This document shows positions 1 through 64,000 of a DNA stretch of 64,000 nucleotides, one piece after another. How positions within the stretch are numbered: position 1 is the first letter of the stretch; every line of letters begins with the position of its first letter. This DNA comes from a virus. The stretch covers positions 32,001 through 96,000 of IMG/VR virus record IMGVR_UViG_3300032287_003808. One strand, 5' to 3'. The position numbers and the translations under genes were made by a program. The notes beneath the pieces are model-generated. The model was not told the DNA's origin, searched no databases, and saw only the letters and a list, made by a program, of their open reading frames with translations.

Positions 1-952
1 CAATATCTAAAATATGAAAAGCAGAATGGTCTTTACCATCACCTCTAGCAACGTCTGCTATAATCATGTATGATCTAGTATAATCTGCTGGTTCCCATAT
101 CCATAAATTTTTGTCTGCTCCTCGTCTTTCAAGTGGATCTCTAATATACGTCTTCTCATAGAATTCTAAGAATTCAGGATAAAAAACAACATCACCAGAT
201 GTACTAAAATCACAATCACATTCTTGAGCTGCTAATCTAGGATCACCTAATAACTCATTTTGTCTATCTCTCCATGATTGGTCACGTTCAGGGTGTACCA
301 TCCATGGTAATCTAATAGGTAAAAAATCATTTTCTTGATTTTCTGCTCTAACCCATGTTTGATGAAACCAGTTACCGGTACCATATGGAGTAGATAATGC
401 AATACATCCACCACCTGTTGCTAAGGTTTGTTGTGCTGATGCCCATATTTCACCGATGTTCTCAATAAATGCTGCCTCATCAATTAGTAGTAATGATACT
501 GCTTCTGATCGTCCTGCATCACTTGATGCTGATGTTGCTTTTATCTGTGAACCGTTATTTAATCTGAGGGTTAGTTTGTTATTTTCTTCTGATGGTATTT
601 TAAGCCAAGATGGTAAATTTTCATACATGAATTTTACCTTTGTAACCATGTTCTTAGCTGTGTCTTGTTTAGTAGCTATACATAGTACGTTTTTATCTTG
701 GTGAAAAGTCATCAACCATAAAGCATACCCTGCTCCTAATGTTGAAATACCTAGCTGTCTAGATTTAAGTATTATCGAATATGGGTTATCTCTCCATAAA
801 TGAAGTACTTTTTCTTGGAATTGGTAAAGATTAAATTGAATTCGCCCACGTTGTGGGTGCTGAATAAAACAATATTTACGCATAAAGTGTGCTGGATCTT
901 GGGCGCACTTAATATATTCTTGGCGTATTATTTGTTTTATGTCTTGACTCAT
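1..952 (-). CDS. terL: Terminase large subunit, T4 gp17-like (runs off window start)
   Basis: Not in ORF track. Manual translation from ATG at 952: MSQDIKQIIRQEYIKCAQDPAHFMRKYCFIQHPQRG...LYQFQ (Q motif)...LKSRQLGIST (Walker A)...LLLIDEAAF (Walker B)...LSTPYG...ADVARGDGKDHSAF (RNase H-like nuclease). Confidence 0.95.
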   Translation of the reverse strand, partial: MSQDIKQIIRQEYIKCAQDPAHFMRKYCFIQHPQRGRIQFNLYQFQEKVLHLWRDNPYSIILKSRQLGISTLGAGYALWLMTFHQDKNVLCIATKQDTAKNMVTKVKFMYENLPSWLKIPSEENNKLTLRLNNGSQIKATSASSDAGRSEAVSLLLIDEAAFIENIGEIWASAQQTLATGGGCIALSTPYGTGNWFHQTWVRAENQENDFLPIRLPWMVHPERDQSWRDRQNELLGDPRLAAQECDCDFSTSGDVVFYPEFLEFYEKTYIRDPLERRGADKNLWIWEPADYTRSYMIIADVARGDGKDHSAFHILDI

Positions 953-955
953 ATA

Positions 956-1384
956 TTATTTAATTGAAAATAAGGTAATTAAAGCTATTAAAGATCCTAA
1001 AAATCCTCCACTAACCCACTTAATTCCTTTTTTCAAATTGTTGTTTTTATTAGTCAAATCAACAACATCAGTTTCAAGACCTTTAATTATAGTATCTTGA
1101 ACAGCTGTTAATTTTTCATATGAAGCAGTCTGTTTAAGATAATTTGTTTCTTTTTCAACATAAATAGTAATTACACTATCTTTAGCATCTATTTTTTCAT
1201 TTAATTGCCATATCATTTTATTTACAAGCTTTAATTCAGCAACAGCAGAATCACCTCGTGTAAGATCAATAGCAATAGCTTTTACTTTATCATGAGAAAA
1301 ACAGATTTTATCTGTAACGATCTGTGAAAAACTGTTCAAGCTCAGAGTTAGAAGCACTAGTAAGATCTTTAATTTTGTTTCCAT
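956..1384 (-). CDS. Exported coiled-coil protein with C-terminal TM helix; possible spanin component
   Basis: Signal-peptide-like N-terminus, coiled-coil middle, hydrophobic C-terminus; overlaps upstream gene by 77 nt. No lipobox at the expected position. Confidence 0.45.
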   Translation of the reverse strand: METKLKILLVLLTLSLNSFSQIVTDKICFSHDKVKAIAIDLTRGDSAVAELKLVNKMIWQLNEKIDAKDSVITIYVEKETNYLKQTASYEKLTAVQDTIIKGLETDVVDLTNKNNNLKKGIKWVSGGFLGSLIALITLFSIK

Positions 1385-1664
1385 AGTATGTGCGTGTTTG
1401 TTGTAACTCTTGTTCGGTTAATTTAATTTCCGTATTTATAGAATCTATAAAATTTTCTTGTTTTTTAAGAGTAACATTTAAAATATTTTGTTCATTTTTT
1501 AATGAATCAATATTATTTTTTAATTTTTTAATTTCTTGTTTTTGTATATCGTATTTTGAAGTATCAACGATAGAAGGACGAAAGAATAGAAAAATTAATA
1601 ATAACAAAATGATCGCACCCATAATTAGGTGCGATACATTAAGTTTTATAGTTTTAGTTCTCAT
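1308..1664 (-). CDS. N-terminal TM plus coiled-coil protein; i-spanin-like
   Basis: LIMGAIILLLLIFLFF TM helix followed by long heptad coil. Confidence 0.5.
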   Translation of the reverse strand: MRTKTIKLNVSHLIMGAIILLLLIFLFFRPSIVDTSKYDIQKQEIKKLKNNIDSLKNEQNILNVTLKKQENFIDSINTEIKLTEQELQQTRTYYGNKIKDLTSASNSELEQFFTDRYR

Positions 1665-1667
1665 GAA

Positions 1668-2600
1668 TTAGTATCCTAATTTATCAATTTTTTTCTGAAG
1701 TTCACCCTCTAACTTATTGATTCTTTTAAGCTCATCAAATAACTTTGCTTTTTCGCCTTCATCTTCAGTGTCTTTACGTTTTTGGGCTATTTTTAATCTT
1801 TCTTCTCCAGCTTTTTTAAGAGCTTTTAAAAGAGCATCTTTATCATTTGACATTTTTTCTAGCTTACCTCCACCACCAGAAGCAGCTTTATTAGCTTTAT
1901 CTTCACTGCTTTCTTTAGCTTTAGGTTCAGGTTTTTTAGGTTCTTCTTTAGCTTTAGGTTCTTCTTTTTTAGGTTCTTCTTTAGCTTTAGGTTCAGCTTT
2001 TGCAGGCTCTTTCTTAGTTACTCCTGAGTCTGGTAATGCTGTTTTTTCTTTAGGTTCGCTAGGTGTTGTTTCTTCTCCTTCAGGTTTTGTTCTAGGGCCT
2101 TTAGGTTTATTTGATTTATCTAGGAATGGGCTAAAGTCAATTAATTCATTACCGGATTTATCTGTAAACATTTGATCTTCAGGTCGGTTTAAGAATTTGC
2201 GAATTTCTTGGTTGTTGAAAGTAGCTGTATCTACACCATATTCTTTACTTAGAGCATTAGTATCAACTGTACCTTCATCTTCTAATTTTTTAAGTAATAA
2301 GTTAAGTGCTTTACTTTTAGAAACTCCTTCTTCTCTAAATTGATCTAGAGTTGATTTAAAACCCTCCATATCATTAATATCATAGATTGGAGTTTCATTT
2401 AATAAATCCTCTTCAACAAAATCTACTGGGTCATCAGCTGTTCCTAATTTTGGGTTTTTAGTAGTTTGTCTTGCTTTTTTTATTAGCTCCTGTTTTTTAG
2501 GATCATTTAGCATTCCTGGGTTTTGTACATCTATAGTTGATTCATTAAGGAGGGAAGCTATCTCTTCACGTATAATTTCAAGTAATCTAGATTTTTTCAT
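1668..2600 (-). CDS. Probable head-associated/cargo protein, charged low-complexity C-half
   Basis: N-terminal LLEIIREEIASLLNE motif shared with many neighbours; late-promoter motif at 2615-2624. Confidence 0.55.
   Translation of the reverse strand: MKKSRLLEIIREEIASLLNESTIDVQNPGMLNDPKKQELIKKARQTTKNPKLGTADDPVDFVEEDLLNETPIYDINDMEGFKSTLDQFREEGVSKSKALNLLLKKLEDEGTVDTNALSKEYGVDTATFNNQEIRKFLNRPEDQMFTDKSGNELIDFSPFLDKSNKPKGPRTKPEGEETTPSEPKEKTALPDSGVTKKEPAKAEPKAKEEPKKEEPKAKEEPKKPEPKAKESSEDKANKAASGGGGKLEKMSNDKDALLKALKKAGEERLKIAQKRKDTEDEGEKAKLFDELKRINKLEGELQKKIDKLGY
1911..1994 (-). repeat. Coding tandem repeat (EPKAKE/EPKK units)
   Basis: Repeated ttctttagctttaggttc on the + strand. Confidence 0.85.
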
Positions 2601-2613
2601 TATTTAAATTTAT

Positions 2614-3153
2614 TTATAAATATTGGAAACTTATTACCTGTTTAATTTGTTGTATTCTTTCTTCAGTAGTGCCTGAAATGTAATGTAATTTTTTAAATTT
2701 ATGAGGGTATTTATCTAGTAAGCGTTTAATGTTTTGATCAATTTCCATTCTATATTCAGGATCAATTGTTCTAACTCCATTATCTTCTATTTCTACACCT
2801 TCAGGTGAAATATAAAATATGTAATTATATTCCATAATTAAGTTAAGTGCTAAATCCTCAAAATGATCAGATACAAAATATGGGATTGATTTAGCTGCTC
2901 TAGTAAAAGCCATAACATCAACTACAGTACGATCTGTTACAATTTTTTCACACATTAATTCACTAGCACGTTCAGCTAAAAATACAATTTGACCCTTAAT
3001 AGTTGAATCTGTATTTAATGGGATTCCTAAATCTCTTAAGTATTTTGAACGTTCAGTTACAAAAGTATAATCTTTAAATTCAGGTAATTCTTTTAACGCA
3101 TTAACTAATGTAGTTTTACCTACAGACATTGTTCCACAAAATCCTATTTTCAT
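2614..3153 (-). CDS. P-loop nucleotide kinase/ATPase (NadR/AAA_28-like)
   Basis: MKIGFCGTMSVGKTTL Walker A; VTDRT; IEDNGVR. Confidence 0.85.
   Translation of the reverse strand: MKIGFCGTMSVGKTTLVNALKELPEFKDYTFVTERSKYLRDLGIPLNTDSTIKGQIVFLAERASELMCEKIVTDRTVVDVMAFTRAAKSIPYFVSDHFEDLALNLIMEYNYIFYISPEGVEIEDNGVRTIDPEYRMEIDQNIKRLLDKYPHKFKKLHYISGTTEERIQQIKQVISFQYL
2615..2624 (-). promoter_or_regulatory. Putative late promoter AATATTTAT(A) (representative copy)
   Basis: Related motif upstream of late genes at about 4159, 12803, 17463, 23937, 31519, 34131, 37333 and 40004. Confidence 0.7.
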
Positions 3154-3155
3154 AA

Positions 3156-3389
3156 TTAAAATCTAGCTTTAGCACCTCCTGATTTATACCATGGCAATCC
3201 ATCGCCACCTTTCTTAGCTGCTTTCCATTCAGATTCAGTATATTTCATTCCATTAATGTAATATTCTTTTTTCTTCATATCACCTTCAGGAATATAAGCA
3301 GGTCCTTCTAAATTATGCATTTTACCATCTAGGTAATAAACAACTGTTCCGTCAGCGGAAACTAATTTTTTGGTTTGAGTATTTGACAT
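3156..3389 (-). CDS. Hypothetical protein with H-x-x-x-GPA repeat unit
   Basis: YYLDGKMHNLEGPAYI...EYYINGM, a common phage repeat motif. Confidence 0.7.
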   Translation of the reverse strand: MSNTQTKKLVSADGTVVYYLDGKMHNLEGPAYIPEGDMKKKEYYINGMKYTESEWKAAKKGGDGLPWYKSGGAKARF

Positions 3390-3412
3390 AACTTTTTATT
3401 TTTTGGTTTACC

Positions 3413-3444
3413 TAAATATATGAAAAATATATTAAAAAGCCAAA
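3413..3444 (-). promoter_or_regulatory. Bacteroidota housekeeping-type promoter (TTTG-N20-TATATTTA)
   Basis: Matches the -33 TTTG / -7 TAnnTTTG consensus with correct spacing; similar copies near 6406-6437 and 7665-7695. Confidence 0.65.
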
Positions 3445-3446
3445 AT

Positions 3447-3683
3447 TTATTGGATCTCATTAACATAAGAAATAAACTCAAGAATAATATTTTTATGTTG
3501 AGAAGAATTTTTAGCTGTTTCTTTTAGCATATTATGTAAATCATGTTCTCCTTCTTCTAAAGTAGATGTGATAGGTTTTAAAACAGACTCTACAACTTCG
3601 TATTCTCCATCATCACCATAATCACAAACATCATTTAAATAAAGATTAATATATTCTGTTAATTTATCTTTTGATAGTTTCAT
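3447..3683 (-). CDS. Hypothetical protein
   Basis: ORF packed in operon. Confidence 0.7.
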   Translation of the reverse strand: MKLSKDKLTEYINLYLNDVCDYGDDGEYEVVESVLKPITSTLEEGEHDLHNMLKETAKNSSQHKNIILEFISYVNEIQ

Positions 3684-4146
3684 AAATGTATGTTTTAATC
3701 TTTTTAAATACTTCTTGTAATTTACTTAATTGGCTATTTAACCATTTCAATCGTTGACCAAATCTTTTACCTCCCATTGGAGTCTCAATATTAGACTCCG
3801 GGATATATTTTAATAGCGGTTTAATATACTCATTTCCTGCTAAAAATATAAATTTGTTTTTATTAGGATCAATACCACGTTGTTTCATTTCCCTATAAAC
3901 TTCTTCACCCCATTTTTCTTTTTCCTCTTTATTAAAATCTTTTAGAGTTAAATCATATGGTTTTAATTTTTGGTCTAAATTAACTAAATGATGTTTAGCC
4001 GATAAAATATACATCTTGTCAGGCTTAAGTGTTTTACCATACTCTAATGTTTTTTGAAACATAGGAGATGCTGAATATAACTCTTGAGCTGGTGCTTCGT
4101 ACGGAGTTTTAGATTTGGTACAACTTAATAGTACTACTGTTGCCAT
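3664..4146 (-). CDS. DUF6884-like protein
   Basis: VVLLSCTKSK...AQELYSASPMF...ILSAKHHLV...PYDLTL...LAGNEY motif pattern. Confidence 0.7.
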   Translation of the reverse strand: MATVVLLSCTKSKTPYEAPAQELYSASPMFQKTLEYGKTLKPDKMYILSAKHHLVNLDQKLKPYDLTLKDFNKEEKEKWGEEVYREMKQRGIDPNKNKFIFLAGNEYIKPLLKYIPESNIETPMGGKRFGQRLKWLNSQLSKLQEVFKKIKTYIYETIKR

Positions 4147-4166
4147 TAAATATTTTATGATAAATA

Positions 4167-5201
4167 TTAATAAGTTTGTATCTCTTTAATAACGTTTCTC
4201 TTTAACATTAAGTTCATATGGATTCTAAAACAATTCATAAAATCTTGAGATAACTCAGGATATTTTCCTATTAACGTTGGTAAGAAATGATTAAATGTTG
4301 TTGAGTGATTTTGTGTAGAATGTATATGAACATGTTTCTTCATTTGTTTCTTTAAATAATTGTAATTTTTATTATTTGAACGATTCTGGTTCAGTTTGTA
4401 AAAATAATTAAATAAGTAGATTAAATACGATCTTGAAGATTCAAACTCCATATTAGCTAAAATTTCTTTAGCTAAATTAAGATTAGACTCATCTTGACTA
4501 GTCACCATATTAAGGATATTTTCAAAAACATCCTCATCTATAGTTAATCCTTCATTTACAACATCACTTATATTATGGTCGAATATAATTTTAAGATTAT
4601 AATTTTCTACTATATCAAACATGTTTAGGAAAAAATTCGTATTATCTGCTGCTTTTTTATTTCCCCAATCGTTAGTTACAAGAGTACATTCTATTAAAGG
4701 GTATGTGCTTATTATAGATAATTTAGAATCTAGATTAACTAAATCATTATAATCTTCATTAGATACAAAATAATGAGTTATTTTTTCACCTGCTACCTCA
4801 TCTATTTTATAATAATTTGAAGAGTTATTTATATATTTTTTAAAATATGAATCTTTTAAAATGACTTCTGGTGGTACTATATAATAATTGATTAGTTTTT
4901 TAGTGTAAGAAGAAGCTACAAAATCATGATTTATAATTAATGTATCTATCTTATCTAATTTCCTTGCTGTTTTTATATTTAGTTTATTTTCTTCTATATA
5001 ATTTTTTAATTTATATGGAGGAAATTCTGATAAGGGGGTTAAATAAACTGTTGTGTTATCTTCTAGCTTATTATTTTTATTTAGTTCATACAGTTCTTGA
5101 TATTTTTTTACTTTACTTTTTTCTACATATCCCTTTATTGTAGTATAACCAATGTTTAAGTGGGTTTTATTATGACCTAATTTTAAAAAAGTTCCTACCA
5201 T
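4167..5201 (-). CDS. Hypothetical protein, possible N-terminal BRCT-like domain; third gene of MoxR-VWA module
   Basis: VYLTPLSEFPPYKLKNYIEE...IKTARKLDKIDTLII pattern; 2 nt from the MoxR stop. Confidence 0.45.
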   Translation of the reverse strand: MVGTFLKLGHNKTHLNIGYTTIKGYVEKSKVKKYQELYELNKNNKLEDNTTVYLTPLSEFPPYKLKNYIEENKLNIKTARKLDKIDTLIINHDFVASSYTKKLINYYIVPPEVILKDSYFKKYINNSSNYYKIDEVAGEKITHYFVSNEDYNDLVNLDSKLSIISTYPLIECTLVTNDWGNKKAADNTNFFLNMFDIVENYNLKIIFDHNISDVVNEGLTIDEDVFENILNMVTSQDESNLNLAKEILANMEFESSRSYLIYLFNYFYKLNQNRSNNKNYNYLKKQMKKHVHIHSTQNHSTTFNHFLPTLIGKYPELSQDFMNCFRIHMNLMLKRNVIKEIQTY

Positions 5202-5203
5202 GA

Positions 5204-6385
5204 CTATTTACTTAAAAATTTAATTAAAACTTTATCTAACATTAACAATTTAAACGCAGATGAATTTCCATTATATATTGATTTTACAATATTATATTTT
5301 AAATCCACTGCAAATAATTCTTCATTCATTAAGAATGATAACCTGTTAATAATTGGTTTTTCAATTTTATTATCTTTACTATAATATAAACTATAGTTAA
5401 TAAGTCGAGTTGATAAAATAGATGCTAAATCGGCTCTATAGTCTTTATCTTTCCCTATAACTCCTTTTAAAGTATTAAGTACATACTCTTCACTTTCATG
5501 AGTTAGTATAGTTTCAGGTGAAATAATCTTATCTAACTTATTATTAATGAACATTGTGAATAATGTTGTAAATTCAGGTCCAACTGATCCTTCTCCAATC
5601 ATTTGAATTAGATATAGATTATCATCAAATGAAGAAATAGATGAAATTGAATTAAAGAATGTTGTGATGCTTCTTGAATTAGTGTCTGTTGAAACTAATT
5701 CGGGATGTTTTAATAAGAAGTTAATACATCTGTTATCAATTTGAGCATTTTCAGCCCACTCACTCCAACATTTAATATCAAATTTTAAATTAACCGAAAT
5801 AAATCGTGTTTTTTGGGCGTTATCAATACTGTTAACTAAATATTCTCCATTATCCGGATTGGCGGTTAATATGATGTGCCAATCTTTAGGTAGAGACCAA
5901 CTGATATACTGTTGTCTATCTATTAGTTCCATAACAGCTTGTATGAACCTGATGTCTGCTCTATTCCAGTCATCTAATAATAAGATTCCACCATTTGATT
6001 TTCCACTAATCCACTCAGGTGGACAATAACTCATTCGATTTTGGCCTGTGAATTTATAACCTAATTTGGTATATTCTTCTACAGCATGTTCATCAATCCA
6101 AAGACAATCATTATCTGTTTTGCAAACTTCAAATTGTCTAATTGGAAACCCTACTAAATCTCCTAATTCTTCGATTTGGGCTAAATTCAACTTTACAAAG
6201 TTTAAATTTAACTCATTAGCTAATTGAATGATTGTTGATGTTTTTCCAATCCCAGAATCACCAATAACCTCAGTTGCTACAGGCAATTTACCATTTGCTT
6301 GTAAGTAACGATTGTTTGAAATGATGTGGGTTAGGAATTCTTTTGCCTCACTGATGTTCAGTGAAATTTGTTTACTGTTTGACAT
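5204..6385 (-). CDS. MoxR-like AAA+ ATPase
   Basis: GDSGIGKT Walker A, LLLDDWNRA Walker B, LTANP sensor 1, IDNAQKTRF Arg finger. Confidence 0.9.
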   Translation of the reverse strand: MSNSKQISLNISEAKEFLTHIISNNRYLQANGKLPVATEVIGDSGIGKTSTIIQLANELNLNFVKLNLAQIEELGDLVGFPIRQFEVCKTDNDCLWIDEHAVEEYTKLGYKFTGQNRMSYCPPEWISGKSNGGILLLDDWNRADIRFIQAVMELIDRQQYISWSLPKDWHIILTANPDNGEYLVNSIDNAQKTRFISVNLKFDIKCWSEWAENAQIDNRCINFLLKHPELVSTDTNSRSITTFFNSISSISSFDDNLYLIQMIGEGSVGPEFTTLFTMFINNKLDKIISPETILTHESEEYVLNTLKGVIGKDKDYRADLASILSTRLINYSLYYSKDNKIEKPIINRLSFLMNEELFAVDLKYNIVKSIYNGNSSAFKLLMLDKVLIKFLSK

Positions 6386-6439
6386 AACTCTTATTTTTAA
6401 TTTACCTAAATATACTAATCTAATTTTGGAGGGCCAAAC

Positions 6440-7648
6440 TTAATCTTGAATTTTGATCACGTTACCCCATCCATTTTCTTTAACAATATCTATTTGCTCC
6501 CCATTAGAACATATTACGGTTAACATGGGTTTAAATGTATTAAATGTTTTTTCTCCTATGAATCCATCAGTTAATACAATTAAACTACTATACTGTCTAT
6601 GTTTATTTATGTACTCAATAAATGGATTCATATCTGTGCCGCCTCGACCCGTAACAAACTCAGGCATTTTACCTTTATATTCATAAACATTTTTAATATC
6701 AGCATCACCTTCAGCTATAGTTATAGTAACACCGGTTTTGTACATATGATATATTTCATTGAAAAATTCTATCAGGTCACTTTCCCTTACTGATCCTGAA
6801 GTATCTACACCTACTAATACATGTTTTTTAGGTTTGATTTTTAATGCTGGGTTTTCTTCGTAGCGTTTGTTTAGTTTGCGTCTTGTCTTTTTAGTGTAGA
6901 TTTTAGATGAAGAGCCAAAGAATCTTCTAAAATAAGACTTCCAATCATATGAAGGAGGAGTTATTTCAAACATATTGTCTATATAATCTTTTAACTCACT
7001 AGGAACAAATCCTCGACCATTATCTTTTTGGCCTTCAACAATACTTTTTATTTGGTGTCTAATTTGAGACGCAATTAATTTTTTATCAGCTTCAGACAAT
7101 TCATCAAATTCTTTCCATGTTGGATGTAAACTACCTGCTTCACAACCGTGAGTACCTCCAAAACTTGGATCACTATCTAACATAGCATTTAAAGTAGGAC
7201 TTGTTCCATTCTTTTTAGCTTGTGATAGCAATTCATAATATACTTTTGTACCTGCTTTTTCTGGTAGTTTTAATTCAGGGAATGTAGATAATAATAAAAT
7301 GTCCTTTGATGGGTATTGTTCTGGGGTTAGGTATTGATTGATTTCTAAATCTGCAGCTATATTATGCAATTCATGGTCAGGGAACCATTCTCTATCTTCT
7401 AAATGTTTAAAACAAATATGAAGTAATTCATGTTTAAGGAGTCCTATTTTCTTTTTATCTGTATCTAAAGAACCCCAAAACTCTTCATTAACTGCTAATT
7501 GGTAGTTTATATTATTTTTACAAACACCAGCTGTAGGAACATCTTTTCTTACTACTTTATTTAATGTTGAAAGAAAAATACCATAAAATGGTTCACTTAA
7601 CATTAACTGTTTACCTATACGGCCAACATCTTCTAATACATTTGTCAT
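6440..7648 (-). CDS. Metallopeptidase-like plus VWA domain protein (DUF2201 type)
   Basis: HELLH, NIAADLEIN, VGVDTSGS MIDAS, GRGGTDM, LTDG. Confidence 0.9.
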   Translation of the reverse strand: MTNVLEDVGRIGKQLMLSEPFYGIFLSTLNKVVRKDVPTAGVCKNNINYQLAVNEEFWGSLDTDKKKIGLLKHELLHICFKHLEDREWFPDHELHNIAADLEINQYLTPEQYPSKDILLLSTFPELKLPEKAGTKVYYELLSQAKKNGTSPTLNAMLDSDPSFGGTHGCEAGSLHPTWKEFDELSEADKKLIASQIRHQIKSIVEGQKDNGRGFVPSELKDYIDNMFEITPPSYDWKSYFRRFFGSSSKIYTKKTRRKLNKRYEENPALKIKPKKHVLVGVDTSGSVRESDLIEFFNEIYHMYKTGVTITIAEGDADIKNVYEYKGKMPEFVTGRGGTDMNPFIEYINKHRQYSSLIVLTDGFIGEKTFNTFKPMLTVICSNGEQIDIVKENGWGNVIKIQD

Positions 7649-7671
7649 AACTTTTATTTTTCTTTAAATAT

Positions 7672-7693
7672 AAAAAAGGCCTCTTACGAGGCC
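7672..7693 (-). terminator. Intrinsic terminator overlapping next promoter
   Basis: GGCCTC-GTAA-GAGGCC-TTTTTT on the minus strand. Confidence 0.75.
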
Positions 7694-7698
7694 AATTT

Positions 7699-9054
7699 TT
7701 ACAATAAACTTTCTGCTACATAAATTGCTTGCGCACCTGACACTGTAATGCCGCGTGCGCTTAAAGCATCACCTACAAAATGTACATTTGGGTAATCAGT
7801 TAATGCTAGATTTTTATAATCTACTTTAACCTCAGGTGATAGATATTTTACTTCAGGAATATACATACCCCAATCATCTCCTAATGTTGGGAATACTTTT
7901 TTCATATCCATGATAAAATCCATAACATATTTGAAATAACCACCCATTGCAGGTTCTACAACATGAGTTAAAGTATCTAAACTAATTTGTTGTGTGCTTA
8001 CCCTATTACCTTCAGATGTAGTTGATGGTTGACGAGATGGGCTATAATATAATCCAGTTCTAATACCGTTAGGGGAATCTAAGTCTATTGGAAAAGGGGA
8101 TGAATATTGTATTTTAGAAACTACTTCACGTGACCAAGTAAATGGATCTTCAATACCATTGATTTCCATTAATATACCAAAGTTAGTCATATTATTTCTA
8201 TATGCTTCATCTTTTTTAGCGTGACCATTATATGAATGATCTCCATATGTTTCCTCTACAGCAACATAAGCAGCATTATTGTTTGTACAGAATGAACGTA
8301 ACGATACTCCTTCATCATCAAATTTTCTATATAACTTAAAGTCATATGAAATATCGATTAGTTTTTGAAAATGTTCTTGGGGTGCTTCAAATCGAACTCC
8401 AATTTGTACTGATTTGGGTTCATCCGGTAGTTCATATTCGTTTGCTAATTGTTGGGCAAAATCAATTCCTGATTTACCTACTGCAAATATGAGTTCATCA
8501 TATATAGTTCCTCCAGGTCCTAATTCAGGATAATTTAAGTTATTTATGGTTAAATGTTTTTTATCAAATTCAATGCTTGTTACTTTACATTCCCATAAAA
8601 ATTTAACGCCTTTTTCAACTAAATAATCGTACCAATTTTTAGCAATTTCAGATAAATAATCTGTTCCTACGTGCCATACAGGAAATAAACGTAAACCAAA
8701 ATATGGTTTAATAAAATCAGGTTCCTCAACAGGATTTGAACATTGTACTTCTTCAGGTTTAGGGTGGAAACGTTTAAAATTGGTAATTACTTGATCCATC
8801 AATTCCATTGCTTTTTCCTCACCACAATATTTAGATAATTGACCTCCAATTGCTGTATGGTATGTTAATTTACCATCAGACCAACCTCCAGCACCTAAAA
8901 ATCCTGTCATTACCTCTTCAGGTAAACGTTGGTATGGATCTTTACCCATATCAACTATTGTGATAAGTTCTCCAGGATAACCATTATCAACTAATTTTGT
9001 TGCAGCATTTACGCCTGCTACTCCAGCTCCTACTATTACTACTCGTTTATCCAT
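7699..9054 (-). CDS. FAD-dependent oxidoreductase (COG2509-like)
   Basis: VVIVGAGVAG Rossmann motif, GAGGWSDGKL, IGVRFE, RSFCTN, HFVGDA...RGI. Confidence 0.9.
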   Translation of the reverse strand: MDKRVVIVGAGVAGVNAATKLVDNGYPGELITIVDMGKDPYQRLPEEVMTGFLGAGGWSDGKLTYHTAIGGQLSKYCGEEKAMELMDQVITNFKRFHPKPEEVQCSNPVEEPDFIKPYFGLRLFPVWHVGTDYLSEIAKNWYDYLVEKGVKFLWECKVTSIEFDKKHLTINNLNYPELGPGGTIYDELIFAVGKSGIDFAQQLANEYELPDEPKSVQIGVRFEAPQEHFQKLIDISYDFKLYRKFDDEGVSLRSFCTNNNAAYVAVEETYGDHSYNGHAKKDEAYRNNMTNFGILMEINGIEDPFTWSREVVSKIQYSSPFPIDLDSPNGIRTGLYYSPSRQPSTTSEGNRVSTQQISLDTLTHVVEPAMGGYFKYVMDFIMDMKKVFPTLGDDWGMYIPEVKYLSPEVKVDYKNLALTDYPNVHFVGDALSARGITVSGAQAIYVAESLL

Positions 9055-9512
9055 TCTGGTTTATTATTTAATTTTCTCCAACCTAATTTTTTAACTTTTA
9101 TTTTATCGTTAATATAAAAATTTTTATATGATTTTATAGTATCTTCTAATTTAAATTCGTCAGGCATACATCTAGGAGGGTCAACAAATCCATTATCGGG
9201 AATATTAGGTTCGTTAACTTGTAACCATTCAAGTACATCTTTTGTTTTATGTTTTTTACCATATCGTTTTTCAAATTCATCACAAATTTCTAATCCATGT
9301 TGAATTAACCATCTATAATGTTGTATAGATTCTCTTACCCATTTTGCCGATGGGTGATTAGTATGGGATTGTTTATATGGAGCAGTTGATCCATTTACCC
9401 AATGAGCAGTACTACACATTTGTGCGCTTTCTATCTGCATTTTTCTAATATGATCATCAGCCAACTCACGAGCTGCTATAATCGGATCTTCATTAATGTA
9501 AAATATATTCAT
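9039..9512 (-). CDS. Pyrimidine-dimer DNA glycosylase / endonuclease V-like
   Basis: MNIFY...DDHIRKMQIESAQMCSTAH...HTNHPSAKWVR...RYGKKH pattern. Confidence 0.8.
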   Translation of the reverse strand: MNIFYINEDPIIAARELADDHIRKMQIESAQMCSTAHWVNGSTAPYKQSHTNHPSAKWVRESIQHYRWLIQHGLEICDEFEKRYGKKHKTKDVLEWLQVNEPNIPDNGFVDPPRCMPDEFKLEDTIKSYKNFYINDKIKVKKLGWRKLNNKPEWINE

Positions 9513-9534
9513 GACCTTTATTTTCTTAAATATA

Positions 9535-9567
9535 TAAAAAAAGAAGGCCTAATCCAAAGATTAGGCC
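9535..9567 (-). terminator. Intrinsic terminator
   Basis: GGCCTAATC-TTTG-GATTAGGCC-TTCTTTTTT. Confidence 0.8.
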
Positions 9568-9623
9568 ACAACTCTAGAAAATTCATTTTTAAAAATTAAG
9601 CGACTAGGCTGTGAATCTAGTCT

Positions 9624-10079
9624 TTATTTTACGTCGTATTCTACTTTATCTACTACTAATTTATTTATAGTATTAATATTTACCATTCTATACCCTTTAA
9701 TTTTAGCATCAAATACCGGAATTAAACCTTTTTCGTCTGGGTTGTATGGTAATGTTCCTCCTTTAAGGTATACTTTAACACCTAAACGAGCATTCATTAC
9801 TCTATTAGTACCATCTTTTTTAGTAAAAGATACTGTAAAATATTTACCTTTAGTACTTTTAATTATTTTAGCTGCTTCTTGTTTAGAAATAGTTCTATTA
9901 GGAAACTCAGGATTGTCCTCTGGTTTTTCTTGAGGTTGTTCTGGTTCTTCTTTTTGTTCAGGCTCTTGAGGTTGTTCTTCTTCCGGAGTTTCTTCTGGGT
10001 TTTCTTCCTCAGATGCAGGTATTTCTTCTGCTTCTAGAAGAATTTTTTTAATTATATCTTTTAAATTTAGGGAATTCAT
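9624..10079 (-). CDS. SH3/WYL_2-like domain protein with acidic linker
   Basis: FTVSFTKKDGTNRVMNARLG...VFDAKIKGYRMVN; N-terminal LKDIIKKILLE motif. Confidence 0.6.
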   Translation of the reverse strand: MNSLNLKDIIKKILLEAEEIPASEEENPEETPEEEQPQEPEQKEEPEQPQEKPEDNPEFPNRTISKQEAAKIIKSTKGKYFTVSFTKKDGTNRVMNARLGVKVYLKGGTLPYNPDEKGLIPVFDAKIKGYRMVNINTINKLVVDKVEYDVK

Positions 10080-10669
10080 TATGTTAATGCTTCAAAATCA
10101 TCATCTATATCTAAAAGAAACTCATCGGTTATCCCTTGATTATTTGAAAGAATAAGTTTTACATCATTCCCATACATTCCTTTATCTTTAACCTCAACCC
10201 TATCTCCTCTTTTAAATAAACCAATATCACTACTTAAAGTAAAAACATCACCTACATTAATTTGGCTTGTCATAATTTCTTCTAATTGAGTCTCTTCAAG
10301 AATATCATCTAATATTTCGTTGATTTCTTTTTTTAATTCATTCATATTATTAGTAAGTTTTTCAACCCCTCTAACACCTGTTATTCTATATCCTGTATTT
10401 ATATAATTACCTTCTGTGTCTGTATTGAATAGGTCGTCTAGATAGTTTTGGATAGATGTGTTCCCTCCATATTTGTTAATATCGTCTTGGGTGATAGAAA
10501 TTGTAGTGTCACCTAAATCTTTTTCACCTTGATTATCTCGAGCTCTATAATATACTTTATATTCTGTTCCTAATTCAAGGTCTTCTAAAAATGATGGTTC
10601 ATTTTCATTTTCATGTAAAGCACGTTTAAGTTCTTCTTTTACTAATTCTCTTAAGCCGTTTAATTTCAT
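10079..10669 (-). CDS. Hypothetical, probable head cargo protein
   Basis: LRELVKEELKRALHE plus internal LKKEINEILDDILEE. Confidence 0.6.
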   Translation of the reverse strand: MKLNGLRELVKEELKRALHENENEPSFLEDLELGTEYKVYYRARDNQGEKDLGDTTISITQDDINKYGGNTSIQNYLDDLFNTDTEGNYINTGYRITGVRGVEKLTNNMNELKKEINEILDDILEETQLEEIMTSQINVGDVFTLSSDIGLFKRGDRVEVKDKGMYGNDVKLILSNNQGITDEFLLDIDDDFEALT

Positions 10670-10926
10670 AATTTATATATTTTCAATTTTAAATTTCCAT
10701 CACCTTTAATAACACGATGCCATTGATGGCGTTCTATAAATATTGGTTGGTTTAATGAGGTTGGTAACTCGTTATCAAGTTGTATCTTCCAATTTGTTTC
10801 TCCAAGTATTTCTATTGTTCTATTTTCATCATCGCGGTGCCACATAAGTTCAATTGGATCTATATTTTCGTTAAACTCACGAATAATATATTTGTCTGTA
10901 ACTTCTATGTCGGTGTATGGGGTCAT
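10666..10926 (-). CDS. Cupin-fold protein
   Basis: WHRDDENR...WHRVIKGDG metal-binding cupin pattern. Confidence 0.65.
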   Translation of the reverse strand: MTPYTDIEVTDKYIIREFNENIDPIELMWHRDDENRTIEILGETNWKIQLDNELPTSLNQPIFIERHQWHRVIKGDGNLKLKIYKL

Positions 10927-11168
10927 TCACCTTTAGGTAAAAACCAGTTTGAACACCATTTTGAAGGGTCTTTAATTTGATTCCCTTCATTATCTATTAA
11001 TTCAGCTGTTCCCATATGTTCTTGATAATATGAATTACCACACATATGTTTTTCGTTTTCTACATAGTAGAATTTACAAACATGACATCCAAACCCCACA
11101 GGTGAATACATGTAAGCGGGTGATTTTTCTGATTGGGTAGTTTCTTTAAGTAGGTCTATTAATTTCAT
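10923..11168 (-). CDS. Small Cys-rich metal-binding protein
   Basis: CHVCKF...C...WCSNW; N-terminal MKLIDLLKE. Confidence 0.6.
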   Translation of the reverse strand: MKLIDLLKETTQSEKSPAYMYSPVGFGCHVCKFYYVENEKHMCGNSYYQEHMGTAELIDNEGNQIKDPSKWCSNWFLPKGE

Positions 11169-11557
11169 TTTGTTTTACCCCATTTTTTACCTTTACCAGG
11201 TGTTTTACATTGAGCAGGTGTAGGACGACATGAAGGATATTTGGCTCGTTTTTCACCTTCTTTTCTACCACATGCTTTACATTTACCATCTCGGCAAGTA
11301 TTACAATCTACCCAACCACCTTCTTTTCCTGGTGTACCTTGGCGTTTAAACCATTTATAGAGTGATTCGTCTTCTTGGATTATTTCTTGGATTATTTCTT
11401 TTAATCCTTTCCATATATCACCTTGTCGGCATCTTTCTATATTGCCTGAGCGGTAAGCAGATGATTTTGGTATTTTACGTCTAGCAATACGTAAGCACCT
11501 ATCAGCTTTCTTTTTTTCTAAGAGAACTTCTTTAATTAAATCTCTTAACCTAGACAT
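11165..11557 (-). CDS. Basic Cys-rich phage protein
   Basis: LYKWFK...WVD...CGRKEGEKRAKYPSCRP, a common phage motif; N-terminal LRDLIKEVLLE. Confidence 0.65.
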   Translation of the reverse strand: MSRLRDLIKEVLLEKKKADRCLRIARRKIPKSSAYRSGNIERCRQGDIWKGLKEIIQEIIQEDESLYKWFKRQGTPGKEGGWVDCNTCRDGKCKACGRKEGEKRAKYPSCRPTPAQCKTPGKGKKWGKTK

Positions 11558-11910
11558 TTTAATTTATAAAGTGTTGATTGGGTTAATTCAATCACAGTAT
11601 CAATTTGATTTTGAATGTAAGAATCTGGGATATCTTGGCGTAATGTTTCTGTAATTTTATACAATGATTCAAAGTATGTTACTACTTGGTTTTTATCTGT
11701 GTAATTTATTAAAGGGAAACTAACGTATTCTTTGATAATTCCGTATTTACCTTGGTAAGATTCTACTAAACCATCTATTAAATCTACAATTCCATCATAA
11801 TAATCATTTAGTGCTTTATGTTCAGCAAATGATAAGGTTTGTAAATGAAACACATGAGCTTGTGTTCTTGAATGCATTAAATAAGATACTAATTTTGAGC
11901 AATTTTCCAT
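11545..11910 (-). CDS. Ferritin/Dps-like protein (DUF5856 type)
   Basis: HVFHLQT.SFAEHKALNDYYD...DGLVESYQGKYG...QNQID. Confidence 0.75.
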   Translation of the reverse strand: MENCSKLVSYLMHSRTQAHVFHLQTLSFAEHKALNDYYDGIVDLIDGLVESYQGKYGIIKEYVSFPLINYTDKNQVVTYFESLYKITETLRQDIPDSYIQNQIDTVIELTQSTLYKLKCLG

Positions 11911-11931
11911 TTTGTTTTATTTTTGTTTTTA

Positions 11932-12813
11932 TCACCAGAATCCTGAGAATGATGATTTTAGTCCAAGTAATTTAGCGTATCGAGGTAAGCGGCAACTCCA
12001 GTATGATGCTTTTGTTTTGTCTGTTTTTTGGGCACATTTATGACGTGCAGCAAATGCTCTACGTGCTTCTGGGTTGTTTATTTTAGCAGACATTCCTGCT
12101 TGCCCGAATGATACTTTTTTGATTCCACCTCCAGGTTTTCTTACATAAACATAAAATTTCTTAGAACCACCACGTTTTGGTTTTCCTATAGGAGGATTTT
12201 TTTTCTTTTTATCAGCTTCATTTAGATTTAAGAGATCTTCATATTCATGATATACACCATAATCTCTTAATATATACCTAATTTCATCTATGTCTATGTA
12301 CTCTTGACCTAATTCAGCAACTAGTTCATTATAAAAGGGATATTTGTCATGGCCTTTTTGTTGGGCTCTATCTAAAATTTTCATTAAAGGAATTTCATTA
12401 GCTCTAACAGATAAATCTATTCCTTCTTCTAACATAGGTAAATCTAATTCTACTAATTTACCTTCGTACATCCCATAATTACCTAAATCAGTTTCAAGTA
12501 AAATTTCTTTATCATCATCATTTACATGAATAATTTCACGTAAATATAAAGCACGAGCTTCCGCCCATAAATCAAGGAAAGATTTAGAGCCATAACGGAA
12601 TGTATTTTCAGTAAGTGGTAATTTATTATCCACGTGATATCGCAGATTATCCGATAATATATCTTTTTTAACTAAACTTTCATTTAGTACTACACCAGAA
12701 TTACCTACATTCTCACAACTATGACATCCACAACTGCAAGAATCTTTTTTAGGTGGAGTAGATAATACTTCTTTTATGAGTTTATGTAAACGTTCCATGA
12801 TAATAAATATCAA
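11932..12813 (-). CDS. Probable head cargo protein with basic C-terminal domain
   Basis: LHKLIKEVL N-terminus; C-terminal KKFYVYV...KKVSFG...ARRAFAARHKC...YWSC. True start probably MERLH. Confidence 0.65.
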   Translation of the reverse strand: MIFIIMERLHKLIKEVLSTPPKKDSCSCGCHSCENVGNSGVVLNESLVKKDILSDNLRYHVDNKLPLTENTFRYGSKSFLDLWAEARALYLREIIHVNDDDKEILLETDLGNYGMYEGKLVELDLPMLEEGIDLSVRANEIPLMKILDRAQQKGHDKYPFYNELVAELGQEYIDIDEIRYILRDYGVYHEYEDLLNLNEADKKKKNPPIGKPKRGGSKKFYVYVRKPGGGIKKVSFGQAGMSAKINNPEARRAFAARHKCAQKTDKTKASYWSCRLPRYAKLLGLKSSFSGFW

Positions 12814-13907
12814 GGAATAAAATAGAAATTACTTTTTAATCCTTTTTCCTTATCCCAAAACATAGCTTCTGCAGATCTTTTAGCACCTATATATCCTTTT
12901 TTATGATGCCATGAATCTGTAGCTGATAGTGAGCTCATATATCGTATGATAACGCCTTGGTATTCTTCTGTTGATTTGTATTTAATCTCTTTTTTTCTAT
13001 GTTCATGTCCTAAATGAAACTCTCTGAATTTAGATAGAGCCCAATCGGTTGGGTTTTCATGAGCCATTATAATAGGTAAATCAGTAATTTTTTCTTCATT
13101 ACCATGTGTGTATCCTATTAGCACATTACCATGCTTATAATACTTTCTAGGACTAGGTGAATTATCAACATTCACATTAGGATTATTATAGAACCATCCC
13201 TCTAATGAATCTCCTAGATAAAAATTTCTTTCATAATCATGATTTCCAGGAACCATAACTACATCAACAGGAGCAATTTGAGATAATTTATTTATATTAT
13301 CTACTATTAATTGTCTTCCGGTACGGAATGTTTTTTGCCATCTAGCATCTTCTTCTTGTGGAGTACCTCTAGTAGTACTATTAAATGGATGAGATCTATC
13401 TGAATTGAAGAAATCGTTTCCTATTGGGAGTACGATTCGTTCTATGTTTTTATTTTGGCATTCTAAAATAAAATCATCAATACAGCTGTTGAATAAATCA
13501 CTAGCTATATTTAAGTTATAATTATGTCCTGTTTCTTCATCCCACGCTATTTTCCCTAAATGAAGGTCAAATATATTAAGTTCTAAAAGTAAAGGTGATT
13601 TATCAACTCTAGGTTTATAAGATATTTTATCTACTTTAGGAGATAATTTTTTAATATCTTCAATAAAATCTTCTCTAATTAAATTAAAAACAGAAGTGTT
13701 TTTATTTTTTAGCCAAATTTTTACTTGAAACAAAGGTGTAGTGACAATTTTATTATCTGGTCCTTTTGCTCCTACTTCCCAAGTATTTAAGACTTGTTTT
13801 TCAATTTCCCACTCATCTAAAGATATGTTATACACATTTAAAAGATCATCAGCGGTAATTATTCTATTAACAATTTCTGATGTTAAAACTTTGGTATTTT
13901 GTTCCAT
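12810..13907 (-). CDS. Calcineurin-like metallophosphoesterase
   Basis: DLHLG, GND, PGNHD, THG, GHEH motifs. Confidence 0.85.
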   Translation of the reverse strand: MEQNTKVLTSEIVNRIITADDLLNVYNISLDEWEIEKQVLNTWEVGAKGPDNKIVTTPLFQVKIWLKNKNTSVFNLIREDFIEDIKKLSPKVDKISYKPRVDKSPLLLELNIFDLHLGKIAWDEETGHNYNLNIASDLFNSCIDDFILECQNKNIERIVLPIGNDFFNSDRSHPFNSTTRGTPQEEDARWQKTFRTGRQLIVDNINKLSQIAPVDVVMVPGNHDYERNFYLGDSLEGWFYNNPNVNVDNSPSPRKYYKHGNVLIGYTHGNEEKITDLPIIMAHENPTDWALSKFREFHLGHEHRKKEIKYKSTEEYQGVIIRYMSSLSATDSWHHKKGYIGAKRSAEAMFWDKEKGLKSNFYFIP

Positions 13908-13961
13908 TAAGTATATTTTAAAACTTAAAAATAAAAAAGATTTTATTAGAAGCCAAACAAT

Positions 13962-14855
13962 TTATTCAGCTGCCTTTATATCTAAATCTGGGGATAATGA
14001 GGTGTATATGTTTTTTATAGTACGAGTCTTTTTAAGTTGGCCACTAGCTACATAAGGTCTGCCAAAATCTACTTCAACCCATTCAACAACTCCCCTACTA
14101 TCAGGTTCTCCTGATCTTGTGCCTGCAGATGCTGCGGCTACTACTTTTCCGGTTCCATAATCCTTATGAGTAAAATCTGATCCTACTCTATATGACGCTT
14201 TTATTCTATAAGGTAATGATTCTGGATCTATTAATGTTTTAGTAGTTTTTATCTCAGGAGTTATAAGAAATTCATAATCAGAGGCTGTAGTTATTCTAAC
14301 TGGTTTTTCAATTTTATTTCTTTCTTGGTGGCTAGCCATGTTAGATTCTATAGTAGCACTATCATCATCATCTAATAGTAATAATGTACGTAGCGTATTA
14401 TCAGATATTACAGCTACATATGAAGTTCCTATATTTATTTTTTTAGTTTCTTTAGTAGTATATTCTGTTTTTAATTTAAGAGGAATTCTACGATTTTCAT
14501 AAACCAAAATAGGTTTCATTAATTTATATCCTATTTTATTAGGGATAGAAGCAGGAAATTCTTTAAGATTTAATAATCTAGATGTTCTTGATATAAGTTC
14601 ATTTTGTATTTGTTCTATAACTTCTTGTTTAGATGTAGGATAATCTTTAGGAAAATTAGTTATATCTAATATTGTTCCTCTTTCTTTTACTCTATCTTGC
14701 CAATGGTTCTGCCAAGTTTCTAATTCATTTAGGTCTATACCTACTTTTTTAAGCTCATTCTCTAAAATTAAAATATCCTTAGGATCACTAATATCAGGGT
14801 ATCCTTTAGAAAACTTATATGATATATTATAAAGAAATTGTTCTAAAACGTCCAT
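13962..14855 (-). CDS. Hypothetical protein with C-terminal Tudor/CarD-like domain
   Basis: YRVGSDFTHKDYGTGKV...VEVDFG; internal HWQDRVKER. Confidence 0.5.
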   Translation of the reverse strand: MDVLEQFLYNISYKFSKGYPDISDPKDILILENELKKVGIDLNELETWQNHWQDRVKERGTILDITNFPKDYPTSKQEVIEQIQNELISRTSRLLNLKEFPASIPNKIGYKLMKPILVYENRRIPLKLKTEYTTKETKKINIGTSYVAVISDNTLRTLLLLDDDDSATIESNMASHQERNKIEKPVRITTASDYEFLITPEIKTTKTLIDPESLPYRIKASYRVGSDFTHKDYGTGKVVAAASAGTRSGEPDSRGVVEWVEVDFGRPYVASGQLKKTRTIKNIYTSLSPDLDIKAAE

Positions 14856-15562
14856 TATTTACTTTCAAGATTTTTCAATTGAGTCATAATTTTTGTGAGT
14901 AATTGATCATCATTAGATCTAATTAAACCTATCATAGCGTTACTCATAGCTTTTACTTGTTGCATACTAAGATTTTTACCGGTTTTTACAGCATTATATG
15001 CCATTTGAAAATCATTAATATCTACTCCTGGGAGCTGTTGGATTAATGGTTTAAGGTTAGCTGCTCCTTTAAGTTCAGTTTCTGAAATGATATTTTTAAT
15101 TTCTTCTTTAATTAGTTTTTTTAAGGCTTCGTTTTTCATTTTTTTAGATTTATTATAAGTATTAGATTCTTGGATGCCAGTTACTGTTCTACCTTCAAAT
15201 TTTTCTTTTAAATAATTAACTAATTTTTGATTCATATTAAAATCATCTTCTAATGGTTTAGTATCAGGTTCATTGTCTATAATATTAGCTGTGATTTTAA
15301 GAAAAGCATTTTCTACAGTATCATCTACTATAGCTGAGAATTCATCGTCAACGTCAATTTTATCTAGCCAAGTTTTGGTTTTTACAGTGTCAGGTTTACC
15401 AAAGAAAGCTTTAATAACGCCTAATGTATTTTTAGCTGCATCCGCGTAAGGTATCAGCCCAGTAATAATATCTACAGTTGTATTACCTACTTTTTCATTT
15501 CTTTGCTGTTTAGTAATAGCTTGAATTGCTTTTTTTAAATCACCATAAGTATTTAATTCCAT
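14855..15562 (-). CDS. Hypothetical, probable head cargo protein
   Basis: Internal MKNEALKKLIKEEIKNIISE motif. Confidence 0.6.
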   Translation of the reverse strand: MELNTYGDLKKAIQAITKQQRNEKVGNTTVDIITGLIPYADAAKNTLGVIKAFFGKPDTVKTKTWLDKIDVDDEFSAIVDDTVENAFLKITANIIDNEPDTKPLEDDFNMNQKLVNYLKEKFEGRTVTGIQESNTYNKSKKMKNEALKKLIKEEIKNIISETELKGAANLKPLIQQLPGVDINDFQMAYNAVKTGKNLSMQQVKAMSNAMIGLIRSNDDQLLTKIMTQLKNLESK

Positions 15563-15573
15563 AATTTACATCA

Positions 15574-16065
15574 TTATGCTTCTGCTGGCACTTCTGCCGC
15601 CGGTGGGGTTTCTTCTTCTGGTGGGGTTTCTCCAGGTGGTGTTTCAGTTGGAGGTAAAGCCCCCATTGCTAAATCTTCGTCTGTAGGGATATCACTCTCA
15701 GCTTTGGCTCCGTATCTTAAAATTCGAGAGATAGCTTCTGCTGCTCTTTCTTCTTCAGGTAAATTTAAAAGATAATATTTTTTACCTTCTACTTGAGCTA
15801 TCCAACTACGTTTACCATAGATAAGATAAAACTCTTGCCCATTTTTTAAATTAATACGAAATGTGGTAGGACGAGGAGCTACCCAATCTATAGAAGACAT
15901 AAATTTATTAAACTCATCAGTTAATAAATCTACAATAATATTTTTTAGTTCAGGGAATTTAGTCAATTCATCATACTCAACAGCTATGGTTTCTACTTTC
16001 TCCTGTCTCTTAATCGCTTGGGGAGCAAGTCGTTTAATACGTGCTATGAGTTCTTCTTTAGTCAT
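15574..16065 (-). CDS. Hypothetical protein
   Basis: ORF in operon; Pro/Glu-rich tail. Confidence 0.75.
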   Translation of the reverse strand: MTKEELIARIKRLAPQAIKRQEKVETIAVEYDELTKFPELKNIIVDLLTDEFNKFMSSIDWVAPRPTTFRINLKNGQEFYLIYGKRSWIAQVEGKKYYLLNLPEEERAAEAISRILRYGAKAESDIPTDEDLAMGALPPTETPPGETPPEEETPPAAEVPAEA

Positions 16066-16802
16066 TATTTTTTATCTTTAAGATGTTGCATTACACTTTC
16101 AGCTAATTTTTTAGCTATGGCATACATTTGAGGATCATCTTCTTTAAATTTTCCAGATTTTTTAAGAGCTTTAACTATTTTTTCTTCTGGTTTAGTGAGT
16201 TTACCTTCATCGATGACATCTTCTTGAGACATAACATCTGTCATGGCATCAATTTGAGGTTCTTTTAATTCAAATTCAAGGTAATTTTTTGCACTACCTA
16301 ACATAGTACACGCTTTAGTAACTTTAGATTGCCACCAAGCTGGTAAGTCTACTTCTTGATCAACACCATCAAACTTATCTAGCATTTTATATAACGCCAT
16401 TGCATTTTGGGCAATTTTATATAACTCACCTTTAATCATATGTGGTTCATCATCTTCATGACCTAAATCAAGATCTTCTTCTAGTTCAATTCCTCGACCT
16501 TTTAAAATGTCTGCTTTAGTTACTTTACCATCTCCTGTTAAATCAGGGAAAGATTTTTTCTTTTCATCTAATGGTTTAGATAAAACATCTTGTACTAATT
16601 TTTTTAATCGATCATTTTCCATTTCTTCTGACGTTGGTTCAGGTGTATATTGTTTAGCAATTTTTAAAGCTCTTTTTTTCATAAAAGCTTCTGCTTTCAT
16701 TCCATACTTTTTTACAAAGTTTCTTTTATTCTTTTTCATCCCGAAAAGAACTTGCTCCATCTTATATTTTTGGTCAGGAGTAAGTTCGTTTTCAGAAATC
16801 AT
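16065..16802 (-). CDS. Probable head/scaffold-like protein with DxxGDG (EF-hand/dockerin-like) loop
   Basis: RLKKLVQDVLSKPLDE; FPDLTGDGKVTKADIL. Confidence 0.55.
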   Translation of the reverse strand: MISENELTPDQKYKMEQVLFGMKKNKRNFVKKYGMKAEAFMKKRALKIAKQYTPEPTSEEMENDRLKKLVQDVLSKPLDEKKKSFPDLTGDGKVTKADILKGRGIELEEDLDLGHEDDEPHMIKGELYKIAQNAMALYKMLDKFDGVDQEVDLPAWWQSKVTKACTMLGSAKNYLEFELKEPQIDAMTDVMSQEDVIDEGKLTKPEEKIVKALKKSGKFKEDDPQMYAIAKKLAESVMQHLKDKK

Positions 16803-16813
16803 AATACAATAAA

Positions 16814-16984
16814 TTAAGCTTTATCTTCAGCAGAGGATACTTTCTTAAATTCACCAGCTAATTTTTTTAATTCGCTAGCGGCTTTACGAGCACGTCCATG
16901 AGCTGCTTTAGATGTTTTTTCGTTTTCTGTTTTTACTGTCTCTAACAATGCCTCCATTGTTGTAATTAATTCTTGTGTGTTCAT
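16814..16984 (-). CDS. Histone H1-like Hc1-family small protein (56 aa)
   Basis: Not in ORF track: MNTQELITTMEALLETVKTENEKTSKAAHGRARKAASELKKLAGEFKKVSSAEDKA; KAAxxRARK...ELKK...FKKVS signature. Confidence 0.75.
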   Translation of the reverse strand: MNTQELITTMEALLETVKTENEKTSKAAHGRARKAASELKKLAGEFKKVSSAEDKA

Positions 16985-17008
16985 AGATTTTATTTATTAT
17001 AGATTTAA

Positions 17009-17452
17009 TTATTGCTCACCTCCACCAATATATTCACTAACAAAGAATTTTAGTGTGTTTCCTATTTGTGTTGTAAGCTTTTCGTTATTCATTCCTTTAG
17101 CTATTTTAAGGGCACTCATTAAATGATCCATAACTTCACTCTCAGTACCTTCCATATTAGCCGCTACATCTTCTAAACCGCTATCAGTTGAAATATCTCC
17201 TACAGGCATTTCATCTTCAGCAGGTATATCTTCTATTTCAGTATCAGTTACTTCAACATCTTCTACTTCTTCGTCTTTTTTCTTTTTAGCTTCTTCAAGA
17301 TCTTTTTCTTCAGAAAGTTCAGCTAAAACCATTTCACGAATTTTAGATCGGATGTCATTTTCTGAAAGGTTTTCTTTAGCTATTACAGGGTTTAAATTCT
17401 CAAGTGCTTTACTTTCAGTTAAGAATTTTTTTAGGTCAAAATTATCTGCCAT
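17009..17452 (-). CDS. Acidic probable head scaffold/cargo protein
   Basis: FDLKKFLTE, IRSKIREMVLAELSE, DLEEAKKK. Confidence 0.55.
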   Translation of the reverse strand: MADNFDLKKFLTESKALENLNPVIAKENLSENDIRSKIREMVLAELSEEKDLEEAKKKKDEEVEDVEVTDTEIEDIPAEDEMPVGDISTDSGLEDVAANMEGTESEVMDHLMSALKIAKGMNNEKLTTQIGNTLKFFVSEYIGGGEQ

Positions 17453-17473
17453 TTTATTTTATTATAAATATTA

Positions 17474-18100
17474 TTATTTCTTGTTGGTTGTGTATAAATA
17501 TTCGGAGAGTAATGTTCCTATGACTCCTACTTTTTGTCTAATATAAATCCATTCATCTTTTGTAATATGATGAGGATTTTGGAATGATACAGCTAATACA
17601 CCTATTAAATGATTATCTAAACTATGAAGCCCAACCATACAAACTGATTTTGTATTGAATTGAGTTGTTAAATATTCTAAACCATAAGTATCTTCTTCTT
17701 CATTTACATCTTCTATTGATAATTCATTATCTTTGTATACTTTAGAAAGTACTCTAGGAAATAAAGATACAGGGATATTTTGAAATGTATTTTGAATATT
17801 AGGTGTTTCAGGAGTACATTTTTCATAGAAAATAGAAAATTTCTGGATTGAGCGGCCTGTTGGGTAGAAATGCCCTCCATTATGGAATTGTGCAATCCAA
17901 ATACGATCACATTCTAATTCCCCCATTACTTGTTCTAATTGGTTATCAATTAATGTAGAAGTTTCAAGAGCATCACGCATCTGGGTTGATGGGTCTTTTT
18001 TCTCCATTTTTAATTTAACCCAATTTACCATAATAGGTCCAACAACAGCTGTGATTAATGCTACTGTTATAGTTGTAATTACAGTTAAGGTTTCCATCAT
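17474..18100 (-). CDS. Single-TM protein with GAF-like domain; possible T4 gpT-type holin
   Basis: N-terminal TM, then DRIWIAQFHNGG...LIGVLAVSF GAF-like strands. Confidence 0.5.
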   Translation of the reverse strand: MMETLTVITTITVALITAVVGPIMVNWVKLKMEKKDPSTQMRDALETSTLIDNQLEQVMGELECDRIWIAQFHNGGHFYPTGRSIQKFSIFYEKCTPETPNIQNTFQNIPVSLFPRVLSKVYKDNELSIEDVNEEEDTYGLEYLTTQFNTKSVCMVGLHSLDNHLIGVLAVSFQNPHHITKDEWIYIRQKVGVIGTLLSEYLYTTNKK

Positions 18101-18666
18101 TTTTTAAGGCTTTCTAAATATTTAATTACTTCATCTAATGATTCTTCTGCACGTTCTTGGTCTATAGAACCGAACCATCTTTCTACTTCACCACTTTCCG
18201 TAACTGTTCCTTGGTTACTTTCTTTAAGTTTTTCTTGAAAGAAAGCTTTATATTCTTTTATCGTTTGATCTATTTCTAAATTAAAAGTATGATCAGTATA
18301 TGTTTGCCATTCACCTTTTATTTTCATTTGGGTTTCTGTAGTTGCTCTGCAATCTAGACACTCACCATATGATTTATAATAGAATGGATCTAATTGTTTA
18401 TCCATAACTTGTTTACAAGCTGGGCAGAATAGGGGTACTGAAACTTTTTTGAATTTATCTAATTTAGTGATATTTTGTTTGATTCCATCTTTGATGGTCC
18501 AAGTACGGCCATCTTCTTGCCAGACGTCACCTTCATCATAATCTTTAGATTCTTTAGTATAACCCACACCATGAGTTATTTTTTCTCCACTTTTGCCTTT
18601 TACAAGGTTTCTAACACGTTGTATGTCTTTTTCAGTGAATTGTTTTTTTAGGACATTTTCTTTCAT
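18097..18666 (-). CDS. Zn-finger hypothetical protein
   Basis: CPAC...CLDC. Confidence 0.7.
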   Translation of the reverse strand: MKENVLKKQFTEKDIQRVRNLVKGKSGEKITHGVGYTKESKDYDEGDVWQEDGRTWTIKDGIKQNITKLDKFKKVSVPLFCPACKQVMDKQLDPFYYKSYGECLDCRATTETQMKIKGEWQTYTDHTFNLEIDQTIKEYKAFFQEKLKESNQGTVTESGEVERWFGSIDQERAEESLDEVIKYLESLKK

Positions 18667-18669
18667 AAC

Positions 18670-19113
18670 TTATTTTTTAATCTTATTTGTCCACCCTCGG
18701 AACATTATATTTCCCTTTTTATAGGCTTCTTCTTCAATTTGTTTTAAATAATTATCTTCATTGATATCTTTAGTTTTAATCCTACCACCTCCAATTCTTC
18801 CATCACATTTTTGTTCATGGTGAATCATTTCATGAGCGAATGAACGCATCACATCTTTAGGATGACGGTTTAAAGTATAAAGAGCTATTAAATTACTATC
18901 AGGACGATAATAAGCTGTTTTGCCAAAAAAATCTTCAGCATTTGAAGTATCATTATCTATAAATTTAACTTTAGGTAAAGGAAGAATATTCATTTCTTCT
19001 TCTAGCATATACTCAATGAGAGATTTAAATAACGGCTTATAATCAAATTCATCAGATTTAGCCGTTATTTCATTTAATAAATGAGTTAATTTTATCATGA
19101 TTATACATATCAT
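18670..19113 (-). CDS. Zincin-like metallopeptidase
   Basis: RSFAHEMIHHEQ...EEEAY; true start probably MIKLTHLLNE. Confidence 0.7.
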   Translation of the reverse strand: MICIIMIKLTHLLNEITAKSDEFDYKPLFKSLIEYMLEEEMNILPLPKVKFIDNDTSNAEDFFGKTAYYRPDSNLIALYTLNRHPKDVMRSFAHEMIHHEQKCDGRIGGGRIKTKDINEDNYLKQIEEEAYKKGNIMFRGWTNKIKK

Positions 19114-19874
19114 GAAATCCGCTTAGCACTCGTTCTAAATTCAGTAAATGATGGAGCGTGATTAGGATTTTCTAAATCAAATATAGTTTTTACTGTTCTA
19201 AATAAATTTAAATTTTCATCTTGGGTTCTATTTGATTCAAATACCTCCCATCCTTTACCTTGCATTTTATCTTTAGCTGCTTTACGTTTAGCTGATTTTA
19301 GCCATAATATACCACGTCTATCTGGTTTTACTCCGAAACATTCTTCATAACATTTATCATATACTGCTACTTGAAATTCATATATTGTATGTATATGATT
19401 AGATGTTTTATAATCTAAAACCCATAGTTGGTCTTCTATTTTACAAACTAAATCACAAGTACCTGCTATTTTTTCTTCGTCTGAGAATAGGTGTATTTCT
19501 GTTCCGATTAATTCAGGTTTGTATGTTTCCCAGAATTCAACAAATTTAAGGAACATTTGCCATACATCAGTATCATATAATGGGGTATTATCTTTAGAAA
19601 GGAAATTTAATTCTTTTCCATTTAAATAATCTTCAATCATGTTGTGTACTTTGGTTCCATCTTCAGCTGATTTTCTCATTATATAATCAGCATTGTTTCC
19701 CATTTGTTTTAACCAATCTTCAAAATACTTTCCTTTAGGATAATATTGTAAGACGTAAGTGATTGAAGGGTAGTATTCTCCATTTCTAAGGTAATACCTT
19801 GAATCAGGCATTGTAATTTGTTGCGCATCTTCAGATATTTGAAGAATACGATTGTGTGGTGTTTTTATATTCAT
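19110..19874 (-). CDS. PD-(D/E)XK exonuclease
   Basis: YPSIT, GTKVH, E...AGTCDL...LDYKTS...Q..VY. Confidence 0.9.
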   Translation of the reverse strand: MNIKTPHNRILQISEDAQQITMPDSRYYLRNGEYYPSITYVLQYYPKGKYFEDWLKQMGNNADYIMRKSAEDGTKVHNMIEDYLNGKELNFLSKDNTPLYDTDVWQMFLKFVEFWETYKPELIGTEIHLFSDEEKIAGTCDLVCKIEDQLWVLDYKTSNHIHTIYEFQVAVYDKCYEECFGVKPDRRGILWLKSAKRKAAKDKMQGKGWEVFESNRTQDENLNLFRTVKTIFDLENPNHAPSFTEFRTSAKRIS

Positions 19875-20791
19875 ATTATAGATAATTTTTTCTCCATTAG
19901 TTTATATGATGTTAGAGGAGAAACTGTTTGTATTAATTTTGTGAAATTTTCAAAACCCATATCACTTGGATCTTTTTCTTTAAGTTCTACTAAATATACT
20001 TCTTTACCTTCATTAAGAAGCATCTCACAAAACTCTAAAGCTTTACTTATAGCGTCAGTATCTAGAGCAATGTATATTTTTTGTACTTTAGAAGTAACAA
20101 TTTTCTTCATTAAAGAAGGTTGAATATTTTTTCCAAATAAAGGAATAACATTTCGTTTTATAGCTATAGCATCAAATGGCCCTTCACATAATATAATAGG
20201 TAAATCCCAATTAATAAACAACTCAAAAGGTATTATATCACGAGATACTTCAGGATTACGATATTTAACATAAGGATCTTTTTCAAATGATCTAGCAGTA
20301 AAATAATTTAATCTACCATTAATATCATATGATGGTATAATAATCATTTTACTATAAAGCCCATACTCGCAATAACCAATGTTATATTTTAAAATATCAT
20401 TTTTAGTAATATTTCTTTTTTTAAGATAAGTTAATGCATGTCTTGAGATAATAGTATTATCAAATTGTTTAAATTCTTTAGGTAATTCAACTGGGTTGTA
20501 GGTTGTTATAGTTTCAACGTTATTTCCGGTTTTAATTAGGGGTTTAAGTTGGGCTAATATTTCGGGCGATGCTTCAACTTGTTTAAGTAAACTTCGTATT
20601 GTTTTACCTTTTTTACCACATACCCAACATTGCCAAGGATTTTTTCCTTCTTTATCTTCAGTAAAATTAACTTCTAATTTAGGTTTATGATGATGGCAAA
20701 ATGGACAAGTATAAGCTTGATTACCACGAGCAGTACGTTTACCAGCCCCAAGGACAGAGTTAACTAAATTAACTAAAAGTTCATTCACCAT
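19871..20791 (-). CDS. DNA primase (Zn ribbon plus TOPRIM)
   Basis: CPFCHH...WQCWVC; ILCEGPFDA; IALDTDA; KDPSD. Confidence 0.92.
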   Translation of the reverse strand: MVNELLVNLVNSVLGAGKRTARGNQAYTCPFCHHHKPKLEVNFTEDKEGKNPWQCWVCGKKGKTIRSLLKQVEASPEILAQLKPLIKTGNNVETITTYNPVELPKEFKQFDNTIISRHALTYLKKRNITKNDILKYNIGYCEYGLYSKMIIIPSYDINGRLNYFTARSFEKDPYVKYRNPEVSRDIIPFELFINWDLPIILCEGPFDAIAIKRNVIPLFGKNIQPSLMKKIVTSKVQKIYIALDTDAISKALEFCEMLLNEGKEVYLVELKEKDPSDMGFENFTKLIQTVSPLTSYKLMEKKLSII

Positions 20792-20808
20792 GTATTAAAG
20801 GTATGAAC

Positions 20809-21267
20809 TTAATCTATAGAAGCAAAATCTTTAGAATAAAATTTTCCAAGAATATTATCATTTATCCATTCATCAGGTTTTTCTAAGACGCTTAATTGGA
20901 ATAGATATTTACATTCATAATATGTTAGGAGTTTTTTATTAGGAGCAAAACATAAAATTTTACGTACAAAATCTCCTTGTTTACCTTGTTTGATTAATTC
21001 AAGTATAGGTTTAGCAGAACCGTAATATGTTTTCCAATCAGATTCTTTTTGAATAGTTGTAGTTAAAGATTTACGCCCCCTAGTTACAGGCTGTTCAGCT
21101 AATTCTTTTTTAGTAAGTTTTTTCTTTACATTATGATGTAAAGCTTTTTTACCTAAATATGTTTTACCTGATGGTTCATGGACTGTAATATATACAAAAC
21201 CGTAAGTTCTTTCAGGAAAATCCTCTATTGATTCTATTCTTTTATCTTTGTATAACCAATTATTCAT
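20809..21267 (-). CDS. GIY-YIG endonuclease (Seg/EndoII-like)
   Basis: YGFVYIT...YLGKK...YYGS...E...NDNI. Confidence 0.8.
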   Translation of the reverse strand: MNNWLYKDKRIESIEDFPERTYGFVYITVHEPSGKTYLGKKALHHNVKKKLTKKELAEQPVTRGRKSLTTTIQKESDWKTYYGSAKPILELIKQGKQGDFVRKILCFAPNKKLLTYYECKYLFQLSVLEKPDEWINDNILGKFYSKDFASID

Positions 21268-21270
21268 AAA

Positions 21271-22224
21271 TTACATATCTAGATTAACTAATACATTCAT
21301 ATCAGTGACTGAGGATAAAGGTAAGGGTTGGGCTAGTTTAGCAATAGCTAATAGTTCATAATTATTATTATATAAACCTATAGTTGTTACAAACGGATCA
21401 AAATATGACCCAGTAGCAAAATTATATATTACTCCACTATTTGAACTTCCGGATATTAAAGTAGGATTTTGAGAGAAATTAAACTCATTTTCTCTAACTG
21501 TGCATTTATATTGAGTTTCATATATGGTTATAGTACTTTCAAATGAACAAGAAATTTGTTGGGAACCAATTAATCCTTCTATAAAAACAACATCTAATCC
21601 TCCATATGGAGTTGAACCATAATTCACAAACCCATAACCTGGGGTTCCAGGGATACCGTCACTGGTTAGAATAACCATCCCATGTTCATATATAATATCA
21701 CCTACTTTTAATGAACCTGTTAATATATTTCCTTCTCCATCATCTATAAAAGAACCACTTTCATATGATAAAGTAAAAGTACCTGGTTTGATATACTCTC
21801 CAAATATGTTAGAAGGGATAGATATTACTCCTATTACTTCATTTGAACCGGTAGGGAAATATCTACTAGCAGGTAATGTGTTACTTAGGTAATTATAAGC
21901 ATTTGGAGTATACGCTGTAGTAGTAGTTATAGTTCCATCTGTATTAAAAGATGCTGTTGTTACAGGGGAACCATCATCTCCATAAATGTAATTATAATAA
22001 TATAATTCTCTAATAGAACGATAAACTAAAAATGTATCTTGTATTGAAATATATCCAGTTGAAGTAGAACCCGAAGTCCATAATGTAGAACTATTATTTT
22101 CTCCTATGAATAAATCAATACCTGATCCTGTTAGGAAGGCTGTTCCTTCAAATGTAAATGATTTATTTACTTTGAACGGTGAGACAACAACGTCTGAAGT
22201 TATGAATGGTTTGAATACGCTCAT
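21271..22224 (-). CDS. Virion tail/baseplate protein (paralog of next gene)
   Basis: C-terminal FNFSQNPTLISGS...TTIGLYN...ELLAIAKLAQPL shared with 22231..23247. Confidence 0.7.
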   Translation of the reverse strand: MSVFKPFITSDVVVSPFKVNKSFTFEGTAFLTGSGIDLFIGENNSSTLWTSGSTSTGYISIQDTFLVYRSIRELYYYNYIYGDDGSPVTTASFNTDGTITTTTAYTPNAYNYLSNTLPASRYFPTGSNEVIGVISIPSNIFGEYIKPGTFTLSYESGSFIDDGEGNILTGSLKVGDIIYEHGMVILTSDGIPGTPGYGFVNYGSTPYGGLDVVFIEGLIGSQQISCSFESTITIYETQYKCTVRENEFNFSQNPTLISGSSNSGVIYNFATGSYFDPFVTTIGLYNNNYELLAIAKLAQPLPLSSVTDMNVLVNLDM

Positions 22225-22230
22225 TCATTC

Positions 22231-23247
22231 TTAAAAATCTAGTTTTACTCTAACAAGAGCTTCTTTTGTAAAGTCTTTTAATAATGGTCTTGACATTTTA
22301 GCTACAGCTAATAATTCATTCTGATCATTATACATTCCTACAGTTGTAATATATGTTTGGGGTTGATTTATAAATTCATCATAAATTACCTCACCTGTAG
22401 ATCCTGATATGAATGTTGGGTTTTCAGAGTAATTAAATTCACTATTTCTTGCTCTAACAAATATATAATCAGATGTTATAGTTTCTTGAGAATTTAAAGT
22501 AAATGAAGCTCCTAAATCTATAGCATTATATAATCTTTGAAGATTTAATCCGTCTGAGTTGTATGAGCGGCTAGGTTCTATTTGTAAAGATTCTGAGATA
22601 GCATATGGGTTTAAAAGGATAGTTCCTAAATCAGGAAATACTAAACCATAAGAACCAGATCCAGCTACATATCCACTATTAGCTAATGATCCTGCTGTAC
22701 CATTTGATCCTGAAATTAATTGGAATACTCTAGTAGAACCAAGAAATGTATTTACAAGAACATCATTTGAATTATCTGTTAATTGAATTTTATTATTACC
22801 GGATCCTGATAGTACTAAGTTAAGTGATCCTGGGAATAAAGATTCTTTATATCTAGCTCTTTCAACTGATATTACCCAAAAGTTAGATCCAGTTATAACA
22901 TTATTTCCAGTACCAAAAACAAAACTAGCATTTTCGTCTTCTAAAATTAAAGCTCTATATTGTCCATACATTGTTTTAGTATAAGAACTTCCTGTTACAA
23001 TAGCGTTATACCAATCACTTCCACTTCCTTCAGAGTCGCAATATACAACATCAAATTGTACAGCTGCGTTATCATCAGTAGAGGCAGTTTGGAATATACT
23101 TAAATAGTAATTTCCGGAAGAATTAGATGCTTGTACAGAAGAAGTATAAAAACTGGTTAATGCTGGGTTGTCAGTAGACCATAATGTAGAAACTACAGAA
23201 TCACTACTTACTACAAAATCTTCAGGGTCAAATGCTTTAAAGCTCAT
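22231..23247 (-). CDS. Virion tail/baseplate protein
   Basis: FNYSENPTFISGS...TTVGMYN...ELLAVAKMSRPL; lies in structural cluster. Confidence 0.7.
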   Translation of the reverse strand: MSFKAFDPEDFVVSSDSVVSTLWSTDNPALTSFYTSSVQASNSSGNYYLSIFQTASTDDNAAVQFDVVYCDSEGSGSDWYNAIVTGSSYTKTMYGQYRALILEDENASFVFGTGNNVITGSNFWVISVERARYKESLFPGSLNLVLSGSGNNKIQLTDNSNDVLVNTFLGSTRVFQLISGSNGTAGSLANSGYVAGSGSYGLVFPDLGTILLNPYAISESLQIEPSRSYNSDGLNLQRLYNAIDLGASFTLNSQETITSDYIFVRARNSEFNYSENPTFISGSTGEVIYDEFINQPQTYITTVGMYNDQNELLAVAKMSRPLLKDFTKEALVRVKLDF

Positions 23248-23264
23248 TATTTATTTATTTTAAA

Positions 23265-23924
23265 TTAGATCTGGTTTATGATAATAGGAATTGTTACTCT
23301 AGCTCCACTATCTAAACCGACAACAGTTAATGTGGCTGATAATTGAGTATTCGCACCAAATAGAGTGTTTACTGTTGTAGCTCTTAAATTAAATTGGGTT
23401 CCTATAATGGTTTTAGAAACATTAGTACCTAGCGTGGTTGTAGAAGTTTGATTAGCAGTTGTAGCTGCTGTAGTATTAATACCTACTCCAGTATATGTAT
23501 TCATTAATCTAACATCAGATATAGTAGCTGAATATCCACTAGTCTCGTATGTTTGGTTGTTACCTAAATAGTTTAATGTTTGTGGTGTTACAGAAAGAGC
23601 TGCTCCTTGTTGTAATGTAATTGTAGTATAACCTAAATCAAGTACAGGCAATTTAGCTGTTCCACGAGGTAAAGTAGCTAATTTATACTTCATGATTTGG
23701 GTTTCTTGAGGAAACGCTTCTAATAAAGGCATGTTTTGGATAGCTTCACCATAAAAAGCAGAACCTGATGGGTGGTTAGGGTTATATAAGGTGTAATCAA
23801 TTTCATCATCTGCTAAAGCAAATTGGGTGATTCTAAAAGAACCATCATTTTTAGCTAATAATTCTCTACCTTTTGTTGTTAAAATTGCGTCAACTGTGAC
23901 TACTTGGTTATTTAAATATCCCAT
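23265..23924 (-). CDS. Virion structural protein
   Basis: VDAILTTKGRELLA...ITQFALADDEIDY tail-fibre/baseplate-type N-terminus. Confidence 0.7.
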   Translation of the reverse strand: MGYLNNQVVTVDAILTTKGRELLAKNDGSFRITQFALADDEIDYTLYNPNHPSGSAFYGEAIQNMPLLEAFPQETQIMKYKLATLPRGTAKLPVLDLGYTTITLQQGAALSVTPQTLNYLGNNQTYETSGYSATISDVRLMNTYTGVGINTTAATTANQTSTTTLGTNVSKTIIGTQFNLRATTVNTLFGANTQLSATLTVVGLDSGARVTIPIIINQI

Positions 23925-23964
23925 GTTTTGTTTTATTATAAATATATTATACTAATAAATATTA

Positions 23965-26900
23965 TTAAAGCAAACCTTTATTGGTAAAGTCTTCAATATA
24001 TTTTCCTATGTTTTCTTTCATTTTATTACTTACATATTCAGGTTTAATCAAATATGGTGATTGAAAGCCTGAAGGTTTGAGTCCATCTAAAATTAAACTG
24101 CCAGCATTATCAACATATCTTCTTAAAAGAAATTGGTTTATATTAATATTTGATCCTGAAATTATGTTGTTTAAAGTAACAACAAGAGCAGGGTCACTAG
24201 GAAGATAAGCACTAGCTGAAAATATTTGGATGTCACTAACCATAAATGTTTTAGTTTCATCACCTTCAAACCTAAATTCATCTCCTCGCTGTATTGTAAC
24301 TGGTAAAGTTATAGGAAAAAATCCTGATCCTACTATATCTTGTTGGTAAATGTTAGAGGAATTAACATACTGAATAAGTTGAGAGCTAGTAGTGTATATG
24401 ATATTAGGCTCACTAGATGACCCAGTACGCCATAAATTAGTAACATTTATTGGAGGTGTAGGGTATGGGTTAGTTGATATTTTAAAAGTACTAGTACTCT
24501 TATAAAATGTATTTGGTTGACCTGCTAACATTGCCACAAAAAATTGATCTCCAGTTTGAAGTTCAGCTTTAGGTACAGTAATTGTAAAATTTATATTTAG
24601 TTCAGTTGCAGGATAAATAAACCCTCCAAAATCACCACTTACAGCTGTGTTTACTCCTCCTCTATTTCTAACAACTCTAGCATATACAGTACCAGTAGAT
24701 GGAATTAATCTTATACAATTCATATTTACTTCAAATACTAGATCTACATTTTCAGTTATAACAGGTGCTGTAACTACATATCTATTTGTTCCTGGTGGTA
24801 ATTGGCCTCCGGCTCCTGGGGTGATATTAATACCTTGGGCTAAGACTTCATTCATAAAAATTCCTGAAAATCCATTGAAGCCTACTTGGTAATCAAGGTT
24901 AGGACTTAAAGTTGCAGTGTAATCAAGTACTGATGAAGTAGAGTAAGGATTCCTGTCTGAAAATGACAATGTAGCTGCAAATGTCATTGGAGGATTTTCA
25001 TAATGCTTAATTTGATTATATAAGATAGGTTCAATTGAAGCTCCTCCTTTAAAAATAACTAATGATGGGTTTTGAGCTACAGTACCTCCACTTAAAGTTT
25101 GTAATTCAATTTTTTCACCATACATGAAATTCTGTTTCATGATAGAAAGTGAATTTGGTGAAGTATTATTTGAGATTAACTCTCCATCCTCACTAATTAA
25201 ATATTTAACTAATACTCCTGAAGTGTTCATTTTTTCAGGCGCGTACCCTCCTATATTATCACTATAAGCTATATATGTTTTTGTAGATTCTATCGTTGGA
25301 AGTTTACCATATGTTCCTGAATCTCCTTTAGTCCATTTATTTAGTTTTTGAGAAATTGATCTACTTCCATTATATCTAGGATCAATGATACGTTTTGTAG
25401 TATAATTTGAAGCTGGTATAGTGGCTTTAGTAGCATCTCCTTCTATTAAAGCATTAAAATTAGTTGGGGTTAAGACACCCGTTGAATAATCTGCATCTTG
25501 TATAAAAGAGTTTTGGCGGATATCAACAGCATTGTTTAATAATGCATTTCCATCACTGTTATAAAAATTAGGTGTGGTAATGTATGGTTCAAAGATTATT
25601 GGATCTTGAAAGGATGCTGTTGGGGATATACTTTGAGTGATTAATAAATTTACTCCAGAAAGACTAGCATTAATTCCTCCTTTAGTTGTAAGTGCTAAAA
25701 GATCTCCTGCTATTCCTATATACGAGGTAGATATTGTTTTTATTCCTGAGAATGATGATGGGAATGTTGTTGATGCTAGATATAATATACTATTATTATC
25801 ACTAACAGCAATAGAGCAAGTTCCTGCACTTCCCCCTCCAGATTGTACTACTGTAAAAGAAGCAGTTATTAGGATAGGGATATTTGGGGTGTTTCCTAAA
25901 GTATATATCCCAGAAGAGGTATCAAAGTAACCAAGAGTATCTCCTAATTCAGATGTATAAGTATCAATAGGTACATCTATTGGAAGGAATGATGTTATTG
26001 TATTTTTAGAGGCAGAAACGTAATAGTTTTTAACCTCAGTATCTATTCCAGAACCAGAAATATCTATATTTTGATTGGATATTTCATATAAATAATAAGT
26101 TGGATATTCATTTATATTTAATACTTGATAAGTAGTATAAGAAGAATTAACATAATCTATAATTAAATTTGTAATTTGACCTAATGGAATAGTATTATCA
26201 TTTCCATTAAGATCTATTTTATTTAATTTAATATAAGCATTACTATATGGATTTACAGATGAAGATAATGTAAGTTTATTAGCTTTAGGAGCTAAAATTA
26301 ATATTTCCCCAAGTTGAGGAACTGTTAAAGAATTTAAAAATTGGTTTTGAGTAGTTATTGATGTACTACTAACTCCATAAAATGGATTTTTATATAATAT
26401 TGGGGAGTAGTTAAATTCTGTATTATCTAAAGGGTATGGTTGATTTAAACTTTGTGTTGTAACTAATATAACAGATCCGCTAAATTCACCATCATAAAAT
26501 TCCTCTTGGGAATCGTATAATGTTGTAGCTATTCCTAAAGGTGTAGCAATACTTTCACTCCAACTTTGAGTAATTCCGAATATATTGTTAGGGCCATTAC
26601 CATCAATACCATAAGGAGAGGTATTTACTCCATTAAATATTTCAAATGAACCTGCTGTGCCTCCACTAAACTCTTCAATTAAAGAATGAGATATATAGCT
26701 ACTTTGAGATATAGGATCCCATACTTGAATAGATTTTATAGCTCCAGAAATATCTAAATCTTCCCATTCTATTTGTGGTTGTGGGTAACGATTTCTTTCA
26801 AGTAAATGTTGTTTAATAACAACTCCAGAAGCAAGACTTGTACGTGCAGGTACAAAATCTTTTATCATTTTAAATAATGAGTTATCAAAGAATTTTATTA

Positions 26901-29900
26901 AACGTATAAAATCAACTAAATTATAATTTTTAATATATTTTTCAAAATAAGCATTTCTTAACTTATCTAAATCAGTGTATGATTGAAGTGGGGAAAATCT
27001 AAAAGCAGGGTCACCTATAAAATCACCTATATTAAAAAACCCAAGTTGAGAATTTATATCATCATTAATTTCATCTTGTGGAGAAAATGCTACTTCAAGT
27101 AAATTAATATTTGGAGTATAACTAGCACTAGCTTCTATAGTTTGTGATAATGCTCTAAATGGTGATAAAGTACTACCAGAAGGTAAAGAATCATTTTCTA
27201 ATCTAATTTTATCACTAACAGCATTTTTTATACCTGCTATAGGTTGGTCATAGAAAAAATATTCTACGTTTGATACAAAATTAGGTGAAGCATCGTAATA
27301 AAAATTACTATCAGAGATAAATGAACTAGTAGTAACCCAAGATCCTGTTACTTTAGGATGAATAGATATAGATGCAGTATATAATTCTCCTCCAACTGGG
27401 GCTCTAAAGGCTAATTCGTCTGGGGTGCTATTTAATGAATTTCCTTCGATTGAATAAGGATTCATAGTGTAATCAGCAAAAACACTCTCACTTATAGGAA
27501 CAGTATAATATCTAATTTCTTGATATGAACCTGAAAATGCTGTATACGAACCTGCTGTATTACCAGATCCATCATATACATTAACATCGTATGATGATAT
27601 GTCATATCCTTCTGGGGTACCTACTGAGAAACTAACAGGGAAATAACTTATAAGAGTATTATCCCAATTAGTTGAAACATATGTTATAGCATTAGAAGCT
27701 GTAAATCCTAGTAAAGTACCATTATCTCCCCCTTCATAAATTTTGTTTTGGGTATATAAAGTATATGTATCTGATTCTTTAGTAACCATAACAGACCACC
27801 AATCACCATCAAAAAATGGTAAATACACGCTTGCTGTTTGCCCAGCAACACTTATATCTGGGTAGAAAGCTACTGTAGCATATTGGTAGTATGGATCAAT
27901 TATAGAGCCAGAGTATGATTCACTAACATAAGCTGATCCTGTGTATGTTAATGTTATGGCACATCCTCCATCCCCATACCATAAGCTTTGAGAGTAAGGG
28001 ATATTTGATGTAGGTAAACCTTCGGTTTTAAACCTAAACATTAAAGTAGCAGGCGTATCATTTGGGGCATTCCAATCAGGATTTAAATCCCAAGAGGATG
28101 AGATAAAATTACTTCCTAAAGTAGAAAAAGCATAATTGAATTCATTCTGCCAATAATCCCAGTCATTTGAATTTACTTTATCTTTTCCTCCATACTCATT
28201 AATCCTTAAAACAGTATCAGGGATACCATATGAAGTAATAAGGGCGCGCAAACCAGGTAAAGTACCTTTTGCTTTAAGCAGGTATGGTAAATTATGATAA
28301 ATACGTTTATATAGCGACTTATTCACATCATCTAACGGCATATAATCATTAGAGGCAGATATTAAAGTATCAACATACTCAAATCCACTAGGGGTTGGGA
28401 GTGAACTTGTTATATTTGGGAATGGAAATAAAGCACCATCAGGTGTTAAACCTAAGAATGCAGTATATAAATCTTGGTTAGAGAAATTATTTTGGTATAA
28501 TTTAACTCCAAAATCTCTAATAGCATCTGCTACTATATCTTTTGATATACCTTGTTCTAAGCGATTGTCAGCATTATACTTTTGTGTAATATCTTTATAA
28601 TAGATCCAAATATTATCAAAATGTTGAGCAACCATATCGATAAAAAGTCCGTATTGGTCGTTTTCAGGGTCATCTCTTAAATATTCAGGAATAGAAAATA
28701 ATAAATTATCTTTGTTTTCATTATCATATAATGATGCAGATAAAATAATTCCCCCATATAATGGACTATATTCGTTAGTACTTCCAAACCAAGTTAAAGC
28801 TATGTTATTGTTTGCAGATACTAATTGATATGGTGGTTCATTATTTAACTTAGGCCATGCCCAAGAACCACTAGAGTAATACATGTAATACTCCCATCCA
28901 TCAAAATATTTTGTAATTTCATTTATTTTATTCTCTAAAACAGCTTTACTTTCACTTACTGATGGTGTTAGTGATGTTGGTCCTGTTATGGAAGAATTTA
29001 TGATAGCTAATGAAGAAGAATATTCTTCTATAAGATTTACTTTATAAAAGAAATTTTCTAAACGTGTTTGGGCAGAACTAAAATGAACAAATTCTTCAAA
29101 TTTAGTATAATCTATATTTATATCTATCTCTTTTTCTTCTAAAAGACTATTTAATTGAGAAAATGAACTAGATACTGGGGTTGAGACTAAATCCGAGTAT
29201 GAAAGTTCATTAGTTGAGTTGTTTATTTGGTCTTTAATTGGAATATTAAAGTTAGGCCCTTGGATAGTTGTAAAATCATTTATCTCAATAGGGTCATTTA
29301 TAAAATCTATATCATAAGCTAACGGTTCTTCTACGTTAGTTATAATCCATAAAGTAGAGTTTATATCATATTCTTCTGGTAATGGATCATATAATTTTAT
29401 TAGTATAGTTGGATTAAGAGGATCTGTGTTGTCTAAAGATATATTATTAGCTATAAAAAGTTCATTATCTCCAAAATTAATATAGAAATCTAAAAAATAA
29501 GTACTTTCTTCTCTTTCTAATATAAAAGCATTAGTTTGTTCAACTATATCTAAATTAGTTAATGTGGTACTATCTAAACGTAATTCAGTTCTGTCTGAGG
29601 ATACTTCTGTTATATAAAGTTGTTGTATGTCAGATCCTATTTTCTTATTTAAGAAATTAAAATAGAGTATGTATTTTCCTTGAGTTGATCCTAACGCTGT
29701 AGATGTAACGTTTTCAAGATCTATTTCGATTTGGGATAGTATATTATTATTACCAGCTGATTGTCCGTTGTTTAAAACGGAGTATTGGGTAAAATTATAT
29801 GTTCTATATATTAAATTTTTATTAAGAGAATATATAAAGAATTCAATATAACTTTCAGATGATAATGATGTATCAATTTCAAAAGTAGGTATTAAACTAG

Positions 29901-29967
29901 TTTCTTGCCCATCGTATGATTGGGCAGATAATGTTATTGGATCTAATAATGTAATTTCTGCAGCCAT
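23965..29967 (-). CDS. Large (2000 aa) baseplate/tail protein
   Basis: LLKAKGT..GLRALITSYGIP tail-P2-I-like motif; IKDFVPART; beta-rich C-half. Confidence 0.75.
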   Translation of the reverse strand: MAAEITLLDPITLSAQSYDGQETSLIPTFEIDTSLSSESYIEFFIYSLNKNLIYRTYNFTQYSVLNNGQSAGNNNILSQIEIDLENVTSTALGSTQGKYILYFNFLNKKIGSDIQQLYITEVSSDRTELRLDSTTLTNLDIVEQTNAFILEREESTYFLDFYINFGDNELFIANNISLDNTDPLNPTILIKLYDPLPEEYDINSTLWIITNVEEPLAYDIDFINDPIEINDFTTIQGPNFNIPIKDQINNSTNELSYSDLVSTPVSSSFSQLNSLLEEKEIDINIDYTKFEEFVHFSSAQTRLENFFYKVNLIEEYSSSLAIINSSITGPTSLTPSVSESKAVLENKINEITKYFDGWEYYMYYSSGSWAWPKLNNEPPYQLVSANNNIALTWFGSTNEYSPLYGGIILSASLYDNENKDNLLFSIPEYLRDDPENDQYGLFIDMVAQHFDNIWIYYKDITQKYNADNRLEQGISKDIVADAIRDFGVKLYQNNFSNQDLYTAFLGLTPDGALFPFPNITSSLPTPSGFEYVDTLISASNDYMPLDDVNKSLYKRIYHNLPYLLKAKGTLPGLRALITSYGIPDTVLRINEYGGKDKVNSNDWDYWQNEFNYAFSTLGSNFISSSWDLNPDWNAPNDTPATLMFRFKTEGLPTSNIPYSQSLWYGDGGCAITLTYTGSAYVSESYSGSIIDPYYQYATVAFYPDISVAGQTASVYLPFFDGDWWSVMVTKESDTYTLYTQNKIYEGGDNGTLLGFTASNAITYVSTNWDNTLISYFPVSFSVGTPEGYDISSYDVNVYDGSGNTAGSYTAFSGSYQEIRYYTVPISESVFADYTMNPYSIEGNSLNSTPDELAFRAPVGGELYTASISIHPKVTGSWVTTSSFISDSNFYYDASPNFVSNVEYFFYDQPIAGIKNAVSDKIRLENDSLPSGSTLSPFRALSQTIEASASYTPNINLLEVAFSPQDEINDDINSQLGFFNIGDFIGDPAFRFSPLQSYTDLDKLRNAYFEKYIKNYNLVDFIRLIKFFDNSLFKMIKDFVPARTSLASGVVIKQHLLERNRYPQPQIEWEDLDISGAIKSIQVWDPISQSSYISHSLIEEFSGGTAGSFEIFNGVNTSPYGIDGNGPNNIFGITQSWSESIATPLGIATTLYDSQEEFYDGEFSGSVILVTTQSLNQPYPLDNTEFNYSPILYKNPFYGVSSTSITTQNQFLNSLTVPQLGEILILAPKANKLTLSSSVNPYSNAYIKLNKIDLNGNDNTIPLGQITNLIIDYVNSSYTTYQVLNINEYPTYYLYEISNQNIDISGSGIDTEVKNYYVSASKNTITSFLPIDVPIDTYTSELGDTLGYFDTSSGIYTLGNTPNIPILITASFTVVQSGGGSAGTCSIAVSDNNSILYLASTTFPSSFSGIKTISTSYIGIAGDLLALTTKGGINASLSGVNLLITQSISPTASFQDPIIFEPYITTPNFYNSDGNALLNNAVDIRQNSFIQDADYSTGVLTPTNFNALIEGDATKATIPASNYTTKRIIDPRYNGSRSISQKLNKWTKGDSGTYGKLPTIESTKTYIAYSDNIGGYAPEKMNTSGVLVKYLISEDGELISNNTSPNSLSIMKQNFMYGEKIELQTLSGGTVAQNPSLVIFKGGASIEPILYNQIKHYENPPMTFAATLSFSDRNPYSTSSVLDYTATLSPNLDYQVGFNGFSGIFMNEVLAQGINITPGAGGQLPPGTNRYVVTAPVITENVDLVFEVNMNCIRLIPSTGTVYARVVRNRGGVNTAVSGDFGGFIYPATELNINFTITVPKAELQTGDQFFVAMLAGQPNTFYKSTSTFKISTNPYPTPPINVTNLWRTGSSSEPNIIYTTSSQLIQYVNSSNIYQQDIVGSGFFPITLPVTIQRGDEFRFEGDETKTFMVSDIQIFSASAYLPSDPALVVTLNNIISGSNININQFLLRRYVDNAGSLILDGLKPSGFQSPYLIKPEYVSNKMKENIGKYIEDFTNKGLL

Positions 29968-30329
29968 TATTGTGGGTTAGCTAAAGAAGTTCCTGTTTGG
30001 GCTTCAATTAATTGTTTTTGAGTATTTAATAATTCAGTTCTTAACTGATCTATTTCTTTTTGTAGTGCTAATATTAATTCATTATTAAATTGGTAATTAA
30101 TATATTCAGCACTTGTAGTTATAAGGTATTCATGTGAATTAGTAGTTCCTAATTCAGGTATGTCATAGAATAATTCGTCATACATTTGAAAAAATTGTTC
30201 AACTGTATTTTGTTGGGCTAATTGTTCAGGTATAGTTTGAACACCTAATTGAGTAAAAGACGTATCAATTACTTTTTGGTAATTAGCTTTATTATATACT
30301 TGCTTACTAAATTTTATTTGTTCACTCAT
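29967..30329 (-). CDS. Structural-cluster hypothetical protein
   Basis: ORF in operon, C-terminal coiled coil. Confidence 0.75.
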   Translation of the reverse strand: MSEQIKFSKQVYNKANYQKVIDTSFTQLGVQTIPEQLAQQNTVEQFFQMYDELFYDIPELGTTNSHEYLITTSAEYINYQFNNELILALQKEIDQLRTELLNTQKQLIEAQTGTSLANPQ

Positions 30330-31513
30330 CCGTTAACTACTTTAAAATAATACTGATCATTAAAAATGAGAGTAGAGCCGTTAATATTAGTTTGAATCAG
30401 GATAGTATAATATCTTTCAGGTTCAAGCCCACTCATATAAACATCAAAATAATTACCATATTCATCAGCACTAATTTGAGTATATTGTTCATCGAATGTA
30501 ACAACGTATTCATTAGTATCCAAGTCTTTTATAGCATAATATGAAGAAGTTGGTAGATAATATAAATCAGTAAAGTATGATGATGTCTGGAATGTTCGAG
30601 GTGGGTATAAAGGACTTGAATTAACTCTAAATCTATTTACACTAAAAGGATAAAATACTCCTGGGTTTTCGTTTAGAGCTAATTTTGCTTCTGTTGTGTT
30701 AAGTATTTTTTCTGTAGATGCTCCTGTTAGTATGGTAGAATAATCTCTCCATCTAAATTCTAAACATGGAGGGTATATTGTATTAGTATCAACACTATAA
30801 TATTTTAATGTAGGTTGAATGTTTTGACTTGGGTTAAATTCAGCGTTTTCATCTAGTTTAGTTATAAAACCATAATTTGGTATATAATCTTCCGCCCACG
30901 CTTGGACTAAGAGACTAACATTTGCTTCAAGATCTTTAACAGTTCTTAATCCGTATGATGCACTAGAAGGTAAACTTAAAGGATTTCCTTGAGTATAAAA
31001 AGGACTCATATAGTTAATAACAACATATAAGTTACTTCCTGTATCATAAAACCAATTACCACCCCCAGCAGAAGCATAAGCTGAGTTATAAGAACTGGTA
31101 TAAGAAAATCCATTTATAGAGCCGCTTGGATTCCAATTCCCTGAACCTGAGAAGTTAGCGTAATTCCAGGATACTCCGTCTTTAGTTTGAGGGGAATCTC
31201 CGAACACTCCTGTTCCATTATTCCAAGATTGAGCTACAGGATAAATTTCTATTGTTGTATCTGCGTTTAATCCTTGAGCGGTAGCTATGAAATTTTTTAA
31301 GTATACCCCAAATAAATTATCTTTTACTTTATTATTTAATATATCTTTTATTTCATCTGTATCAAATAAAGTAAGATATCTAGTTACAACTGGGTTTCCA
31401 GCTCCATTTAACGTATTAGAGACTTCACATATAGCATCTAAACCTGTATTCATTTCTGGGTATTCAGAATACAAAGTAGCATCTTGGGTAGGGAATATCT
31501 TGTAGACAGCCAT
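30326..31513 (-). CDS. Virion protein (DNRLRE/CBM96-like domain)
   Basis: QDATLYS...NTG...V.QSWNNGTG...NYGFI...PCLEF pattern. Confidence 0.55.
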   Translation of the reverse strand: MAVYKIFPTQDATLYSEYPEMNTGLDAICEVSNTLNGAGNPVVTRYLTLFDTDEIKDILNNKVKDNLFGVYLKNFIATAQGLNADTTIEIYPVAQSWNNGTGVFGDSPQTKDGVSWNYANFSGSGNWNPSGSINGFSYTSSYNSAYASAGGGNWFYDTGSNLYVVINYMSPFYTQGNPLSLPSSASYGLRTVKDLEANVSLLVQAWAEDYIPNYGFITKLDENAEFNPSQNIQPTLKYYSVDTNTIYPPCLEFRWRDYSTILTGASTEKILNTTEAKLALNENPGVFYPFSVNRFRVNSSPLYPPRTFQTSSYFTDLYYLPTSSYYAIKDLDTNEYVVTFDEQYTQISADEYGNYFDVYMSGLEPERYYTILIQTNINGSTLIFNDQYYFKVVNG

Positions 31514-31526
31514 TTTATTATAAATA

Positions 31527-33380
31527 TTATAAAGGTACTACTTTTCCTTTAATATCTAACTCAGGGTATCTAACTTCAAAAATACTAGGGTCTAAAGAAG
31601 GGTATACAACTTGATTTTGGGTAGCTGCTGTTATATCATAAGCATATTGAGAATATCCCATCATAGTTCCTACTTTATTAGAAATAGCAATATTTTTAAC
31701 AGTTTGAACTCCTTTTATTTTATCTAAAAGTATATATAAATCTCTTAAAAATATAGGTTGATTAATTTGCCATTTATCACGAGCAAAATAATTTTGGACT
31801 GAAGTGATGCATGCCAAGATAACTTCGTTGTTGTTATATTCAGGTAAAACTATGATTTCAAAATTTACTCCTATATTAATAATATAAGCGTCTTTAATCT
31901 CAATAGAATCTCCTATTACTCTATATTGGGAAAGGTAAGTGCGAAGATTATTCTTTAATGTATTAGAGGCATAATCAAATTGACCTAAATTATTAAATGC
32001 TAAACAATAAAGATTTAAAGTTTCAATAGTTGAAACTTGTTCATCTGTTAATTGAGGTTGTTGAATATATGCTTTAGATAATGAACCATATATAGAAGGC
32101 ATACTTAAAGCTCTAACTAAATAATCATATGATGTTACAGATCTTTGTTGAGATGCTATAAGTGCTAAAGTATTTTGTCTAATTTGTTCTAAAGTATCTC
32201 CTGCTGATCCTCCAGAAGCTGCTTCTGGGTTTGATAAAGCTAAAGAAGAATTAATGTAATTAGCCGTTGTTGGGTTTAATCCTATAACATTAAAAGTATA
32301 TGCCGTTGGATCTATCTTAGTTAAAGAATTTGAAGGTAAATTTGAAGCAACTCCACCCCCTGTTAAATATCTAATGATTAAAGTAGTATTAGAAGGCGCT
32401 ATACCATAAGTATTAGTATATAAGAAATTAGTAGGAGAGTAAGCCGCAGTTAATTTATCCTGATAGAAGGGTAATCCTAATCCTACATTGTTAGGGTTAG
32501 GTGTTATTTCTTCATCATTATCTTGGGTTGTTCCTGAACCGAATTGGATAACTAGAGTGTTACGAGATGTGAATCGGGTAGTGAATCTTCTTTGGATTTT
32601 TTCTAGACGAAGTAAATAAGGTACTTGATTATTACTTACTGAGTTATTAGGGTCATTAATGTTAGTGTTAATAACAGGTTTATAAATCATTTCTTGTCCT
32701 AAATGATCTACTTCATACCATACATTTCCATCTGAATCTGTTATGTCAAGGATCCCTATTAAGTTAGGTTTATTAATCTCAATAGTTGAAAATTCTACAG
32801 GTTCATTAAAGGTTTGTGTAGTTGTATTTATTGTAGCGGATATAGCATTTCTTTGTTTTTTTAAAAGAAAGTATTGAGGGATAGTCCCTGCTATTTGATA
32901 TACAGAAATTTCTGTAGGGTCTTGAGAACTAGATATTGAGAAATCAATTTTATCTTGAGTTAAAAAAGATGTTCCATTTTGAGAACTAACTGTTGAATTT
33001 TCTCTTACAGTTAAGGCATAATCATAATCAGGTACATATTCACTACCAGAAAGCTTAGAAGGTAATTGTTGGTAAAAATTTAAAGTAACTTGAGCAACAC
33101 CCGTAGCTTTTGGTTTATATCCAAACATATAAGCCAACTCAAAGATGTTATTGGTTTGACGAGCATATTGAATAAAATTTTCTTGAAATTGATTATCAAG
33201 ATAAAAACTTAGAACATCACCAACATAAGCTGCTTGCTCCATAAATAACATCCCTGGGGATGCTGGGGAGAAGTCATTGTAAGTATTAGGGAAATAAGTC
33301 TTAGTATATTCAATTAATCGTTGTCTGAAATCATTGAAATCACGATTAATGTATTTGATGTCTCTGTTTACAGTCGCCAT
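31527..33380 (-). CDS. Baseplate wedge protein (gp6/baseplate J-like)
   Basis: RDFNDFRQRL...YNDFSPASPG...AYVGDVLSFYLD; IQFGSG; YLTGGG; ASGGS.GDT..QIR; QRSVT..DY. Confidence 0.9.
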   Translation of the reverse strand: MATVNRDIKYINRDFNDFRQRLIEYTKTYFPNTYNDFSPASPGMLFMEQAAYVGDVLSFYLDNQFQENFIQYARQTNNIFELAYMFGYKPKATGVAQVTLNFYQQLPSKLSGSEYVPDYDYALTVRENSTVSSQNGTSFLTQDKIDFSISSSQDPTEISVYQIAGTIPQYFLLKKQRNAISATINTTTQTFNEPVEFSTIEINKPNLIGILDITDSDGNVWYEVDHLGQEMIYKPVINTNINDPNNSVSNNQVPYLLRLEKIQRRFTTRFTSRNTLVIQFGSGTTQDNDEEITPNPNNVGLGLPFYQDKLTAAYSPTNFLYTNTYGIAPSNTTLIIRYLTGGGVASNLPSNSLTKIDPTAYTFNVIGLNPTTANYINSSLALSNPEAASGGSAGDTLEQIRQNTLALIASQQRSVTSYDYLVRALSMPSIYGSLSKAYIQQPQLTDEQVSTIETLNLYCLAFNNLGQFDYASNTLKNNLRTYLSQYRVIGDSIEIKDAYIINIGVNFEIIVLPEYNNNEVILACITSVQNYFARDKWQINQPIFLRDLYILLDKIKGVQTVKNIAISNKVGTMMGYSQYAYDITAATQNQVVYPSLDPSIFEVRYPELDIKGKVVPL

Positions 33381-33784
33381 TATAATTCTATTTCTATATT
33401 ATCAGTAATATTAGTATTTTTCACTGAGTAGGTTAAATTTATTTTTATAGTATTTTCGTCTTCAATAGAGGAGATTTCTAAAGATTTTACATCTACATTA
33501 GGGAAATAAAGAGTTATTTTATCTTTAACGTCTTGTAAAAGGAAATCTGTTTCTTGTTTAGTAATTTGTTCAAATATAAAAGCTCGTAGACCACCACCAA
33601 ATGTTGGATTTAAATATCTTTCCCCAGGGTTAGTTAAGAAGAAATTTATCAAATTATTCTTTATAGCATCTTTAGTTAAATAATTTGATTGGAAAACAGC
33701 AGGAGCATTAAAAGGGATATTTACTCCTACTGCTTTACTAGCATTTAGATCAATTGGATATATTTGTTGAGGATCAAAAGCCAT
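33380..33784 (-). CDS. Baseplate wedge protein gp25-like
   Basis: IKNNLINFFLTNPGERYLNPTFG. Confidence 0.92.
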   Translation of the reverse strand: MAFDPQQIYPIDLNASKAVGVNIPFNAPAVFQSNYLTKDAIKNNLINFFLTNPGERYLNPTFGGGLRAFIFEQITKQETDFLLQDVKDKITLYFPNVDVKSLEISSIEDENTIKINLTYSVKNTNITDNIEIEL

Positions 33785-34125
33785 TATTTATTATTTAATA
33801 ACCCCATGATTTGATTCATATCTACTTCTCCTACTCCTAAATTACCATTTATAGGGTCACTTACTTGTGGTCTAAAAGGTTGAACATCATTTGATGTGAA
33901 ACTTAAAGCAGTTTCCCCTAAAATATCAGCATATTTTGATCTCAAATCAATATTTGGGGTAAATGCAGGTTGAGAAGGTTGGATAGGGTTTGTTGTTGAA
34001 GAATATGATTCCCTAACTACTGTTTTAGGTGTTTTAACTGCTTCTAAAAGAATATCCTTTAATTCTTCTTGGATTACTTCTCTAACAGCTTCTTTAATTA
34101 TTTTTTTAAATTCTACACTTTTCAT
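33784..34125 (-). CDS. Hypothetical protein
   Basis: FKKIIKEAVREVIQEELKDILLE motif. Confidence 0.7.
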   Translation of the reverse strand: MKSVEFKKIIKEAVREVIQEELKDILLEAVKTPKTVVRESYSSTTNPIQPSQPAFTPNIDLRSKYADILGETALSFTSNDVQPFRPQVSDPINGNLGVGEVDMNQIMGLLNNK

Positions 34126-34143
34126 ATAATTATAAATATTTGG

Positions 34144-35724
34144 TTAATCAGCTTTTAAATCATTTTGTTGAATATAAAATACAAGTTCATCAATCAATAT
34201 TTGATCAATAGATGAGAATGACCATTCTCCTTTTAACATAACAACTCCTTTTTTATTTCTTGCTATAGCTCTTCTACGTTTTAAAGTTTGAGTAGTAATT
34301 TCAGTCTCAACACCCATTTCAAATCCATTAGCATTAGTTACAACTGGTGATAACTGGTTAGATTGCTGTTGGGTTAAAGCTGTTAGTTCTGCTGAAATTT
34401 GGTTTTGGTCTATATTTTCTCCTTGGGCACAGAATTGAGTTATAAGATCTAAGAAATTTAAAAATGAAAGAACTTGAGTTAATACTTCAACTAACAATCC
34501 TAATATAGTAGATAAAGCCCCACTTCCTTGTTTTAATTTTCCTATATTATTATTCAAGAATGTTTTAACATCTTGTACCGTGTTAATTACAGAAATAGGA
34601 ATACCTACACCACCTATAGCAGTTGGGGTAGGTAGTACTTTTAATACTTGAAAAACAGTATCTATCGTTTGAATTGTAGTGTCAGTTACTTGAAGAGTTT
34701 GTGTTGTTCCATTAATTGTATTAAGTACTTTATTTAATTGGTTTACTAATTTATTTTTTAAAGCTATAATTTTTACTAAAGCATCTTGAAACGGACATAC
34801 TATTTGTTGTTTAATATTATCGGTTAATTGTCCTCCATTAGCTTCAACTTCTGCTATTAATTCTTGAATTTTAGCTAGCCCATATTGAGCTACCATGTTT
34901 AAAATTAAAGGTATAACTAATTTTTTTAGTTCACTTATACTTAAATTAAGTTGTTTTTGAATATGAAATTCAAAAGTTAAGTCTACAGTAGCGTATTTTT
35001 CTACTTCAGCATCTTTAAAAGTTAAAAGTTCAGTTATTTCTTGTATTAAATTTGATTCTAAAGGTTGAAGAGTAACAATTCCTAAATCAGCTTTAACATC
35101 TTTTGTAGATGTATAAGGTGTTAATTTAAGAGGAGCAAATTTATTTTTTGAAATATTTATTTCAAATTTTTTAGGATCTAATCCAGTATTTAAAACATCA
35201 GGTACTTTTACTTCAAACTCTCCTTTAGCATTAGTCCTTGAAGGTTTTTTAAGTGGGCTTATTACTCTAGCTCCTTTTATAGGTTCGTTTGTAGTAGAAT
35301 CTACTATAACACCTTTTACTGGTTTTAATTTAAGTTTTTTAGGTAGTTCTGGTAATTGGGGAGGAGTTTCACTTCCTGAAATTGGTATATTTGGGAGAGA
35401 TAAATCTGCTATGTTAAGACCTAATACACTAAGAATAGTAGCAATATCTATATCTATGGGGTTAGTATTTTTATCTGTTACACCCAACTCATCTAATGAT
35501 GGGTAAAATTGTTGAGTAATTGTACTAAAGAAACCAAGCGTTTGGGCTTTAAATTTTAATTCTGCTTCAATTCCTTTCTTTGGTTTTCCTGTATAATCTA
35601 TCCCATCAATAAAAGCCACATAATCTGAAGCGTATGTTATCTGTTCTATTAATTCTTTATTATAGTATACTTCAGCTACCCAGAGCCCATCAGATTTTTT
35701 AATATCAAATTTATATGGACCCAT
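34144..35724 (-). CDS. Virion protein with carboxypeptidase-regulatory-like domain
   Basis: VKGVIVDSTTNEPIKGARV...TNAKGEF. Confidence 0.65.
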   Translation of the reverse strand: MGPYKFDIKKSDGLWVAEVYYNKELIEQITYASDYVAFIDGIDYTGKPKKGIEAELKFKAQTLGFFSTITQQFYPSLDELGVTDKNTNPIDIDIATILSVLGLNIADLSLPNIPISGSETPPQLPELPKKLKLKPVKGVIVDSTTNEPIKGARVISPLKKPSRTNAKGEFEVKVPDVLNTGLDPKKFEINISKNKFAPLKLTPYTSTKDVKADLGIVTLQPLESNLIQEITELLTFKDAEVEKYATVDLTFEFHIQKQLNLSISELKKLVIPLILNMVAQYGLAKIQELIAEVEANGGQLTDNIKQQIVCPFQDALVKIIALKNKLVNQLNKVLNTINGTTQTLQVTDTTIQTIDTVFQVLKVLPTPTAIGGVGIPISVINTVQDVKTFLNNNIGKLKQGSGALSTILGLLVEVLTQVLSFLNFLDLITQFCAQGENIDQNQISAELTALTQQQSNQLSPVVTNANGFEMGVETEITTQTLKRRRAIARNKKGVVMLKGEWSFSSIDQILIDELVFYIQQNDLKAD

Positions 35725-36983
35725 TATTGAACTTTTGTAGTTTTAGATTTAAGACTATTATCATTTAATTGAGAAACAATATCTCCTAGTACTATTAAAA
35801 CATTACCTGCTACAGCATTATACCCGGTTTGTAAAGCTCCTCCAGGCCAATTTTTTTCAACTTCTAATATTGTAGCTAAATCCTTAACTGCTTTAGTTAA
35901 TTGTTTTAATAGCTCAATTGTAGTATCACCTTTTAAGACAGGTTCCGTAGCATTTTTAGATCCTAATTTTATATCATTTGAACTAACATAAAAGGATTTT
36001 GAATCCATATTTACACTACCATTAGTAGACATTCCTATAGATTGTTGAGAACTTAATAAAATACTATCTGTTTTAGCATTAATAACAACTCTATTAGAAT
36101 TTAATACTATTTGAGGTTGAGTGAATAAACTAGGTGTTACTGGAGGTGTAGTGTATGAATTATATAATTCACTAGCTACTTTAAAATCTTTTAAACGTTG
36201 GAATGAAGTTAGATAAATTGATGATAAGTCATTTCTTATATCTTCAGTAACCGGTAGCCATCCTTCAGATGAAGCCCTTGGAGATTGGCCGTTTCTAATA
36301 ATCATAATAGGGTCACCATTACTACCATTATCAGACCAATTATTTTTATATATACTTTTAGATTTAGCAGTATTACCTATTCTAATACTGTTTCCAAATC
36401 TTCCTTCATATATAGTATCTCCAGCAAATGGTAATAAAGGATGTATATTAGATTTTTCAACAAAAGTATCTTGACTAGGACTTAAAGGACTATTTAAATT
36501 AATTGTTATTTCTTCATCTTGAACTCTTTTTTCAAAACCGGCTGATACTTGATCGTATGATAAGTTTTGAGATGGGGCTTGTTGGGTGTATAAAGATGAT
36601 GGGAGAGCATTATGGTGTGGGTGCCTCCAAGTATTTATAGAATTTAAATAATAATATTCATTTTTTTCTCCCCCTTTTGATATAACAGGGGCAGGTAATT
36701 GAAAACAAACTACTACTTCATTTATTAAAGGAAATGATTTTATATTAGGAAATAAAGGTTTAGCAATTTTAGTAGTGCCTGAATTTCCTTTTTCTATAAG
36801 GATAAAAAATATAGTTCCTAAAGAGTCCCATTCTCCTAATCTAGGGAATTGAGGGTGGTTTTCATCTAATATGATATCTGTGACTCTACCAGCTACATAA
36901 GCTAGATTTTTAGGTACTACACTTTTATTATTAGTAGGTTGGAGATTTTGTATAGCCCCGGTAAGTCCTAATCTATTAATCAT
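35724..36983 (-). CDS. Baseplate hub/spike protein (gp5/gpV-like)
   Basis: AKPL...FPLINEVV OB-fold; GDTIYEGRFGNSIRIG; beta-helix; IKLGS.NATEPVLKGD. Confidence 0.75.
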   Translation of the reverse strand: MINRLGLTGAIQNLQPTNNKSVVPKNLAYVAGRVTDIILDENHPQFPRLGEWDSLGTIFFILIEKGNSGTTKIAKPLFPNIKSFPLINEVVVCFQLPAPVISKGGEKNEYYYLNSINTWRHPHHNALPSSLYTQQAPSQNLSYDQVSAGFEKRVQDEEITINLNSPLSPSQDTFVEKSNIHPLLPFAGDTIYEGRFGNSIRIGNTAKSKSIYKNNWSDNGSNGDPIMIIRNGQSPRASSEGWLPVTEDIRNDLSSIYLTSFQRLKDFKVASELYNSYTTPPVTPSLFTQPQIVLNSNRVVINAKTDSILLSSQQSIGMSTNGSVNMDSKSFYVSSNDIKLGSKNATEPVLKGDTTIELLKQLTKAVKDLATILEVEKNWPGGALQTGYNAVAGNVLIVLGDIVSQLNDNSLKSKTTKVQ

Positions 36984-37320
36984 CTTTAGAAGAATTAAAG
37001 TTTTTGACTTCAGCTAATAATTGAGCTTTTTCTTCTTCAGTCATTCCAAAATTACTATCATCAGAAGTTTCAGAGTTTAAAGCTCTTTGAACAATAGTAG
37101 CCATTTTAATAAGCTGCTCATCATTTTTAATACCTAACTCCATGTATTCCTTAATTAAAGGAACTATTAATGTAGCATCACCTATATCATTAATAAGTGG
37201 TTTAAGCTCACTTATAAGAGCAGATATTTGTTCTTCTTTCTTTTTTTGGTTTTGATATATCTCTTGAAATATATCTGAAAGTTTTTTCTTTCCGAATATG
37301 TTTTTGTCTAAACTACCCAT
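36976..37320 (-). CDS. Helical hypothetical protein
   Basis: ORF with late motif at 37333. Confidence 0.75.
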   Translation of the reverse strand: MGSLDKNIFGKKKLSDIFQEIYQNQKKKEEQISALISELKPLINDIGDATLIVPLIKEYMELGIKNDEQLIKMATIVQRALNSETSDDSNFGMTEEEKAQLLAEVKNFNSSKDD

Positions 37321-37356
37321 AGGATATTTTGTTATAAATATTAAGTGGTAGTTTTT

Positions 37357-38052
37357 TTAAAAATCAATATAGTCATTTTCTAAATAGAAAACATAATGCT
37401 CCTTAAATATTTTTTGAAGTACCGTTACAATTTTAGTTATTTTAGGAGTTTTAACATCTATCATCTCATGTATGTAGATATAAAGAGCTTTTTTATTAAA
37501 TAAATCTATATTATCTCTTTTTCTAAAAATTTCTAACACAGCATCAGCTATCTGAGCATCATTTCCTTTAGGGAATATTTTATAAAGATTAAGCGATACA
37601 TGATCTACATATGAATCTATAAAACTAGATAATCTATCTTTTTGAGGATTACTTTCAAGGACATAAGAATGTTTTTCATCATGAATTATATCCTCTACAG
37701 GGGACGAAGATATTTTTTTATTATAATTCTTATCATTATAAAGAATCAACCAACGTTTAACTATAGTACCAAAATATGAATACGCTTTGGCTCCATTGTG
37801 TGGGTTAAAAAGATGAATTTTAGAGAGCAAGAAGATAATAATCTCATGTTGAAGATGCTCCAAATTTTCTACTTCAGTATGATAGAACTTAAATGTATGA
37901 ATTATATTTTGAGTTAATTTGAAGAAAGCATAATGTATTTCTTCCTCATATATCTTATTTCGCTCTATCACATCAGAAGTGCTATTGTATCTAACAATAG
38001 CATCTTCCGTTTCTTGAGTAAAATATCTTCTTTTTTCTCGTTTTTTTTTCAT
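37357..38052 (-). CDS. Late sigma factor (T4 gp55-like)
   Basis: YFTQETE...FFKLTQNI...KIHLFNP..GAKAYSYFGTIVKR, sigma region 2 pattern without region 4. Confidence 0.75.
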   Translation of the reverse strand: MKKKREKRRYFTQETEDAIVRYNSTSDVIERNKIYEEEIHYAFFKLTQNIIHTFKFYHTEVENLEHLQHEIIIFLLSKIHLFNPHNGAKAYSYFGTIVKRWLILYNDKNYNKKISSSPVEDIIHDEKHSYVLESNPQKDRLSSFIDSYVDHVSLNLYKIFPKGNDAQIADAVLEIFRKRDNIDLFNKKALYIYIHEMIDVKTPKITKIVTVLQKIFKEHYVFYLENDYIDF

Positions 38053-38336
38053 TCTTGCTTTATTCGAATTACTTTGAATTCATTTAATATATCTTGTATT
38101 TGTTGGACTGATTTGAAAAAGAAGCCTATCTCATCATCGGATTTAAAAGTTCCTTTATTATCAATTTCTTTAAGTTTTTGATCTGATGCTTCTACTACTC
38201 TAGATAGTCTATCTAAGTATGCGAGGTATTCCATTAAAACATCTTCTGCTTTTTCTTGTTTCCTCAAAAGGTTAAAAGTTGAAAACCCTAGAATTACAAC
38301 TAATACCGACAATATACATATTACAACTACTAACAT
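38049..38336 (-). CDS. Membrane-anchored hypothetical protein
   Basis: N-terminal TM; FKSDDEIGFFF. Confidence 0.75.
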   Translation of the reverse strand: MLVVVICILSVLVVILGFSTFNLLRKQEKAEDVLMEYLAYLDRLSRVVEASDQKLKEIDNKGTFKSDDEIGFFFKSVQQIQDILNEFKVIRIKQE

Positions 38337-38338
38337 AA

Positions 38339-39133
38339 TTACAAACTATTTAACATATTTTTTAAACTATCACTCTTAATTGAACTTAACGCTTTGGTTT
38401 TAGTTGGAGTTTTCTTTGGAGTGTCTTGTTGTGTCCCCAATGTAAAATTTCCTTTTTTACTATCCACGGATTTCTTACCTTCTTTTAACTTAGGTAGCCA
38501 TTCACGTTCAAACTCAATACGTGACGCCATTAAATCGGCTTGATGTAGAATATAAGGTAAACTAGTTCTTGGTTTTTGTCCTGGGGTAAATGAGATAAAG
38601 TATTTTTTATTAGCTTCATCATACAAGCCATCATGAGTTTGGATAGCAATCATCTCATTAAATGTATATTGAATACCATGAGATTGAAGTAAATATAAGC
38701 CTCTATCTGGTACTGAAGCAAATGGTACGCGCTCATTAAACATATAATCCTCTCCTAGTTTATCTCGGCGCCATTGATCTGTTTGAGGTAAATATGACTC
38801 TTCATCTTCTGAGCCTAGTTTACCTAAATCATGATTTAAAGCTGAGAATACTAATTCTTCAAGAGTAAAAGTAGATGTATCGCATCCTTCTTCATCCCAT
38901 AATTCAGCTTGCTTAATAGCACATCTAATAACTCGTAAAACATGTTCTACATACCCTCCAGGGAAAGCATTATGATACTCTTTTTTATGTGATGCAGGCA
39001 TCAACATTAAACGATCAGAATACTGTTCATAAAATTCTAATAATTTTTCTTTACGAGGAGATGAAATATGCTTATCAATGTAAGACATCAAGTCACCCCA
39101 ATTTGCTTGGATTTGTTCTGCTGTTAGATTCAT
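38339..39133 (-). CDS. HD-domain phosphohydrolase (YhaM-like)
   Basis: PAS...YHNAFPGGYVEH...LNHDLGK...HDG...LHQAD. Confidence 0.9.
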   Translation of the reverse strand: MNLTAEQIQANWGDLMSYIDKHISSPRKEKLLEFYEQYSDRLMLMPASHKKEYHNAFPGGYVEHVLRVIRCAIKQAELWDEEGCDTSTFTLEELVFSALNHDLGKLGSEDEESYLPQTDQWRRDKLGEDYMFNERVPFASVPDRGLYLLQSHGIQYTFNEMIAIQTHDGLYDEANKKYFISFTPGQKPRTSLPYILHQADLMASRIEFEREWLPKLKEGKKSVDSKKGNFTLGTQQDTPKKTPTKTKALSSIKSDSLKNMLNSL

Positions 39134-39151
39134 AACTTATTTGGTTTTTGA

Positions 39152-39349
39152 TTAATTTTCTCTTTCAACAATATTTTGAAGATCATCTAATAACTCATGA
39201 AGTTGTTTCATAGCATCAGAAATTTCTTCTTTTGTTCCGGTGCCCATAGTCTGTCTTAAAACTCTAAGGCGTGCTTGTAAGGATTGAATCCTTCTCAAAG
39301 CTAATTCTTTATTTCTCATATGATTATTTATTATAACAGGGATGTTCAT
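39152..39349 (-). CDS. Small coiled-coil protein
   Basis: ORF; start probably MRNKE. Confidence 0.65.
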   Translation of the reverse strand: MNIPVIINNHMRNKELALRRIQSLQARLRVLRQTMGTGTKEEISDAMKQLHELLDDLQNIVEREN

Positions 39350-39440
39350 TACCCCACTTTCTACTAACTGTCTTTCTTTCTGTCTATTTTATGTCTTACT
39401 ACTTGTCTTTCTTTTAACCCGTATAGCCAACATACGTAAC

Positions 39441-39878
39441 TTAATCTTCAATAGCCAAGCAATTTTGAACAAAATCTTGAATCTTTTTTAAAAAGGCGCA
39501 CTTTTCATATTCTTCTTGTTCTTCAAAATAATGCATACATAATTTAACAGCGGTTAAAAGGTTTTCATTAGACGCTATTTCTAAATCTTTTACCCATTGT
39601 CCATCATTCCAATCTACCTGGCTAATCCAAAACCATGCTCTATTATACATCATAAACTCTCCAGCTAAATCAACTTGGATCATATCTAGGCTTTCATCAG
39701 CTTGGCTAAAGAAGTTTATAATAGACTTTTTAAAAAGTAAACCATTAAGGATAAGTCTTTCAAAAACCTTAATTTTATAAATAGGGCTTTCTTTAAAACT
39801 CTCTAAGTTCTTACTAAGCACCTCACCATCATCATCAGAGGTGGGGTTAAAGTAGTTAAAAAATTTATTTAAATCCAT
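39441..39878 (-). CDS. Protein with C-terminal UVR (UvrB/C) motif
   Basis: FEEQEEYEKCAFLKK. Confidence 0.7.
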   Translation of the reverse strand: MDLNKFFNYFNPTSDDDGEVLSKNLESFKESPIYKIKVFERLILNGLLFKKSIINFFSQADESLDMIQVDLAGEFMMYNRAWFWISQVDWNDGQWVKDLEIASNENLLTAVKLCMHYFEEQEEYEKCAFLKKIQDFVQNCLAIED

Positions 39879-40011
39879 TATATTAAAATTAGTTTAAAGA
39901 ACTTAATCTATATCTTATTTACTTGATTTCGCCATAAAATAGCCTATAACCCTAATCTAAATCCTAATATCCGTATATACGACCTAGTATGTGTAGGTTT
40001 GTTGATAAATA

Positions 40012-40497
40012 TTATAAGTACCTTTGTCCCAACAATGTAATGGCTGTTTTGGCTTCCTCCACGGATATTTGAAAAAACTCTCTATCGTTATTTATCCTAT
40101 AACCTTTTAAATACCTATGAAGCTCAATTTCTAAAGCGTGTGCATTAAAGCATCTAAACGCATATACAACACTAAACTCCAAAGGCACGCCAGTTGATCG
40201 AGAAATTTGTTTAGCACGTTTATCCGGCGTCTTATCAGTAAATCCTATTTTAACCAAATTAGGCATAGTCTTATTTGTCAAAATGTAGATCCATGAGTCA
40301 CCTTCACCTTCCCTATTTTGATACAGATCTTTTTTTCTAGCTGTATAATAAGTTACGTTATCCCATTCTGGGTCTTCTTCATTTGGTGTTAGGGTAAAGA
40401 ATGCTGGTTCTGATCCTGTGAAGTCTTCTGATACTGGGATATAATTGTGTGCTTCGGATTCACTAATACGTTTCATACTAGTTTGGGTATTTTTCAT
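40012..40497 (-). CDS. GIY-YIG / T5orf172-domain protein
   Basis: WIYILTN..MPNLVKIGFT...RAKQISRSTGVP...E..LH...REFF. Confidence 0.9.
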   Translation of the reverse strand: MKNTQTSMKRISESEAHNYIPVSEDFTGSEPAFFTLTPNEEDPEWDNVTYYTARKKDLYQNREGEGDSWIYILTNKTMPNLVKIGFTDKTPDKRAKQISRSTGVPLEFSVVYAFRCFNAHALEIELHRYLKGYRINNDREFFQISVEEAKTAITLLGQRYL

Positions 40498-40750
40498 AAT
40501 ACTCCTCTTCCGTCATATAAATTGCTTCGTTAACTCGTTTTGTAAGTTCCTTAATGCTACGTTTTCTAGCGTTGACAAAAGTTAGAAACAAACTAGCTGA
40601 AATTATTAAGAACGAAATAATGTCCATGTCTACAATTTCTATTACGGCTAGTATTGATTCTACTACACCTGTAAACATTAATGTGATGATTACGAAATCA
40701 ATTACTCGGATTTCTTTTTCTAGTTGCTGTGCTTTTTCCTTGTTACTCAT
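40478..40750 (-). CDS. Two-TM membrane protein
   Basis: Two hydrophobic segments; GGTCATG leader. Confidence 0.7.
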   Translation of the reverse strand: MSNKEKAQQLEKEIRVIDFVIITLMFTGVVESILAVIEIVDMDIISFLIISASLFLTFVNARKRSIKELTKRVNEAIYMTEEEYYEKYPN

Positions 40751-40799
40751 GACCTTTATTTTTTAATTATTAATTTCTTTGAATATATGAAACTAATTT

Positions 40800-41088
40800 A
40801 GTATATACAAATATACTTGGTCAAAAGGTGAAATTTTTTTAAAGATCTCTTTTTGTGGGTTTTTGGGTTTTATCCATTTTTGCAATTTTGGAATCATGGG
40901 GTATATTCTTTGGGTGGTATATAATTATATATTTATCGATGGGTAAAAGTTGTTTTCGCTCTATAAATCCATCACATTCCTTCCCGTATACCCATACCCC
41001 GTACATTGACCGTAACGCGTACGGGGGATATACATACCTAGTACGTACCATATATGTACCATATACCGTATGCGGTGAGACTACGGAA
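40800..41088. other. Non-coding structured boundary region
   Basis: Local G/C skew flip near 40960; inverted repeat CCCCGTAC/GTACGGGG (40997-41026); short (G)TACCATAT repeats. Confidence 0.45.
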
Positions 41089-41108
41089 GTGGGTCCTTGC
41101 GGACCCAC
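41089..41108 (-). terminator. GNRA-capped hairpin ending the small-gene array
   Basis: GTGGGTCC-GCAA-GGACCCAC; U-tract weak. Confidence 0.6.
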
Positions 41109-41127
41109 CTTTATTAGAAGCGCTAAA

Positions 41128-41352
41128 CTACCATCTCGTCACTTGGTCATCATTGTTTTTGGTTGTCATGTATTCCGCATACGGGTCTTCACAGTTCTCA
41201 ATCGCTCTAACTATGTCACTTTTCAAATACGCAGCGTCCATCACGCTTAACTTACTTGTGTCGTAACCCATCGCCTTCAAGAAATCCATTACTGCGATGA
41301 ACTGATCCATTACGTTCACATCTACACCATCAAGTTTTTTCAAATTTTTCAT
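41128..41352 (-). CDS. Small hypothetical protein
   Basis: Own promoter and GGTTATG leader. Confidence 0.8.
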   Translation of the reverse strand: MKNLKKLDGVDVNVMDQFIAVMDFLKAMGYDTSKLSVMDAAYLKSDIVRAIENCEDPYAEYMTTKNNDDQVTRW

Positions 41353-41394
41353 AACCGCTATTTTTAATTATACTTTAATATACGTAATTCAATT

Positions 41395-41607
41395 TCAGAG
41401 TCTGTATCCCAACATATAATTGCCAATGTAACTATCTAAACTTGTTCCGCGGCAAATGTCATACCCTGTTTCCGCCTTGTCGTTATCACGTTTCGCATAC
41501 TCTTCTAACGCGGTGTACACTTCAGGTATCAATATTTTCTTCCACCCTGACAACTGTTCTGCTTGGATTCTCATTCCGTCCACTACTGTAAAAACTTTTC
41601 TTTCCAT
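41395..41607 (-). CDS. Small hypothetical protein
   Basis: Own promoter and leader. Confidence 0.8.
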   Translation of the reverse strand: MERKVFTVVDGMRIQAEQLSGWKKILIPEVYTALEEYAKRDNDKAETGYDICRGTSLDSYIGNYMLGYRL

Positions 41608-41647
41608 AACCGTTTCTTTAAATATACTTTAATATACGTAACTGTCT

Positions 41648-41782
41648 TTAGTCATTAGTGTCCTTAGCTAACTCTTCAAACTGTAATATCAACAACGGAA
41701 CCAATCCGATTAAACCCCAATCGTTCCCGAACGCCAATAATATCGTTCCAAATACTCCTACTGTAATACCAAATGTTCTCAT
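41648..41782 (-). CDS. Small membrane protein (44 aa)
   Basis: Not in track: MRTFGITVGVFGTILLAFGNDWGLIGLVPLLILQFEELAKDTND; leader identical over 23 nt to that of 41395..41607. Confidence 0.7.
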   Translation of the reverse strand: MRTFGITVGVFGTILLAFGNDWGLIGLVPLLILQFEELAKDTND

Positions 41783-41829
41783 AACCGTTTCTTTAAATAT
41801 ACTGAAATATACGTAATGTCATTTGCGAC

Positions 41830-42144
41830 TTATACTCCCGTCTTTGCTCTCAATATGTCATCTAACATGTCGATTAGGTCTCCTAGGTAGCCATTACGAG
41901 CTAAGTCATCTAAATCGTATGTCTGGTCTTCATAATACCCACCACAACAATCACATCCGAAATCAATATACTCACCTAACACTACTGTTCCGTTTTCGAA
42001 ATCGAAACCTCGCAACTCCAATTTACCCACTTTGTCAAGTCGATCACACCATAACTCCATTTCGAAATCGATGTCTTTAATTTTTCCGAATTGTGTAAAC
42101 GTGTTACACGCGTCCATAAACTCTCTTGCTGTCATAACCTTCAA
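41830..42144 (-). CDS. Acidic Cys-containing hypothetical protein
   Basis: GCDCCGG; ATG at 42135 has the GGTTATG leader and is the likelier start. Confidence 0.75.
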   Translation of the reverse strand: MKVMTAREFMDACNTFTQFGKIKDIDFEMELWCDRLDKVGKLELRGFDFENGTVVLGEYIDFGCDCCGGYYEDQTYDLDDLARNGYLGDLIDMLDDILRAKTGV

Positions 42145-42218
42145 TTTAGAATATACAATAAAGCAAATTTAACACCTACTACTCCCACTGCCAATAATAA
42201 ACATACTAAAACTTCCAT
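42141..42218 (-). CDS. 25-aa hydrophobic peptide
   Basis: Not in track: MEVLVCLLLAVGVVGVKFALLYILN; own promoter and leader. Confidence 0.55.
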   Translation of the reverse strand: MEVLVCLLLAVGVVGVKFALLYILN

Positions 42219-42268
42219 AACCGTTATTTTTAATTATACTTTAATATACGTAACAATGTTTGGTGTTA

Positions 42269-42427
42269 TTACTCCTTTATAACGTGTTTAATATACTCTC
42301 CCTCATCGAACCAATAAAACGCTAGTCGTCCGTCTTCAAGTCGTAACGTTATCACCGCTTGGTCTAAATTGCCATCCATACTCAAAATGTCGGCTCCGTG
42401 TTTCTGTAAAAATGTTTGCGTTCTCAT
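42269..42427 (-). CDS. Small hypothetical protein (52 aa)
   Basis: Not in track: MRTQTFLQKHGADILSMDGNLDQAVITLRLEDGRLAFYWFDEGEYIKHVIKE. Confidence 0.6.
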   Translation of the reverse strand: MRTQTFLQKHGADILSMDGNLDQAVITLRLEDGRLAFYWFDEGEYIKHVIKE

Positions 42428-42437
42428 GTACCCCGAA

Positions 42438-42455
42438 AGCCCGATTACTCGGGCT
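42438..42455 (-). terminator. GNRA-capped hairpin
   Basis: AGCCCGA-GTAA-TCGGGCT; weak U-tract. Confidence 0.55.
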
Positions 42456-42482
42456 CACAAGGTGTATATTTAAGATAACCGG

Positions 42483-42905
42483 TTATGAAGCGGTGTCGTT
42501 AATTACTACTTTTGGTCTTCCAAGTGGCATCACACCACCATTAGCGGCTTTCTTGGCTTCCATTTCCGCCAATCGTTTCTGGCGCGCACTTTCCCCATTC
42601 ACCGGGCGACCTTTTTTCAACTCACCATTTGCTCGTTTCGTCTCTAACTCCACTAACCGCATTTGGCGGGCACTGTCTGCCTTAATTGGTCGACCCTTTT
42701 TCAACTCACCATTCGCTCGTTTCTCAGCCAACTCGGCAATTCGTATTTGGCGGGCACTATCTGCCTTAACTGGTCGGCCTCGTTTCCCTGTTGTCTCTGG
42801 CTTGGCCATGTTTGCCAACATCTCTTCCAATACTACGCTCTTCATTGTATGAGCTCCTTTAATTCCTGCTGCAATCGCTGTTGCTACTAATTCATTTCTT
42901 TTCAT
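42483..42905 (-). CDS. AT-hook (GRP) repeat DNA-binding protein with Rho_N/HeH-like N-terminus
   Basis: Four GRP motifs in 28-aa repeats; ELVATAIAAGIKGAHTMKSVVL. Confidence 0.7.
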   Translation of the reverse strand: MKRNELVATAIAAGIKGAHTMKSVVLEEMLANMAKPETTGKRGRPVKADSARQIRIAELAEKRANGELKKGRPIKADSARQMRLVELETKRANGELKKGRPVNGESARQKRLAEMEAKKAANGGVMPLGRPKVVINDTAS

Positions 42906-42955
42906 AACTGTTATTTTTAATTATACTTTAATATACGTAACTGATTTAACTTAAC

Positions 42956-43096
42956 TTACTCCCCACTTAAACTGATGTAATTAAATTGGTTGTAATCCAT
43001 CTCACCAATAATCATAGATGCTACTACCGTTACTAATCCTACTACCGCAATGGTTCCCATTGCTCCTAATACTAATGTTTCAATCCAATTTTTCAT
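42956..43096 (-). CDS. Small membrane protein (46 aa)
   Basis: Not in track: MKNWIETLVLGAMGTIAVVGLVTVVASMIIGEMDYNQFNYISLSGE; own promoter. Confidence 0.65.
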   Translation of the reverse strand: MKNWIETLVLGAMGTIAVVGLVTVVASMIIGEMDYNQFNYISLSGE

Positions 43097-43137
43097 AACC
43101 TTTTTTTATTTAATATACGTAACCAATCTAACTAAAC

Positions 43138-43206
43138 TTACTCCTCATTATATTCAGAGTACCATTCAATCTTTTCCCAGCTAATTAGTCCATCAAAATT
43201 CTCCAT
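43138..43206 (-). CDS. 22-aa acidic peptide
   Basis: Not in track: MENFDGLISWEKIEWYSEYNEE; own promoter and GGTTATG leader. Confidence 0.55.
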   Translation of the reverse strand: MENFDGLISWEKIEWYSEYNEE

Positions 43207-43256
43207 AACCTTTATCTTAAAATATAATTAAATATAAGTAATTTACTTTAATTCAT

Positions 43257-43448
43257 TTACTCCTTACTTAACCATTTTAACCCATTAACATCTTTAACTT
43301 CAATAATCTCATACTCATTTTTATCCCTATCACACAATTCTTCAAACTCAATCTCACCCACCTCATAACCTAAACTCTCAATCAATTCTTCCTTACTATT
43401 ACTAATAAAACTAAAATTTAAACAATAATCAATCACTAAATACTTCAT
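43257..43448 (-). CDS. Acidic small protein encoded with no cytosine on the coding strand
   Basis: No G on + strand 43239-43479; protein lacks A, P, T, H, Q; own promoter and leader. Confidence 0.8.
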   Translation of the reverse strand: MKYLVIDYCLNFSFISNSKEELIESLGYEVGEIEFEELCDRDKNEYEIIEVKDVNGLKWLSKE

Positions 43449-43513
43449 AACTTTATCTTTTTAATTTATATAAATATAAGTAACAAAAATGGGGGCTCTT
43501 ACACCCCCACTAA

Positions 43514-43735
43514 TTAAATATAATCATATTCATCATTCCAATTACACTCAATAAATCCTATCTCACTCAAATCATCTATATAATTATAACAAAAATCTAA
43601 ATAATCTTTATAAATTATATCCTCACCCACCTTAAACTCATTTAAAAAGTTATTTAACATCTCATCATCCTCATAAGATTCAATCACTTCTTTAACATAG
43701 TCATAATCTCTAGTCTTAAATTTAATTTTTCCCAT
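43514..43735 (-). CDS. Highly acidic/aromatic small protein (DNA-mimic candidate)
   Basis: D/E/Y-rich; only 4 C on the coding strand. Confidence 0.75.
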   Translation of the reverse strand: MGKIKFKTRDYDYVKEVIESYEDDEMLNNFLNEFKVGEDIIYKDYLDFCYNYIDDLSEIGFIECNWNDEYDYI

Positions 43736-43794
43736 AATCTTTATTTTTTAATTTATATAAATATAAGTAATAAAATTAAATAATTATGTTCCTG

Positions 43795-43983
43795 TTAATT
43801 AAATGTTACCATCCTGTGAGCTAATAAAGCCAACTCCGTGTCATTAAAGGGCTCTTCTCCCTCGTTAATATATTTTCTCAATTGGTAGGCCACTATGGCC
43901 TTTATATCCTGGCCTGATATCTCCCCTTCATTAGCCCTCTTCATGGCCAGTTTGAACCTGTTTATTACTTTAATCTCATTCAT
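43795..43983 (-). CDS. Small hypothetical protein
   Basis: Own promoter and leader. Confidence 0.75.
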   Translation of the reverse strand: MNEIKVINRFKLAMKRANEGEISGQDIKAIVAYQLRKYINEGEEPFNDTELALLAHRMVTFN

Positions 43984-44029
43984 AACCTTTATCTTTTTAA
44001 TTTATCTTAATATACGTAATTTGTTGGGG

Positions 44030-44260
44030 CTATTTTATTCCTAGCCCCTCATATTTCAATAAACTATTTGCAATATACCTATGTACGGCATTTATATTTT
44101 TGAATTGGGACACATTATCAACAATTATTTTCTTGTCTGTGTCCTTAATATTTTTAGTTTCAATAAAACTTAGAATTACTCCTTTTGCCTCATTCAAATC
44201 TCTAATCTGGAATACTTGTGGTGCCACCTCTTCCAATACGCTTTTAATTTTGATCTTCAT
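44030..44260 (-). CDS. Small hypothetical protein
   Basis: Own promoter and leader. Confidence 0.8.
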   Translation of the reverse strand: MKIKIKSVLEEVAPQVFQIRDLNEAKGVILSFIETKNIKDTDKKIIVDNVSQFKNINAVHRYIANSLLKYEGLGIK

Positions 44261-44319
44261 AACTTTATCTTTTTAATTTATTTAAATATATGTAACTAAA
44301 TTAGGGGGTCTTATTCCCC

Positions 44320-44580
44320 CTAAATCCAATCCATACTATATCCCATTTCAACTAACTTATCCATAATATACTCTGGTAATTCAAATACACCATCATAATC
44401 TCTTAGGTAAGTTGTGTCTCCTTCCTTATCAAACCATAGGCCTCCTTCGGCATAAACCCTTTCACCCCCTGTTTCAACATCATACAATTCAAACCAACCG
44501 TAGCCTTCATTCTTGATTCCTACTGTCACTTCTAATTCTGTTCCTCGTGGTGATACCACCTTAAATGTTTCTTCTTTCAT
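44320..44580 (-). CDS. Acidic hypothetical protein
   Basis: YAEGGLWF...LRDYDGVFELP; own promoter. Confidence 0.8.
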   Translation of the reverse strand: MKEETFKVVSPRGTELEVTVGIKNEGYGWFELYDVETGGERVYAEGGLWFDKEGDTTYLRDYDGVFELPEYIMDKLVEMGYSMDWI

Positions 44581-44629
44581 AACCTTTTTTTCTTTTAATA
44601 TACGTAACTATTTCTAATGATTTTACTCC

Positions 44630-44776
44630 CTAAAAATCACTTTTCATTAGTTCCTCTATCTTTTCTTTTAATTCTCCTAGTAATTCAGATGTTAGCTTTT
44701 CCTCATCAGCTAGTCCATTGTTCATTACATTAACTAATTCCTGTAGTACTAGTTGCTTTTCTTCCTTTAAACTCAT
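44630..44776 (-). CDS. Small helical protein (48 aa)
   Basis: Not in track: MSLKEEKQLVLQELVNVMNNGLADEEKLTSELLGELKEKIEELMKSDF. Confidence 0.6.
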   Translation of the reverse strand: MSLKEEKQLVLQELVNVMNNGLADEEKLTSELLGELKEKIEELMKSDF

Positions 44777-44840
44777 ATCTCTTTTTTTCTTAAATATATG
44801 TAATTAAAATAGGGGCTTTTACACCCCTATTATTTTATTT

Positions 44841-45161
44841 TTATTCTTCACTTTTAATCATTTTTGGTCTCCCTAACTTAAAAGTTCCATTTAATTTTCT
44901 TTCTTCTATTTCCTTCAACCTCATCTGTCTTTTACTCTCTCCATTAACAGGTCTTCCTTTCTTTAACTCCCCATTACTTCTCTTCTCTTCTAATTCTTTT
45001 AGCCTTACCTGTCTAACACTATCTTCTTTAATGGGTCTTCCTTTTTTAATCTCCCCATTCTTTCTTCTTTCTTCTAATTCCTTTAGTCTTAATTGTCTTA
45101 CACTTTCAGGATTAACTGGGCGTCCCAATTGTTTTACTTCAATAATCTCTACTTTTTTCAT
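44841..45161 (-). CDS. AT-hook (GRP) repeat protein, paralog of 42483..42905
   Basis: Four GRP motifs in the same 28-aa repeat; no alanine. Confidence 0.75.
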   Translation of the reverse strand: MKKVEIIEVKQLGRPVNPESVRQLRLKELEERRKNGEIKKGRPIKEDSVRQVRLKELEEKRSNGELKKGRPVNGESKRQMRLKEIEERKLNGTFKLGRPKMIKSEE

Positions 45162-45207
45162 AACACTTATCTTTTTAATTTACTTAAATATACGTAACAA
45201 ATTTAAC

Positions 45208-45402
45208 TTAAAACATTCCCCCGTCAATAATAAATACTTTAGTCTTTTTATTATCATCTTCACTCAGGTATACTTTTTCAGTTCCTATGTACTCAACATC
45301 ATTATAGTAAATATAATTTGTTGGGTCGGTTCCTTGAACAATCACTTCTAGATCTTTGTCCTTAACCTTTTCTAATTTTTTAATTAACTCCTTTACTGTC
45401 AT
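45208..45402 (-). CDS. Small hypothetical protein
   Basis: MTVKELIKKLE N-terminus; own promoter; no Ala. Confidence 0.8.
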   Translation of the reverse strand: MTVKELIKKLEKVKDKDLEVIVQGTDPTNYIYYNDVEYIGTEKVYLSEDDNKKTKVFIIDGGMF

Positions 45403-45455
45403 AACCTTTTATATTTTTAATTATGTTGAAATATACGTAACAATTTCTAATAATT

Positions 45456-45767
45456 TTATTCCTCACTATCTATCATTTCTTTTAATTCTAGGAAAAAATC
45501 ATAGGCATCTGTTTTTCCTCCTATATGGAACTCATCCAATTCATTCATGGTGTATTCCTCATCATAAGTCTTCCAATCATAAACTGTAAATATCTCTCCA
45601 TTATACTCTACAATCCATTCCTTCTGAACCTTATCATCTCCTGATGCTTCTGGGTGTGTTGGTTCCCCTAGTACCCTAACTAGGTCCTGGTAGGTACAGT
45701 TAATGTATCCTTTAAATCCAGACCCTGATGTCTTCCCTTTTAATTCATTTTCTTTTAATACTTTCAT
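45456..45767 (-). CDS. Hypothetical protein
   Basis: LGEP...DDKVQKEW...FTVYDWK...FHIGG common phage pattern. Confidence 0.8.
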   Translation of the reverse strand: MKVLKENELKGKTSGSGFKGYINCTYQDLVRVLGEPTHPEASGDDKVQKEWIVEYNGEIFTVYDWKTYDEEYTMNELDEFHIGGKTDAYDFFLELKEMIDSEE

Positions 45768-45798
45768 AACCTTTTTTCTTTTAATATACGTAACTCTT

Positions 45799-45951
45799 TT
45801 AATCTAAGCTTATCCCCTTATGTTTATCTTTACGGGTGTATTTCTTTTTTGATTCCATCGCCCTCGCAACAAATCTTCCATCAAAGTACCCCTGTTGTTT
45901 CTGTGATTCCCTTGTGGCTCCTATGTTCATTTTAATTGTCTCCTTTTTCAT
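45799..45951 (-). CDS. Basic 50-aa protein with ArfA-like motif
   Basis: Not in track: ...GYFDGRFVARAMESKKKYTRKDKHKGISLD; own promoter. Confidence 0.55.
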   Translation of the reverse strand: MKKETIKMNIGATRESQKQQGYFDGRFVARAMESKKKYTRKDKHKGISLD

Positions 45952-46008
45952 TTCTTTTATTTTTAATAAATATACGAAACAATTTTAATAATTTTTAGTC
46001 CCTTTTAA

Positions 46009-46315
46009 TCATTCTCCCCCCTGTTCCCCCGTGGGGGTGTGGGGGTTGTATATACTTTCGTTCTCTACCCAAAGGGTCGTGTTCGCACCATGTAAGGGTC
46101 CGATACGACATTCCTCTATTCCACACTTATCATCTCCTGTTTTCCACCTACTCACAATCACTTCTAATCTCATTACCCCCTTATATTCCTGTTTGTCACC
46201 CATTGGTAAATATCCTTAATAAATTAAACGCGTATAAAACACTCAAATAACACTTATGATACATTTTATATTTTAATGGTGTTCTCATTTATATCACATT
46301 TATTTCATTTCTTAT
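46009..46315. other. Promoter-less structured region with C/G tracts
   Basis: CCCCCCTGTTCCCCCGTGGGGGTGTGGGGG and imperfect GTCGTGT/ATACGAC inverted repeat. Confidence 0.4.
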
Positions 46316-46498
46316 TTAATTATCTCCAAGGTATGTTTCATAAATTTCTAGTAATTCCTCTCCATCTACAATAAACGGATCTGTTTCCTCAAGAAATCCA
46401 AACTTACCATTGTCGGTCACTTCAAATTTATCCACTTCAAGTTGGAGAATATCAAATCCATTCTCAACTAATTCCTTAAATGCTGTTTTTACTTCCAT
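46316..46498 (-). CDS. Acidic small protein
   Basis: Own promoter and leader. Confidence 0.8.
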   Translation of the reverse strand: MEVKTAFKELVENGFDILQLEVDKFEVTDNGKFGFLEETDPFIVDGEELLEIYETYLGDN

Positions 46499-46629
46499 AA
46501 CTTTTTATTTTAATATACGTAAGTGATTTTTATTATTTTACTCCTCTATAATCTCATTCCACCCAATAACCTCTAATCACTAACATAACAATCAATACAC
46601 TAATGAATACTCCTATAAACAATTCCATA

Positions 46630-46785
46630 TCAAAACACTATAAAATCCTCTAAATACTCACCTGTTCCTTTTCCGTTCTTAGTTATTTCATAACTCGGAT
46701 CCATTCCACTATACATTACACGATCAATTAACTCTTGTAATGAATTAAATTCTTCCTTAAAGTAACTACAATCTAAACTATACAT
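46630..46785 (-). CDS. Small hypothetical protein (51 aa)
   Basis: Not in track: MYSLDCSYFKEEFNSLQELIDRVMYSGMDPSYEITKNGKGTGEYLEDFIVF; own promoter. Confidence 0.65.
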   Translation of the reverse strand: MYSLDCSYFKEEFNSLQELIDRVMYSGMDPSYEITKNGKGTGEYLEDFIVF

Positions 46786-46829
46786 AACTTTCTTATTTTT
46801 TATTTATACTGAAATATACGTTCTCTCTT

Positions 46830-47030
46830 TTATATCTCTTCTTCCTTTATGGTTTGTCTTGTAAATTCTATTGTTACAGAACTCTCATAAATCGTTTCTG
46901 TAGTTGTCTCACATGAATCTGCTTCCCGGTTCATGATCATTTCCATTGCTGTTTCTTCATCCTTAGCAATTATTTCATAAGTGTAAGTGACCATAGCAGG
47001 TACTTGTTCCTCAATTATATATCTTTTCAT
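46830..47030 (-). CDS. Acidic small protein
   Basis: ORF, array context. Confidence 0.75.
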   Translation of the reverse strand: MKRYIIEEQVPAMVTYTYEIIAKDEETAMEMIMNREADSCETTTETIYESSVTIEFTRQTIKEEEI

Positions 47031-47042
47031 AATTTCTTTCTT

Positions 47043-47210
47043 TTAATCCTCAATTTTCACTCCTAATAGTTGACACATATGTTCTAAATCAATTTGGATG
47101 TCTCCTTTATTCCGTAACACTACTTTTAATGAATTAACCATTTGTACTACATTAGGATGATTTGAAGCCATTTCTGCTTTCTTAATGAACTTACTTAATT
47201 TTATTTTCAT
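47043..47210 (-). CDS. Small hypothetical protein (55 aa)
   Basis: Not in track: MKIKLSKFIKKAEMASNHP...; own promoter and leader. Confidence 0.6.
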   Translation of the reverse strand: MKIKLSKFIKKAEMASNHPNVVQMVNSLKVVLRNKGDIQIDLEHMCQLLGVKIED

Positions 47211-47355
47211 AACTTTTTTATTTGAATATATGAAACTAAATTTATATTTTTTATTCCCCTCTTTTTATGGTACTAATTATTTTTTAAAGTCATTACTTAT
47301 CTCTCCTATGCTTATTACAACTAGCAATACTAATATAACACCCACTACTCCCATG

Positions 47356-47568
47356 TTAATCTTGTATTAGTTCTATTTCATCCTCAGTGTGCCAATTTGC
47401 GGTATTTTCTGTTCCAACGTGTGTTCGTCCTTCTACAAGTACTCTATAATCTAGTCTATCATTTTCATCTAAATCATATTCAACAATGGTTCCTACATCA
47501 TCTACTTTATTGATTGATCCGTTTTCTGATGATACAATTTTTACTTTATCTCCTACTTTATATTTCAT
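47356..47568 (-). CDS. SH3/KOW-like small protein
   Basis: KYKVGDKVKI...GTIV...YRV...W.TEDEIEL. Confidence 0.7.
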   Translation of the reverse strand: MKYKVGDKVKIVSSENGSINKVDDVGTIVEYDLDENDRLDYRVLVEGRTHVGTENTANWHTEDEIELIQD

Positions 47569-47608
47569 CTTTTTTTTATTTTAATATACGTTCTTTATTT
47601 TATATCTC

Positions 47609-47833
47609 TTAATCCTCACTTATTTCTACACCACCATTCCCTTTATCGATAAAGCTTACGGATCCATCTGCAAACTGTACTTCAATAATGTCCTCGTCCA
47701 TAGTATCAATAATCTCAACATCGTTGAATACTTCCCCAGCGGTTATTTCTTCTTCCTCCATAATGGGATCCTCTTCTTCATCAAATCCTACACAAACTTC
47801 GATGCACTGGTCTTTTAAAAATTTAATTTTCAT
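47609..47833 (-). CDS. Highly acidic small protein
   Basis: Own promoter. Confidence 0.8.
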   Translation of the reverse strand: MKIKFLKDQCIEVCVGFDEEEDPIMEEEEITAGEVFNDVEIIDTMDEDIIEVQFADGSVSFIDKGNGGVEISED

Positions 47834-47886
47834 AATTTCTCTTTTTTATTTTAATATACGAAACTTATTTTTAATCTTTTATTCCT

Positions 47887-48183
47887 TTATCTACTTTTTA
47901 CTTCTGATATAACTGATGTTCCTGAATTGATCATTGCTATGACTCCACCCCATTCATTCTCATCTGCTTCCCATTCAACATCATGTTTTGGATGTTTTAT
48001 TTGGAAATTGGAATAAGCGAATCCGTTACAATGCATTTTGAAATCACCATCATCATTCTTCTTAAATGTCATGTAATGGATGTTATCACACATACATGAT
48101 ACTGTTGTAAACACTACCTCTCTAGCTCCTTCTTTAATAGTTAGTTTAGGTGGGTTTCTTCTTAATTCTACATACTTACTCAT
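47887..48183 (-). CDS. Hypothetical protein
   Basis: Own promoter and leader. Confidence 0.8.
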   Translation of the reverse strand: MSKYVELRRNPPKLTIKEGAREVVFTTVSCMCDNIHYMTFKKNDDGDFKMHCNGFAYSNFQIKHPKHDVEWEADENEWGGVIAMINSGTSVISEVKSR

Positions 48184-48228
48184 AACTTTTCTTTTTTATT
48201 TTAATATATGTAACAAATTTTACTAAGT

Positions 48229-48444
48229 TTATTCCCCAATTACTTTATCAATAAATTCTAATACTTCAGCTACCAGTTCTGGTTCATCAATATGGTGTCC
48301 ATCTTTACTTCGTAGTGAATAATCAAGTACTTTTTTACTATCCCCATCAACTAATTCAACATAGATCATAACCCCTTCTGTTGGGTGTTGAATTTTGATT
48401 AGGCGTTCTACAACTGTGTTCTCTGAGCGTGTTAAAACTTCCAT
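48229..48444 (-). CDS. Hypothetical protein
   Basis: Own promoter and leader. Confidence 0.8.
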   Translation of the reverse strand: MEVLTRSENTVVERLIKIQHPTEGVMIYVELVDGDSKKVLDYSLRSKDGHHIDEPELVAEVLEFIDKVIGE

Positions 48445-48487
48445 AACTTTTTTTTTATTTTAATATACGAAACTTATTTTAATTATT

Positions 48488-48952
48488 TTAATCCTCTACT
48501 TTAATGGCAAATAATACCTTTGCTTTGAGTCGGTTACCATCATTATCATTTCCTACTACAACTCCATCAATAATTGAAAATGCATGTCCCTTAACTATTA
48601 TTAAATATCTTCCTTTAGGAAACCGTTCTAGAAATAAACGTAACGGTACATTAACTGGCTCACCACCTTTTTTCTGGTGTATATCTGATCCGGGGTATAA
48701 TAGGTTTTCTTTATGTACTAATTTGTATTTGACTCCTAATATGTTATCTCTAGCTCTTAGTTTCAATGTGGTTCCAAATGTGCCCTTTCGTGGTTCCCGT
48801 CCAAATTCATTCGCTACAAACTTATGAGCAACATCATACTTCAATCCAAACGTTGATGCAACTGCTCTAACTACACAATCGTTACGTTCACCTTTGGCTA
48901 TCGCACTCTCGTTATAGCCAATAATGTGGTCTGCCGATTTAATACTTTTCAT
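48488..48952 (-). CDS. Hypothetical protein, possible papain-like Cys-His fold
   Basis: NDCVVRAVA...KGHAFSIIDGVV. Confidence 0.6.
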   Translation of the reverse strand: MKSIKSADHIIGYNESAIAKGERNDCVVRAVASTFGLKYDVAHKFVANEFGREPRKGTFGTTLKLRARDNILGVKYKLVHKENLLYPGSDIHQKKGGEPVNVPLRLFLERFPKGRYLIIVKGHAFSIIDGVVVGNDNDGNRLKAKVLFAIKVED

Positions 48953-48994
48953 AACCTTTTTTATTTGAATATACGAAACAAATTTTATTGATGG

Positions 48995-49186
48995 CTATCC
49001 CTTCTTAACTAATTTTTTATGTAGCCGTTTTAATTTGGCTTTTAAACGTTTAACTTCTAATCGTCTTAAGTATGGGCCATGGTTGTAAGTGCTTCCTTCC
49101 CAAGCCATGGTCCATACTGTTTTGTCTGTTTGAAGAAACTCAATTCGCTTTTGAATCTGCTCTATTGATTGTTCTGTTGTTACCAT
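48995..49186 (-). CDS. Basic small protein
   Basis: Overlaps upstream stop. Confidence 0.65.
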   Translation of the reverse strand: MVTTEQSIEQIQKRIEFLQTDKTVWTMAWEGSTYNHGPYLRRLEVKRLKAKLKRLHKKLVKKG

Positions 49187-49518
49187 TTTACAGAATATTT
49201 ATCAAGTATTTCTTTTGAATATAGGTGTGAATTGTCATTATATGATACAACATCCTCCCACCAACGGATACCTACTTGTAATCGTGGTATTGCAAATGAA
49301 GTAATATCATCATCATGAACATAAAATAACAAATCAGTTCTACCACCTGTGTCTTTTATTTCATTTCCATTCTTATCCAAATCAGGATTGGTAATTACTT
49401 CCTGTTCAAATTGGATCCTAGTGTTAAATTCTTGTTGGAAAAAATTAACTAGTTCCTGTGGTTTGCTGTCTCCTAATGTTGTTGCAGGCCAAACACATAA
49501 TTGATTAAATTTACTCAT
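49180..49518 (-). CDS. Hypothetical protein
   Basis: TGGRTDLLFYVH...FAIPRL..GIRWWED. Confidence 0.8.
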   Translation of the reverse strand: MSKFNQLCVWPATTLGDSKPQELVNFFQQEFNTRIQFEQEVITNPDLDKNGNEIKDTGGRTDLLFYVHDDDITSFAIPRLQVGIRWWEDVVSYNDNSHLYSKEILDKYSVKW

Positions 49519-49554
49519 AACTTTTCTTTTTTTAATTTACTTTAATATACGAAA

Positions 49555-49782
49555 CTAATCTTCATCTCCATCATCCTCTTCATCTAACCTATCAATGTAC
49601 TGTTGAATACCCATATTGTAAGTACCCTCAGCATCAACCCAGCTGCGTAGATGTCCTATAATATAAGCGTCAGCATGTCCTTTCATTGATGTTCCTCTCA
49701 ACGCTGTTTCAATGTTTCTAATCGCTGTGTTTAATTGTTCCATTGCCTCATATAGCAATTGTTCTCTGTCTCTTTTTTCCAT
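49555..49782 (-). CDS. Hypothetical protein
   Basis: Own promoter and leader. Confidence 0.8.
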   Translation of the reverse strand: MEKRDREQLLYEAMEQLNTAIRNIETALRGTSMKGHADAYIIGHLRSWVDAEGTYNMGIQQYIDRLDEEDDGDED

Positions 49783-49805
49783 AACTTTTTTATTTGAATA
49801 TACGA

Positions 49806-49827
49806 AAGGCTCTCTAATGAGAGCCTT
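49806..49827 (-). promoter_or_regulatory. Hairpin within promoter spacer
   Basis: AAGGCTCTC-ATTA-GAGAGCCTT directly before TCGTATATT; related hairpins at about 43491, 44303, 44810 and 55478. Confidence 0.6.
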
Positions 49828-49849
49828 CCTTTATTAAACTTTATTTTAT

Positions 49850-50260
49850 TTATTCTGCTTCTCTTTGAGCTTCAATAAACCCATCTACTTGTTCTGTTGA
49901 GTTCTCATTGTATGTCTCTACTTGTAGATCTTCCTCTTCTGGTTCTTCAATTATATACTCACTCAGTACAGCCCCTACATGTTCCATTATTTCATAAACA
50001 TTCACATCCACACTACGCAACTCAATCCGATTATCATAAGTCAATTCAAGCTCAGCGCTATCCAAATCAATCAGATCCTCACTATTATGATCTAATACCC
50101 TTTCAATTCTGTTTGCTACCTCATCAGCTAATGCTTGGGTAATTCCTATTTTTGCTTCTGATTCAATTTGTTCAATCAGTACAATCACTTTGTCAATATC
50201 AACCTGTGATGATAATGTTTTTGCTGCTTCTAGCTGCTTAATCAATTCTACTTTTTTCAT
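49850..50260 (-). CDS. Acidic hypothetical protein
   Basis: Own promoter and leader. Confidence 0.8.
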   Translation of the reverse strand: MKKVELIKQLEAAKTLSSQVDIDKVIVLIEQIESEAKIGITQALADEVANRIERVLDHNSEDLIDLDSAELELTYDNRIELRSVDVNVYEIMEHVGAVLSEYIIEEPEEEDLQVETYNENSTEQVDGFIEAQREAE

Positions 50261-50320
50261 AACTTTTCTTTTTTTAATTTAATTGAATATACGTAATTTA
50301 CTTTGTTAAAAATATTCCTC

Positions 50321-50557
50321 TTACATTTTATTTATAAACTCATCACGAACCAAAGCGGCCGTTTCAAATTCCTCAGTCTCAATTAGGAACATCATAAAAT
50401 TAGTAATGAATGATTTTATGTCACCCTCAAATTCTGTTTCCAATATGAAATGCATTTTTAACTTTTCAGGAAAATCAGCTGAGCATTGTCTGATTATTGG
50501 GTGCATGTTGACTGCTTCAGCAATCACTTGTTCGATGTTAAACTCATTTACTTCCAT
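50321..50557 (-). CDS. Small protein with C-terminal UVR motif
   Basis: IETEEFETAALVRDE. Confidence 0.7.
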   Translation of the reverse strand: MEVNEFNIEQVIAEAVNMHPIIRQCSADFPEKLKMHFILETEFEGDIKSFITNFMMFLIETEEFETAALVRDEFINKM

Positions 50558-50598
50558 AACCTTTATTTTTTAATTTACTTTAATATACGAAATTTATT

Positions 50599-50814
50599 TT
50601 AAGCTTCTTCATCCTTTTCATCAAAATATTCTAATTGGGCAAGGACTTCTTTTAACTCCCTTAGAGCAAACTCAATTGTATGAATAGAACGGTTTTTCAT
50701 TTCAGTAGAGATAGACTCATTCTCCATAGTATTTTTAATACCATTCTCGAACCCTTTAATTTTTCCTGTTAGTGTCGCTCTAACACTTTCTAGTTGAATG
50801 TTGTACTTTTTCAT
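50599..50814 (-). CDS. Coiled-coil small protein
   Basis: Own promoter and leader. Confidence 0.8.
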   Translation of the reverse strand: MKKYNIQLESVRATLTGKIKGFENGIKNTMENESISTEMKNRSIHTIEFALRELKEVLAQLEYFDEKDEEA

Positions 50815-50848
50815 AACCTTTTTTTTTATTTAATATACGAAACCTATT

Positions 50849-51175
50849 TTAATAATCTTCATCCTCATCATACTCATAACCATTATATTCATCATACAAC
50901 TCTTGTGTAATGATTTCTTCTAATGTTGCCCAGTTGTTATCTATATGTTTTTCTATTATATCATTCTGTTTATCTGTGAATTGTGTTTTATCCCATTTCA
51001 ATTCATCTAAGACTAAATAATTAGTACCAGCATCATAATAAGATGAACCCCAAAATTCATATGAACCAATACCATCATTTTCAGGATGTAGTTCACAATC
51101 AAATTCTATTTCTAGATACTCCTCACCACATTCAATTTCATGATGGAATGTTGATGTTACTGTGTTTTTCTTCAT
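50849..51175 (-). CDS. Highly acidic protein
   Basis: NDGIGSYEFWG; D/E/Y-rich tail. Confidence 0.8.
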   Translation of the reverse strand: MKKNTVTSTFHHEIECGEEYLEIEFDCELHPENDGIGSYEFWGSSYYDAGTNYLVLDELKWDKTQFTDKQNDIIEKHIDNNWATLEEIITQELYDEYNGYEYDEDEDY

Positions 51176-51228
51176 AACTTTTTTTATTTAAATATACGAA
51201 ATCAATCTTATGAATTTTATTCCCTTAA

Positions 51229-51522
51229 TCAATAAACCCAATTTTCTAATTTATTCTTTAAATCCTCAGGTGTTTTGAATGAAAACTTTCTACCAACTTT
51301 ACCACTACCACAAAATTTCCCGATCAAACCAAAAGCCATAATTGTAGTTGGTTTCATTCCTCTTAATGCCGCTACACGGTTTGGTTTAGTTTCATCCAAA
51401 TATATGTGAAAACTATTACCATTTGATGCCTTATATTGCACTAGTGTGTAATCATTGAATGGATATGAATTTTCAAATCCATTTTTGATTAGTTGCTCTT
51501 TAACTTCTTTTAAACTTTTCAT
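51229..51522 (-). CDS. Hypothetical protein
   Basis: Own promoter and leader. Confidence 0.8.
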   Translation of the reverse strand: MKSLKEVKEQLIKNGFENSYPFNDYTLVQYKASNGNSFHIYLDETKPNRVAALRGMKPTTIMAFGLIGKFCGSGKVGRKFSFKTPEDLKNKLENWVY

Positions 51523-51549
51523 AACCTTTTTTTCTTTTAATATACGAAA

Positions 51550-51927
51550 CTAATCTTCATCATCTTCTTCCCTTGTAAATCTTTTCACTGAAAGTTCAAA
51601 ATCTAAAATATCTAGTTCCTCTTTTAGACGTTCTAAAAATGATTCATTCCCATCATCACCGGCTAACAACCAATCCATACGTTGAGCATATATTTCTGCT
51701 TTGCGGAGTATTTCATAGCCTCTTTTGAACTCAGTCATAACCTCATCTGGGAGTGTGTAATGGTTTAAATCTTCAGGATATTTTTTATACCAATCATCAT
51801 TACGCCATGATTCTTCTTTTAATTCACGTTCTGTTTTAGGCGCTCCACTTAAAGCTATTTCATGTTCAACACGGTCAGCTATTTCTCTAATACGTCGTTG
51901 GTTGTAATCAAATGTTCCTCCACTCAT
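51550..51927 (-). CDS. Hypothetical protein
   Basis: MSGGTFDY...DWLLAGDDG common phage family pattern. Confidence 0.8.
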   Translation of the reverse strand: MSGGTFDYNQRRIREIADRVEHEIALSGAPKTERELKEESWRNDDWYKKYPEDLNHYTLPDEVMTEFKRGYEILRKAEIYAQRMDWLLAGDDGNESFLERLKEELDILDFELSVKRFTREEDDED

Positions 51928-51932
51928 AATTT

Positions 51933-52259
51933 TTAATCTATAGTTATTGATTCAAGTCCAAATAATTCATTCAATACTGTTTCTTCCATTCCTTCAAATC
52001 CTGTATCATCCATTGCTTCTATTACTTCTATAATACTTGTAGCTGATTTTACTTTTGATATAGCATTTTTACACGCGTTAAAATTGAGTCGAATACTTTG
52101 AATGATGTCCTCAATTTCATCAACTGTTTTATCTTTATCTCTATTTACTACTATTCCAATGTCTTGAAACATCTCATTAGTGAAACTATCAACATGTTCT
52201 TCTAACATAGTAATTACTCGCTGTTTTCCTTCTTCGAAATTAAATCTTAAATTTTTCAT
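51933..52259 (-). CDS. Hypothetical protein
   Basis: Own promoter and leader. Confidence 0.8.
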   Translation of the reverse strand: MKNLRFNFEEGKQRVITMLEEHVDSFTNEMFQDIGIVVNRDKDKTVDEIEDIIQSIRLNFNACKNAISKVKSATSIIEVIEAMDDTGFEGMEETVLNELFGLESITID

Positions 52260-52294
52260 AACTCTTATTTTTATTTTAATATACGAAACTATTT

Positions 52295-52585
52295 TTAGAG
52301 AACCTCTTCCTTTATTTTTTCAAATTGATATTCAAAATAACCACCATTGTCTTGACTGCCTGATAGATCATCTCTGATCCATTCTACTTTGACATATTCT
52401 TCATCTCCGGCTCCAACATAGTATCCTTGAAATACAGCTGTTGCTCCTTCTTGGGCTTCATAGTTTTCAGCTCCTTTGAATTCTAAAATGTCCCCTTCTT
52501 TAAATTTCATAGTCTTTTCTTTTTTAATAGGCATGTCTCCATCTGATAACTGTGGGTCGTCCCATGATGTATCTCTTTTAGTCAT
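52295..52585 (-). CDS. Hypothetical protein
   Basis: KFKEGD SH3-like strand pattern. Confidence 0.75.
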   Translation of the reverse strand: MTKRDTSWDDPQLSDGDMPIKKEKTMKFKEGDILEFKGAENYEAQEGATAVFQGYYVGAGDEEYVKVEWIRDDLSGSQDNGGYFEYQFEKIKEEVL

Positions 52586-52586
52586 A

Positions 52587-52808
52587 TTATTTTAGTGTGA
52601 CTGCGATTATAGCTACAATTACAGCTACAATAGCCGCAATTGCTACTATTGCTATAACTAACGCTAATGGAATCCATAACGGGCTTGTTACCCACCACCA
52701 TGACCAATTTGCTACTGGTCCTATTTCTGCTAATTTAAGGGTTAAGAATATCAGAAACAATACTGTTCCAATACCAATTCCGCTTGTTGTTGTTTTTTTA
52801 TCACTCAT
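52587..52808 (-). CDS. Two-TM membrane protein
   Basis: LFLIFLTLKL...WSWWWVTSPLWIP. Confidence 0.8.
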   Translation of the reverse strand: MSDKKTTTSGIGIGTVLFLIFLTLKLAEIGPVANWSWWWVTSPLWIPLALVIAIVAIAAIVAVIVAIIAVTLK

Positions 52809-52850
52809 TATATCACTTTTAATTTATTTTAATATACGAAACTAATTTTA

Positions 52851-53912
52851 TTATTCAAAATCCCTTATTGCTATTACTTTAGGGAATCGTGGAACGCCAT
52901 CTGTGGTTAATTCAAAGTATTTAACAGTTGCTTTTTTACCTATTAAATCACCTCGTTTAAATAACATTTCTAAATACTCATGGTCTCCATTCACTGCTGA
53001 ATCAAATCCATCAAATACTAGTTTGCCTATTTTACCTGTTAGTTTTCCTTTACCTTCAACTACGCCTTTAATTTCAAACTCATCATCCATGAATGATTTA
53101 TGTTTAAGTAAGTGTTTTGAACGCTTATTCTCATACTCACTACTTAACACTCTAACCATTTGACCTTCATACCCATCAGCCATATAAACACGATACATAT
53201 CCATTAAATCTTCTTCATTATGTATAATAGTTGTATCAACTACAATACAGCATCCAGGTAAATCTAAATCATTTATAGCAAAACTTCGTTCATGGAATTG
53301 ACCTGTATGTGATGGCAAGTCATAGATCCAATATTGGATGTATTGTTTGCTTTCAATTATATCATTCGGAGTTGGTTTTGTTTTTCTAACACACGAGATA
53401 ATCTTATTAAAATCAACCCCATCACTCTTATGAGCATACAACTCACCATCAAATACTAAATCAGGATATTTTTCAAATAGTGGTTTTAATGCTTCATGAA
53501 TGTGGGGGGCAGATATAAGTTCTTTCCCGTTGCGACTTCTCATTCCATCAATATCAATAATACATCTTACACCATCTAATTTAGGTTGAGTTGCTACTGG
53601 ATATTTGATTTTGTCTTTATAGTCATTGTAATCATGAGCCAACATTGGTTTGAAGAATATAGGTTTATCAATGTCATTGATGTCTTCAAATGCTCCTAAA
53701 TCCATTTTCTTTTTATGTAACGCTTTAGCTTGCTTTTGTGCTTGTTCTTCTGCTGTACAATATGATTTAGCCTCACATACAGTCCATTCAGATATAACTT
53801 TTTGACCATCAGTGAACCCTGACATTGTTCTGAATTTATTTGTTTCAGTTTCAATTGTCCATTCACTGATTTTTCCTGTCGTGGAACGTTTATACAATGT
53901 TTTAAATATCAT
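52851..53912 (-). CDS. lig: ATP-dependent DNA ligase
   Basis: KPMLA; QPKLDGVR (motif I); FDGELY; YEGQMVR; KRS..LLKHK; PRFP. Confidence 0.95.
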   Translation of the reverse strand: MIFKTLYKRSTTGKISEWTIETETNKFRTMSGFTDGQKVISEWTVCEAKSYCTAEEQAQKQAKALHKKKMDLGAFEDINDIDKPIFFKPMLAHDYNDYKDKIKYPVATQPKLDGVRCIIDIDGMRSRNGKELISAPHIHEALKPLFEKYPDLVFDGELYAHKSDGVDFNKIISCVRKTKPTPNDIIESKQYIQYWIYDLPSHTGQFHERSFAINDLDLPGCCIVVDTTIIHNEEDLMDMYRVYMADGYEGQMVRVLSSEYENKRSKHLLKHKSFMDDEFEIKGVVEGKGKLTGKIGKLVFDGFDSAVNGDHEYLEMLFKRGDLIGKKATVKYFELTTDGVPRFPKVIAIRDFE

Positions 53913-53940
53913 AACTCTTATTTTTATTTAATATATGAAA

Positions 53941-54465
53941 TTATCTTTTAATACCTAATTCCTCTAATGTTTTTGGAGTATAATCAACCCGCTCACATGA
54001 AACACAAATGTAACGTTCATCTATTAATTGAGTTATTTTGTATGTACCAAGGTGATAAACATCTCTCATTACTTGTTTGTCATGGATGTGACCATGAATG
54101 TTATAGTTGAAACGATAATCAAGTTCCATTGGATGAATTGGACAATGTGTTAACATAACACCTTTGTATTGTATCATACCAGCTACACTTTCAACATATT
54201 CAAGTAATTTTTTAACGTCTTGTCGTCGGTCATGATTACCTAATACAACATGTTTTATACCATTTAAACGATCAAGCAATGGGTATGGAGCTGATTTCTC
54301 CATTGTCACATCACCTAAAATATATGTAACGTCTCGTTTTGAAACAACACTATTATATTTTTCAATAATATATTCATCATGTTCTTCTACTGTTGAGAAG
54401 CCCCGATGTAAAGCCATGTTAATATGACCTAAATGTAAGTCTGCTATAAATCGTACTATTGCCAT
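53941..54465 (-). CDS. Metallophosphoesterase
   Basis: ADLHLGH, LGD, GNHD, THCP, IHGHIH. Confidence 0.9.
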   Translation of the reverse strand: MAIVRFIADLHLGHINMALHRGFSTVEEHDEYIIEKYNSVVSKRDVTYILGDVTMEKSAPYPLLDRLNGIKHVVLGNHDRRQDVKKLLEYVESVAGMIQYKGVMLTHCPIHPMELDYRFNYNIHGHIHDKQVMRDVYHLGTYKITQLIDERYICVSCERVDYTPKTLEELGIKR

Positions 54466-54466
54466 C

Positions 54467-54673
54467 TTATTTTAAGTATTTAACTCTTCTAGTTTTAATT
54501 TCATCTTTATTATGTCCATCTCTAGTAAGTTGAACTATGAGTTGCCGTTTTGAATGATATGCTACATTGTGAAAAGCAATTCCACCTTCAATATAAATAT
54601 CATAACCAATATTAGTCCAACTTTCATCATAATAATAACCCATGAACATAGTTCCATAATTTCTTCCAGCCAT
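54467..54673 (-). CDS. Hypothetical protein
   Basis: Own promoter. Confidence 0.7.
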   Translation of the reverse strand: MAGRNYGTMFMGYYYDESWTNIGYDIYIEGGIAFHNVAYHSKRQLIVQLTRDGHNKDEIKTRRVKYLK

Positions 54674-54721
54674 AATTTTCTTTTTAATTTATTTTAATAT
54701 ACGAAACTTATTTTAATAAAT

Positions 54722-54931
54722 TTATTCCCCTATTTTTTCTTTAATGTCACCAATTGTGAATATACCTTGTGGTGAATTATCCATTGCTTCTACTTCTGTA
54801 TCATCAGGTAACAATTCAGCAATTTCATTAGTAAAATAAACACTTACTTTTCCGTTTCCCACTCCTACACGTCGTGCTATAGGTTCTATTTCTCCTGTTG
54901 ATGGTATTTTAACTCCAAATGTTGTACTCAT
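54722..54931 (-). CDS. Hypothetical protein
   Basis: AGTTATG leader. Confidence 0.75.
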   Translation of the reverse strand: MSTTFGVKIPSTGEIEPIARRVGVGNGKVSVYFTNEIAELLPDDTEVEAMDNSPQGIFTIGDIKEKIGE

Positions 54932-54943
54932 AACTCTTATTTT

Positions 54944-55441
54944 TTAATTGAAAAAGTCCCCTTCATCATCATTATTTCCACAGTCTCTTTCTCCACCTGC
55001 TTCACTTTCAAATCGGTCTTCAATTGAAAATCCTGCTGAGTCATATTTAGGACCATTATCAATTACAATTTCAACTTTAATTTCACCATCTACAAAACGA
55101 CTAATTGTAAAGTATTCTACTTCAACTCCTACATGAATTGATTCTTCTAGTTGTTGCTTCAATTCATTTAATTGTTCTTCATTTTCTAAAGCACCACAAG
55201 CAAATCCTTTTGAACCATAACCACTAATTCGGTATGCGCCATATGGATTCTTTAGTTCTTTAATTTCCCAATCATCATCAGTCAATTCACTTAGTTTTTT
55301 ATCCCGATTCTTAATTGTTGCTGAGTAGTGGTAGCCACAATGACTACAATTCACATACTCTTCTCCTGTCTTGTAATAAAAGTCATCATATGCTTCTTGA
55401 TTACAATTTGGACATTCAATATCACTAATTACACTTCCCAT
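54944..55441 (-). CDS. Zn-ribbon hypothetical protein
   Basis: CPNC...CSHCG. Confidence 0.8.
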   Translation of the reverse strand: MGSVISDIECPNCNQEAYDDFYYKTGEEYVNCSHCGYHYSATIKNRDKKLSELTDDDWEIKELKNPYGAYRISGYGSKGFACGALENEEQLNELKQQLEESIHVGVEVEYFTISRFVDGEIKVEIVIDNGPKYDSAGFSIEDRFESEAGGERDCGNNDDEGDFFN

Positions 55442-55503
55442 AATTTTCTTTTTTTTAATTTATATAAATATAAGTAAGACCCCCTAATGGGGGTCGTCCT
55501 TTA

Positions 55504-56313
55504 TTATTCTTCTTTACCTGTAACTAATCCATAAACAATCTTATTATGAGCCAACTCATATGTTAGTTCTTGTTCTACATTCCCGTTTCGGTTCTTTTGA
55601 AATGACATATATGTTCCACCTCCATCTCGTTCTGATCTACGTCTCATTTCTAGGAGCGCATCAGTCATATGTTTCAATTTATTTGAACCTACAAACTCTC
55701 CTGATTTAGTTACTTGTTGTATTAGTAGGAATGCTGTGAATTTATTTTCTTTATTCTCACCTTTGTTATGTCTAACACAAACATCAACTAACCATGATTC
55801 AGCTGTTTTACGATCCCATCCATTATCATCTCTAACACCGTCTAGTACTTCCGCAATTGAATCTATCAAAATACAATCATATCCTAAGTCAAATGCTTGT
55901 TCCATAACATCCTTAGTATTGTATTGAGTATAATCACTCACAAATAATGTATCTACAACACCAAACTGTTTAAATCGTTCAGTGTATTTAAACATCTGTT
56001 TGCGACCCATTTCACCCGACACAAACAAACATTTTGAGCCTTTGTTTTGAACCGCCGATAGGATGTCTAACATTACTGTTGTTTTTCCAACACCTGGATC
56101 TCCGATAATCATAACATTAGAAGCACATGGTATGCCTTGTTCGTGGGAAAAGAACCCATCAATAGTTTTAATTCCACTTGGCATTGCTTCTAACATTCTT
56201 GGATTAACATCTAGTTGATCCAACTTAGTGATTTGTGAAAAATCAATCAGTGAAGGCACTGCTGCTACATTACTGTACTTTGCGGGGCGACCGCGTCTTT
56301 TCATTTCTTCCAT
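55504..56313 (-). CDS. RecA-family (RadA/Sms-like) ATPase with N-terminal AT-hook
   Basis: GDPGVGKT; LFVSGE; ILIDSI; QVTKSGEFVGSNKLKHMTDA; KNRNG; KRRGRP. Confidence 0.85.
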   Translation of the reverse strand: MEEMKRRGRPAKYSNVAAVPSLIDFSQITKLDQLDVNPRMLEAMPSGIKTIDGFFSHEQGIPCASNVMIIGDPGVGKTTVMLDILSAVQNKGSKCLFVSGEMGRKQMFKYTERFKQFGVVDTLFVSDYTQYNTKDVMEQAFDLGYDCILIDSIAEVLDGVRDDNGWDRKTAESWLVDVCVRHNKGENKENKFTAFLLIQQVTKSGEFVGSNKLKHMTDALLEMRRRSERDGGGTYMSFQKNRNGNVEQELTYELAHNKIVYGLVTGKEE

Positions 56314-56357
56314 AACCTTTTTTATTTTTTAATTTATCTAAATATACGAAACTTATT

Positions 56358-56951
56358 TTAAATAAAATCTTCCTCTACTAATTTATCTTTAAGAAGATCT
56401 CTTAATTTAGCTTTTGCTTTGAATAGATTTGATTTAGAAGTCCCTTCATTTATACCTAATATTTCAGCTACTTCTTTATGTGGGTGTTCTTCTAACACAT
56501 ATAATTTAAAAACTTTCCTATATGAATCAGGTAGTTTCTCTATTGTTAATAGTATTGTATCTAAAAAATCCTCACTATACTTTTTTTCCTCAGATTTAAG
56601 ATGAGTAGTATTAACATCAACAGTATTGTTTTTGAATTTATCTTTTCTTATTTCATCAATAGCTGTATTAATTACAATTCTACGCATCCACCCCTCTATT
56701 GAGTTGTTATATGAGTATTGAGATATTCTGTTAAATATTTTAATAAAACTGAGTTGTACTATGTCTTGTGCTTGGTGTTCGTTTTGAGTGTATTTAAGGC
56801 TCACATGCAACATTTTACTGTAGAACATATTGAACAGTGTTGTTTGACTCGCTTGTTTGTTTTGAACGCATCCATCAATGATATGTTTAAGATTATTTTC
56901 CATCAATATACTCATCTGTAAGGCATACATTACATTTTTGCTTTGGGGCAA
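56358..56951 (-). CDS. ECF-type RNA polymerase sigma factor (likely start 56903)
   Basis: AQDIVQLSFIKIF; GWMRRIVINTAID; LPDSYRKVF...HKEVAEILGINEGTSKSNLFKAK. Confidence 0.92.
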   Translation of the reverse strand: MPQSKNVMYALQMSILMENNLKHIIDGCVQNKQASQTTLFNMFYSKMLHVSLKYTQNEHQAQDIVQLSFIKIFNRISQYSYNNSIEGWMRRIVINTAIDEIRKDKFKNNTVDVNTTHLKSEEKKYSEDFLDTILLTIEKLPDSYRKVFKLYVLEEHPHKEVAEILGINEGTSKSNLFKAKAKLRDLLKDKLVEEDFI

Positions 56952-57099
56952 AATTATAAGTGTATATTCCTAATAATAATAGACCCCAAGTATAAAACCA
57001 ATATTTAGGGTGGAATAATGCTTTGAAGAATAAACTCACAGCCATTATAACAAAACTAATCATCAACACTCCACTAATAACATTCCAAAACCCTTTCAT
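56893..57099 (-). CDS. Two-TM membrane protein
   Basis: Hydrophobic segments; overlaps the sigma factor start. Confidence 0.7.
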   Translation of the reverse strand: MKGFWNVISGVLMISFVIMAVSLFFKALFHPKYWFYTWGLLLLGIYTYNFAPKQKCNVCLTDEYIDGK

Positions 57100-57146
57100 A
57101 ATTTTTTTATTTAAATATAAGTAAAATATCTTATTTAAAATATTCC

Positions 57147-57665
57147 TTATTCAAATACAATTGTATCTCCTCTTAATGAGTATTGAAATGATCTTCCAAT
57201 TTCATATTGTCTATATTGAGATGTTTTAAGGTACTTTCTAATTGTGTCTTTAGCTTTGGTAAGTGGCTTTCTAGTATCTTCTTTTTTATCACCTTCTTCT
57301 AATACTACTTTTTTCACTTTCATTCCATATACAAACAAAGTCCCTTTCTCATTATGTACTTTCAAACCAGCACCTAAATGAGTATAAGCATTCTTAATCC
57401 CTTCAGAACGATTTTTAGATGGTGTTTGAAAGCTACTTAACAATTCCACTCTAGCTTCTTCTAATAATTCAACATCTACAGAACTATTTAGAGTAGATAC
57501 ATCTAATCCTTTTAGATACTCTATATCTTTCAGTTTAGCTTTTTCATAATCAACTCCAACATTGAATAATGTTTGATGTTTCTCATTCTGTTGATTAACA
57601 TATGTAACCGATACAAACGATACACCTGTAATTTCTTTTAGCTTTTCAATCAATTTTTCTGTCAT
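57147..57665 (-). CDS. Hypothetical protein
   Basis: Own promoter and leader. Confidence 0.8.
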   Translation of the reverse strand: MTEKLIEKLKEITGVSFVSVTYVNQQNEKHQTLFNVGVDYEKAKLKDIEYLKGLDVSTLNSSVDVELLEEARVELLSSFQTPSKNRSEGIKNAYTHLGAGLKVHNEKGTLFVYGMKVKKVVLEEGDKKEDTRKPLTKAKDTIRKYLKTSQYRQYEIGRSFQYSLRGDTIVFE

Positions 57666-57713
57666 AACTTTTTTATTTTAATATACGAAACTCATTTGGG
57701 GTAACCTATTCCT

Positions 57714-58067
57714 TTACTTCTGGCAGCAGTAACAGAAGCTTTCTTCATAATCATAATTGTCAGCTATTTCTCTTAGCTGTTCAACTGTAACTGTGTTATA
57801 AAATTCTTCACCCCGGCCAACTACATCATAAACTAAATCACTCCAACTATCATCACTCACATCAATTCCAGGTCCACCATCTCGTCCTAACCAAGCATCT
57901 TGATATGTTCTTGATAATAATCCTGCTTTACTATGAATAAATTCTTTTAGTGTTTTAAAATCATCATCTGATAGTTCTGACCATTCGTTTGATATTCTTT
58001 TGTAACTATGGTCTAGTTTCCATCGGGCTGCTTCAATTAGTTGCCAACATTTTTTCTCGTTCATCAT
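57714..58067 (-). CDS. DUF4240-like protein
   Basis: WQLIEAA...SDDSWSDL...VVGRGEEFY...YEESF. Confidence 0.6.
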   Translation of the reverse strand: MMNEKKCWQLIEAARWKLDHSYKRISNEWSELSDDDFKTLKEFIHSKAGLLSRTYQDAWLGRDGGPGIDVSDDSWSDLVYDVVGRGEEFYNTVTVEQLREIADNYDYEESFCYCCQK

Positions 58068-58117
58068 AACCTTTATTTTTTAATTTACTTTAATATACGA
58101 AACCTATTTTATAAAAT

Positions 58118-58354
58118 CTATTCCTCCTCAAACTCCATACATACAACCATATGTTCAGGTAAGTATTCTACTTGGCCAGCGCTTTCATTGTATTTTGTAT
58201 ACTCCGGGTTTTCAATTATTTCAAAGTAACATTTATCTTTTTGAATATAAAGCAAACGGCCTCGTAATGTTGAGAATAAATTACTAGTTAATACCCGCCC
58301 AATCATTTCATTGAGTTTAGGTGTTTGTGGTGTACGGAGTGTAACTCGTTTCAT
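58118..58354 (-). CDS. Hypothetical protein
   Basis: ORF coupled to upstream gene. Confidence 0.75.
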   Translation of the reverse strand: MKRVTLRTPQTPKLNEMIGRVLTSNLFSTLRGRLLYIQKDKCYFEIIENPEYTKYNESAGQVEYLPEHMVVCMEFEEE

Positions 58355-58584
58355 CTTACAATATCTATTGCTTGTTTAACTTTACCTAACAACGCTTCTA
58401 AATCTTCAGGTCCATCTATAGCCCATTGCTCTGTTTTTAAAACATAAAATGCTCCTTCTGAATCTGAGATGCCCATATCTGACATACATTCGATTGTTAG
58501 TAGTTCATACCCACCCATGTCATTTGAACAACAATTTTCTTCTTGGATGAATTCAAATGTAACTTTATCTAATTTAATTTCCAT
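58351..58584 (-). CDS. Hypothetical protein
   Basis: FYVLKTEQWAID pattern. Confidence 0.75.
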   Translation of the reverse strand: MEIKLDKVTFEFIQEENCCSNDMGGYELLTIECMSDMGISDSEGAFYVLKTEQWAIDGPEDLEALLGKVKQAIDIVR

Positions 58585-58590
58585 AATCTT

Positions 58591-58941
58591 TTATTTAACA
58601 AATAATTGTACTAATAATATTCCAAAGGCTAATATTAAGCAAATGATAGTTTTCATTGTTAACGGTTCATTAAATACAGACCAACTCAACCAACTAAACA
58701 CCATCGCACCAATTGAAAATCCAATTAAACGTGATGGCCACATTTGACCATCAAATGCTGTTATCATATTTTTAACCGAGTACATAAACAACATTGATAT
58801 TGGAATACCCATTAATACTGTTAACCAATAATGGGTTTTAAACCATTCATACTTCATAGGGCCTTGTAGTTGAAAAAATGTAGCTATTTGAGCTAATAAT
58901 CCAAAAATCATTCCTAATAATAATGCTCCAATATTTACCAT
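58591..58941 (-). CDS. Small 4-TM DMT/SMR-like membrane protein
   Basis: Four hydrophobic helices; VFNEPLTMK. Confidence 0.7.
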   Translation of the reverse strand: MVNIGALLLGMIFGLLAQIATFFQLQGPMKYEWFKTHYWLTVLMGIPISMLFMYSVKNMITAFDGQMWPSRLIGFSIGAMVFSWLSWSVFNEPLTMKTIICLILAFGILLVQLFVK

Positions 58942-59098
58942 ATTTTATACTATACAACCACAATTACTGCATTTAACTATTGTTAGACCATTCATGTGGC
59001 GTACTGCTACATAAGTCTTTTTGTGTTCACATTTAACTGTTTCCATAACTTTTTATTTTAATATACGAAATTTCTTTTGCTTAAACAATTCCTTTAAT

Positions 59099-59136
59099 AA
59101 AAAAACCTGCCGTGCGTTCGTATCCACACGGCAGGT
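59099..59136 (-). terminator. Intrinsic terminator
   Basis: ACCTGCCGTGTG-GATACGAA-CGCACGGCAGGT-TTTTTT. Confidence 0.85.
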
Positions 59137-59160
59137 AAAAGAAACGGTTATGAAGCGTTT

Positions 59161-59221
59161 TGTAGTCAGGACAGGATTCGAACCTGTGGGTGCCTACCAG
59201 CGTATAATTGCTTACCTGACT
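59161..59221 (-). ncRNA. tRNA-like RNA lacking a normal anticodon arm
   Basis: Acceptor AGTCAGG/CCTGACT then ACA; perfect T arm ACAGG-TTCGAAT-CCTGT; only 27 nt between the acceptor 5' strand and the T arm. Confidence 0.75.
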
Positions 59222-59287
59222 TACCCCGAATCTTATAGTAGCGGCACCTTTACGCGGCCGTCGGTTCTACTTGCGACGATTTGTTGC

Positions 59288-60091
59288 TTAGGCTGCTATA
59301 TATTTAGCAGCCACTGCAAACAATTCTTTATTAACTTTCAAGTCTTGATTGAAGTTCTTGATTCTACGAGCCTTTCTACTTCTATTTCCCGCTACGTAGT
59401 TAAAGTCTCCATCCAAAATCTTCTCTTGAACCACATTAAATATTGACCACAAGTCACTTCCTTCATCTTCCTTACGAACTGGTTTCAATAGTTCCTTAGC
59501 GTCAACTGTAATCCGTTTCATTTCATCTTCATTGAATCGTGTTGCTAATGCTTTCAAAGCAAACTCAACTGCTTGTTTCTCATCCAGTTGTATACTCTTC
59601 ATTTTATTCATTGACTCAACAGTCAATGGTAGACGTTCAACCATTTCCCGGATCTTTACTTGTAGTTCTTCAAATGTATACCCTAAGTGTCTCATCTTGA
59701 CATCTTCAAACTGTTCAGTTGAAATTACTAGTCCGTTCTCACATACCATTCTAAACAAACCAGCTGTAAATGTAAATGCATTTTTACCATCATGGCTATT
59801 TGTTAATAGAATCTGTGGAAAAACATCATCACCATCTGTACCATTAATTACTACTTCTGGGTTTCTAAATACAATCAGATGTTTCTGGAATCCTACACCT
59901 TTACGTGCTTTAACTTCCTTGGCATCTACTACTTGCCATCCTAATTGTTTCATGTCATCCACAATTACTGATGTTGGGATGTGAGTGTAATGTTGTGATA
60001 CATTACTAGCCGCTGTGGCTGTGAATACGCTCGGAGCGATTCTTTTGATTTGCTCATTTGTCAAAAATGAGTCTTTGCTTAGATCTAACAT
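59288..60091 (-). CDS. DUF932/DUF945-family protein
   Basis: APSVF...Y.HIPT...FQKHLIVFR...ILLTNSHDG...GLFRMVCENGLV...RH...LWSIFNVVQE. Confidence 0.9.
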   Translation of the reverse strand: MLDLSKDSFLTNEQIKRIAPSVFTATAASNVSQHYTHIPTSVIVDDMKQLGWQVVDAKEVKARKGVGFQKHLIVFRNPEVVINGTDGDDVFPQILLTNSHDGKNAFTFTAGLFRMVCENGLVISTEQFEDVKMRHLGYTFEELQVKIREMVERLPLTVESMNKMKSIQLDEKQAVEFALKALATRFNEDEMKRITVDAKELLKPVRKEDEGSDLWSIFNVVQEKILDGDFNYVAGNRSRKARRIKNFNQDLKVNKELFAVAAKYIAA

Positions 60092-60161
60092 AACTTTTCT
60101 TTTTTAATTAAACACTTATCTTTTTAATTTATTTTAATATACGAAAGATAATTTTAAAAAT

Positions 60162-60740
60162 TTAATCCCTTTCAAAGTTTATATAACCTTCATTAAGGTA
60201 CTTATTCACATACACTTCAGGGTGTTGAAGAAATGATTCAATTTTCTGTTGCTTATCAATAGCCTTCTCAGTGAATTCTCTTTTTAGTCTTTCCTTACCC
60301 ATCTCAACTAATTCAGGTAGTTCATAAGCACAATCGCCCCATCTAGCAACTAATACTTTTTCAGTGTTCCAGGTATAACCATTTTCTCTATCACTTTGAG
60401 TTCGATATCTTTCTCCCACAATCAAAGGATCAGGATTTTTATTATCGAACCATACTTTAATAAAGTCAAACATTTCGTTGTCTTTAATAAACTTAATGGC
60501 GCGTAATACTTCAACTGGTACTGTGCTTCGATTATATTCTTCTAGACTAGTTTTAGCAGGGCATAACGCTTCTAATGCTCTAATTTGTACTTGGTTTAAT
60601 GTTTGATAGACACTAGGTGTTTTACCTTGTTTTACCTCAGGGATACCTAATTCCTCTGCTAATTTTTGATACTCTGCTAGCTCATTTTCGTCTAGCAACA
60701 AACCTACATTTTCAGGTTCGCGATAAATTTTAACTTCCAT
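60162..60740 (-). CDS. Hypothetical protein
   Basis: PDPLIVG...VARWG. Confidence 0.8.
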   Translation of the reverse strand: MEVKIYREPENVGLLLDENELAEYQKLAEELGIPEVKQGKTPSVYQTLNQVQIRALEALCPAKTSLEEYNRSTVPVEVLRAIKFIKDNEMFDFIKVWFDNKNPDPLIVGERYRTQSDRENGYTWNTEKVLVARWGDCAYELPELVEMGKERLKREFTEKAIDKQQKIESFLQHPEVYVNKYLNEGYINFERD

Positions 60741-60926
60741 AACTGTTATTTTTTAATTTATTTAAATATAAGTAACCTATTTTTAAAAGCCTATTCCTTT
60801 TACCCCGCCAGACAATAAAGTACAATCATTATGATTATTAATAATGATACAGCCGCACCCATAGCATCTTCTGGTTCTGGTTCTGTATTTGGGTTGTCGA
60901 AATCTATTTTTATCATATGTTGTTTA

Positions 60927-61496
60927 TTAATCCCACCAGTTTTTTATTTGTTGTTCTAGTATTTTGAATAATAATTCATGTGAGCGTTTTTGATTGTTAT
61001 ATGCGATACACATTGCTATTTCTTTTCTATCAGTCCCATCTGTTGGTTTTCCATACCAAGCGATTTTCCCTTCTAAAGCAAGTTTATATTGACGAGGATA
61101 TAAAGCAAAATATTCATCTAAATTATCTTCAACAGTGATAAACTCCATTGTGTACCATTTATTAGTTTCATCCGTTGGAATAAATTCATGTTCCTGGTGT
61201 AGATAATCTAAGTATTCAGTTTCATATGCATCTTCTTGTTGAATATAACATAAGCGAGCACACAATAACATCATTTCAGCATCGCGTTGAGCAGTAGTGT
61301 GACGATCATTACCTCCTATACAACATGCTTGCTGTTCAAGTTTAAACTGGAGGATTTTATAGATATAATTACTATCCCAGTTTCTATCTTTCCAAATTGT
61401 AGGGAACCATTCCCATAGATTTTTCATACCTTGAATGAAGTCTTTATGGTAATATCTACCTTCATACTTCCACCATAATCTTATTTTATAAAACAT
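60927..61496 (-). CDS. Hypothetical protein
   Basis: WFPTIWKDRNWD...WWD common phage family pattern. Confidence 0.8.
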   Translation of the reverse strand: MFYKIRLWWKYEGRYYHKDFIQGMKNLWEWFPTIWKDRNWDSNYIYKILQFKLEQQACCIGGNDRHTTAQRDAEMMLLCARLCYIQQEDAYETEYLDYLHQEHEFIPTDETNKWYTMEFITVEDNLDEYFALYPRQYKLALEGKIAWYGKPTDGTDRKEIAMCIAYNNQKRSHELLFKILEQQIKNWWD

Positions 61497-61499
61497 ATC

Positions 61500-61772
61500 T
61501 TATTTTTCACATCCTTTATAAGCAAAATCATCAACAGATGATATTCCACATTTGCAAGTATTTGTATCTGTGTTAAACATACACCCTTTTAATGCTTTCT
61601 TTTTGTTCTCTACCCATACTGCTCGTTCAGCGTCTATAGATGATACTCTATTTTCAGGGTATATTGTACGGGCTACTCTTAGTCGTTTTTTAGGCTCAAC
61701 TGGCTTTTTACAAAGCATACCTAAGTTTCTTAGGAAACTAAACAACCGATACTTTAATCTTTTCTTTGTCAT
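61500..61772 (-). CDS. Basic Cys-containing protein
   Basis: Own promoter and leader. Confidence 0.7.
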   Translation of the reverse strand: MTKKRLKYRLFSFLRNLGMLCKKPVEPKKRLRVARTIYPENRVSSIDAERAVWVENKKKALKGCMFNTDTNTCKCGISSVDDFAYKGCEK

Positions 61773-61816
61773 AACTTTTATTTTTATTTGAATATACGAA
61801 ACTTATTTTTAAAGAT

Positions 61817-62113
61817 CTATTCCTCTACTTTAGGAAAATCACTAAATTTTAAACCCCACATTAAGCCAGCCCAATTCATTTCTTTTTCTGCTTGTTTAGC
61901 ATACATGTTAAGTTTCTTTTGAAAATATTTTTTACCCCATTCCTGCCACTCACCATATTGTGCTTCAGTTATTGTCCATTCATTGAACCAACTGTCTTTA
62001 CGATCTTTTATGTCTTCGTAAGTGACATCATGACCAGCAATTTTAAACATTTTATTAATGATGTCAATTATTGCTTGGTCAATTTTTTCTTGTCTGCTTA
62101 ATCTTTTTGCCAT
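61817..62113 (-). CDS. Hypothetical protein
   Basis: ORF in operon. Confidence 0.8.
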   Translation of the reverse strand: MAKRLSRQEKIDQAIIDIINKMFKIAGHDVTYEDIKDRKDSWFNEWTITEAQYGEWQEWGKKYFQKKLNMYAKQAEKEMNWAGLMWGLKFSDFPKVEE

Positions 62114-62114
62114 A

Positions 62115-62315
62115 TTATTTTTCTATTGATTTCATATTTTTCCAATCCGAAATAACATTATTTACTCTTACTCTATATTTGAATACAGACAATGGATGAC
62201 ATTCAACAATAAATTCTCCTTCATACCATTGATCTGGTTTGTATTGTTTATGAAATTCAGGTAAGAATATATTGCTTACTAGTACTTTATCTCCTTTGGT
62301 TGTTTTCATAACCAT
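62115..62315 (-). CDS. Hypothetical protein
   Basis: ORF in operon. Confidence 0.7.
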   Translation of the reverse strand: MVMKTTKGDKVLVSNIFLPEFHKQYKPDQWYEGEFIVECHPLSVFKYRVRVNNVISDWKNMKSIEK

Positions 62316-63058
62316 ATTATTTCATTTGTAATATTATCCCATTCAAAATTAAATGGTAAATTTGCATACATATACTGTTCATTCAAAACGGCTGCATTAA
62401 AGAAATGTGTATGCCCATCAAAATAGTATCCATATCCTTGATGTATATGTCCACAAACATGAATTTTTGGACGAATCTCATTTATTCGTTGTCGTAACAT
62501 TTCACAACCAACATTGACTCCATTGTATCGAACAAAATCCAAATGTCCATATGCTGGTCCATGTGTAACTAGAATGTCTGTATTGTCTGGGATTGCATCC
62601 CACCGTGCTCTCATTTCCTCTCCGTTGCGAGGCAAGTTAAATGCCCAATTACAAAATTCAGGTTGCCAAGGTGAACCATATATGCGAACATTTTCTTCAG
62701 GCATATCTCCGTTTGGTCCATCAAAATATAGAGCAAGCTCTCCATCTTGTAGATATTCTATTGTTTTATATCCTGTTAAATAACCTTGAGCCCACGTTGG
62801 ATCATCTTCCATTATACGGTCATGATTACCAGCAATGAATATTTTTGTATCATAGTTGGTGATTGCTTCAAACCAATTAAAAAATTCAATTGCTTCTGTT
62901 TTATAGTAACCTGAATTCATAAAATCACCAGCATGTATCAAAATGTCACCTCCAGGTAAATCTAGCGGTTGATCCATCTTGCGTAACGACTTTGTTGTTG
63001 AAAGTTGGTTATGCTTTGTATGGGTATCTGATATTAAAGTAATTTTAAATTTTCCCAT
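62306..63058 (-). CDS. Metallophosphoesterase (MPPED/239FB-like)
   Basis: ISDTH, IHAGD, AGNHD, YGSPWQP, THGP, CGHIH. Confidence 0.92.
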   Translation of the reverse strand: MGKFKITLISDTHTKHNQLSTTKSLRKMDQPLDLPGGDILIHAGDFMNSGYYKTEAIEFFNWFEAITNYDTKIFIAGNHDRIMEDDPTWAQGYLTGYKTIEYLQDGELALYFDGPNGDMPEENVRIYGSPWQPEFCNWAFNLPRNGEEMRARWDAIPDNTDILVTHGPAYGHLDFVRYNGVNVGCEMLRQRINEIRPKIHVCGHIHQGYGYYFDGHTHFFNAAVLNEQYMYANLPFNFEWDNITNEIIWL

Positions 63059-63059
63059 T

Positions 63060-63401
63060 TTATAAATCTTCTAAACCATCCATCAAAGTAACATCCCAAA
63101 CTGACATATCATCTTCATCTTGTTCAAAGTCACCATTCATGTATGCATTATATAATTCAAGTGAAGTGTATGTTGTTCCACTACCATCTGCTAGAACCCA
63201 ACATGCAGATCCATCTTCATCATATCCATTTACAAGATTATGCTTTAAAATCCAATCACCAAATTCAATTGCAGAAGATCTTTTTGCACTGAATATGTTT
63301 GATGCATTGAATGCCTTTTTAGAATCAGCACGTAATCGTAACTCATTCCATTCGGTATCACTTATAGCATCAATGAGTATATCTAAAGTTTCTTTATTCA
63401 T
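63060..63401 (-). CDS. Hypothetical protein
   Basis: C-terminal WDVTLMDGLED. Confidence 0.75.
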   Translation of the reverse strand: MNKETLDILIDAISDTEWNELRLRADSKKAFNASNIFSAKRSSAIEFGDWILKHNLVNGYDEDGSACWVLADGSGTTYTSLELYNAYMNGDFEQDEDDMSVWDVTLMDGLEDL

Positions 63402-63591
63402 CTTCTGTATGTGTTTTTATAGCATCAAGTAACGTTTGTAACGGGAAACGGATTGGACCATATTCTTCATCTGAACAATCAAATTCAACCATATCGTCTT
63501 CAAGTGTTAGGACTGCCTTTCTACTCCAGTTAGCTTTGCCTTCATATACTACTGTTTGTTTCATCTTCTTCATATAATCCTGATTCTTCAT
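63394..63591 (-). CDS. Hypothetical protein
   Basis: ORF in operon. Confidence 0.65.
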   Translation of the reverse strand: MKNQDYMKKMKQTVVYEGKANWSRKAVLTLEDDMVEFDCSDEEYGPIRFPLQTLLDAIKTHTEDE

Positions 63592-63958
63592 CTTGTTGCA
63601 TCATGTCTATGATTGCTTGTTCATTTGGTTTGATTTTAAATAGTTCATATCTGCTATTTTTTGTATCAAAGCAAATATAGTCTTCTCTTTGCTCTTGTAT
63701 GCCTGTAATTGTGGTTGTTTGCCATGTAAAAAAAGCATTGAATGGAGACATTATCAATGATCGTCCTATATCTGGGGTGTCATGTTTTGCTTTAAAAAAA
63801 CCATTTTCATCAAACTCAATCCATATTACCTCAGCTGATTGTTTAATTAAACCATCTCGTTCCCTTACTAGTCTCCATTTAGGTTGTTCTGGTGGTGGTA
63901 ATATTTCAATTAGATCATCTAATGTTATTGGAATTTTAACTTGATTTAACTTGCTCAT
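63542..63958 (-). CDS. Hypothetical protein
   Basis: FTWQTT.I...F.TKNS.YEL; promoter motif near 63979. Confidence 0.8.
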   Translation of the reverse strand: MSKLNQVKIPITLDDLIEILPPPEQPKWRLVRERDGLIKQSAEVIWIEFDENGFFKAKHDTPDIGRSLIMSPFNAFFTWQTTTITGIQEQREDYICFDTKNSRYELFKIKPNEQAIIDMMQQDEESGLYEEDETNSSI

Positions 63959-64000
63959 AATTTCCTTTTTATAACCTTAATATATTAAAGATTTTTAGTT

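What the first reader, a model, noticed from the sequence alone, without database searches (positions are those of the whole stretch)
41110..46800. Zoned, strand-specific motif avoidance across the 41-47 kb block
Seen (manual counts): 41.1-42.9 kb is CpG-rich for this genome but strongly lacks + strand AG (CU in mRNA), with 1 AG in 41401-41640 and none in 41670-41875 or 41906-42037, although AG is very common in late genes. 43.2-43.8 kb lacks nearly all coding-strand C. 44.3-45.8 kb is almost Ala-free (0-2 Ala per protein in 44320, 44630, 44841, 45208, 45456). 46.1-46.8 kb is again G-poor on the + strand. Established: first-injected DNA of T5 and T7 is depleted of restriction sites. Inference: this is the first-entering or first-expressed segment, divided into zones that evade different sequence-specific defences.
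Basis: partly seen in the sequence, partly recalled or inferred. Interest (0 to 1): 0.7.

Follow-up and report, generated by a model that had tools for sequence, protein, structure and literature searches.

The report
Phage genes written without cytosine
A stretch of tiny, promoter-flanked accessory genes in an uncultured lake phage is built from cassettes of sharply different letter make-up, including genes whose message strand holds no cytosine at all, a trait that relatives keep by selection and whose cause is still unknown.

Summary
The block (window 41.1-46.8 kb, all genes on the minus strand) is the variable end of a 20-kb region in which about 45 small genes each follow one conserved promoter-like motif. 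The phage is an uncultured freshwater relative of Flavobacterium phage immuto. Lake populations gain and lose single cassettes at the promoter repeats.

The zones are runs of cassettes of three make-ups:
- GC3- and CpG-rich (41.1-42.9 kb). Its AG/CT gap is mostly codon choice.
- Cytosine-free (43.2-43.7 kb). One 63-codon gene has 0 C in 192 nt.
- Cytosine-poor (44.3-46.8 kb). The lack of alanine mostly follows from this.

Cytosine-free genes recur in 9 of 13 related loci, with runs up to 977 nt. Every detected homologue is also C-poor, and only 5.5% of the differences between homologues involve C, against 37% in ordinary genes. So the ban is maintained, most likely by selection on the transcribed strand. 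Rho avoidance is the only documented candidate, and it fits imperfectly.

Restriction-site evasion is not supported, and first entry is untestable here. This scan noted similar C-free early genes before, on unrelated viral DNA.

The parts
41128..42905 (-). Zone 1. Seven ORFs: 41128-41352, 41395-41607, 41648-41782, 41830-42135, 42141-42218, 42269-42427 and 42483-42905. The zone is rich in GC3 and CpG and poor in coding-strand CT and TC.
   Evidence: GC is 38-48% in six of the seven ORFs (the 25-aa ORF 42141-42218 has 28%). CpG O/E is 1.0-1.9 in those six ORFs. CT O/E is 0.35-0.64 in those six. The zone holds 8 TCGA.
42483..42905 (-). 140-aa protein with three KKGRP...RQ.RL.ELE.KR.NGE repeats. 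This is the Ala-rich, high-C paralogue (21 Ala, C 17.5%).
   Evidence: (repeat D8). Homologues are found in 16 related loci. No Pfam or PHROG family matches.
43138..43735 (-). Zone 2, the cytosine-free cassettes: a 22-aa ORF at 43138-43206, a 63-aa gene at 43257-43448 (0 C) and a 73-aa gene at 43514-43735 (4 C).
   Evidence: The 63-aa protein has no P, H, Q, T or A. AlphaFold2 on 54 sequences gives pLDDT 88.9.
43239..43479 (-). Longest stretch of the window without C on the coding strand (241 nt). It covers the leader, the 63-codon gene and its 3' flank. A second run lies at 43496-43648 (153 nt).
43488..43511 (-). Terminator-like hairpin between the two C-free genes. It holds most of the coding-strand C of the zone.
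43795..46785 (-). Zones 3 and 4: thirteen small ORFs (43795-43983 ... 46630-46785), mostly cytosine-poor (C 1-11%) and Ala-poor. Two richer cassettes are mixed in (43795-43983 and 46009-46203).
44841..45161 (-). 106-aa low-C, Ala-free paralogue of the KKGRP-repeat protein (C 6.2%, 0 Ala).
   Evidence: where the two paralogues differ, C in the high-C copy faces A 28 times, T 6 times and G 2 times.
41377..46522 (-). Array of 18 promoter-like motifs, one before almost every ORF. On the coding strand they read TTAC(G/T/A)TATATT (one reads TTTCGTATATT). The + strand 11-mers start at 41377, 41631, 41806, 42243, 42930, 43112, 43231, 43473, 43760, 44009, 44285, 44597, 44793, 45187, 45430, 45783, 45969 and 46512. 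A GGA(A/G)TA element lies 23 nt upstream of each.
   Evidence: A sigma-70-type scan is not enriched: 30 sites against 28.8 in shuffles.
43228..43471 (.). Natural deletion joint. Contigs of two lake runs join 43228 to 43471 and skip the 242 nt that hold the C-free 63-codon cassette, with both ends inside promoter repeats. Further joints: 42942>43089, 46298>46554 and 47031>47358.
   Evidence: table 5. Four of the 20 listed runs were laid.
44301..44323 (-). Terminator-like hairpin downstream of 44320-44580. Similar hairpins lie at 41089-41108 and 44808-44831.
   Evidence: 6 terminator-like sites against 2.4 in shuffles.

Best explanation
The block is the hyperplastic end of the early or middle gene region of an uncultured freshwater myophage related to Flavobacterium phage immuto. 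It is made of about 23 mini-cassettes. Each has a conserved promoter-like motif, a leader of 14-28 nt, an ORF of 22-140 codons and sometimes a hairpin. Cassettes are gained, lost and swapped by recombination between the repeated promoters.

The 'zones' are runs of neighbouring cassettes that belong to different, heritable make-up classes.

The decisive class is written with no or almost no cytosine on the sense strand, at all three codon positions. Its proteins therefore use 15 amino acids. C is tolerated mainly in terminator stems and in the promoter core. This state is actively maintained, most likely by selection acting on the transcribed strand or the transcript, because something in the infected cell reads C in single-stranded nucleic acid. 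Termination factor Rho, which loads on C-rich, G-poor naked RNA, is the only documented candidate.

The Ala-poor zone is the milder form of the same bias, since GCN codons need C. The AG-free, CpG-rich zone is a separate codon-usage island.

What is shown: the anatomy, cassette turnover, the discreteness of the C-free class and its maintenance. What is inferred: selection rather than mutation bias, action at the transcript level, and Rho as the agent.
For: **Anatomy**
- Forty-seven motif sites lie at window 41.3-73.3 kb, nearly all 14-28 nt before an ATG, and only 2 in the other orientation.
- Block proteins have no Pfam family above cut-off, and only faint PHROG hits of unknown function. Twenty ORFs were scanned in PHROGs and 10 in Pfam.

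**Turnover**
- The flanking HD protein is 71-84% identical in the 80 related loci kept (598 relatives confirmed). Block genes are found in 0-21 of those loci, at 33-69% identity.
- Lake contigs delete exact cassettes at the promoter repeats.

**A discrete class**
- The C content of 1245 ORFs in 80 loci is bimodal: 33 ORFs lie below 2%, then 6, 8 and 7 in the next three 1% bins, with the main mode at 13-15%.
- All runs of 150 nt or more that lack one base lack C on the coding strand. There are 32 rows, 30 of them distinct, and the longest is 977 nt.
- Nine of 13 own-clade loci with at least 6.5 kb upstream of the anchor hold such a gene.

**Maintenance**
- In 22 of 22 homologue pairs that involve a C-free gene, both members are C-free. 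Forty-two of 758 differences (5.5%) involve C, against 370,028 of 996,872 (37.1%) in ordinary pairs. One pair has 47 differences and none involves C.
- 396 database homologues of the 63-aa protein were found. In the 120 listed, Ala is 0.04%, His 0.01% and Pro 0.09%.

**Not amino-acid make-up alone**
- Third-position C is 0.6% against 10.3% in ordinary early genes. Ser is 98% AGT, and Ser is kept at 4.5%.

**Not C-to-T decay**
- At codon positions 1 and 2 the lost C is replaced mostly by A and G.
- Between the two paralogues, C faces A 28 times and T 6 times.
- The window's copy lost the family's conserved Thr as Ser (AGT) and Glu.

**Real proteins**
- pLDDT is 88.9 and the family alignment has 21 nearly invariant columns.

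**Tied to transcription, not replication**
- All genes lie on one DNA strand. Even so, coding GC skew is +0.32 in the promoter-motif region against +0.06 in the structural genes.

**Rho as candidate**
- Excess C over G marks Rho targets, and purine-rich coding strands escape Rho (PMC13323073; Results, Discussion and one Methods section read).
- The Rho RNA-binding domain is found in the Bacteroidota control genome.
- The phage appears to rely on host RNA polymerase: it encodes its own ECF sigma factor and shows no match to the T7-type RNA polymerase family, though that search had no positive control.
Against: - Rho avoidance, as described, needs only G above C over about 150 nt and also disfavours T. 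Ordinary early genes here already have G about twice C, so Rho does not explain a second mode at zero.
- In C-free genes the lost third-position C became T (T3 47% against 36%). Val and Gly codons show no shift to purine endings.
- Ordinary early genes show no purge of synonymous C (C3 10.3% against 8.5% in late genes). The pressure is therefore class-specific, and what defines the class is unknown.
- The promoters of C-free and ordinary cassettes look alike.
- Mutation bias is not excluded. Synonymous C/(C+T) is about 1.3% against 22%, which a local 20-fold rise of C loss could also give. I had no polarised polymorphism data.
- Timing is not shown. The motif contains CGTATA, and the phage encodes an ECF sigma factor, so these could be middle rather than immediate-early promoters (the likeness to ECF -10 elements is recalled, not tested).
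- Earlier notes of this scan report C-free early genes in archaeal viruses, whose hosts lack Rho (my own knowledge; the notes are unchecked).
Confidence: 0.45

Rival explanations
1. Another cytosine-directed activity, not Rho, imposes the ban. Candidates are a chain-terminating CTP analogue (ddhCTP from a prokaryotic viperin), CTP shortage, a C-specific endoribonuclease, or a deaminase acting on mRNA or on the displaced coding strand. Each C would then carry its own cost, which would drive the count to zero.
For: - The ban is on the letter C itself, at all codon positions and in all contexts, and it is not a preference for purines.
- The distribution has a separate mode at zero.
- C persists mainly in terminator stems, where it is base-paired and lies beyond the coding part.
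- ddhCTP as a chain terminator made by viperins appears in the papers listed (listing and abstract starts only).
Against: - No such activity is known for these hosts.
- The phage appears to use host RNA polymerase (an ECF sigma factor is encoded). By recall, the published bacterial viperin effect concerns phage-type polymerases.
- Only some cassettes are affected, although all share one promoter type.
Confidence: 0.2
2. Mosaic origin. Each zone simply keeps the make-up of the phage or host it was copied from, without any zone-specific pressure in this genome.
For: - Cassettes are mobile.
- Z1 has a foreign-looking codon usage: NCG and NNC codons, GC3 about 45-52%, and CpG and TCGA not avoided.
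- Promoter subtypes change with the zones.
Against: - The order low-C, then C-free, then GC- and CpG-richer recurs at the same distance from the anchor across 14 loci.
- Low-C and high-C paralogues of one repeat protein both occur in this window and in L003 and L004.
- C-free genes stay C-free through 25-55% protein divergence inside this family, so the state is maintained here.
- No source with such a make-up is known.
Confidence: 0.15
3. A strand-specific mutation process acts on the non-template strand of very heavily transcribed cassettes. This could be enzymatic deamination or exposure in R-loops, which a G-rich, C-free transcript would itself reinforce. Selection only filters for protein function.
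For: - It is one-stranded and tied to the direction of transcription.
- A self-reinforcing loop could give a second mode at zero.
- In the window's two genes T3 (50-55%) and G3 are raised and A3 is lowered.
Against: - Family-wide, the share of G-ending codons is not raised: K 0.18 and E 0.25, as in ordinary early genes.
- At positions 1 and 2 the lost C is replaced mainly by A and G. C faces A 28 times and T 6 times between the paralogues.
- Ser is rebuilt as AGT rather than lost.
- Neighbours 50-100 nt away with the same promoter keep 8-17% C.
Confidence: 0.12
4. One reading: the block is the first DNA to enter, and its zones are purged of the recognition sites of different restriction-type defences, as in T5 and T7.
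For: - A strand without C cannot carry any palindromic site that holds a G:C pair. This follows from the sequence.
- The neighbouring region 47-62 kb does avoid TCGA (11 against 33, z -5.4) and TGCA (16 against 35, z -4.9) relative to synonymous shuffles.
- C-free genes were seen in 9 of 13 loci of the clade without a detectable G-modification pathway, and in 0 of 8 genomes of the clade that has one. These are only two clades.
Against: - No palindrome is depleted in the block beyond shuffles.
- Z1 is enriched in TCGA.
- The rest of the genome keeps ordinary sites, so a clean 0.5-1 kb gives no protection unless entry is stepwise, which is unknown.
- The cassette is dispensable in nature.
- With a Markov expectation, palindrome use is similar in both clades.
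Confidence: 0.08

Closest known systems
PeSL (promoter-early stem-loop) cassettes in the hyperplastic regions of T4-type phages (Arbiol et al. 2010, PMC2839356; abstract and outline read)
   Same: Both have many small ORFans of no known function, each behind a repeated promoter and some followed by a stem-loop. In both, insertions, deletions and replacements between close relatives have their breakpoints in the repeats.
   Different: The promoter here is not sigma-70-like. The phage is a Flavobacterium-type myophage with all genes on one strand. Only some cassettes carry a hairpin. Mini-circles were not tested. PeSL work does not describe make-up classes or C-free genes.
Purine bias of coding strands as Rho avoidance (Dierksheide et al. 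2026, PMC13323073; Results, Discussion and one Methods section read)
   Same: In both, the coding strand is enriched in G over C and in purines, the bias is tied to the direction of transcription rather than replication, and it shapes both codon and amino-acid use.
   Different: Here the extreme class bans C outright while T rises, with no shift to purine-ending codons. It affects a discrete subset of genes, not all of them. The work was done in Bacillus; nothing in the main text concerns phage genomes beyond one sentence, or Bacteroidota.
Depletion of restriction sites in the first-entering DNA of T5 and T7
   Same: Both concern an early-type region of tiny genes in a virulent phage.
   Different: No palindrome depletion was found in the block. 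The bias is one-stranded. The position of the block relative to the genome ends is unknown.
[quoted passage not shown]
   Same: It is the nearest cultured relative. The HD protein is 53% identical, and gene order is shared: DUF932, small genes, T5orf172, HD, baseplate. One near-C-free homologue is present, with 5 C in 357 nt.
   Different: The window's contig and four other large contigs of its clade show no DpdA, QueC, FolE or formyltransferase, while the controls were positive. The window's phage has a family B rather than a family A DNA polymerase. Eight DpdA-bearing relatives have no C-free genes.

Membership tests
PeSL-type hyperplastic cassette array | One repeated promoter motif directly upstream of many small non-essential ORFs | tested here: met
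   Forty-seven sites, 18 of them in the block, mostly 14-28 nt before the ATG. The promoter type differs from sigma-70.
PeSL-type hyperplastic cassette array | A stem-loop terminator joined to the promoter | tested here: inconclusive
   Six terminator-like hairpins in 6.5 kb against 2.4 in shuffles. Only a minority of the cassettes have one.
PeSL-type hyperplastic cassette array | Insertions, deletions or replacements between close relatives with breakpoints in the repeats | tested here: met
   Joints 43228>43471, 46298>46554, 47031>47358 and 42942>43089 in contigs of 2-3 lake runs. Block genes are patchy in 80 related loci.
PeSL-type hyperplastic cassette array | Encapsidated mini-circles | not testable with these tools
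   This needs phage DNA or raw reads. Only contigs were laid.
Rho-avoiding purine-biased coding sequence | Coding strand with G above C and a purine excess, independent of replication strand | tested here: met
   GC skew is +0.32 and purines 61.3% in the promoter-motif region, against +0.06 and 55.4% in the structural genes on the same DNA strand.
Rho-avoiding purine-biased coding sequence | Purine-ending codons preferred in four-codon families | tested here: not met
   In C-free genes, Val is A+G 51% against 56% in ordinary early genes, and Gly is 58% against 55%. The lost C3 became T3.
Rho-avoiding purine-biased coding sequence | Host has Rho and uncoupled ('runaway') transcription | tested here: inconclusive
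   The Rho RNA-binding domain is found in the Bacteroides thetaiotaomicron control. The host of this phage and its coupling state are unknown.
Rho-avoiding purine-biased coding sequence | Recoding towards pyrimidines causes Rho-dependent termination | not testable with these tools
   This is an experiment.
First-step-transfer or leading-end DNA purged of restriction sites (T5, T7) | Lies at the genome end that enters first | not testable with these tools
   The contig is a linear fragment, 82% complete, with no terminal repeat.
First-step-transfer or leading-end DNA purged of restriction sites (T5, T7) | Fewer restriction-type (palindromic) sites than composition and coding predict | tested here: not met
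   All 16 four-base palindromes have |z| < 3. Six-base GC-containing palindromes number 28 against 31.5. TCGA is enriched in Z1.
First-step-transfer or leading-end DNA purged of restriction sites (T5, T7) | Its own pre-early promoter class | tested here: not met
   The block has the same bipartite motif as the ligase, RecA-like and sigma genes. Only one position differs by zone, TTAC against TTTC.
7-deazaguanine-modified phage (DpdA pathway) | DpdA together with the preQ0/preQ1 synthesis genes | tested here: inconclusive
   None was found in the 131-kb contig or in four other contigs of the clade. Immuto and one DpdA-bearing genome served as positive controls. All five contigs are incomplete (44-82%).

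The most novel reading that the evidence does not exclude
Some viruses of prokaryotes keep a set of accessory early genes written entirely without cytosine, so that the proteins use a 15-letter alphabet. The purpose would be that the message, or the coding DNA strand laid bare during transcription, offers no target to a host immunity that acts on cytosine itself. That could be a chain-terminating CTP analogue, CTP depletion, or a C-specific nuclease or deaminase. C-free cassettes would then be a general, portable counter-defence format, perhaps carrying the genes that must still be expressed when that immunity is active. They may also be an alternative to wholesale base modification: they are absent from the 8 relatives examined that carry the 7-deazaguanine pathway.
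Probability: 0.25. Interest if true: 0.9.

Novelty: new variant of a known kind. Interest (0 to 1): 0.72.

Why it matters
Strand bias of coding sequences (purine loading, G above C) is known as a statistical tendency. Here it reaches an absolute: natural, folded proteins encoded without one of the four letters, in stretches of up to about 1 kb. The trait is kept through long divergence in an abundant family of lake phages.

That gives a clean natural experiment on what reads cytosine in early phage messages. It also gives a cheap sequence signature, runs without C on the sense strand, for finding such genes in metagenomes, and a set of about 35 unrelated small proteins whose function is likely tied to the first minutes of infection.

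If the agent is Rho, the purine-bias idea extends to phages and to Bacteroidota. If it is not, an unknown cytosine-directed host activity is implied. The same trait was noted earlier in this scan on unrelated viral DNA, which suggests that it is general.

Tried and rejected
- **Near-identical DNA in the phage collection:** no match.
- **tRNAs in the window:** none.
- **Rfam on 40.5-47.5 kb at E up to 0.1:** nothing.
- **Family searches on block proteins.** PHROGs (20 ORFs) and Pfam (10 ORFs) gave only faint hits to families of unknown function. Ten C-free proteins of relatives, out of 35 non-redundant ones, were scanned in PHROGs and ten in Pfam (9 shared). The result was one faint PHROG hit and no Pfam hit.
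- **Fold of the 63-aa protein.** There was no Foldseek match at E up to 0.001 in the PDB. The best VIA-align Z was 4.2 among 48,161 chains. So there is no functional lead, and this does not show a new fold.
- **Paralogue tree of the repeat protein.** It was too poorly resolved to date the split: 3 of 15 inner branches were starred.
- **Idea that C-free genes avoid modified G in the template strand.** Rejected. Eight relatives that carry DpdA have 0 of 339 ORFs below 3% C in the 20 kb upstream of the anchor.
- **Idea that the promoter's own C is lost in C-free zones.** Not supported. C is absent in 16 of 49 such promoters against 49 of 203 elsewhere. Where a hairpin precedes the promoter, C is kept in 5 of 6, against 28 of 43 without a hairpin (P 0.65).
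- **Palindrome avoidance as a difference between the clades.** With Markov expectations the values are similar: CATG 0.63 against 0.62-0.66, TGCA 0.67 against 0.83-0.86, TCGA 0.91 against 1.03-1.04.
- **Adenine-deamination signature.** G3 is raised in the window's two genes, but this is not general in the family.
- **Ala-specific avoidance in Z3 beyond C-poverty.** Marginal. There are 4 Ala against about 11 expected at the low-C class rate of 2.7% (my estimate).
- **RNA evidence.** No RNA holder was listed among the 20 runs. Only DNA contigs were laid.
- **T7-type RNA polymerase family search.** Neither the contig nor any control matched, so it says nothing.
- **Literature.** 'cytosine-free' occurred in none of the 15 papers listed for phage or coding-strand terms. 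'purine loading' occurred in none of the 12 listed with phage early genes. These two searches are the only basis for calling the trait undescribed.
- **Supplements.** The supplements of PMC13323073, which hold the excess-C formula, were not seen, so the Rho target score could not be computed.

Full report
**What the region is.** The window lies in a single 131,434-bp viral contig (GC 31.8%). The contig is a linear fragment rated 82% complete, without terminal repeats. ORFs on the minus strand alone cover 92.6% of it. The nearest cultured relative is Flavobacterium phage vB_FspM_immuto (160 kb). Its HD-domain protein is 53% identical to 38339-39133, and gene order is shared: DUF932, small genes, T5orf172, HD, baseplate. 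DNA runs that hold the block are freshwater and lake metagenomes. The HD protein has 598 confirmed relatives in IMG/VR, and the best 80 are 71-84% identical, so the family is abundant.

**Check of the observation.**
- + strand AG is 1, 0 and 0 in the three spans, against 7.1, 6.8 and 3.5 expected.
- Over 41110-42900 there are 30 AG against 63.1 expected, and CpG O/E is 1.40 against 0.57 for the contig.
- 43200-43800 holds 14 G in 601 nt, and 46100-46800 holds 43 G in 701 nt.
- Ten of the 12 longest AG-free runs of the whole contig lie at 41.6-48.0 kb.
- The five named proteins hold 1, 1, 0, 0 and 2 Ala, that is 4 of 407 residues (P about 2-4e-5).
The gene 43257-43448(-) has no C at all in its 192 coding-strand bases. 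It is the lowest of 210 ORFs (mean 13.4%) and P is 1e-12. Its protein lacks Pro, His, Gln, Thr and Ala. Its neighbour 43514-43735 has 4 C.

- For Z1, with amino-acid sequences kept and codons drawn from the contig's usage, coding-strand CT is 25 against 64 (z -6.4) and CG is 76 against 35 (z +7.8).
- With synonymous codons shuffled within each gene, CT is 25 against 32 (z -2.9).
- So the gap is not due to amino-acid make-up, but it is largely the genes' own codon choice. Leu is coded by TTR, Ser by AGT, NCG is used in place of NCT, and many codons are NNC.
- Z1 is therefore a GC3- and CpG-rich codon-usage island.
- It is not purged of restriction-type sites. No 4-base palindrome in the block departs from shuffles by |z| of 3 or more. 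Z1 carries 8 TCGA (4.4 per kb) against 0.92 per kb in the contig.
- The AG gap is one-stranded. Coding-strand AG is 133 and not depleted.

**Anatomy.**
- An 11-base motif, TT(A/T)CGTATATT on the coding strand, occurs 47 times between window 41.3 and 73.3 kb, almost always 14-28 nt before an ATG.
- A conserved GGA(A/G)TA element lies 23 nt upstream of it.
- The same motif precedes the ligase (52851-53912), the RecA-like gene (55504-56313), DUF932 (59288-60091) and an ECF-type sigma factor (56358-56930).
- A sigma-70-type scan is not enriched: 30 sites against 28.8.
- The block uses the TTAC form and the region beyond 47 kb mostly the TTTC form.
- Some cassettes end in G+C hairpins (6 against 2.4 in shuffles).
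- The block's proteins have no known family.

**Turnover.**
- While the flanking HD gene is 71-84% identical in the 80 related loci kept, block genes are found in 0-21 of them, at 33-69% identity.
- Contigs from four lake runs (4 of the 20 listed runs were laid) show joints whose ends lie in the promoter repeats.
- One joint, 43228>43471, removes exactly the C-free cassette. It appears in two runs, with 140 nt on the shorter side. Others are 46298>46554, 47031>47358 and 42942>43089.
- This is the behaviour described for PeSL cassettes in T4-type phages (PMC2839356, abstract).

**The cytosine-free class is general in the family.**
- Among 1245 ORFs of the 80 loci, C content is bimodal. Thirty-three ORFs lie below 2%, few lie between 2 and 5%, and the main mode is at 13-15%.
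- There are ORFs of 138, 137, 118, 96 and 83 codons with no C at all.
- All stretches of 150 nt or more that lack one base lack C on the coding strand. There are 32 rows; the window's two runs are listed twice, so 30 are distinct. The longest is 977 nt and spans two genes with their promoters.
- Nine of 13 loci of this clade with at least 6.5 kb upstream of the anchor hold such a gene, and 4 do not.
- Averaged over 14 loci, coding-strand C falls to 5-7% at 6.5 to 4.5 kb upstream of the anchor. It then rises to 12-15%, with CpG O/E of 0.78-0.87 at about 4 to 2 kb upstream (except 0.48 in the -3.0 to -2.5 kb bin). So the order of zones seen in the window recurs.
- Immuto has one such gene, with 5 C in 357 nt.

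**The state is maintained.**
- All 22 homologue pairs that involve a C-free gene have both members C-free. Some pairs come from near-identical loci such as L020 and L021.
- Only 42 of their 758 nucleotide differences involve C (5.5%), against 370,028 of 996,872 (37.1%) in ordinary pairs.
- A profile of the 63-aa family finds 396 database proteins. The 120 listed hold 0.04% Ala, 0.01% His and 0.09% Pro, and they keep 2-4 conserved Thr. The window's copy has replaced those Thr by Ser (AGT) and Glu.
- In 35 non-redundant C-free proteins, third-position C is 0.6% against 10.3% in ordinary early genes. Ser stays at 4.5% and is 98% AGT.
- At positions 1 and 2 the lost C is replaced mostly by A and G. 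Glu, Asp, Asn and Cys are enriched.
- The two paralogues of the KKGRP-repeat protein in the window (C 17.5% with 21 Ala, against C 6.2% with 0 Ala) differ mostly by C facing A: 28 times, against 6 for T.
- These patterns speak against plain C-to-T decay and for recoding under a ban.
- The 63-aa protein folds confidently (pLDDT 88.9 with 54 sequences, 49 of them from the 120 listed homologues). It has no informative structural neighbour.

**Where C is allowed.** In C-free cassettes, C is found mostly in terminator stems and in the promoter's CG. The promoter's C is not lost more often there than elsewhere: 16 of 49 against 49 of 203. The ban therefore covers the leader, the coding part and the 3' flank, which is the transcribed part. 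C-free messages are predicted to fold more weakly: -10.7 against -16.5 kcal/mol per 100 nt.

**What the pressure could be.**
- All genes share one DNA strand, yet coding GC skew is +0.32 and purines are 61% in the promoter-motif region, against +0.06 and 55% in the structural genes. The bias therefore follows the expression class, not replication.
- The documented mechanism of this kind is Rho avoidance. Rho targets have excess C over G, and secondarily high T, and purine-rich coding strands escape it where transcription outruns translation (PMC13323073).
- Rho's RNA-binding domain is present in the Bacteroidota control genome. The phage brings a sigma factor and shows no match to the T7-type RNA polymerase family, though that search was uninformative.
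- The fit is imperfect. Ordinary early genes already have G about twice C and keep synonymous C. The C-free class replaces C3 by T3 and shows no shift to purine-ending codons. Nothing explains why only some cassettes are affected.
- I therefore hold three things with different odds: selection against sense-strand C (about 0.7), action at the transcript level (about 0.6), and Rho as the agent (about 0.3).
- Other cytosine-directed activities and a self-reinforcing mutation process remain open.

**Base modification.**
- In immuto, all G is replaced by 7-(formylamino)methyl-7-deazaguanine through DpdA3 and the preQ1 pathway (PMC10516641; passages read).
- This suggested that C-free genes might avoid modified G in the template strand. 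The data reject that idea. Eight near-complete relatives that carry DpdA have 0 of 339 ORFs below 3% C in the 20 kb upstream of the anchor.
- The window's contig and four other large contigs of its clade show no DpdA, QueC, FolE or formyltransferase, with positive controls. All five are incomplete.
- So C-free cassettes were seen only in the clade without a detectable pathway, apart from one near-C-free gene in immuto. This is a two-clade contrast and is noted as a lead only.
- Palindrome use by Markov expectation is similar in the two clades.

The zoning and the strand specificity are real, and the region is of early type by its anatomy. 'Different sequence-specific defences per zone' is not shown. 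One zone is a codon-usage island, one is a letter ban, and the Ala-poor zone is mostly its milder form. Restriction-type evasion is not supported. First entry and timing could not be tested.

**Earlier notes of this scan.** Three unchecked notes on other genomes report related things: C-free early genes in archaeal viruses, TC- and CC-free early genes in a giant phage, and G-poor first early genes in a marine phage. One of them pointed me to PMC13323073, and another named the PeSL paper. I use them as leads, not as support.

Noticed in passing
window 41.3-73.3 kb (47 sites), e.g. 44597-44640: The promoter-like element is bipartite: a(G)GGA(A/G)TAa, about 15 nt, TT(A/T)CGTATATT, then an A-rich leader. 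The upstream gene's stop codon often lies inside the GGA(A/G)TAA part. It is not sigma-70-like. The CGTATA core recalls ECF-type -10 elements (recalled, not tested), and the phage encodes an ECF sigma factor.
   Followed up: partly
window 56358-56930 (-): A 190-aa ECF-type sigma-70 family factor (TIGR02937, 91 bits, over its cut-off). It lies inside the promoter-motif region.
   Followed up: partly
window 42483-42905 (-) and 44841-45161 (-): Two paralogues carry three tandem repeats of about 28 aa (KKGRP...S.RQ.RL.ELE.KR.NGE), which look like AT-hooks. Homologues occur in 16 of 80 related loci, and at least two loci hold both forms. Their function is unknown.
   Followed up: partly
L168-L175 (eight DpdA-bearing relatives) against L001-L080: C-free genes are absent from the 20 kb upstream of the anchor in 8 of 8 relatives that carry the 7-deazaguanine pathway. 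They are present in 9 of 13 loci of the window's clade, where no pathway gene was found. These are only two clades, so the contrast may be phylogenetic.
   Followed up: partly
window 40850-41125: A GC-rich stretch without a convincing gene lies between the T5orf172-like gene and the block. It is full of GTAC and CGTA words. As RNA, the minus strand folds at -61.7 kcal/mol (z -2.3). It is conserved with substitutions in four lake runs. No Rfam family matches.
   Followed up: partly
window 40012-40497 (-): A 161-aa protein matches PHROGs annotated as endonuclease or homing endonuclease (T5orf172-like in immuto). It sits directly at the edge of the variable block.
   Followed up: no
window 47.0-62.2 kb: The ordinary early region avoids TCGA (11 against 33, z -5.4) and TGCA (16 against 35, z -4.9) relative to synonymous shuffles. 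GC-containing 6-base palindromes are also low (97 against 125, z -3.2). The block itself does not show this.
   Followed up: partly
G000:C1:100749-101876 and 128056-130785 (outside the window): The thymidylate synthase carries an insertion (375 aa; 423 aa in immuto). The DNA polymerase is of family B, where immuto has family A, so the polymerase has been swapped between relatives.
   Followed up: no
window 42141-42218, 46554-46628, 42956-43096, 41648-41782 (-): Very small hydrophobic ORFs (24-46 aa) have their own promoter motif or are tightly packed between cassettes. They may be membrane peptides. Two of them are almost C-free (3 and 1 C).
   Followed up: no
L004 3638-4614: This is the longest stretch found without C on the sense strand (977 nt). 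It covers two whole genes (118 and 58 codons) and three promoter-like elements whose usual C has been replaced.
   Followed up: partly

Follow-up and report, generated by a model that had tools for sequence, protein, structure and literature searches.

A candidate gene-sense 3′-end RNA module with inverted likeness to early-gene leaders, present twice in an uncultured freshwater phage genome

The 42.4-kb element and its counterpart at 59.1 kb

Within the window, that is, the whole stretch of 64,000 nucleotides that was analysed (positions 32,001 to 96,000 of the IMG/VR record IMGVR_UViG_3300032287_003808), a gene for an AT-hook-like protein is followed at 42.4 kb, on the minus strand, by a mini-hairpin, a spacer, a second stem-loop and a 52-aa gene (Table 1). 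The stop codon of the first gene (UAA, 42485-42483) falls within the loop of the mini-hairpin, and the second stem-loop stops 2 nt short of the ATG of the next gene (42427). The order described in an earlier note on this DNA, where the minus transcript covers the stop of the AT-hook gene and then reaches the hairpin AGCCCGA-GTAA-TCGGGCT, is indeed the one found. Stem-loop and 52-aa gene also follow each other in three related contigs (L001, L030 and L033), and in L246 a homologue of the 52-aa gene lies behind a hairpin too, although the anti-leader is missing there. Terminating ribosomes would cover the loop at 42.4 kb, and there is no obvious way for this copy to be processed. No Pfam or PHROG family was found for the AT-hook-like, 52-aa, 104-aa, 70-aa, 74-aa and 44-aa proteins, and Rfam gave no match at the gathering score in the whole window, with only chance-level ones at relaxed thresholds (the best at 42.4 kb being Yfr1, with 11.8 bits).

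Table 1. Positions, in the window, of the two elements, the adjoining genes and the best-matched candidate targets
Feature	Position	Strand	Description and basis
Type-2 mini-hairpin	42478..42494	minus	ACCG 42494-42491, loop CUUCAUAAC 42490-42482, CGGU 42481-42478; MFE fold and RNAalifold on 10 type-2 copies
Type-2 spacer	42464..42477	minus	UAUCUUAAAUAUAC; unpaired in MFE and centroid folds
Type-2 second stem-loop	42430..42463	minus	Upper part AGCCCGA/UCGGGCU, lower part ACCUUG/CGGGGU; fold
AT-hook-like gene	42483..42905	minus	ORF, 140 aa, four GRP repeats; final codons ..T A S stop inside the module
52-aa gene	42269..42427	minus	ORF directly behind the stem-loop; without a promoter-leader unit of its own
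Type-1 mini-hairpin	59142..59160	minus	AAACG / loop CUUCAUAAC / CGUUU; fold
Type-1 spacer, terminator hairpin and U-run	59096..59141	minus	Spacer CUUUU, hairpin 59136-59105; terminator scan: 12 pairs, then TTTTTTATTA
tRNA-like element	59163..59221	minus	59 nt, directly 5′ of the type-1 module; acceptor stem, D-like arm, 3-bp stub replacing the anticodon arm, T arm; sequence and fold
Leader and start of the 70-aa gene	41605..41627	minus	Exact 23-mer; best-matched candidate target; duplex -22.9 / -22.8 kcal/mol with the two modules
Leader and start of the 44-aa gene	41780..41802	minus	Exact 23-mer; best-matched candidate target; duplex -23.0 / -24.3 kcal/mol
Promoter-leader unit of the next small ORF	42216..42258	minus	CGG-type leader; duplex -20.0 / -21.2 kcal/mol

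The + strand letters at 42464-42492, GTATATTTAAGATAACCGGTTATGAAGCG, are the best match on that strand to the early-gene leader across the 131-kb genome. A gapped local alignment of the leader with the whole + strand scored 17 at 42.46 kb and 15 at 59.12 kb, against maxima of 11-15 in 20 shuffles, which bears out the resemblance in opposite orientation that the earlier note had pointed to. Its other sequence claims stood as well: the leader 23-mer has only two matches at three or fewer mismatches (0.00 expected), both exact and both on the minus strand, in front of the 70-aa and 44-aa genes; the 13 nt common to both sites, CGGTTATGAAGCG, occur only at 42480 and 59145, on the + strand (expectation 0.02; two copies in 0 of 100 shuffles), with no third copy in the 131,434 bp of the genome and none on the gene strand at two or fewer substitutions; and the palindrome, ATAACCGGTTAT, lies at 42475-42486. 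When AACGGTTATG was searched with one mismatch or none, 19 of the 21 matches were minus-strand gene starts, and the other two, which are the only ones on the + strand, were the 42.4- and 59.1-kb sites. The inverted likeness of the 42.4-kb element to the leader is confirmed as real and non-random.

The counterpart at 59.1 kb, here called type 1 (the 42.4-kb copy being type 2), is preceded by a tRNA-like element that ARAGORN, which found no tRNA genes in the window, did not call and whose fold is not a cloverleaf with an anticodon arm; the best sub-threshold Rfam match of this element was SpF41_sRNA, with 23.5 bits against a gathering score of 52. The scan for terminators between 42150 and 42650 returned no terminator-like site, and the 42.4-kb hairpin, with the tail TTTCGGGG, fails because its T-run is too short. 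The antisense-then-hairpin layout reported for both places therefore holds for the order of the parts but not for their 3′ ends, since a terminator follows only at 59.1 kb. In the same way, the proposal of a 3′UTR-derived module occurring twice stands as to the two paralogous gene-sense units of anti-leader and stem-loop, which are conserved and show minus-sense structure, and is not sustained as to the derivation, since the 42.4-kb copy has neither the terminator nor the upstream tRNA-like element that would release an RNA with defined ends, both of which are present at 59.1 kb.

Spread, conservation and folding

In low-GC phage contigs of IMG/VR the core CG-CTTCATAAC-CG recurs at 26 more distinct places, all of them co-directional with genes and each 5′ of a stem-loop, behind tRNA-like RNAs, AT-hook-like genes or a DUF932 gene. 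The carriers are uncultured freshwater phages, T4-like in a broad sense, whose hosts are probably Flavobacterium-type. All five module-bearing records hold one or two copies, this genome having two, and a MITE-like or many-copy repeat was rejected on these numbers. The search patterns fixed part of the core and left the flanks TTCTTTT, TATCTT and AAWTATAC free. Among the 11 type-1 copies, ACAAAA, core and TTCTTTT are nearly constant, with only 15 of these letters set by the search pattern; the mini-hairpin and the flank TTCTTTT are invariant in all 11, the tRNA-like body varies so much as to be barely alignable, and the terminator stems vary with compensatory changes among relatives. Eight to nine of the ten type-2 copies conserve the spacer blocks TATCTT and AA(A/T)TATAC. 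Core and spacer, the presumptive seed, are conserved above their flanks among module copies and also in natural populations: contigs from four DNA runs have no listed difference at 42462-42494, next to a stretch (42332-42461) riddled with them. A look-up of 41300-43300 listed no RNA run with this sequence. In L001, the nearest relative, the 33 nt of 42462-42494 are identical and the hairpin has changed with compensation, to AGCTCAC-TAAT-GTGGGCT.

The same core letters are kept as non-coding sequence behind tRNA-like RNAs, as ..TAS-stop in the AT-hook-like gene and as ..IAS-stop in the DUF932 gene, and protein coding therefore fails to explain them. The AT-hook-like orthologues in L001, L030, L033 and L044 end in ..ETAS, and more distant ones have other C-terminal ends and no module; at the orthologous loci, where the earlier note had suggested looking, the motif is present in three of six and missing from the three more distant ones. 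The idea that AT-hook genes read the motif in two frames was dropped, as the ORFs that reach into it in L010 and L016 have 50 and 22 codons and are not AT-hook-like, and a + strand protein was rejected as well, the ORF having 5 codons here and variable lengths and frames among relatives.

The distribution of the module is patchy. It is missing downstream of the gene in 18 of 21 DUF932 loci, and from all five related records of 43-140 kb that were compared, where the strand bias of GTTATG is still present, so the module is not an obligate partner of the leader. At least 21 further distinct tRNA-like 3′ ends of the same type were found, none of these 21 with the module among the matches listed, and its being a constant companion of such ends was rejected to that extent. 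No DNA match to the region or to either module was found among the INPHARED phages. The closest cultured phage, Flavobacterium phage vB_FspM_immuto (TerL 66%, DUF932 42%), lacks the module: it gave 2+2 matches at two mismatches, against 3+3 for the control, and the one inspected belongs to an unrelated repeat region. A full-text search of the literature, covering main texts, found no paper describing this element.

The module was folded both alone and in alignments. These excluded low-GC pattern hits without a following stem-loop (L014/L017, L078 and 16 of the 19 low-GC hits of another search) and all high-GC hits, which were taken to match by chance or in coding sequence; pair 8-22 would stay intact with L014 and L078 included. 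That pair, which flanks the core, is AU in 11, CG in 8 and UA in 1 of the 20 distinct rows, without mismatches, and 92.0% of cells are paired, against 79.5% in shuffles, a value equalled by 0 of 500 of these. The covariation comes from this one pair, with perhaps only two or three independent switches. Without guidance, RNAalifold recovered from the 10 type-2 copies the mini-hairpin and a two-part second hairpin, with compensatory changes in 6 of 15 pairs. Many pairs of the second hairpin are G-U (for instance in 8 of 10 copies at columns 75-99) and would be C-A mismatches on the opposite strand; they fit minus-sense RNA only. The MFE z-scores of the modules are -3.4 and -5.5. The mini-hairpin by itself is predicted to be thermodynamically marginal, with -2.3 kcal/mol at 42.4 kb, where 34 of 200 shuffles fold equally well, and -0.9 kcal/mol at 59.1 kb.

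Early leaders as candidate targets

GTT precedes ATG in 40 of 54 promoter-linked starts, and most early genes have the start context GTTATGAAG, to which the 9-nt loop of the module is complementary. The complement of the loop, GTTATGAA, is found at 25 sites on the gene strand and at three on the other strand, two of these three being the modules. In the type-2 spacer the complementarity goes on along the GTATATTTAAGATA part of long-form leaders, including their second TATAWT-like box, which lies downstream of the true promoter box and so is probably inside the 5′ UTR. Loop and spacer, both predicted to be unpaired, would therefore form an accessible seed complementary to translation-initiation regions. 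Duplexes of the modules with the five to six best start regions reach -19 to -24 kcal/mol, compared with -9 to -11 (sd 3-4) for random windows, a complementarity that follows from the sequence likeness and so adds no evidence of its own. The promoter-leader unit of the next small ORF lies 250 nt downstream of the 42.4-kb module, on the same RNA strand. A specific target starting with GTTATGAAGCG was ruled out, as no gene in the genome begins in this way, so that the stem, and not such a target, accounts for the CG after AAG. A matrix of modules against own and other phages’ leaders showed no diagonal signal, in a comparison where the leaders per phage are very unequal in number and the loop is invariant. 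Both modules lie under early promoters, so that a simple “late shut-off” timing is not evident.

We tentatively favour, with a confidence somewhat short of even, a portable gene-sense 3′-end RNA module that would yield anti-leader RNA, of which the 42.4-kb element would be the second copy in the genome. In the mechanism that we infer for its transcription, processing, pairing in the cell and effect on translation, a weak mini-hairpin would present its 9-nt loop, CUUCAUAAC, as the complement of the start-codon context GUUAUGAAG, a single-stranded pyrimidine or A-U spacer would prolong the complementarity back along the leader, and a stable stem-loop would complete the module. Loop and spacer would base-pair to early mRNAs across leader and start codon, most strongly in the CGG-type leaders at 41352, 41607, 41782 and 42218 and with one mismatch more in the common AAAGGTTATG leaders, and this pairing would either block initiation or make a double-strand cleavage site. 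From the 59.1-kb copy a small RNA could arise, with a 5′ end made by tRNA-type processing and a 3′ end set by the terminator, and the 42.4-kb copy, lying within a longer message, might act in read-through transcripts or after some other cleavage.

A bolder version, which we find possible and yet distinctly doubtful, is that the two modules constitute a “master” antisense RNA system of the phage, with a loop mirroring GUUAUGAA, where a tRNA-processed small RNA and its message-embedded twin would dampen the whole early class of about 40 genes, in a host phylum without Shine-Dalgarno pairing or Hfq, and where the cassette would travel while donating last codons and a stop. Regulatory RNAs of lytic phages are few, and to our knowledge none is established for phages of Bacteroidota, whose translation starts without Shine-Dalgarno pairing. 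If the proposal is right, a conserved and portable RNA end that mirrors a class-wide start-codon tag would offer a simple class-wide control of translation and a natural design for synthetic knock-down in Bacteroidota hosts; phage promoter-leader units would be re-usable in mirror image, and a 3′-end cassette would be swappable between RNA genes and protein genes. Even if the antisense idea fails, the element stays a conserved and well-defined RNA motif whose function has to be sought.

Alternative explanations and known systems

The same data can be read in other ways. The module could be a portable 3′-end cassette without any antisense role, its mini-hairpin being a recognition element for a protein or an RNase (in 3′ processing or stability, for a termination or antitermination factor, or as a mimic of a CAU anticodon arm) and its likeness to the leader an old inverted leader or an A/U-rich coincidence. 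We think this unlikely, even though every copy of the module is found where a transcription unit ends, with a stem-loop or terminator immediately downstream, the loop is invariant as a protein site would be, the distribution looks accessory-like, and no co-evolution with leaders appears in the module-leader matrix; the loop UUCAUAA between a C-C mismatch presumably also resembles a 7-nt anticodon loop with CAU. A pure protein hairpin, however, has no need for spacers that are themselves complementary to the leader, over 15 exact nt at 59.1 kb and over the whole inferred 5′ UTR at 42.4 kb; no candidate protein is known, and the stem has only 4-5 bp. There is a smaller chance, slight in our estimate, that the element is a DNA-level relic or recombination patch, an inverted unit of hairpin, promoter and leader left by the shuffling of cassettes, or serving it, without function as RNA. 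The gain and loss of cassettes bounded by promoter-leader repeats (as in L001, where two such units enclose an additional gene) fits this idea, as does the mobility of the module, which has changed contexts and furnishes two different genes with their final codons; the divergence profile breaks near 42461/42462, and contigs of three of the four runs join 42253 to 42916, a weak joint because its shorter side has only 28 letters. The promoter-early stem-loop (PeSL) cassettes of T4-type phages are described as mediating a shuffling of this kind (PMC4122927), but the words “inverted” and “orientation” are absent from the available text of that paper. A neutral relic would decay, whereas here core and spacer do not vary and the stems next to them have changed in a compensated way; one or two copies per genome, against about 55 direct promoter units, make a poor substrate for shuffling, and the G-U pairs point to selection on RNA.

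Two further readings had been put forward in the earlier note, and neither fared well. A double-stranded DNA operator with dyad symmetry, A(A/C/T)CG-N9-CG(T/G/A)T, for a phage regulator that would also recognise the ..GGTTATG of early leaders, is very unlikely: the 12-nt palindrome that it requires is missing from the type-1 copies, the 59.1-kb one among them, and in several relatives it is imperfect, the second arm is missing from true leaders, an invariant 9-nt spacer would be unusual, the outer pair 6-24 is G-U or U-G in 5 of 20 rows, and G-U pairs are many in the neighbouring hairpin. All this outweighs an arm symmetry kept through three states, which would suit a dimeric binder too, the striking conservation of GGTTATG at about 40 early starts and the presence nearby of genes for two AT-hook-like proteins. 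We regard as highly improbable a working + strand promoter and leader, the product of which (an antisense transcript, or else the 5-codon peptide MKRCR) would reach into the 3′ end of the AT-hook-like gene. The + strand does show the order stem-loop, TATATT, A-rich leader and GGTTATG, with a promoter-like 14 nt from TATATT to ATG, and in two relatives the critical promoter position is a C (L114, ATCGTATATT, and L072b, GGCGTATAAT). Nevertheless, the site scores 3.8 bits on the promoter-leader profile of the genome (E 14, rank 71 of 114 hits); GGTG replaces the T(T/A)CG of the consensus T(T/A)C(G/T/A)TATATT, so that a T stands where every minus-strand promoter-type TATATT has the invariant C before (G/T/A)TATATT (prefixes TTCG, TACG, TACT, TTCA and TACA), the -23 GGA box is missing, and no sigma-70-type site was found. 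The 59.1-kb type keeps the leader part and has a terminator stem in place of the promoter box, neither length nor frame of the mini-ORF is conserved, and the G-U pairs fit the opposite strand.

The proposed anti-leader RNA module can be compared with several known systems. C4 of phages P1/P7 is a small antisense RNA that a tRNA-processing enzyme cuts from a longer precursor and that targets phage messages where their translation starts, and the 59.1-kb copy matches it in layout, being placed behind a tRNA-like element, a neighbour that the 42.4-kb copy lacks. There is no relation in sequence or through Rfam, and C4 serves one operon of a temperate phage, whereas the motif complementary to the module recurs at about 40 early genes in a genome of lytic type. 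The C4 precursor is listed as a substrate of RNase P (Hartmann et al. 1995, via PMC11143913). The module also resembles, in having its putative seed at the 3′ end of a coding message before a terminal stem-loop, bacterial base-pairing sRNAs derived from 3′ UTRs such as CpxQ, SroC, DapZ and MicL, and the 3′UTR-to-5′UTR fold-back of icaR in S. aureus, and, as with these, its action may be in cis or, after cleavage, in trans. Such systems rely on Hfq/ProQ or on Shine-Dalgarno pairing. The presumed host group, as far as the available text of PMC7366714 goes, has no obvious Hfq, ProQ or use of Shine-Dalgarno sequences, and the same text describes in Bacteroides thetaiotaomicron the sRNA GibS, whose single-stranded seed across a start codon represses without either Shine-Dalgarno pairing or Hfq. 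GibS suggests that start-codon pairing is feasible in Bacteroidota, the presumed kind of host; as described there, it is encoded by the host in an intergenic region, and has a long 5′ seed and two metabolic mRNA targets. Its sequence bears no likeness to the module.

The about 55 direct units of this genome, composed of a stem-loop or stop codon, an early promoter and a leader, look and behave like PeSLs, including the bounded gain and loss of cassettes, and the module includes a mirror image of one of them. A PeSL combines promoter and terminator in gene sense and recurs many times per genome, whereas the module is inverted, defective as a promoter, present in one or two copies and endowed with an extra hairpin. 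In the T4 genes e, soc and I-TevI, hairpins sequester the ribosome binding site in read-through transcripts while transcripts from their own promoters stay translatable, a situation that would fit the 42.4-kb copy and the leader 250 nt downstream; the arms of the T4 hairpins are adjacent and specific for one gene, whereas here they would be 250-850 nt apart, and the type-1 copy is followed by a terminator.

The promoter-leader array and the element at 42.4 kb

The whole virus record, of which the window covers bases 32001-96000, is a single sequence of 131,434 bp with a G+C content of about 30%. Its large terminase is 66% identical to that of Flavobacterium phage vB_FspM_immuto (42% for the DUF932 protein), with thousands of T4-type phages ranking below vB_FspM_immuto in the terminase match list, and a search of INPHARED found no relative of the phage at the DNA level. 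Parts of the region occur in DNA runs from freshwater and lake metagenomes. From these matches and this source, we take it to be an uncultured phage, distantly T4-like, for which we infer a Flavobacterium-type host.

Nearly every gene from about 38 kb to past 64 kb is on the minus strand and has one promoter-leader unit before it, wherein a GGA-containing box is followed by gTT(T/A)C(G/T/A)TATATT and by an A-rich leader ending in ..AAgGTTATG. The GGA box often contains the previous stop codon or sits within a small hairpin. With at most one mismatch allowed, TACGTATATT was matched at 59 sites on the minus strand and at 3 on the plus strand; an ATG follows within 32 nt in 54 units, and GTT stands immediately 5′ of the ATG in 40 of these 54 promoter-linked starts. 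Long-form leaders have another TATAWT-like box (GTATATTT.. or GTATAATT..); it lies 3′ of the real promoter box and hence, given the inferred transcription starts, probably within the 5′ UTR.

The earlier note had described a leader-like copy on the plus strand near 42.4 kb, and each of its sequence statements was correct on re-inspection: the leader 23-mer has exactly two copies, and the 13-mer common to 42480 and 59145 is found only there in the whole genome. When the leader was aligned with gaps against the entire plus strand, 42.46 kb came out best, with a score of 17, and 59.12 kb next, with 15; 20 shuffles gave maxima of 11-15. The element contains the stop codon of the AT-hook-like gene and is followed 3′ by a stem-loop; 42427 is the start of the next gene, which lacks its own promoter-leader unit. 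The layout claimed to be the same at both sites is so as regards an element followed by a stem-loop; however, the 59.1-kb stem-loop is a strong minus-strand terminator, whereas the one at 42.4 kb has no T-run and received no terminator call. The earlier reading, an antisense RNA module present twice, is supported in part: the element is a real, conserved and structured module of RNA type, for which a putative antisense function is plausible.

Structure and distribution of the module

In gene-sense RNA, all copies share the core N-CG-[C(C/T)TTCATAAC]-CG-N', which was aligned over 29 columns in 28 copies (20 distinct rows). Of these rows, 11 have A-U at N-N', 8 have C-G and 1 has U-A, with no mismatches; N lay outside every search pattern, and N' was restricted to G or T in the scan that returned 84 stretches and to A or C in the one that returned 110. 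The independent switches at this covarying pair may perhaps number only two or three. Helix pairing amounts to 92.0%; shuffles gave 79.5%, with none of the 500 attaining 92.0%, and a slid partner gave at most 51%. The result was unchanged without the U-A rows. For ten type-2 copies (the 42.4-kb kind), RNAalifold independently predicted the mini-hairpin and a second stem-loop extended at its base; compensatory change is seen in 6 of the 15 pairs. The second stem-loop holds many minus-sense G-U pairs (for example, in 8 of 10 sequences at columns 75-99), which would be C-A on the opposite strand; selection therefore acts on the fold of the gene-sense RNA. Folded singly, both genome copies give the mini-hairpin, an unpaired spacer and a large hairpin, with z-scores of -3.4 and -5.5; the isolated mini-hairpin is weak (-0.9 and -2.3 kcal/mol).

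Three IMG/VR pattern scans returned 84, 14 and 110 stretches, which were mostly chance matches in unrelated, G+C-richer contigs. Matches were kept as module-like only where they ran in the direction of the local genes and had a stem-loop behind them, which left 26 distinct copies in low-G+C contigs. Five module-bearing records (36-106 kb) have one or two copies each, and this genome has exactly two. In L001, the nearest relative through a neighbouring protein (93% identity over a 104-aa protein), the 33 nt ACCGCTTCATAACCGGTTATCTTAAATATACAC are unchanged, and the next hairpin, AGCTCAC-TAAT-GTGGGCT, is altered on both arms.

Settings of the module (L numbers are loci of relatives, mostly from IMG/VR)
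Group	Members	Arrangement
Type 1	10 relatives and the 59.1-kb copy	tRNA-like 3′ end, ACAAAA, core, TTCTTTT, terminator
Type 2	9 relatives and the 42.4-kb copy	core, TATCTT..AA(A/T)TATAC(A/G)C, two-part stem-loop ending ..GGGCTTT(C/T)GG(G/T)G
Type 2	L001, L030, L033, L044	behind AT-hook-like gene
Type 2	L069, L072, L082, L086, L114	behind second tRNA-like element
Four copies	L010, L016, L111, L079	other settings
Type-1-like, three copies	L261, L350, L352	directly continuing DUF932 gene

In the last three loci, all of very low G+C, the mini-hairpin supplies the last codons I-A-S and the stop of DUF932, as it does the end of the AT-hook-like gene here; therefore, the module acts as a ready-made gene end.

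The presence of the module is patchy. Among six loci of AT-hook orthologues retrieved independently of the motif, it occurs in the three closest (78-92% identity) and is missing from the other three (66%, 65% and 46%), one of which, L246, keeps the hairpin and the 52-aa gene, but its AT-hook orthologue has a different C-terminus and there is no anti-leader. Of 21 loci of DUF932 orthologues, 3 have the tRNA-like element and module directly downstream, 4 the tRNA-like element without the module and 1 an ordinary tRNA; 4 hold the module anywhere within the locus. Five related records (43-140 kb) found via DUF932 gave no core at up to one mismatch, and their loci still show the GTTATG strand bias. 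At least 21 further distinct tRNA-like 3′ ends of the 59.1-kb type had no module among the matches listed. The module is thus a lineage-restricted, movable cassette rather than an obligate companion of the leaders; the 42.4-kb copy appears to have taken the place of the 3′ end that the AT-hook-like gene had originally.

The stretch 42424-42549 is covered by contigs of four DNA runs, which come from four studies. Differences are listed at 42443, 42456 and 42459-42461, together with indels in the hairpin; none is listed over 42462-42494, and differences resume at 42495 and 42500, with about 28 listed in the 52-aa gene. This pattern fits a constraint on the core, and equally a mosaic breakpoint at the module edge.

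Predicted pairing with early leaders and rival explanations

The mini-hairpin loop CUUCAUAAC is the complement of GUUAUGAAG, and GTTATGAA occurs 25 times on the gene strand against 3 on the other, two of the latter being the modules themselves. The type-1 spacer lengthens the complementarity to 15 exact nt of the leaders at 41607 and 41782; in long-form leaders, the second TATAWT-like box is matched by the type-2 spacer. Predicted duplexes between module and best start regions reach -19 to -24 kcal/mol, against means of -9 to -11 (sd 3-4) for random 45-nt same-strand windows and of -7 to -8 for shuffled modules; the start region of the AT-hook-like gene itself gives -16.7 kcal/mol. No gene in the genome starts with GTTATGAAGCG, and therefore it is the stem, rather than any single target, that explains the conserved CG after AAG. 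On the best-supported reading, the loop and spacer exposed in the gene-sense RNA could pair with early messages at their leader and start codon. The 59.1-kb copy has the anatomy of a releasable small RNA, with the tRNA-like element 5′ and the terminator 3′; the 42.4-kb copy, embedded in a message, would act in read-through transcripts, where the nearest leader to match it lies 250 nt downstream, or after cleavage. Repression by start-codon pairing is workable in Bacteroidota with neither SD nor Hfq (PMC7366714). Among phages, the closest precedent is the C4 antisense RNA of P1/P7, whose precursor is an RNase P substrate (PMC11143913).

Counted against such an antisense role are the weak stem, the patchy distribution, the lack of any signal of module-leader co-evolution, the early-promoter control of the modules and the terminating ribosomes that would cover the 42.4-kb loop. 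Rival explanations are a hairpin that a protein or RNase recognizes at the ends of transcripts, a relic of recombination of the PeSL kind (PMC4122927) and a dyad-symmetric DNA operator. A plus-strand promoter, the antisense promoter of the earlier note, fits poorly: on the profile of the genome's 54 promoter-leader units, the element scores 3.8 bits (E 14, rank 71 of 114) and the 59.1-kb copy 5.3 bits; a T stands at 42.4 kb where every minus-strand promoter-type site has C before (G/T/A)TATATT; no sigma-70-type site was found there; and type-1 copies keep the leader part with a terminator stem in the place of the promoter box. Plus-strand mini-ORFs are inconstant in length and frame among copies. 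Protein coding as the reason for the letters was rejected, since the same core stands behind RNA genes and within both ..T-A-S-stop (AT-hook-like) and ..I-A-S-stop (DUF932).

Neighbouring features

Features of the region and of relatives (window coordinates unless stated)
Feature	Position	Strand	Observation
Promoter-leader array	about 38000-64000	minus	about 55 near-identical units; previous stop codon often in GGA(A/G)TAA box or in loop of small G/C hairpin ~10 nt before promoter
Leaders with CGGTTATG (not AGGTTATG or AGTTATG)	41350-42258	minus	only four in genome, within <900 nt directly downstream of 42.4-kb module; adjacency kept in L001, partly in L030, not in L033, L044, L072, L082, L086
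52-aa gene	42269-42427	minus	about 28 differences listed over 42332-42423
AT-hook-like gene	42483-42905	minus	carries module
Its paralogue	44841-45161	minus	no module
Contig joint	42253 to 42916		in 3 of 4 runs; would remove AT-hook-like gene, module and 52-aa gene
Extra small gene in L001	L001 385-590, against 42255-42216		exactly between two promoter-leader units; absent from window
tRNA-like element	59163-59221	minus	acceptor and T arms; aberrant middle, a 3-bp stub
Its genome paralogues	about 66346-66469, 67100-67260		outside window
GTAGAACCGACGGCCGCGTAAAGGTGCCGCTAC segment	59232-59270	minus	conserved, between DUF932 stop and tRNA-like element
L065 insertion	L065 12687-12701		15 nt between mini-hairpin and TTTCTTTT spacer of a type-1 copy; small GGGC-ATA-GCCC hairpin with duplicated CCGTT
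Repeats in immuto	NC_055915.1 about 66760-66900 (L240 1380-1520)		about 10 copies of (G/T)(A/T)(A/C)CCCG(T/A), ~11 nt apart, iteron-like

The array is a PeSL-like architecture in a Flavobacterium-type phage. The contig joint is weak because its shorter side has only 28 letters within a repeat. Both small proteins of the paralogous pair have three or four K/R-GRP repeats, with ..SARQxRLxELExKRxNGELKK as the spacer; they matched no Pfam or PHROG family and are AT-hook-like by eye only.

Paralogues and relatives of the tRNA-like element have inserts of 45-100 nt in the middle. ARAGORN called no tRNA-like element within the window; in the whole genome it found tRNA-Met and tRNA-Leu and, only in intron mode, one paralogue as 'tRNA-Gln with intron'. 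The segment between the DUF932 stop and this element may be a further small RNA structure, and its variants in four relatives (L088, L094, L042 and L068) retain a GTAG..CTAC closing stem. In the cultured phage immuto, a terminator-like hairpin comes after the repeat run, and then a gene start that has AAAGGTTATG.

Follow-up and report, generated by a model that had tools for sequence, protein, structure and literature searches.

Several described systems come close to the locus studied here. AT-hooks are known from HMGA-type proteins (Pfam PF02178, SMART AT_hook), with a 'prokaryotic AT-hook' in Lsr2 and H-NS-like silencers, and are defined by a core that Arg precedes (RGRP) and that basic residues flank on either side. 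At the nucleotide level, it is well established that viral genes avoid short motifs or dinucleotides, and features of the transcript itself can be avoided, as in ACA-less mRNAs, which escape MazF, and in the CpG or UpA depletion of animal viruses. The G-less cassette is an artificial tool of in vitro transcription, and prokaryotic viperins make ddhCTP, a chain terminator. Finally, the hyperplastic regions of T4-type phages carry PeSL (promoter-early stem-loop) cassettes, for which the abstract of the report makes no mention of base exclusion (PMC2839356). The exclusion of a whole base over up to ~1 kb of coding sequence, with five amino acids lost, was not found in the literature searched.

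The window (the whole 64,000-nt stretch that was analysed, part of a 131,434-bp virus record) contains two related genes, named A and B below:

42483..42905, minus strand: gene A, 140 aa, net basic, 21 Ala, GC3 0.407; N-terminal helix-loop-helix followed by GRP-plus-helix repeats, with 4 GRP motifs
42607..42776, minus strand: 84-nt tandem repeat in A (Tandem Repeats Finder, 28-codon unit, 2.0 copies, 83% match)
44841..45161, minus strand: gene B, 106 aa, 0 Ala, without the N-terminal domain; GRP-plus-helix repeats as in A, with 4 GRP motifs
44897..45104, minus strand: 84-nt tandem repeat in B (Tandem Repeats Finder, 28-codon unit, 2.5 copies, 78% match)

As judged from their sequences, A and B are diverged paralogues: BLASTP aligns B to A with 60/92 identities (65%, E 1e-40), and the 28-aa repeat that the initial annotation had reported in both is borne out by this alignment and by the 84-nt tandem unit of each gene. 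In a six-frame search of the whole record, the GRP....S.RQ unit occurred six times, always within A and B. The Ala, GC, C and dinucleotide counts claimed for the two genes were all reproduced on recounting: gene A has a GC content of 47.8-48.1% (49.5-51.5% in 200-nt windows over 42500-42799) with 74 C, 23 CG and 31 GC dinucleotides, and the coding strand of gene B has 32.4% GC with 20 C, 1 CG and 2 GC dinucleotides. A codon-aware alignment of the two genes covers 90 codons and retains 60 identical residues but only 23 identical codons, for a nucleotide identity of 61.5%. Ten of the synonymous differences are Arg codons written CGN in A and AGR in B (CGN accounts for 12/14 Arg codons in A, AGR for 13/14 in B), the Ser codons of B are AGT in 5/5 cases, and at twelve positions the Ala of A gives way in B to K (4), E (3), V (2), P, S or L. 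The existence of two encodings, as first proposed, is real. Purifying selection acts on both genes, with a dN/dS of 0.13-0.19 in B and of 0.09 in A, and an Ala-poor copy stands together with an Ala-rich one in 9/13 two-copy loci.

On sequence grounds, A and B belong to a large phage family without a name, whose small basic proteins are made of 28-residue (K/R)GRP-plus-helix units. It counts 663 proteins at E <= 1e-3, whose names are 'hypothetical' or incidental, and 422 cluster representatives at 50% identity, with 'hypothetical protein' as the only cluster name. Each unit consists of an extended (K/R)GRP segment, then one helix starting at a conserved Ser-x-Arg-Gln, and the G-R-P, S and R-Q columns are invariant or nearly so among 42 aligned members. 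The AlphaFold model of A (pLDDT 81.5, pTM 0.29, hence no compact fold) places helices at residues 3-12, 23-33, 51-64, 79-93 and 107-121 with extended GRP linkers between, and the first two helices, short and connected by an extended linker, give the N terminus a HeH/SAP/Rho_N-like shape, with pLDDT 88-89 over residues 1-30. The Rho_N profile matches 1/42 family members, at E = 0.06. In the ESM Atlas, one cluster with 27% Rho_N members scores 0.77, a lead only, as all scores were below 0.8. Neither A nor B had a significant match in Pfam, PHROGs or NCBIfam; the best match of a PDB sequence search (E 0.083, a ribosomal protein) was judged not credible, and Foldseek with the A model gave no PDB match at E <= 0.001. 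In addition, neither megablast of 40000-46000 nor tblastn with the two proteins found a match in 50,697 phage records, a result for which the low-complexity filter may be the cause.

The GRP-repeat protein most likely binds nucleic acid via its GRP segments and basic helices. Like AT-hook proteins, A and B have repeated GRP cores after Lys/Arg, are small and very basic, and display no compact fold; by analogy, it is plausible that the extended segment sits in the groove of AT-rich nucleic acid in the AT-hook manner. However, RGRP occurs in 1/4 units of A and 0/4 of B, the residues after GRP are V/I then N/K/D instead of basic ones, the GRP is tied (unlike in HMGA) to a Ser-x-Arg-Gln helix at a fixed 28-residue period, and the Pfam AT_hook model did not match A or B at E <= 1.

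Gene B lies inside a block of promoter-gene-hairpin cassettes with a nearly C-free sense strand, and gene A at the downstream edge of this block. The main features are the following:

42956..47210, minus strand: sense-strand cytosine-depleted block of small, putatively early gene cassettes, 16 genes
43194..43793, minus strand: most C-poor 600 nt of the record, fC 0.022
43257..43448, minus strand: 63-aa gene, 0 C in 192 nt (12 expected), protein without A, P, T, H or Q
43514..43735, minus strand: 73-aa gene, 4 C in 222 nt (13.6 expected)
43488..43511, minus strand: terminator-like hairpin between two C-poor genes, holding 5 of the few sense-strand C of the block
42927..42940, minus strand: promoter-like motif TTACGTATATTAAA, upstream of A
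45184..45197, minus strand: promoter-like motif with one mismatch, upstream of B
44808..44831, no strand assigned: palindromic G/C-stem hairpin, terminator-like, just downstream of B
44790-44803: promoter-like motif, the next one after the hairpin at 44808..44831

Across the 16 genes, the median fC is 0.094 versus 0.137 for the genome, the C-requiring residues (A, P, T, H, Q) amount to 13% versus 19%, and the GC skew of the plus strand ranges from -0.41 to -0.62. The longest C-free sense runs of the record reach 241 and 153 nt, whereas those of shuffled genomes measured 68 on average and 106 at most. Over 43097-43794, the sense strand retains 19 C, distributed between a hairpin arm (5), promoter-like motifs (4), a 22-aa ORF (4), the gene 43514..43735 (4) and intergenic positions (2). 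The sense strand is A-rich elsewhere, but the AT skew is near 0 at 43300-43700, where the two most C-poor genes lie. Third-position G is also increased two- to three-fold in the C-poor region, which would not be expected if C were simply avoided.

The promoter-like motif is matched 43 times in the window versus 3.2 expected, with all matches from 41374 to 61801 on the minus strand, and terminator-like hairpins number 6 versus 2.2 expected. As in the PeSL cassettes outlined in the abstract cited above (PMC2839356), many small ORFs without a named function each have a repeated promoter-like motif and a stem-loop. Unlike in PeSL, the promoter-like motif is not sigma-70-like, and sigma-70-like promoters are not enriched in the window (27 consensus matches versus 27.3 in shuffles). 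We infer the 'early' label, the timing and the transcription starts of the block genes. Scans of the region for tRNAs and Rfam families gave none, and among 20 neighbouring small proteins Pfam recognised only T5orf172, in gene 40012..40497. Note that an assembly or sequencing artefact was discarded, given the many independent contigs, the respected gene boundaries and the open frames.

The avoidance of C is a property of the whole cassette block, not of gene B alone. For B itself, 33.1 C would be expected from its own amino acids and the genome codon usage, and none of 20,000 simulations on this basis (minimum 22) reached the observed 20. Pro, Gln and Thr codons make 15 of these C obligatory, and the C still present in B are almost only those that the conserved Pro and Gln require. 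The immediate neighbours of B have an observed/expected C of ~1 at synonymous sites and are C-poor via their amino acids only. The nucleotide-level avoidance claimed by the initial annotation thus holds for B, beyond its amino-acid make-up, but none could be demonstrated for A, whose cytosine is slightly above expectation (74 versus 64). The absence of AG on the plus strand from 42545 to 42725 is exact (0 in 181 nt), but the run is what chance gives: when synonymous codons of A were shuffled, runs >= 181 nt appeared in 376/2000 shuffles (19%), and in the closest orthologue (L001) the AG-free run, CT-free in the sense direction, is not kept beyond 64 nt.

These results weigh on the original explanation, according to which the copies avoid different restriction or RNase motif sets so that one survives per host type, and which now appears very unlikely. 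The recurrence of two encodings of one protein would agree with it, as would the fact that, because of base pairing, a C-free sense strand cannot hold a palindromic site containing a G:C pair. Nevertheless, A shows no avoidance, and B avoids a base and not motifs, as do its unrelated neighbour genes; moreover, protecting a few hundred bases would not keep a genome of >= 131 kb from being restricted. Instead of a different motif set per copy, it is the single base C that is avoided on the sense strand, block-wide. The initial interpretation as a whole is partly supported. Codon avoidance against tRNA-targeting defences was also considered and rejected, since a third-position C-to-T change uses the same tRNAs, and the missing third-position C would not be accounted for.

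On the other side of the block edge, gene A combines normal cytosine, the Ala-rich helices typical of the family and the G3/C3-rich codon usage of its neighbours:

41128..42905, minus strand: G3/C3-rich sub-block of six genes, A first, median G3 0.277, C3 0.170, GC3 0.40-0.51

From its amino acids alone, A is predicted to have 39.5% GC, versus about 48% observed, and its GC3 is 0.407 versus 0.178 expected (third positions: G 0.286, C 0.121), with five downstream neighbours alike; the extra GC of A beyond its Ala content is due to this sub-block. One could take A and its neighbours for a recent import from a higher-GC phage or host. Indeed, the GC3 of the six genes exceeds the expected values of about 0.18-0.23, the homologues of the neighbours are GC-poor (gene 42269..42427 has a GC of 0.40 here versus 0.26-0.31 in L001-L003), and third positions polarised with L002 display 12 AT-to-GC versus 4 GC-to-AT changes on the window lineage. 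Such an import is nonetheless most improbable: the initial annotation had named a clustering of the GC-rich copy with homologues from higher-GC genomes as the sign of a simple recent transfer, but 66/66 family genes found lie in loci of 25.5-34.9% GC, no relative was found in prokaryote genomes of 185,579 species (one genome per species), and synteny is kept between A and its orthologues in L001, L002 and L005. Furthermore, the third-position excess is mostly G and extends into the C-poor block, as a regional codon habit would and a foreign insert would not.

Comparison with related loci indicates that the C-poor block is a conserved trait of a group of lake phages, in which the purge goes further than in the window. 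C-free sense runs reach 977, 903, 702, 576 and 559 nt in these relatives, and of the 1705 sense ORFs that are 45 aa or longer, 10 are entirely C-free and 31 have <= 2 C, versus none with <= 2 G. The C-free proteins do not contain a single A, P, T, H or Q in 899 residues, and those with a common N-terminal sequence (137-138 aa) are found in three loci. Around the 18 ORFs with <= 1 C, the nearest upstream C, known for 17 of them, is never less than 24 nt from the ATG, and the next C past the stop codon comes within 29 nt in 11/18, mostly in hairpin stems. The orthologues of B behave alike: L001_B and L008_B have 15 C each (14 and 15 of them obligatory), a low content kept despite a dS of ~0.5 at dN/dS 0.13-0.19, and B orthologues have 0-1 Ala, so the Ala-free state is conserved.

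The arrangement is conserved as well, since the order Ala-poor copy, C-poor stretch, Ala-rich copy (upstream to downstream) recurs in related phages. In the poor and rich pairs, the poor copy is upstream in 9/9 and the rich copy downstream, at the block edge; fC between the copies is 0.027-0.071 in 8/9 pairs and rises to 0.13-0.17 downstream of the rich copy, the pair of L062 having no C-poor interval. A 600-nt window with fC <= 0.03 was found in 13/19 loci with an Ala-poor copy versus 1/35 without, with a Fisher value of 3e-7 that overstates independence, as the loci belong to related phages; 6/19 loci with an Ala-poor copy have no C-poor block in the available DNA. These data also bear on a protein-level specialisation, in which Ala-rich and Lys/Glu-rich helices would serve different partners or binding strengths and the nucleotides would be only a consequence. 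Across the family, gene GC follows the Ala fraction (r = 0.88) and GC3 does so only weakly (r = 0.28), the Ala-free copies L053 and L058 (fC 0.13) are normal in C content, as is the upstream copy of L062, and A possesses an extra N-terminal domain, all of which this explanation would accommodate. We consider it improbable, however, because C is avoided at synonymous sites in B and its orthologues (as in the simulations and the AGT and AGR usage above), because Ala-poor copies co-occur with C-free neighbour genes in the 13/19 versus 1/35 loci, and because the L008 copy that has the N-terminal domain is Ala-poor too (2 Ala) and lies beside C-free DNA. In a tree of 67 family proteins, the poor/rich Ala label changes state only 4 times, with the Ala-poor copies grouped; when the Ala-rich columns were masked, 10 label changes were counted and most of the grouping signal was gone, and one old duplication is therefore not proven.

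Altogether, the alphabets of A and B follow from their location, B being in a C-purged block that is probably maintained by selection on the transcript or template strand. The purge of C entails the loss of Ala (GCN), Thr and His and of the C-containing Ser, Arg and Leu codons. The target of selection would be a transcript without C or a template without G, over a stretch that runs from ~24 nt ahead of the ATG up to the stop codon, and each C would be a liability for the first genes expressed. The version that we prefer is that RNA must be made or survive while CTP is in short supply, while chain-terminating analogues take its place or while C is a cleavage determinant. For such conditions the phage would keep a low-C copy of a protein that it needs, in addition to an ordinary copy.

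The same composition could have a mutational origin, in which the non-template strand of very heavily transcribed first genes loses its C by deamination to U/T, whether spontaneous or due to a host single-strand cytosine deaminase. The block would then simply have run out of C, without any adaptive benefit. The effect is strand-specific, the sense strand has nearly as much A as T at 43300-43700, as C-to-T replacement would give, C>T and T>C are the commonest differences in metagenome contigs over the region, and the proteins, small and accessory, may tolerate many replacements. Yet C is retained where function requires it (Pro and Gln of the repeat, hairpin stems), the boundaries at cassette edges are sharp, beside normal-C cassettes with similar promoter-like motifs, and the state is stable over the dS and dN/dS values given above. 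In addition, the proteins with a common N-terminal sequence are C-free in all three loci, and the raised third-position G is not a product of C-to-T change, so that this origin seems unlikely to us.

Selection on the transcript or template strand would relate the block to known cases only in part. Like the ACA-less, CpG and UpA cases, the purge is strand-specific, at the transcript level and beyond protein requirement, but here the exclusion concerns a whole base, extends over hundreds of nucleotides and costs five amino acids. The logic recalls that of the G-less cassette and of ddhCTP, as transcription of a template in which one nucleotide is never called for does not need that nucleotide and cannot be stopped by its analogue, although the G-less cassette is artificial and the viperin parallel holds by analogy only. 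Tentatively, the first-expressed genes of this lake phage group might be natural three-letter (A, G, U) messages for 15-letter proteins, transcribable or intact without usable cytidine, with the GRP-repeat protein needed at that time and hence present as a stripped and an ordinary copy. If so, the threats could be host CTP depletion, viperin-type CTP-derived chain terminators or a cytidine-directed nuclease or deaminase, and the stripped copy would mark, as a by-product, indispensable residues such as the Pro of GRP and the Gln of RQ. More generally, the exclusion of C implies a strong factor acting in early infection at single cytosines of one strand, or at template guanines, which might be a host defence not yet recognised or a means by which the phage takes over its host. 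The A/B pair constitutes a natural experiment on the extent of recoding and on the indispensable residues of a putative nucleic-acid-binding repeat, and the C-free proteins would be natural examples of folded or functional reduced-alphabet proteins.

Regarding nucleotide metabolism, this 82%-complete record contains no TGT/DpdA, QueC or dCMP deaminase, and its thymidylate synthase homologue scores as an ordinary ThyA. Finally, one metagenome contig (run X5) skips 242 bases, exactly one cassette, with its junction between two promoter repeats (43228 to 43471, 13 shared letters). Cassette shuffling would give such a gap, which is a single observation in a metagenome.

The window lies within a viral metagenome record (131,434 bp, linear, 31.7% GC, completeness estimated at 82%) that carries nearly all its genes on the minus strand, among them two that contain the same 84-nt tandem unit; no third gene with the repeat was found in the whole record:

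42483..42905, minus strand, gene A: ORF of 140 aa, the Ala-rich paralogue
44841..45161, minus strand, gene B: ORF of 106 aa, the Ala-free paralogue

The two proteins are 65% identical over 92 aligned residues (E = 1e-40), with 21 Ala in A and none in B. The GC content is 47.8% in A (49.5-51.5% in 200-nt windows over 42500-42799) and 32.4% in B, the coding strand of B contains 20 C, 1 CG and 2 GC, and AG is absent from the plus strand between 42545 and 42725. Every count of the initial annotation was correct on recount. Given its own amino acids and the genome codon usage, B should contain 33 C, and none of 20,000 simulations fell as low as 20 (simulated minimum 22), while 15 of the 20 C are unavoidable as they belong to Pro, Gln and Thr codons. 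Ser is encoded by AGT (5/5) and Arg by AGR (13/14), and the lack of Ala (GCN) in B belongs to the same C-avoidance pattern. In the codon-aware alignment, 12 Ala of A are replaced in B by K (4), E (3), V (2), P, S and L, 10 synonymous differences oppose Arg CGN in A to AGR in B, and the same codon is used at just 23 of the 60 identical residues. Two related contigs encode orthologues of B at 91% and 87% identity, with 15 C in each gene (14 and 15 of them unavoidable), for a synonymous divergence from B of ~0.5 and a dN/dS of 0.13-0.19. C exclusion was shown to override codon choice as well as amino-acid choice, and to persist under purifying selection on the proteins.

B lies inside, and A at the downstream edge, of a C-poor block of presumed early gene cassettes (42956-47210), with a median sense-strand cytosine fraction (fC) of 0.094 versus 0.137 for the genome. 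In this wider block, C-poverty is reached mostly via amino acids, Ala, Pro, Thr, His and Gln together making up 13% of residues versus 19% genome-wide. Two genes in the B-A interval are more extreme:

43257..43448, 63-aa gene: 0 C in 192 nt (12 expected)
43514..43735, 73-aa gene: 4 C in 222 nt (13.6 expected)

The longest sense-strand C-free stretches of the record (241 and 153 nt) are both in the B-A region, when shuffled genomes gave a longest stretch of 68 nt on average and 106 nt at most. Within 43097-43794, the sense strand has only 19 C left: a single hairpin arm accounts for 5, promoter-like motifs for 4 (one each), a 22-aa ORF for 4 and the beginning of 43514..43735 for another 4, the last 2 being just past a stop codon. 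C exclusion is strand-specific and limited to the cassettes, and promoter-like motifs and hairpin stems were shown to be spared. Note that a 64-aa ORF of 47.7% GC (46009-46203), with a G-run/C-run hairpin inside it (46026-46045), forms a compositional outlier within the block.

C exclusion is stronger in related viral contigs than in the window, with C-free sense runs of 977 nt (L016), 903 nt (L065), 702 and 568 nt (L023), 576 nt (L030) and 559 nt (L008); as a control, G-free runs in these contigs are of ~100 nt or below, with a single exception of 183 nt. The related loci and the record together have 1705 distinct sense-strand ORFs of 45 aa or more; 10 of these contain no C and 31 contain two or fewer, whereas none contains two or fewer G. 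The ten C-free proteins have no Ala, Pro, Thr, His or Gln among 899 residues. Three 137-138-aa proteins that share their N-terminal sequence, all devoid of these five amino acids, are encoded with no C or a single one:

L023:1190-1603: 0 C
L030:7380-7796: 0 C
L051:3574-3987: 1 C

For the 18 ORFs with at most one C, the distance from the ATG to the first C upstream (known for 17) is always at least 24 nt, and the next C, usually in a hairpin stem, lies within 29 nt past the stop in 11 of 18; the exclusion therefore spans the leader and the coding sequence, and leaves out promoter-like motif and terminator.

The C-poor state follows the Ala-poor paralogue (defined as 5 Ala or fewer). Among 54 distinct loci, a 600-nt window with fC ≤ 0.03 was found in 13 of the 19 with an Ala-poor copy versus 1 of the 35 without (Fisher 3e-7, which overstates independence since the loci are relatives). 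Two copies are present in 13 loci including the window, and in 9 of them (window, L001, L009, L016, L023, L029, L030, L036 and L062) an Ala-poor copy is paired with an Ala-rich one, the Ala-poor copy being upstream in 9/9. In 8 of these pairs (the exception being L062), fC between the copies is 0.027-0.071 versus 0.13-0.17 past the rich copy. The other two-copy loci have Ala counts of 1/2 (L008), 22/22 (L059), 11/16 (L060) and 6/11 (L063). In L008 (26.6% GC), both copies (L008:7857-8189 and L008:11472-11879, with 1 and 2 Ala) are Ala-poor, even the one that carries the N-terminal domain, and C-free runs of 559 and 302 nt lie between them. In addition, family members at L053:3974-4321, L058:5977-6324 and L062:2239-2505 have 0-1 Ala yet an ordinary fC of 0.13-0.14; the Ala-free state is therefore possible without C avoidance, as either a relic or a protein-level effect.

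Concerning A, GC content correlates with Ala content over 66 family genes (r = 0.88), and the median Ala content of the family is 9%, so that the Ala-richness of A is the family norm. Amino acids alone predict 39.5% GC for A, and the remainder comes from third codon positions, with a GC3 of 0.407 where 0.178 was expected; a high GC3 (0.40-0.51) is also seen in the next five genes downstream. A GC-rich donor for A is not supported, all 66 homologues being in loci of 25.5-34.9% GC and 59 of the 66 exceeding their surroundings in GC. Homologues of the neighbours of A are GC-poor in other contigs, and polarised third-position changes gave 12 versus 4 for G/C gains in the window lineage. The third-position excess of A is chiefly G (G3 0.286, C3 0.121). 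Within 41128-47210, median G3 is 0.20-0.28 versus 0.05-0.14 in other genome parts (2-5 times higher); it stays high across the C-poor block (median 0.20) and declines further upstream, to 0.05-0.08 in structural genes. This raised G3 is independent of the C loss. The AG-free stretch of A is unconserved and matched by 376 of 2000 codon shuffles, which does not support motif avoidance. Downstream of A, the stretch 40839-41266 is GC-rich (200-nt windows reach 46.5%), with ORFs overlapping on both strands, a strong hairpin (41089-41108) and no tRNA or Rfam match; three metagenome runs have 112 other letters in place of 41127-41253.

Altogether, these results describe a conserved block of presumed early genes that is free of cytosine, one paralogue being inside it and another at its edge, and a full-text literature search found no account of cytosine-free phage genes. 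The initial annotation had proposed that one function is kept in two encodings avoiding different motif sets. Two encodings are indeed maintained, one of them shaped at the nucleotide level, but the particulars were wrong: the avoidance does not concern two sets of motifs, it extends beyond a single gene, and A shows none.

The main rival explanation of the C loss is strand-specific deamination without selection. However, functional C are retained, cassette boundaries are sharp and G3 is raised, which makes this rival less likely. We rather infer a selection against each C in the message, or each G in the template. Transcription under CTP scarcity or with chain-terminating CTP analogues would be one candidate cause. 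Prokaryotic viperins produce one such analogue, ddhCTP. Nucleases requiring C are another candidate, as would be an escape from C-rich, G-poor Rho loading sites, which fits the raised G but would hardly require zero C. A modified G in the incoming template might also be involved; neither DpdA nor QueC was found in the record (82% of the genome by estimate). The GRP-repeat protein may be needed both under such a 'no-C' regime and afterwards, and we propose that the phage keeps two copies for this reason. The low-C copy B would then mark the Pro of GRP and the Gln of RQ as irreplaceable.

The initial annotation assigned both proteins to the AT-hooks. This is unsupported, since the profile gave no match and RGRP is present at a single place in A and absent from B; in addition, the residues following GRP are non-basic in both. 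No model of Pfam, PHROGs or NCBIfam covers A or B, and none of their relatives (663 for A at E ≤ 1e-3, among proteins of 77-245 aa; 422 representatives of 50% identity clusters for B) has an informative name. In a 42-member alignment, the G-R-P, S and R-Q columns are invariant in every 28-residue unit. With this alignment, AlphaFold predicted for A an N-terminal helix-loop-helix (helices 3-12 and 23-33), then three separate helices of 14-15 residues with extended GRP linkers between them; local confidence is good (pLDDT 81.5), a compact fold is absent (pTM 0.29) and Foldseek gave no PDB match for the model at E ≤ 0.001. From its predicted shape only, the N terminus might be of the HeH/Rho_N type, the Rho_N model matching weakly 1 of 42 family members (E = 0.06). 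Both proteins are strongly basic (31 K+R versus 16 D+E in A, 32 versus 19 in B) and may therefore be nucleic-acid-binding 'beads on a string'. The family appears viral: 60/60 loci confirmed by profile scan are viral contigs, and no relative was found in prokaryotes (one genome per species, 185,579 species). The sole hint of a host comes from distant Flavobacterium phage matches of one structural-region protein (29% identity over 30% of the query), and the DNA occurs in sequencing runs with a freshwater or lake metagenome label.

With up to 2 mismatches allowed, the window has 43 matches to the promoter-like motif TT[A/T]CGTATATTAAA versus 3.2 expected; those within 41374-61801 are all on the minus strand, typically ~25-35 nt upstream of an ATG, and hairpins with G/C stems and a T run end several cassettes (6 versus 2.2 expected). 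This recalls the promoter-stem-loop cassettes of T4-type phages (PMC2839356), but the motif of the window is not sigma-70-like. In one lake-metagenome contig (run X5), 43228 is directly followed by 43471 (13 shared letters), the junction falling between two promoter repeats, so that precisely the cassette of the C-free gene is missing; this single case suggests that cassettes may be gained or lost by recombination between the repeats. The promoter variant may be linked with the C-free state. In L023:1100-2760, the motif of the C-free cassettes is TTTTGTATATT, without C, and that of the C-containing neighbour cassette is TTTCGTATATT; in the window (42900-43800), C-poor cassettes have TTACTTATATTTA in place of TTACGTATATTAAA. 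A sigma-factor homologue (56358-56930, Sigma70_r2, E = 3e-12) is consistent with a transcription of later genes by the host core polymerase carrying a phage sigma factor. No tRNA gene was found inside the window, and the record has Met-CAT and Leu-TAA outside it (G000:C1:98108-98182 and 98833-98917, minus strand). Just downstream of the early cassettes, the 161-aa product of 40012-40497 contains a T5orf172 / MUG113 domain (E = 3e-19); this protein is 95-99% identical in related contigs.
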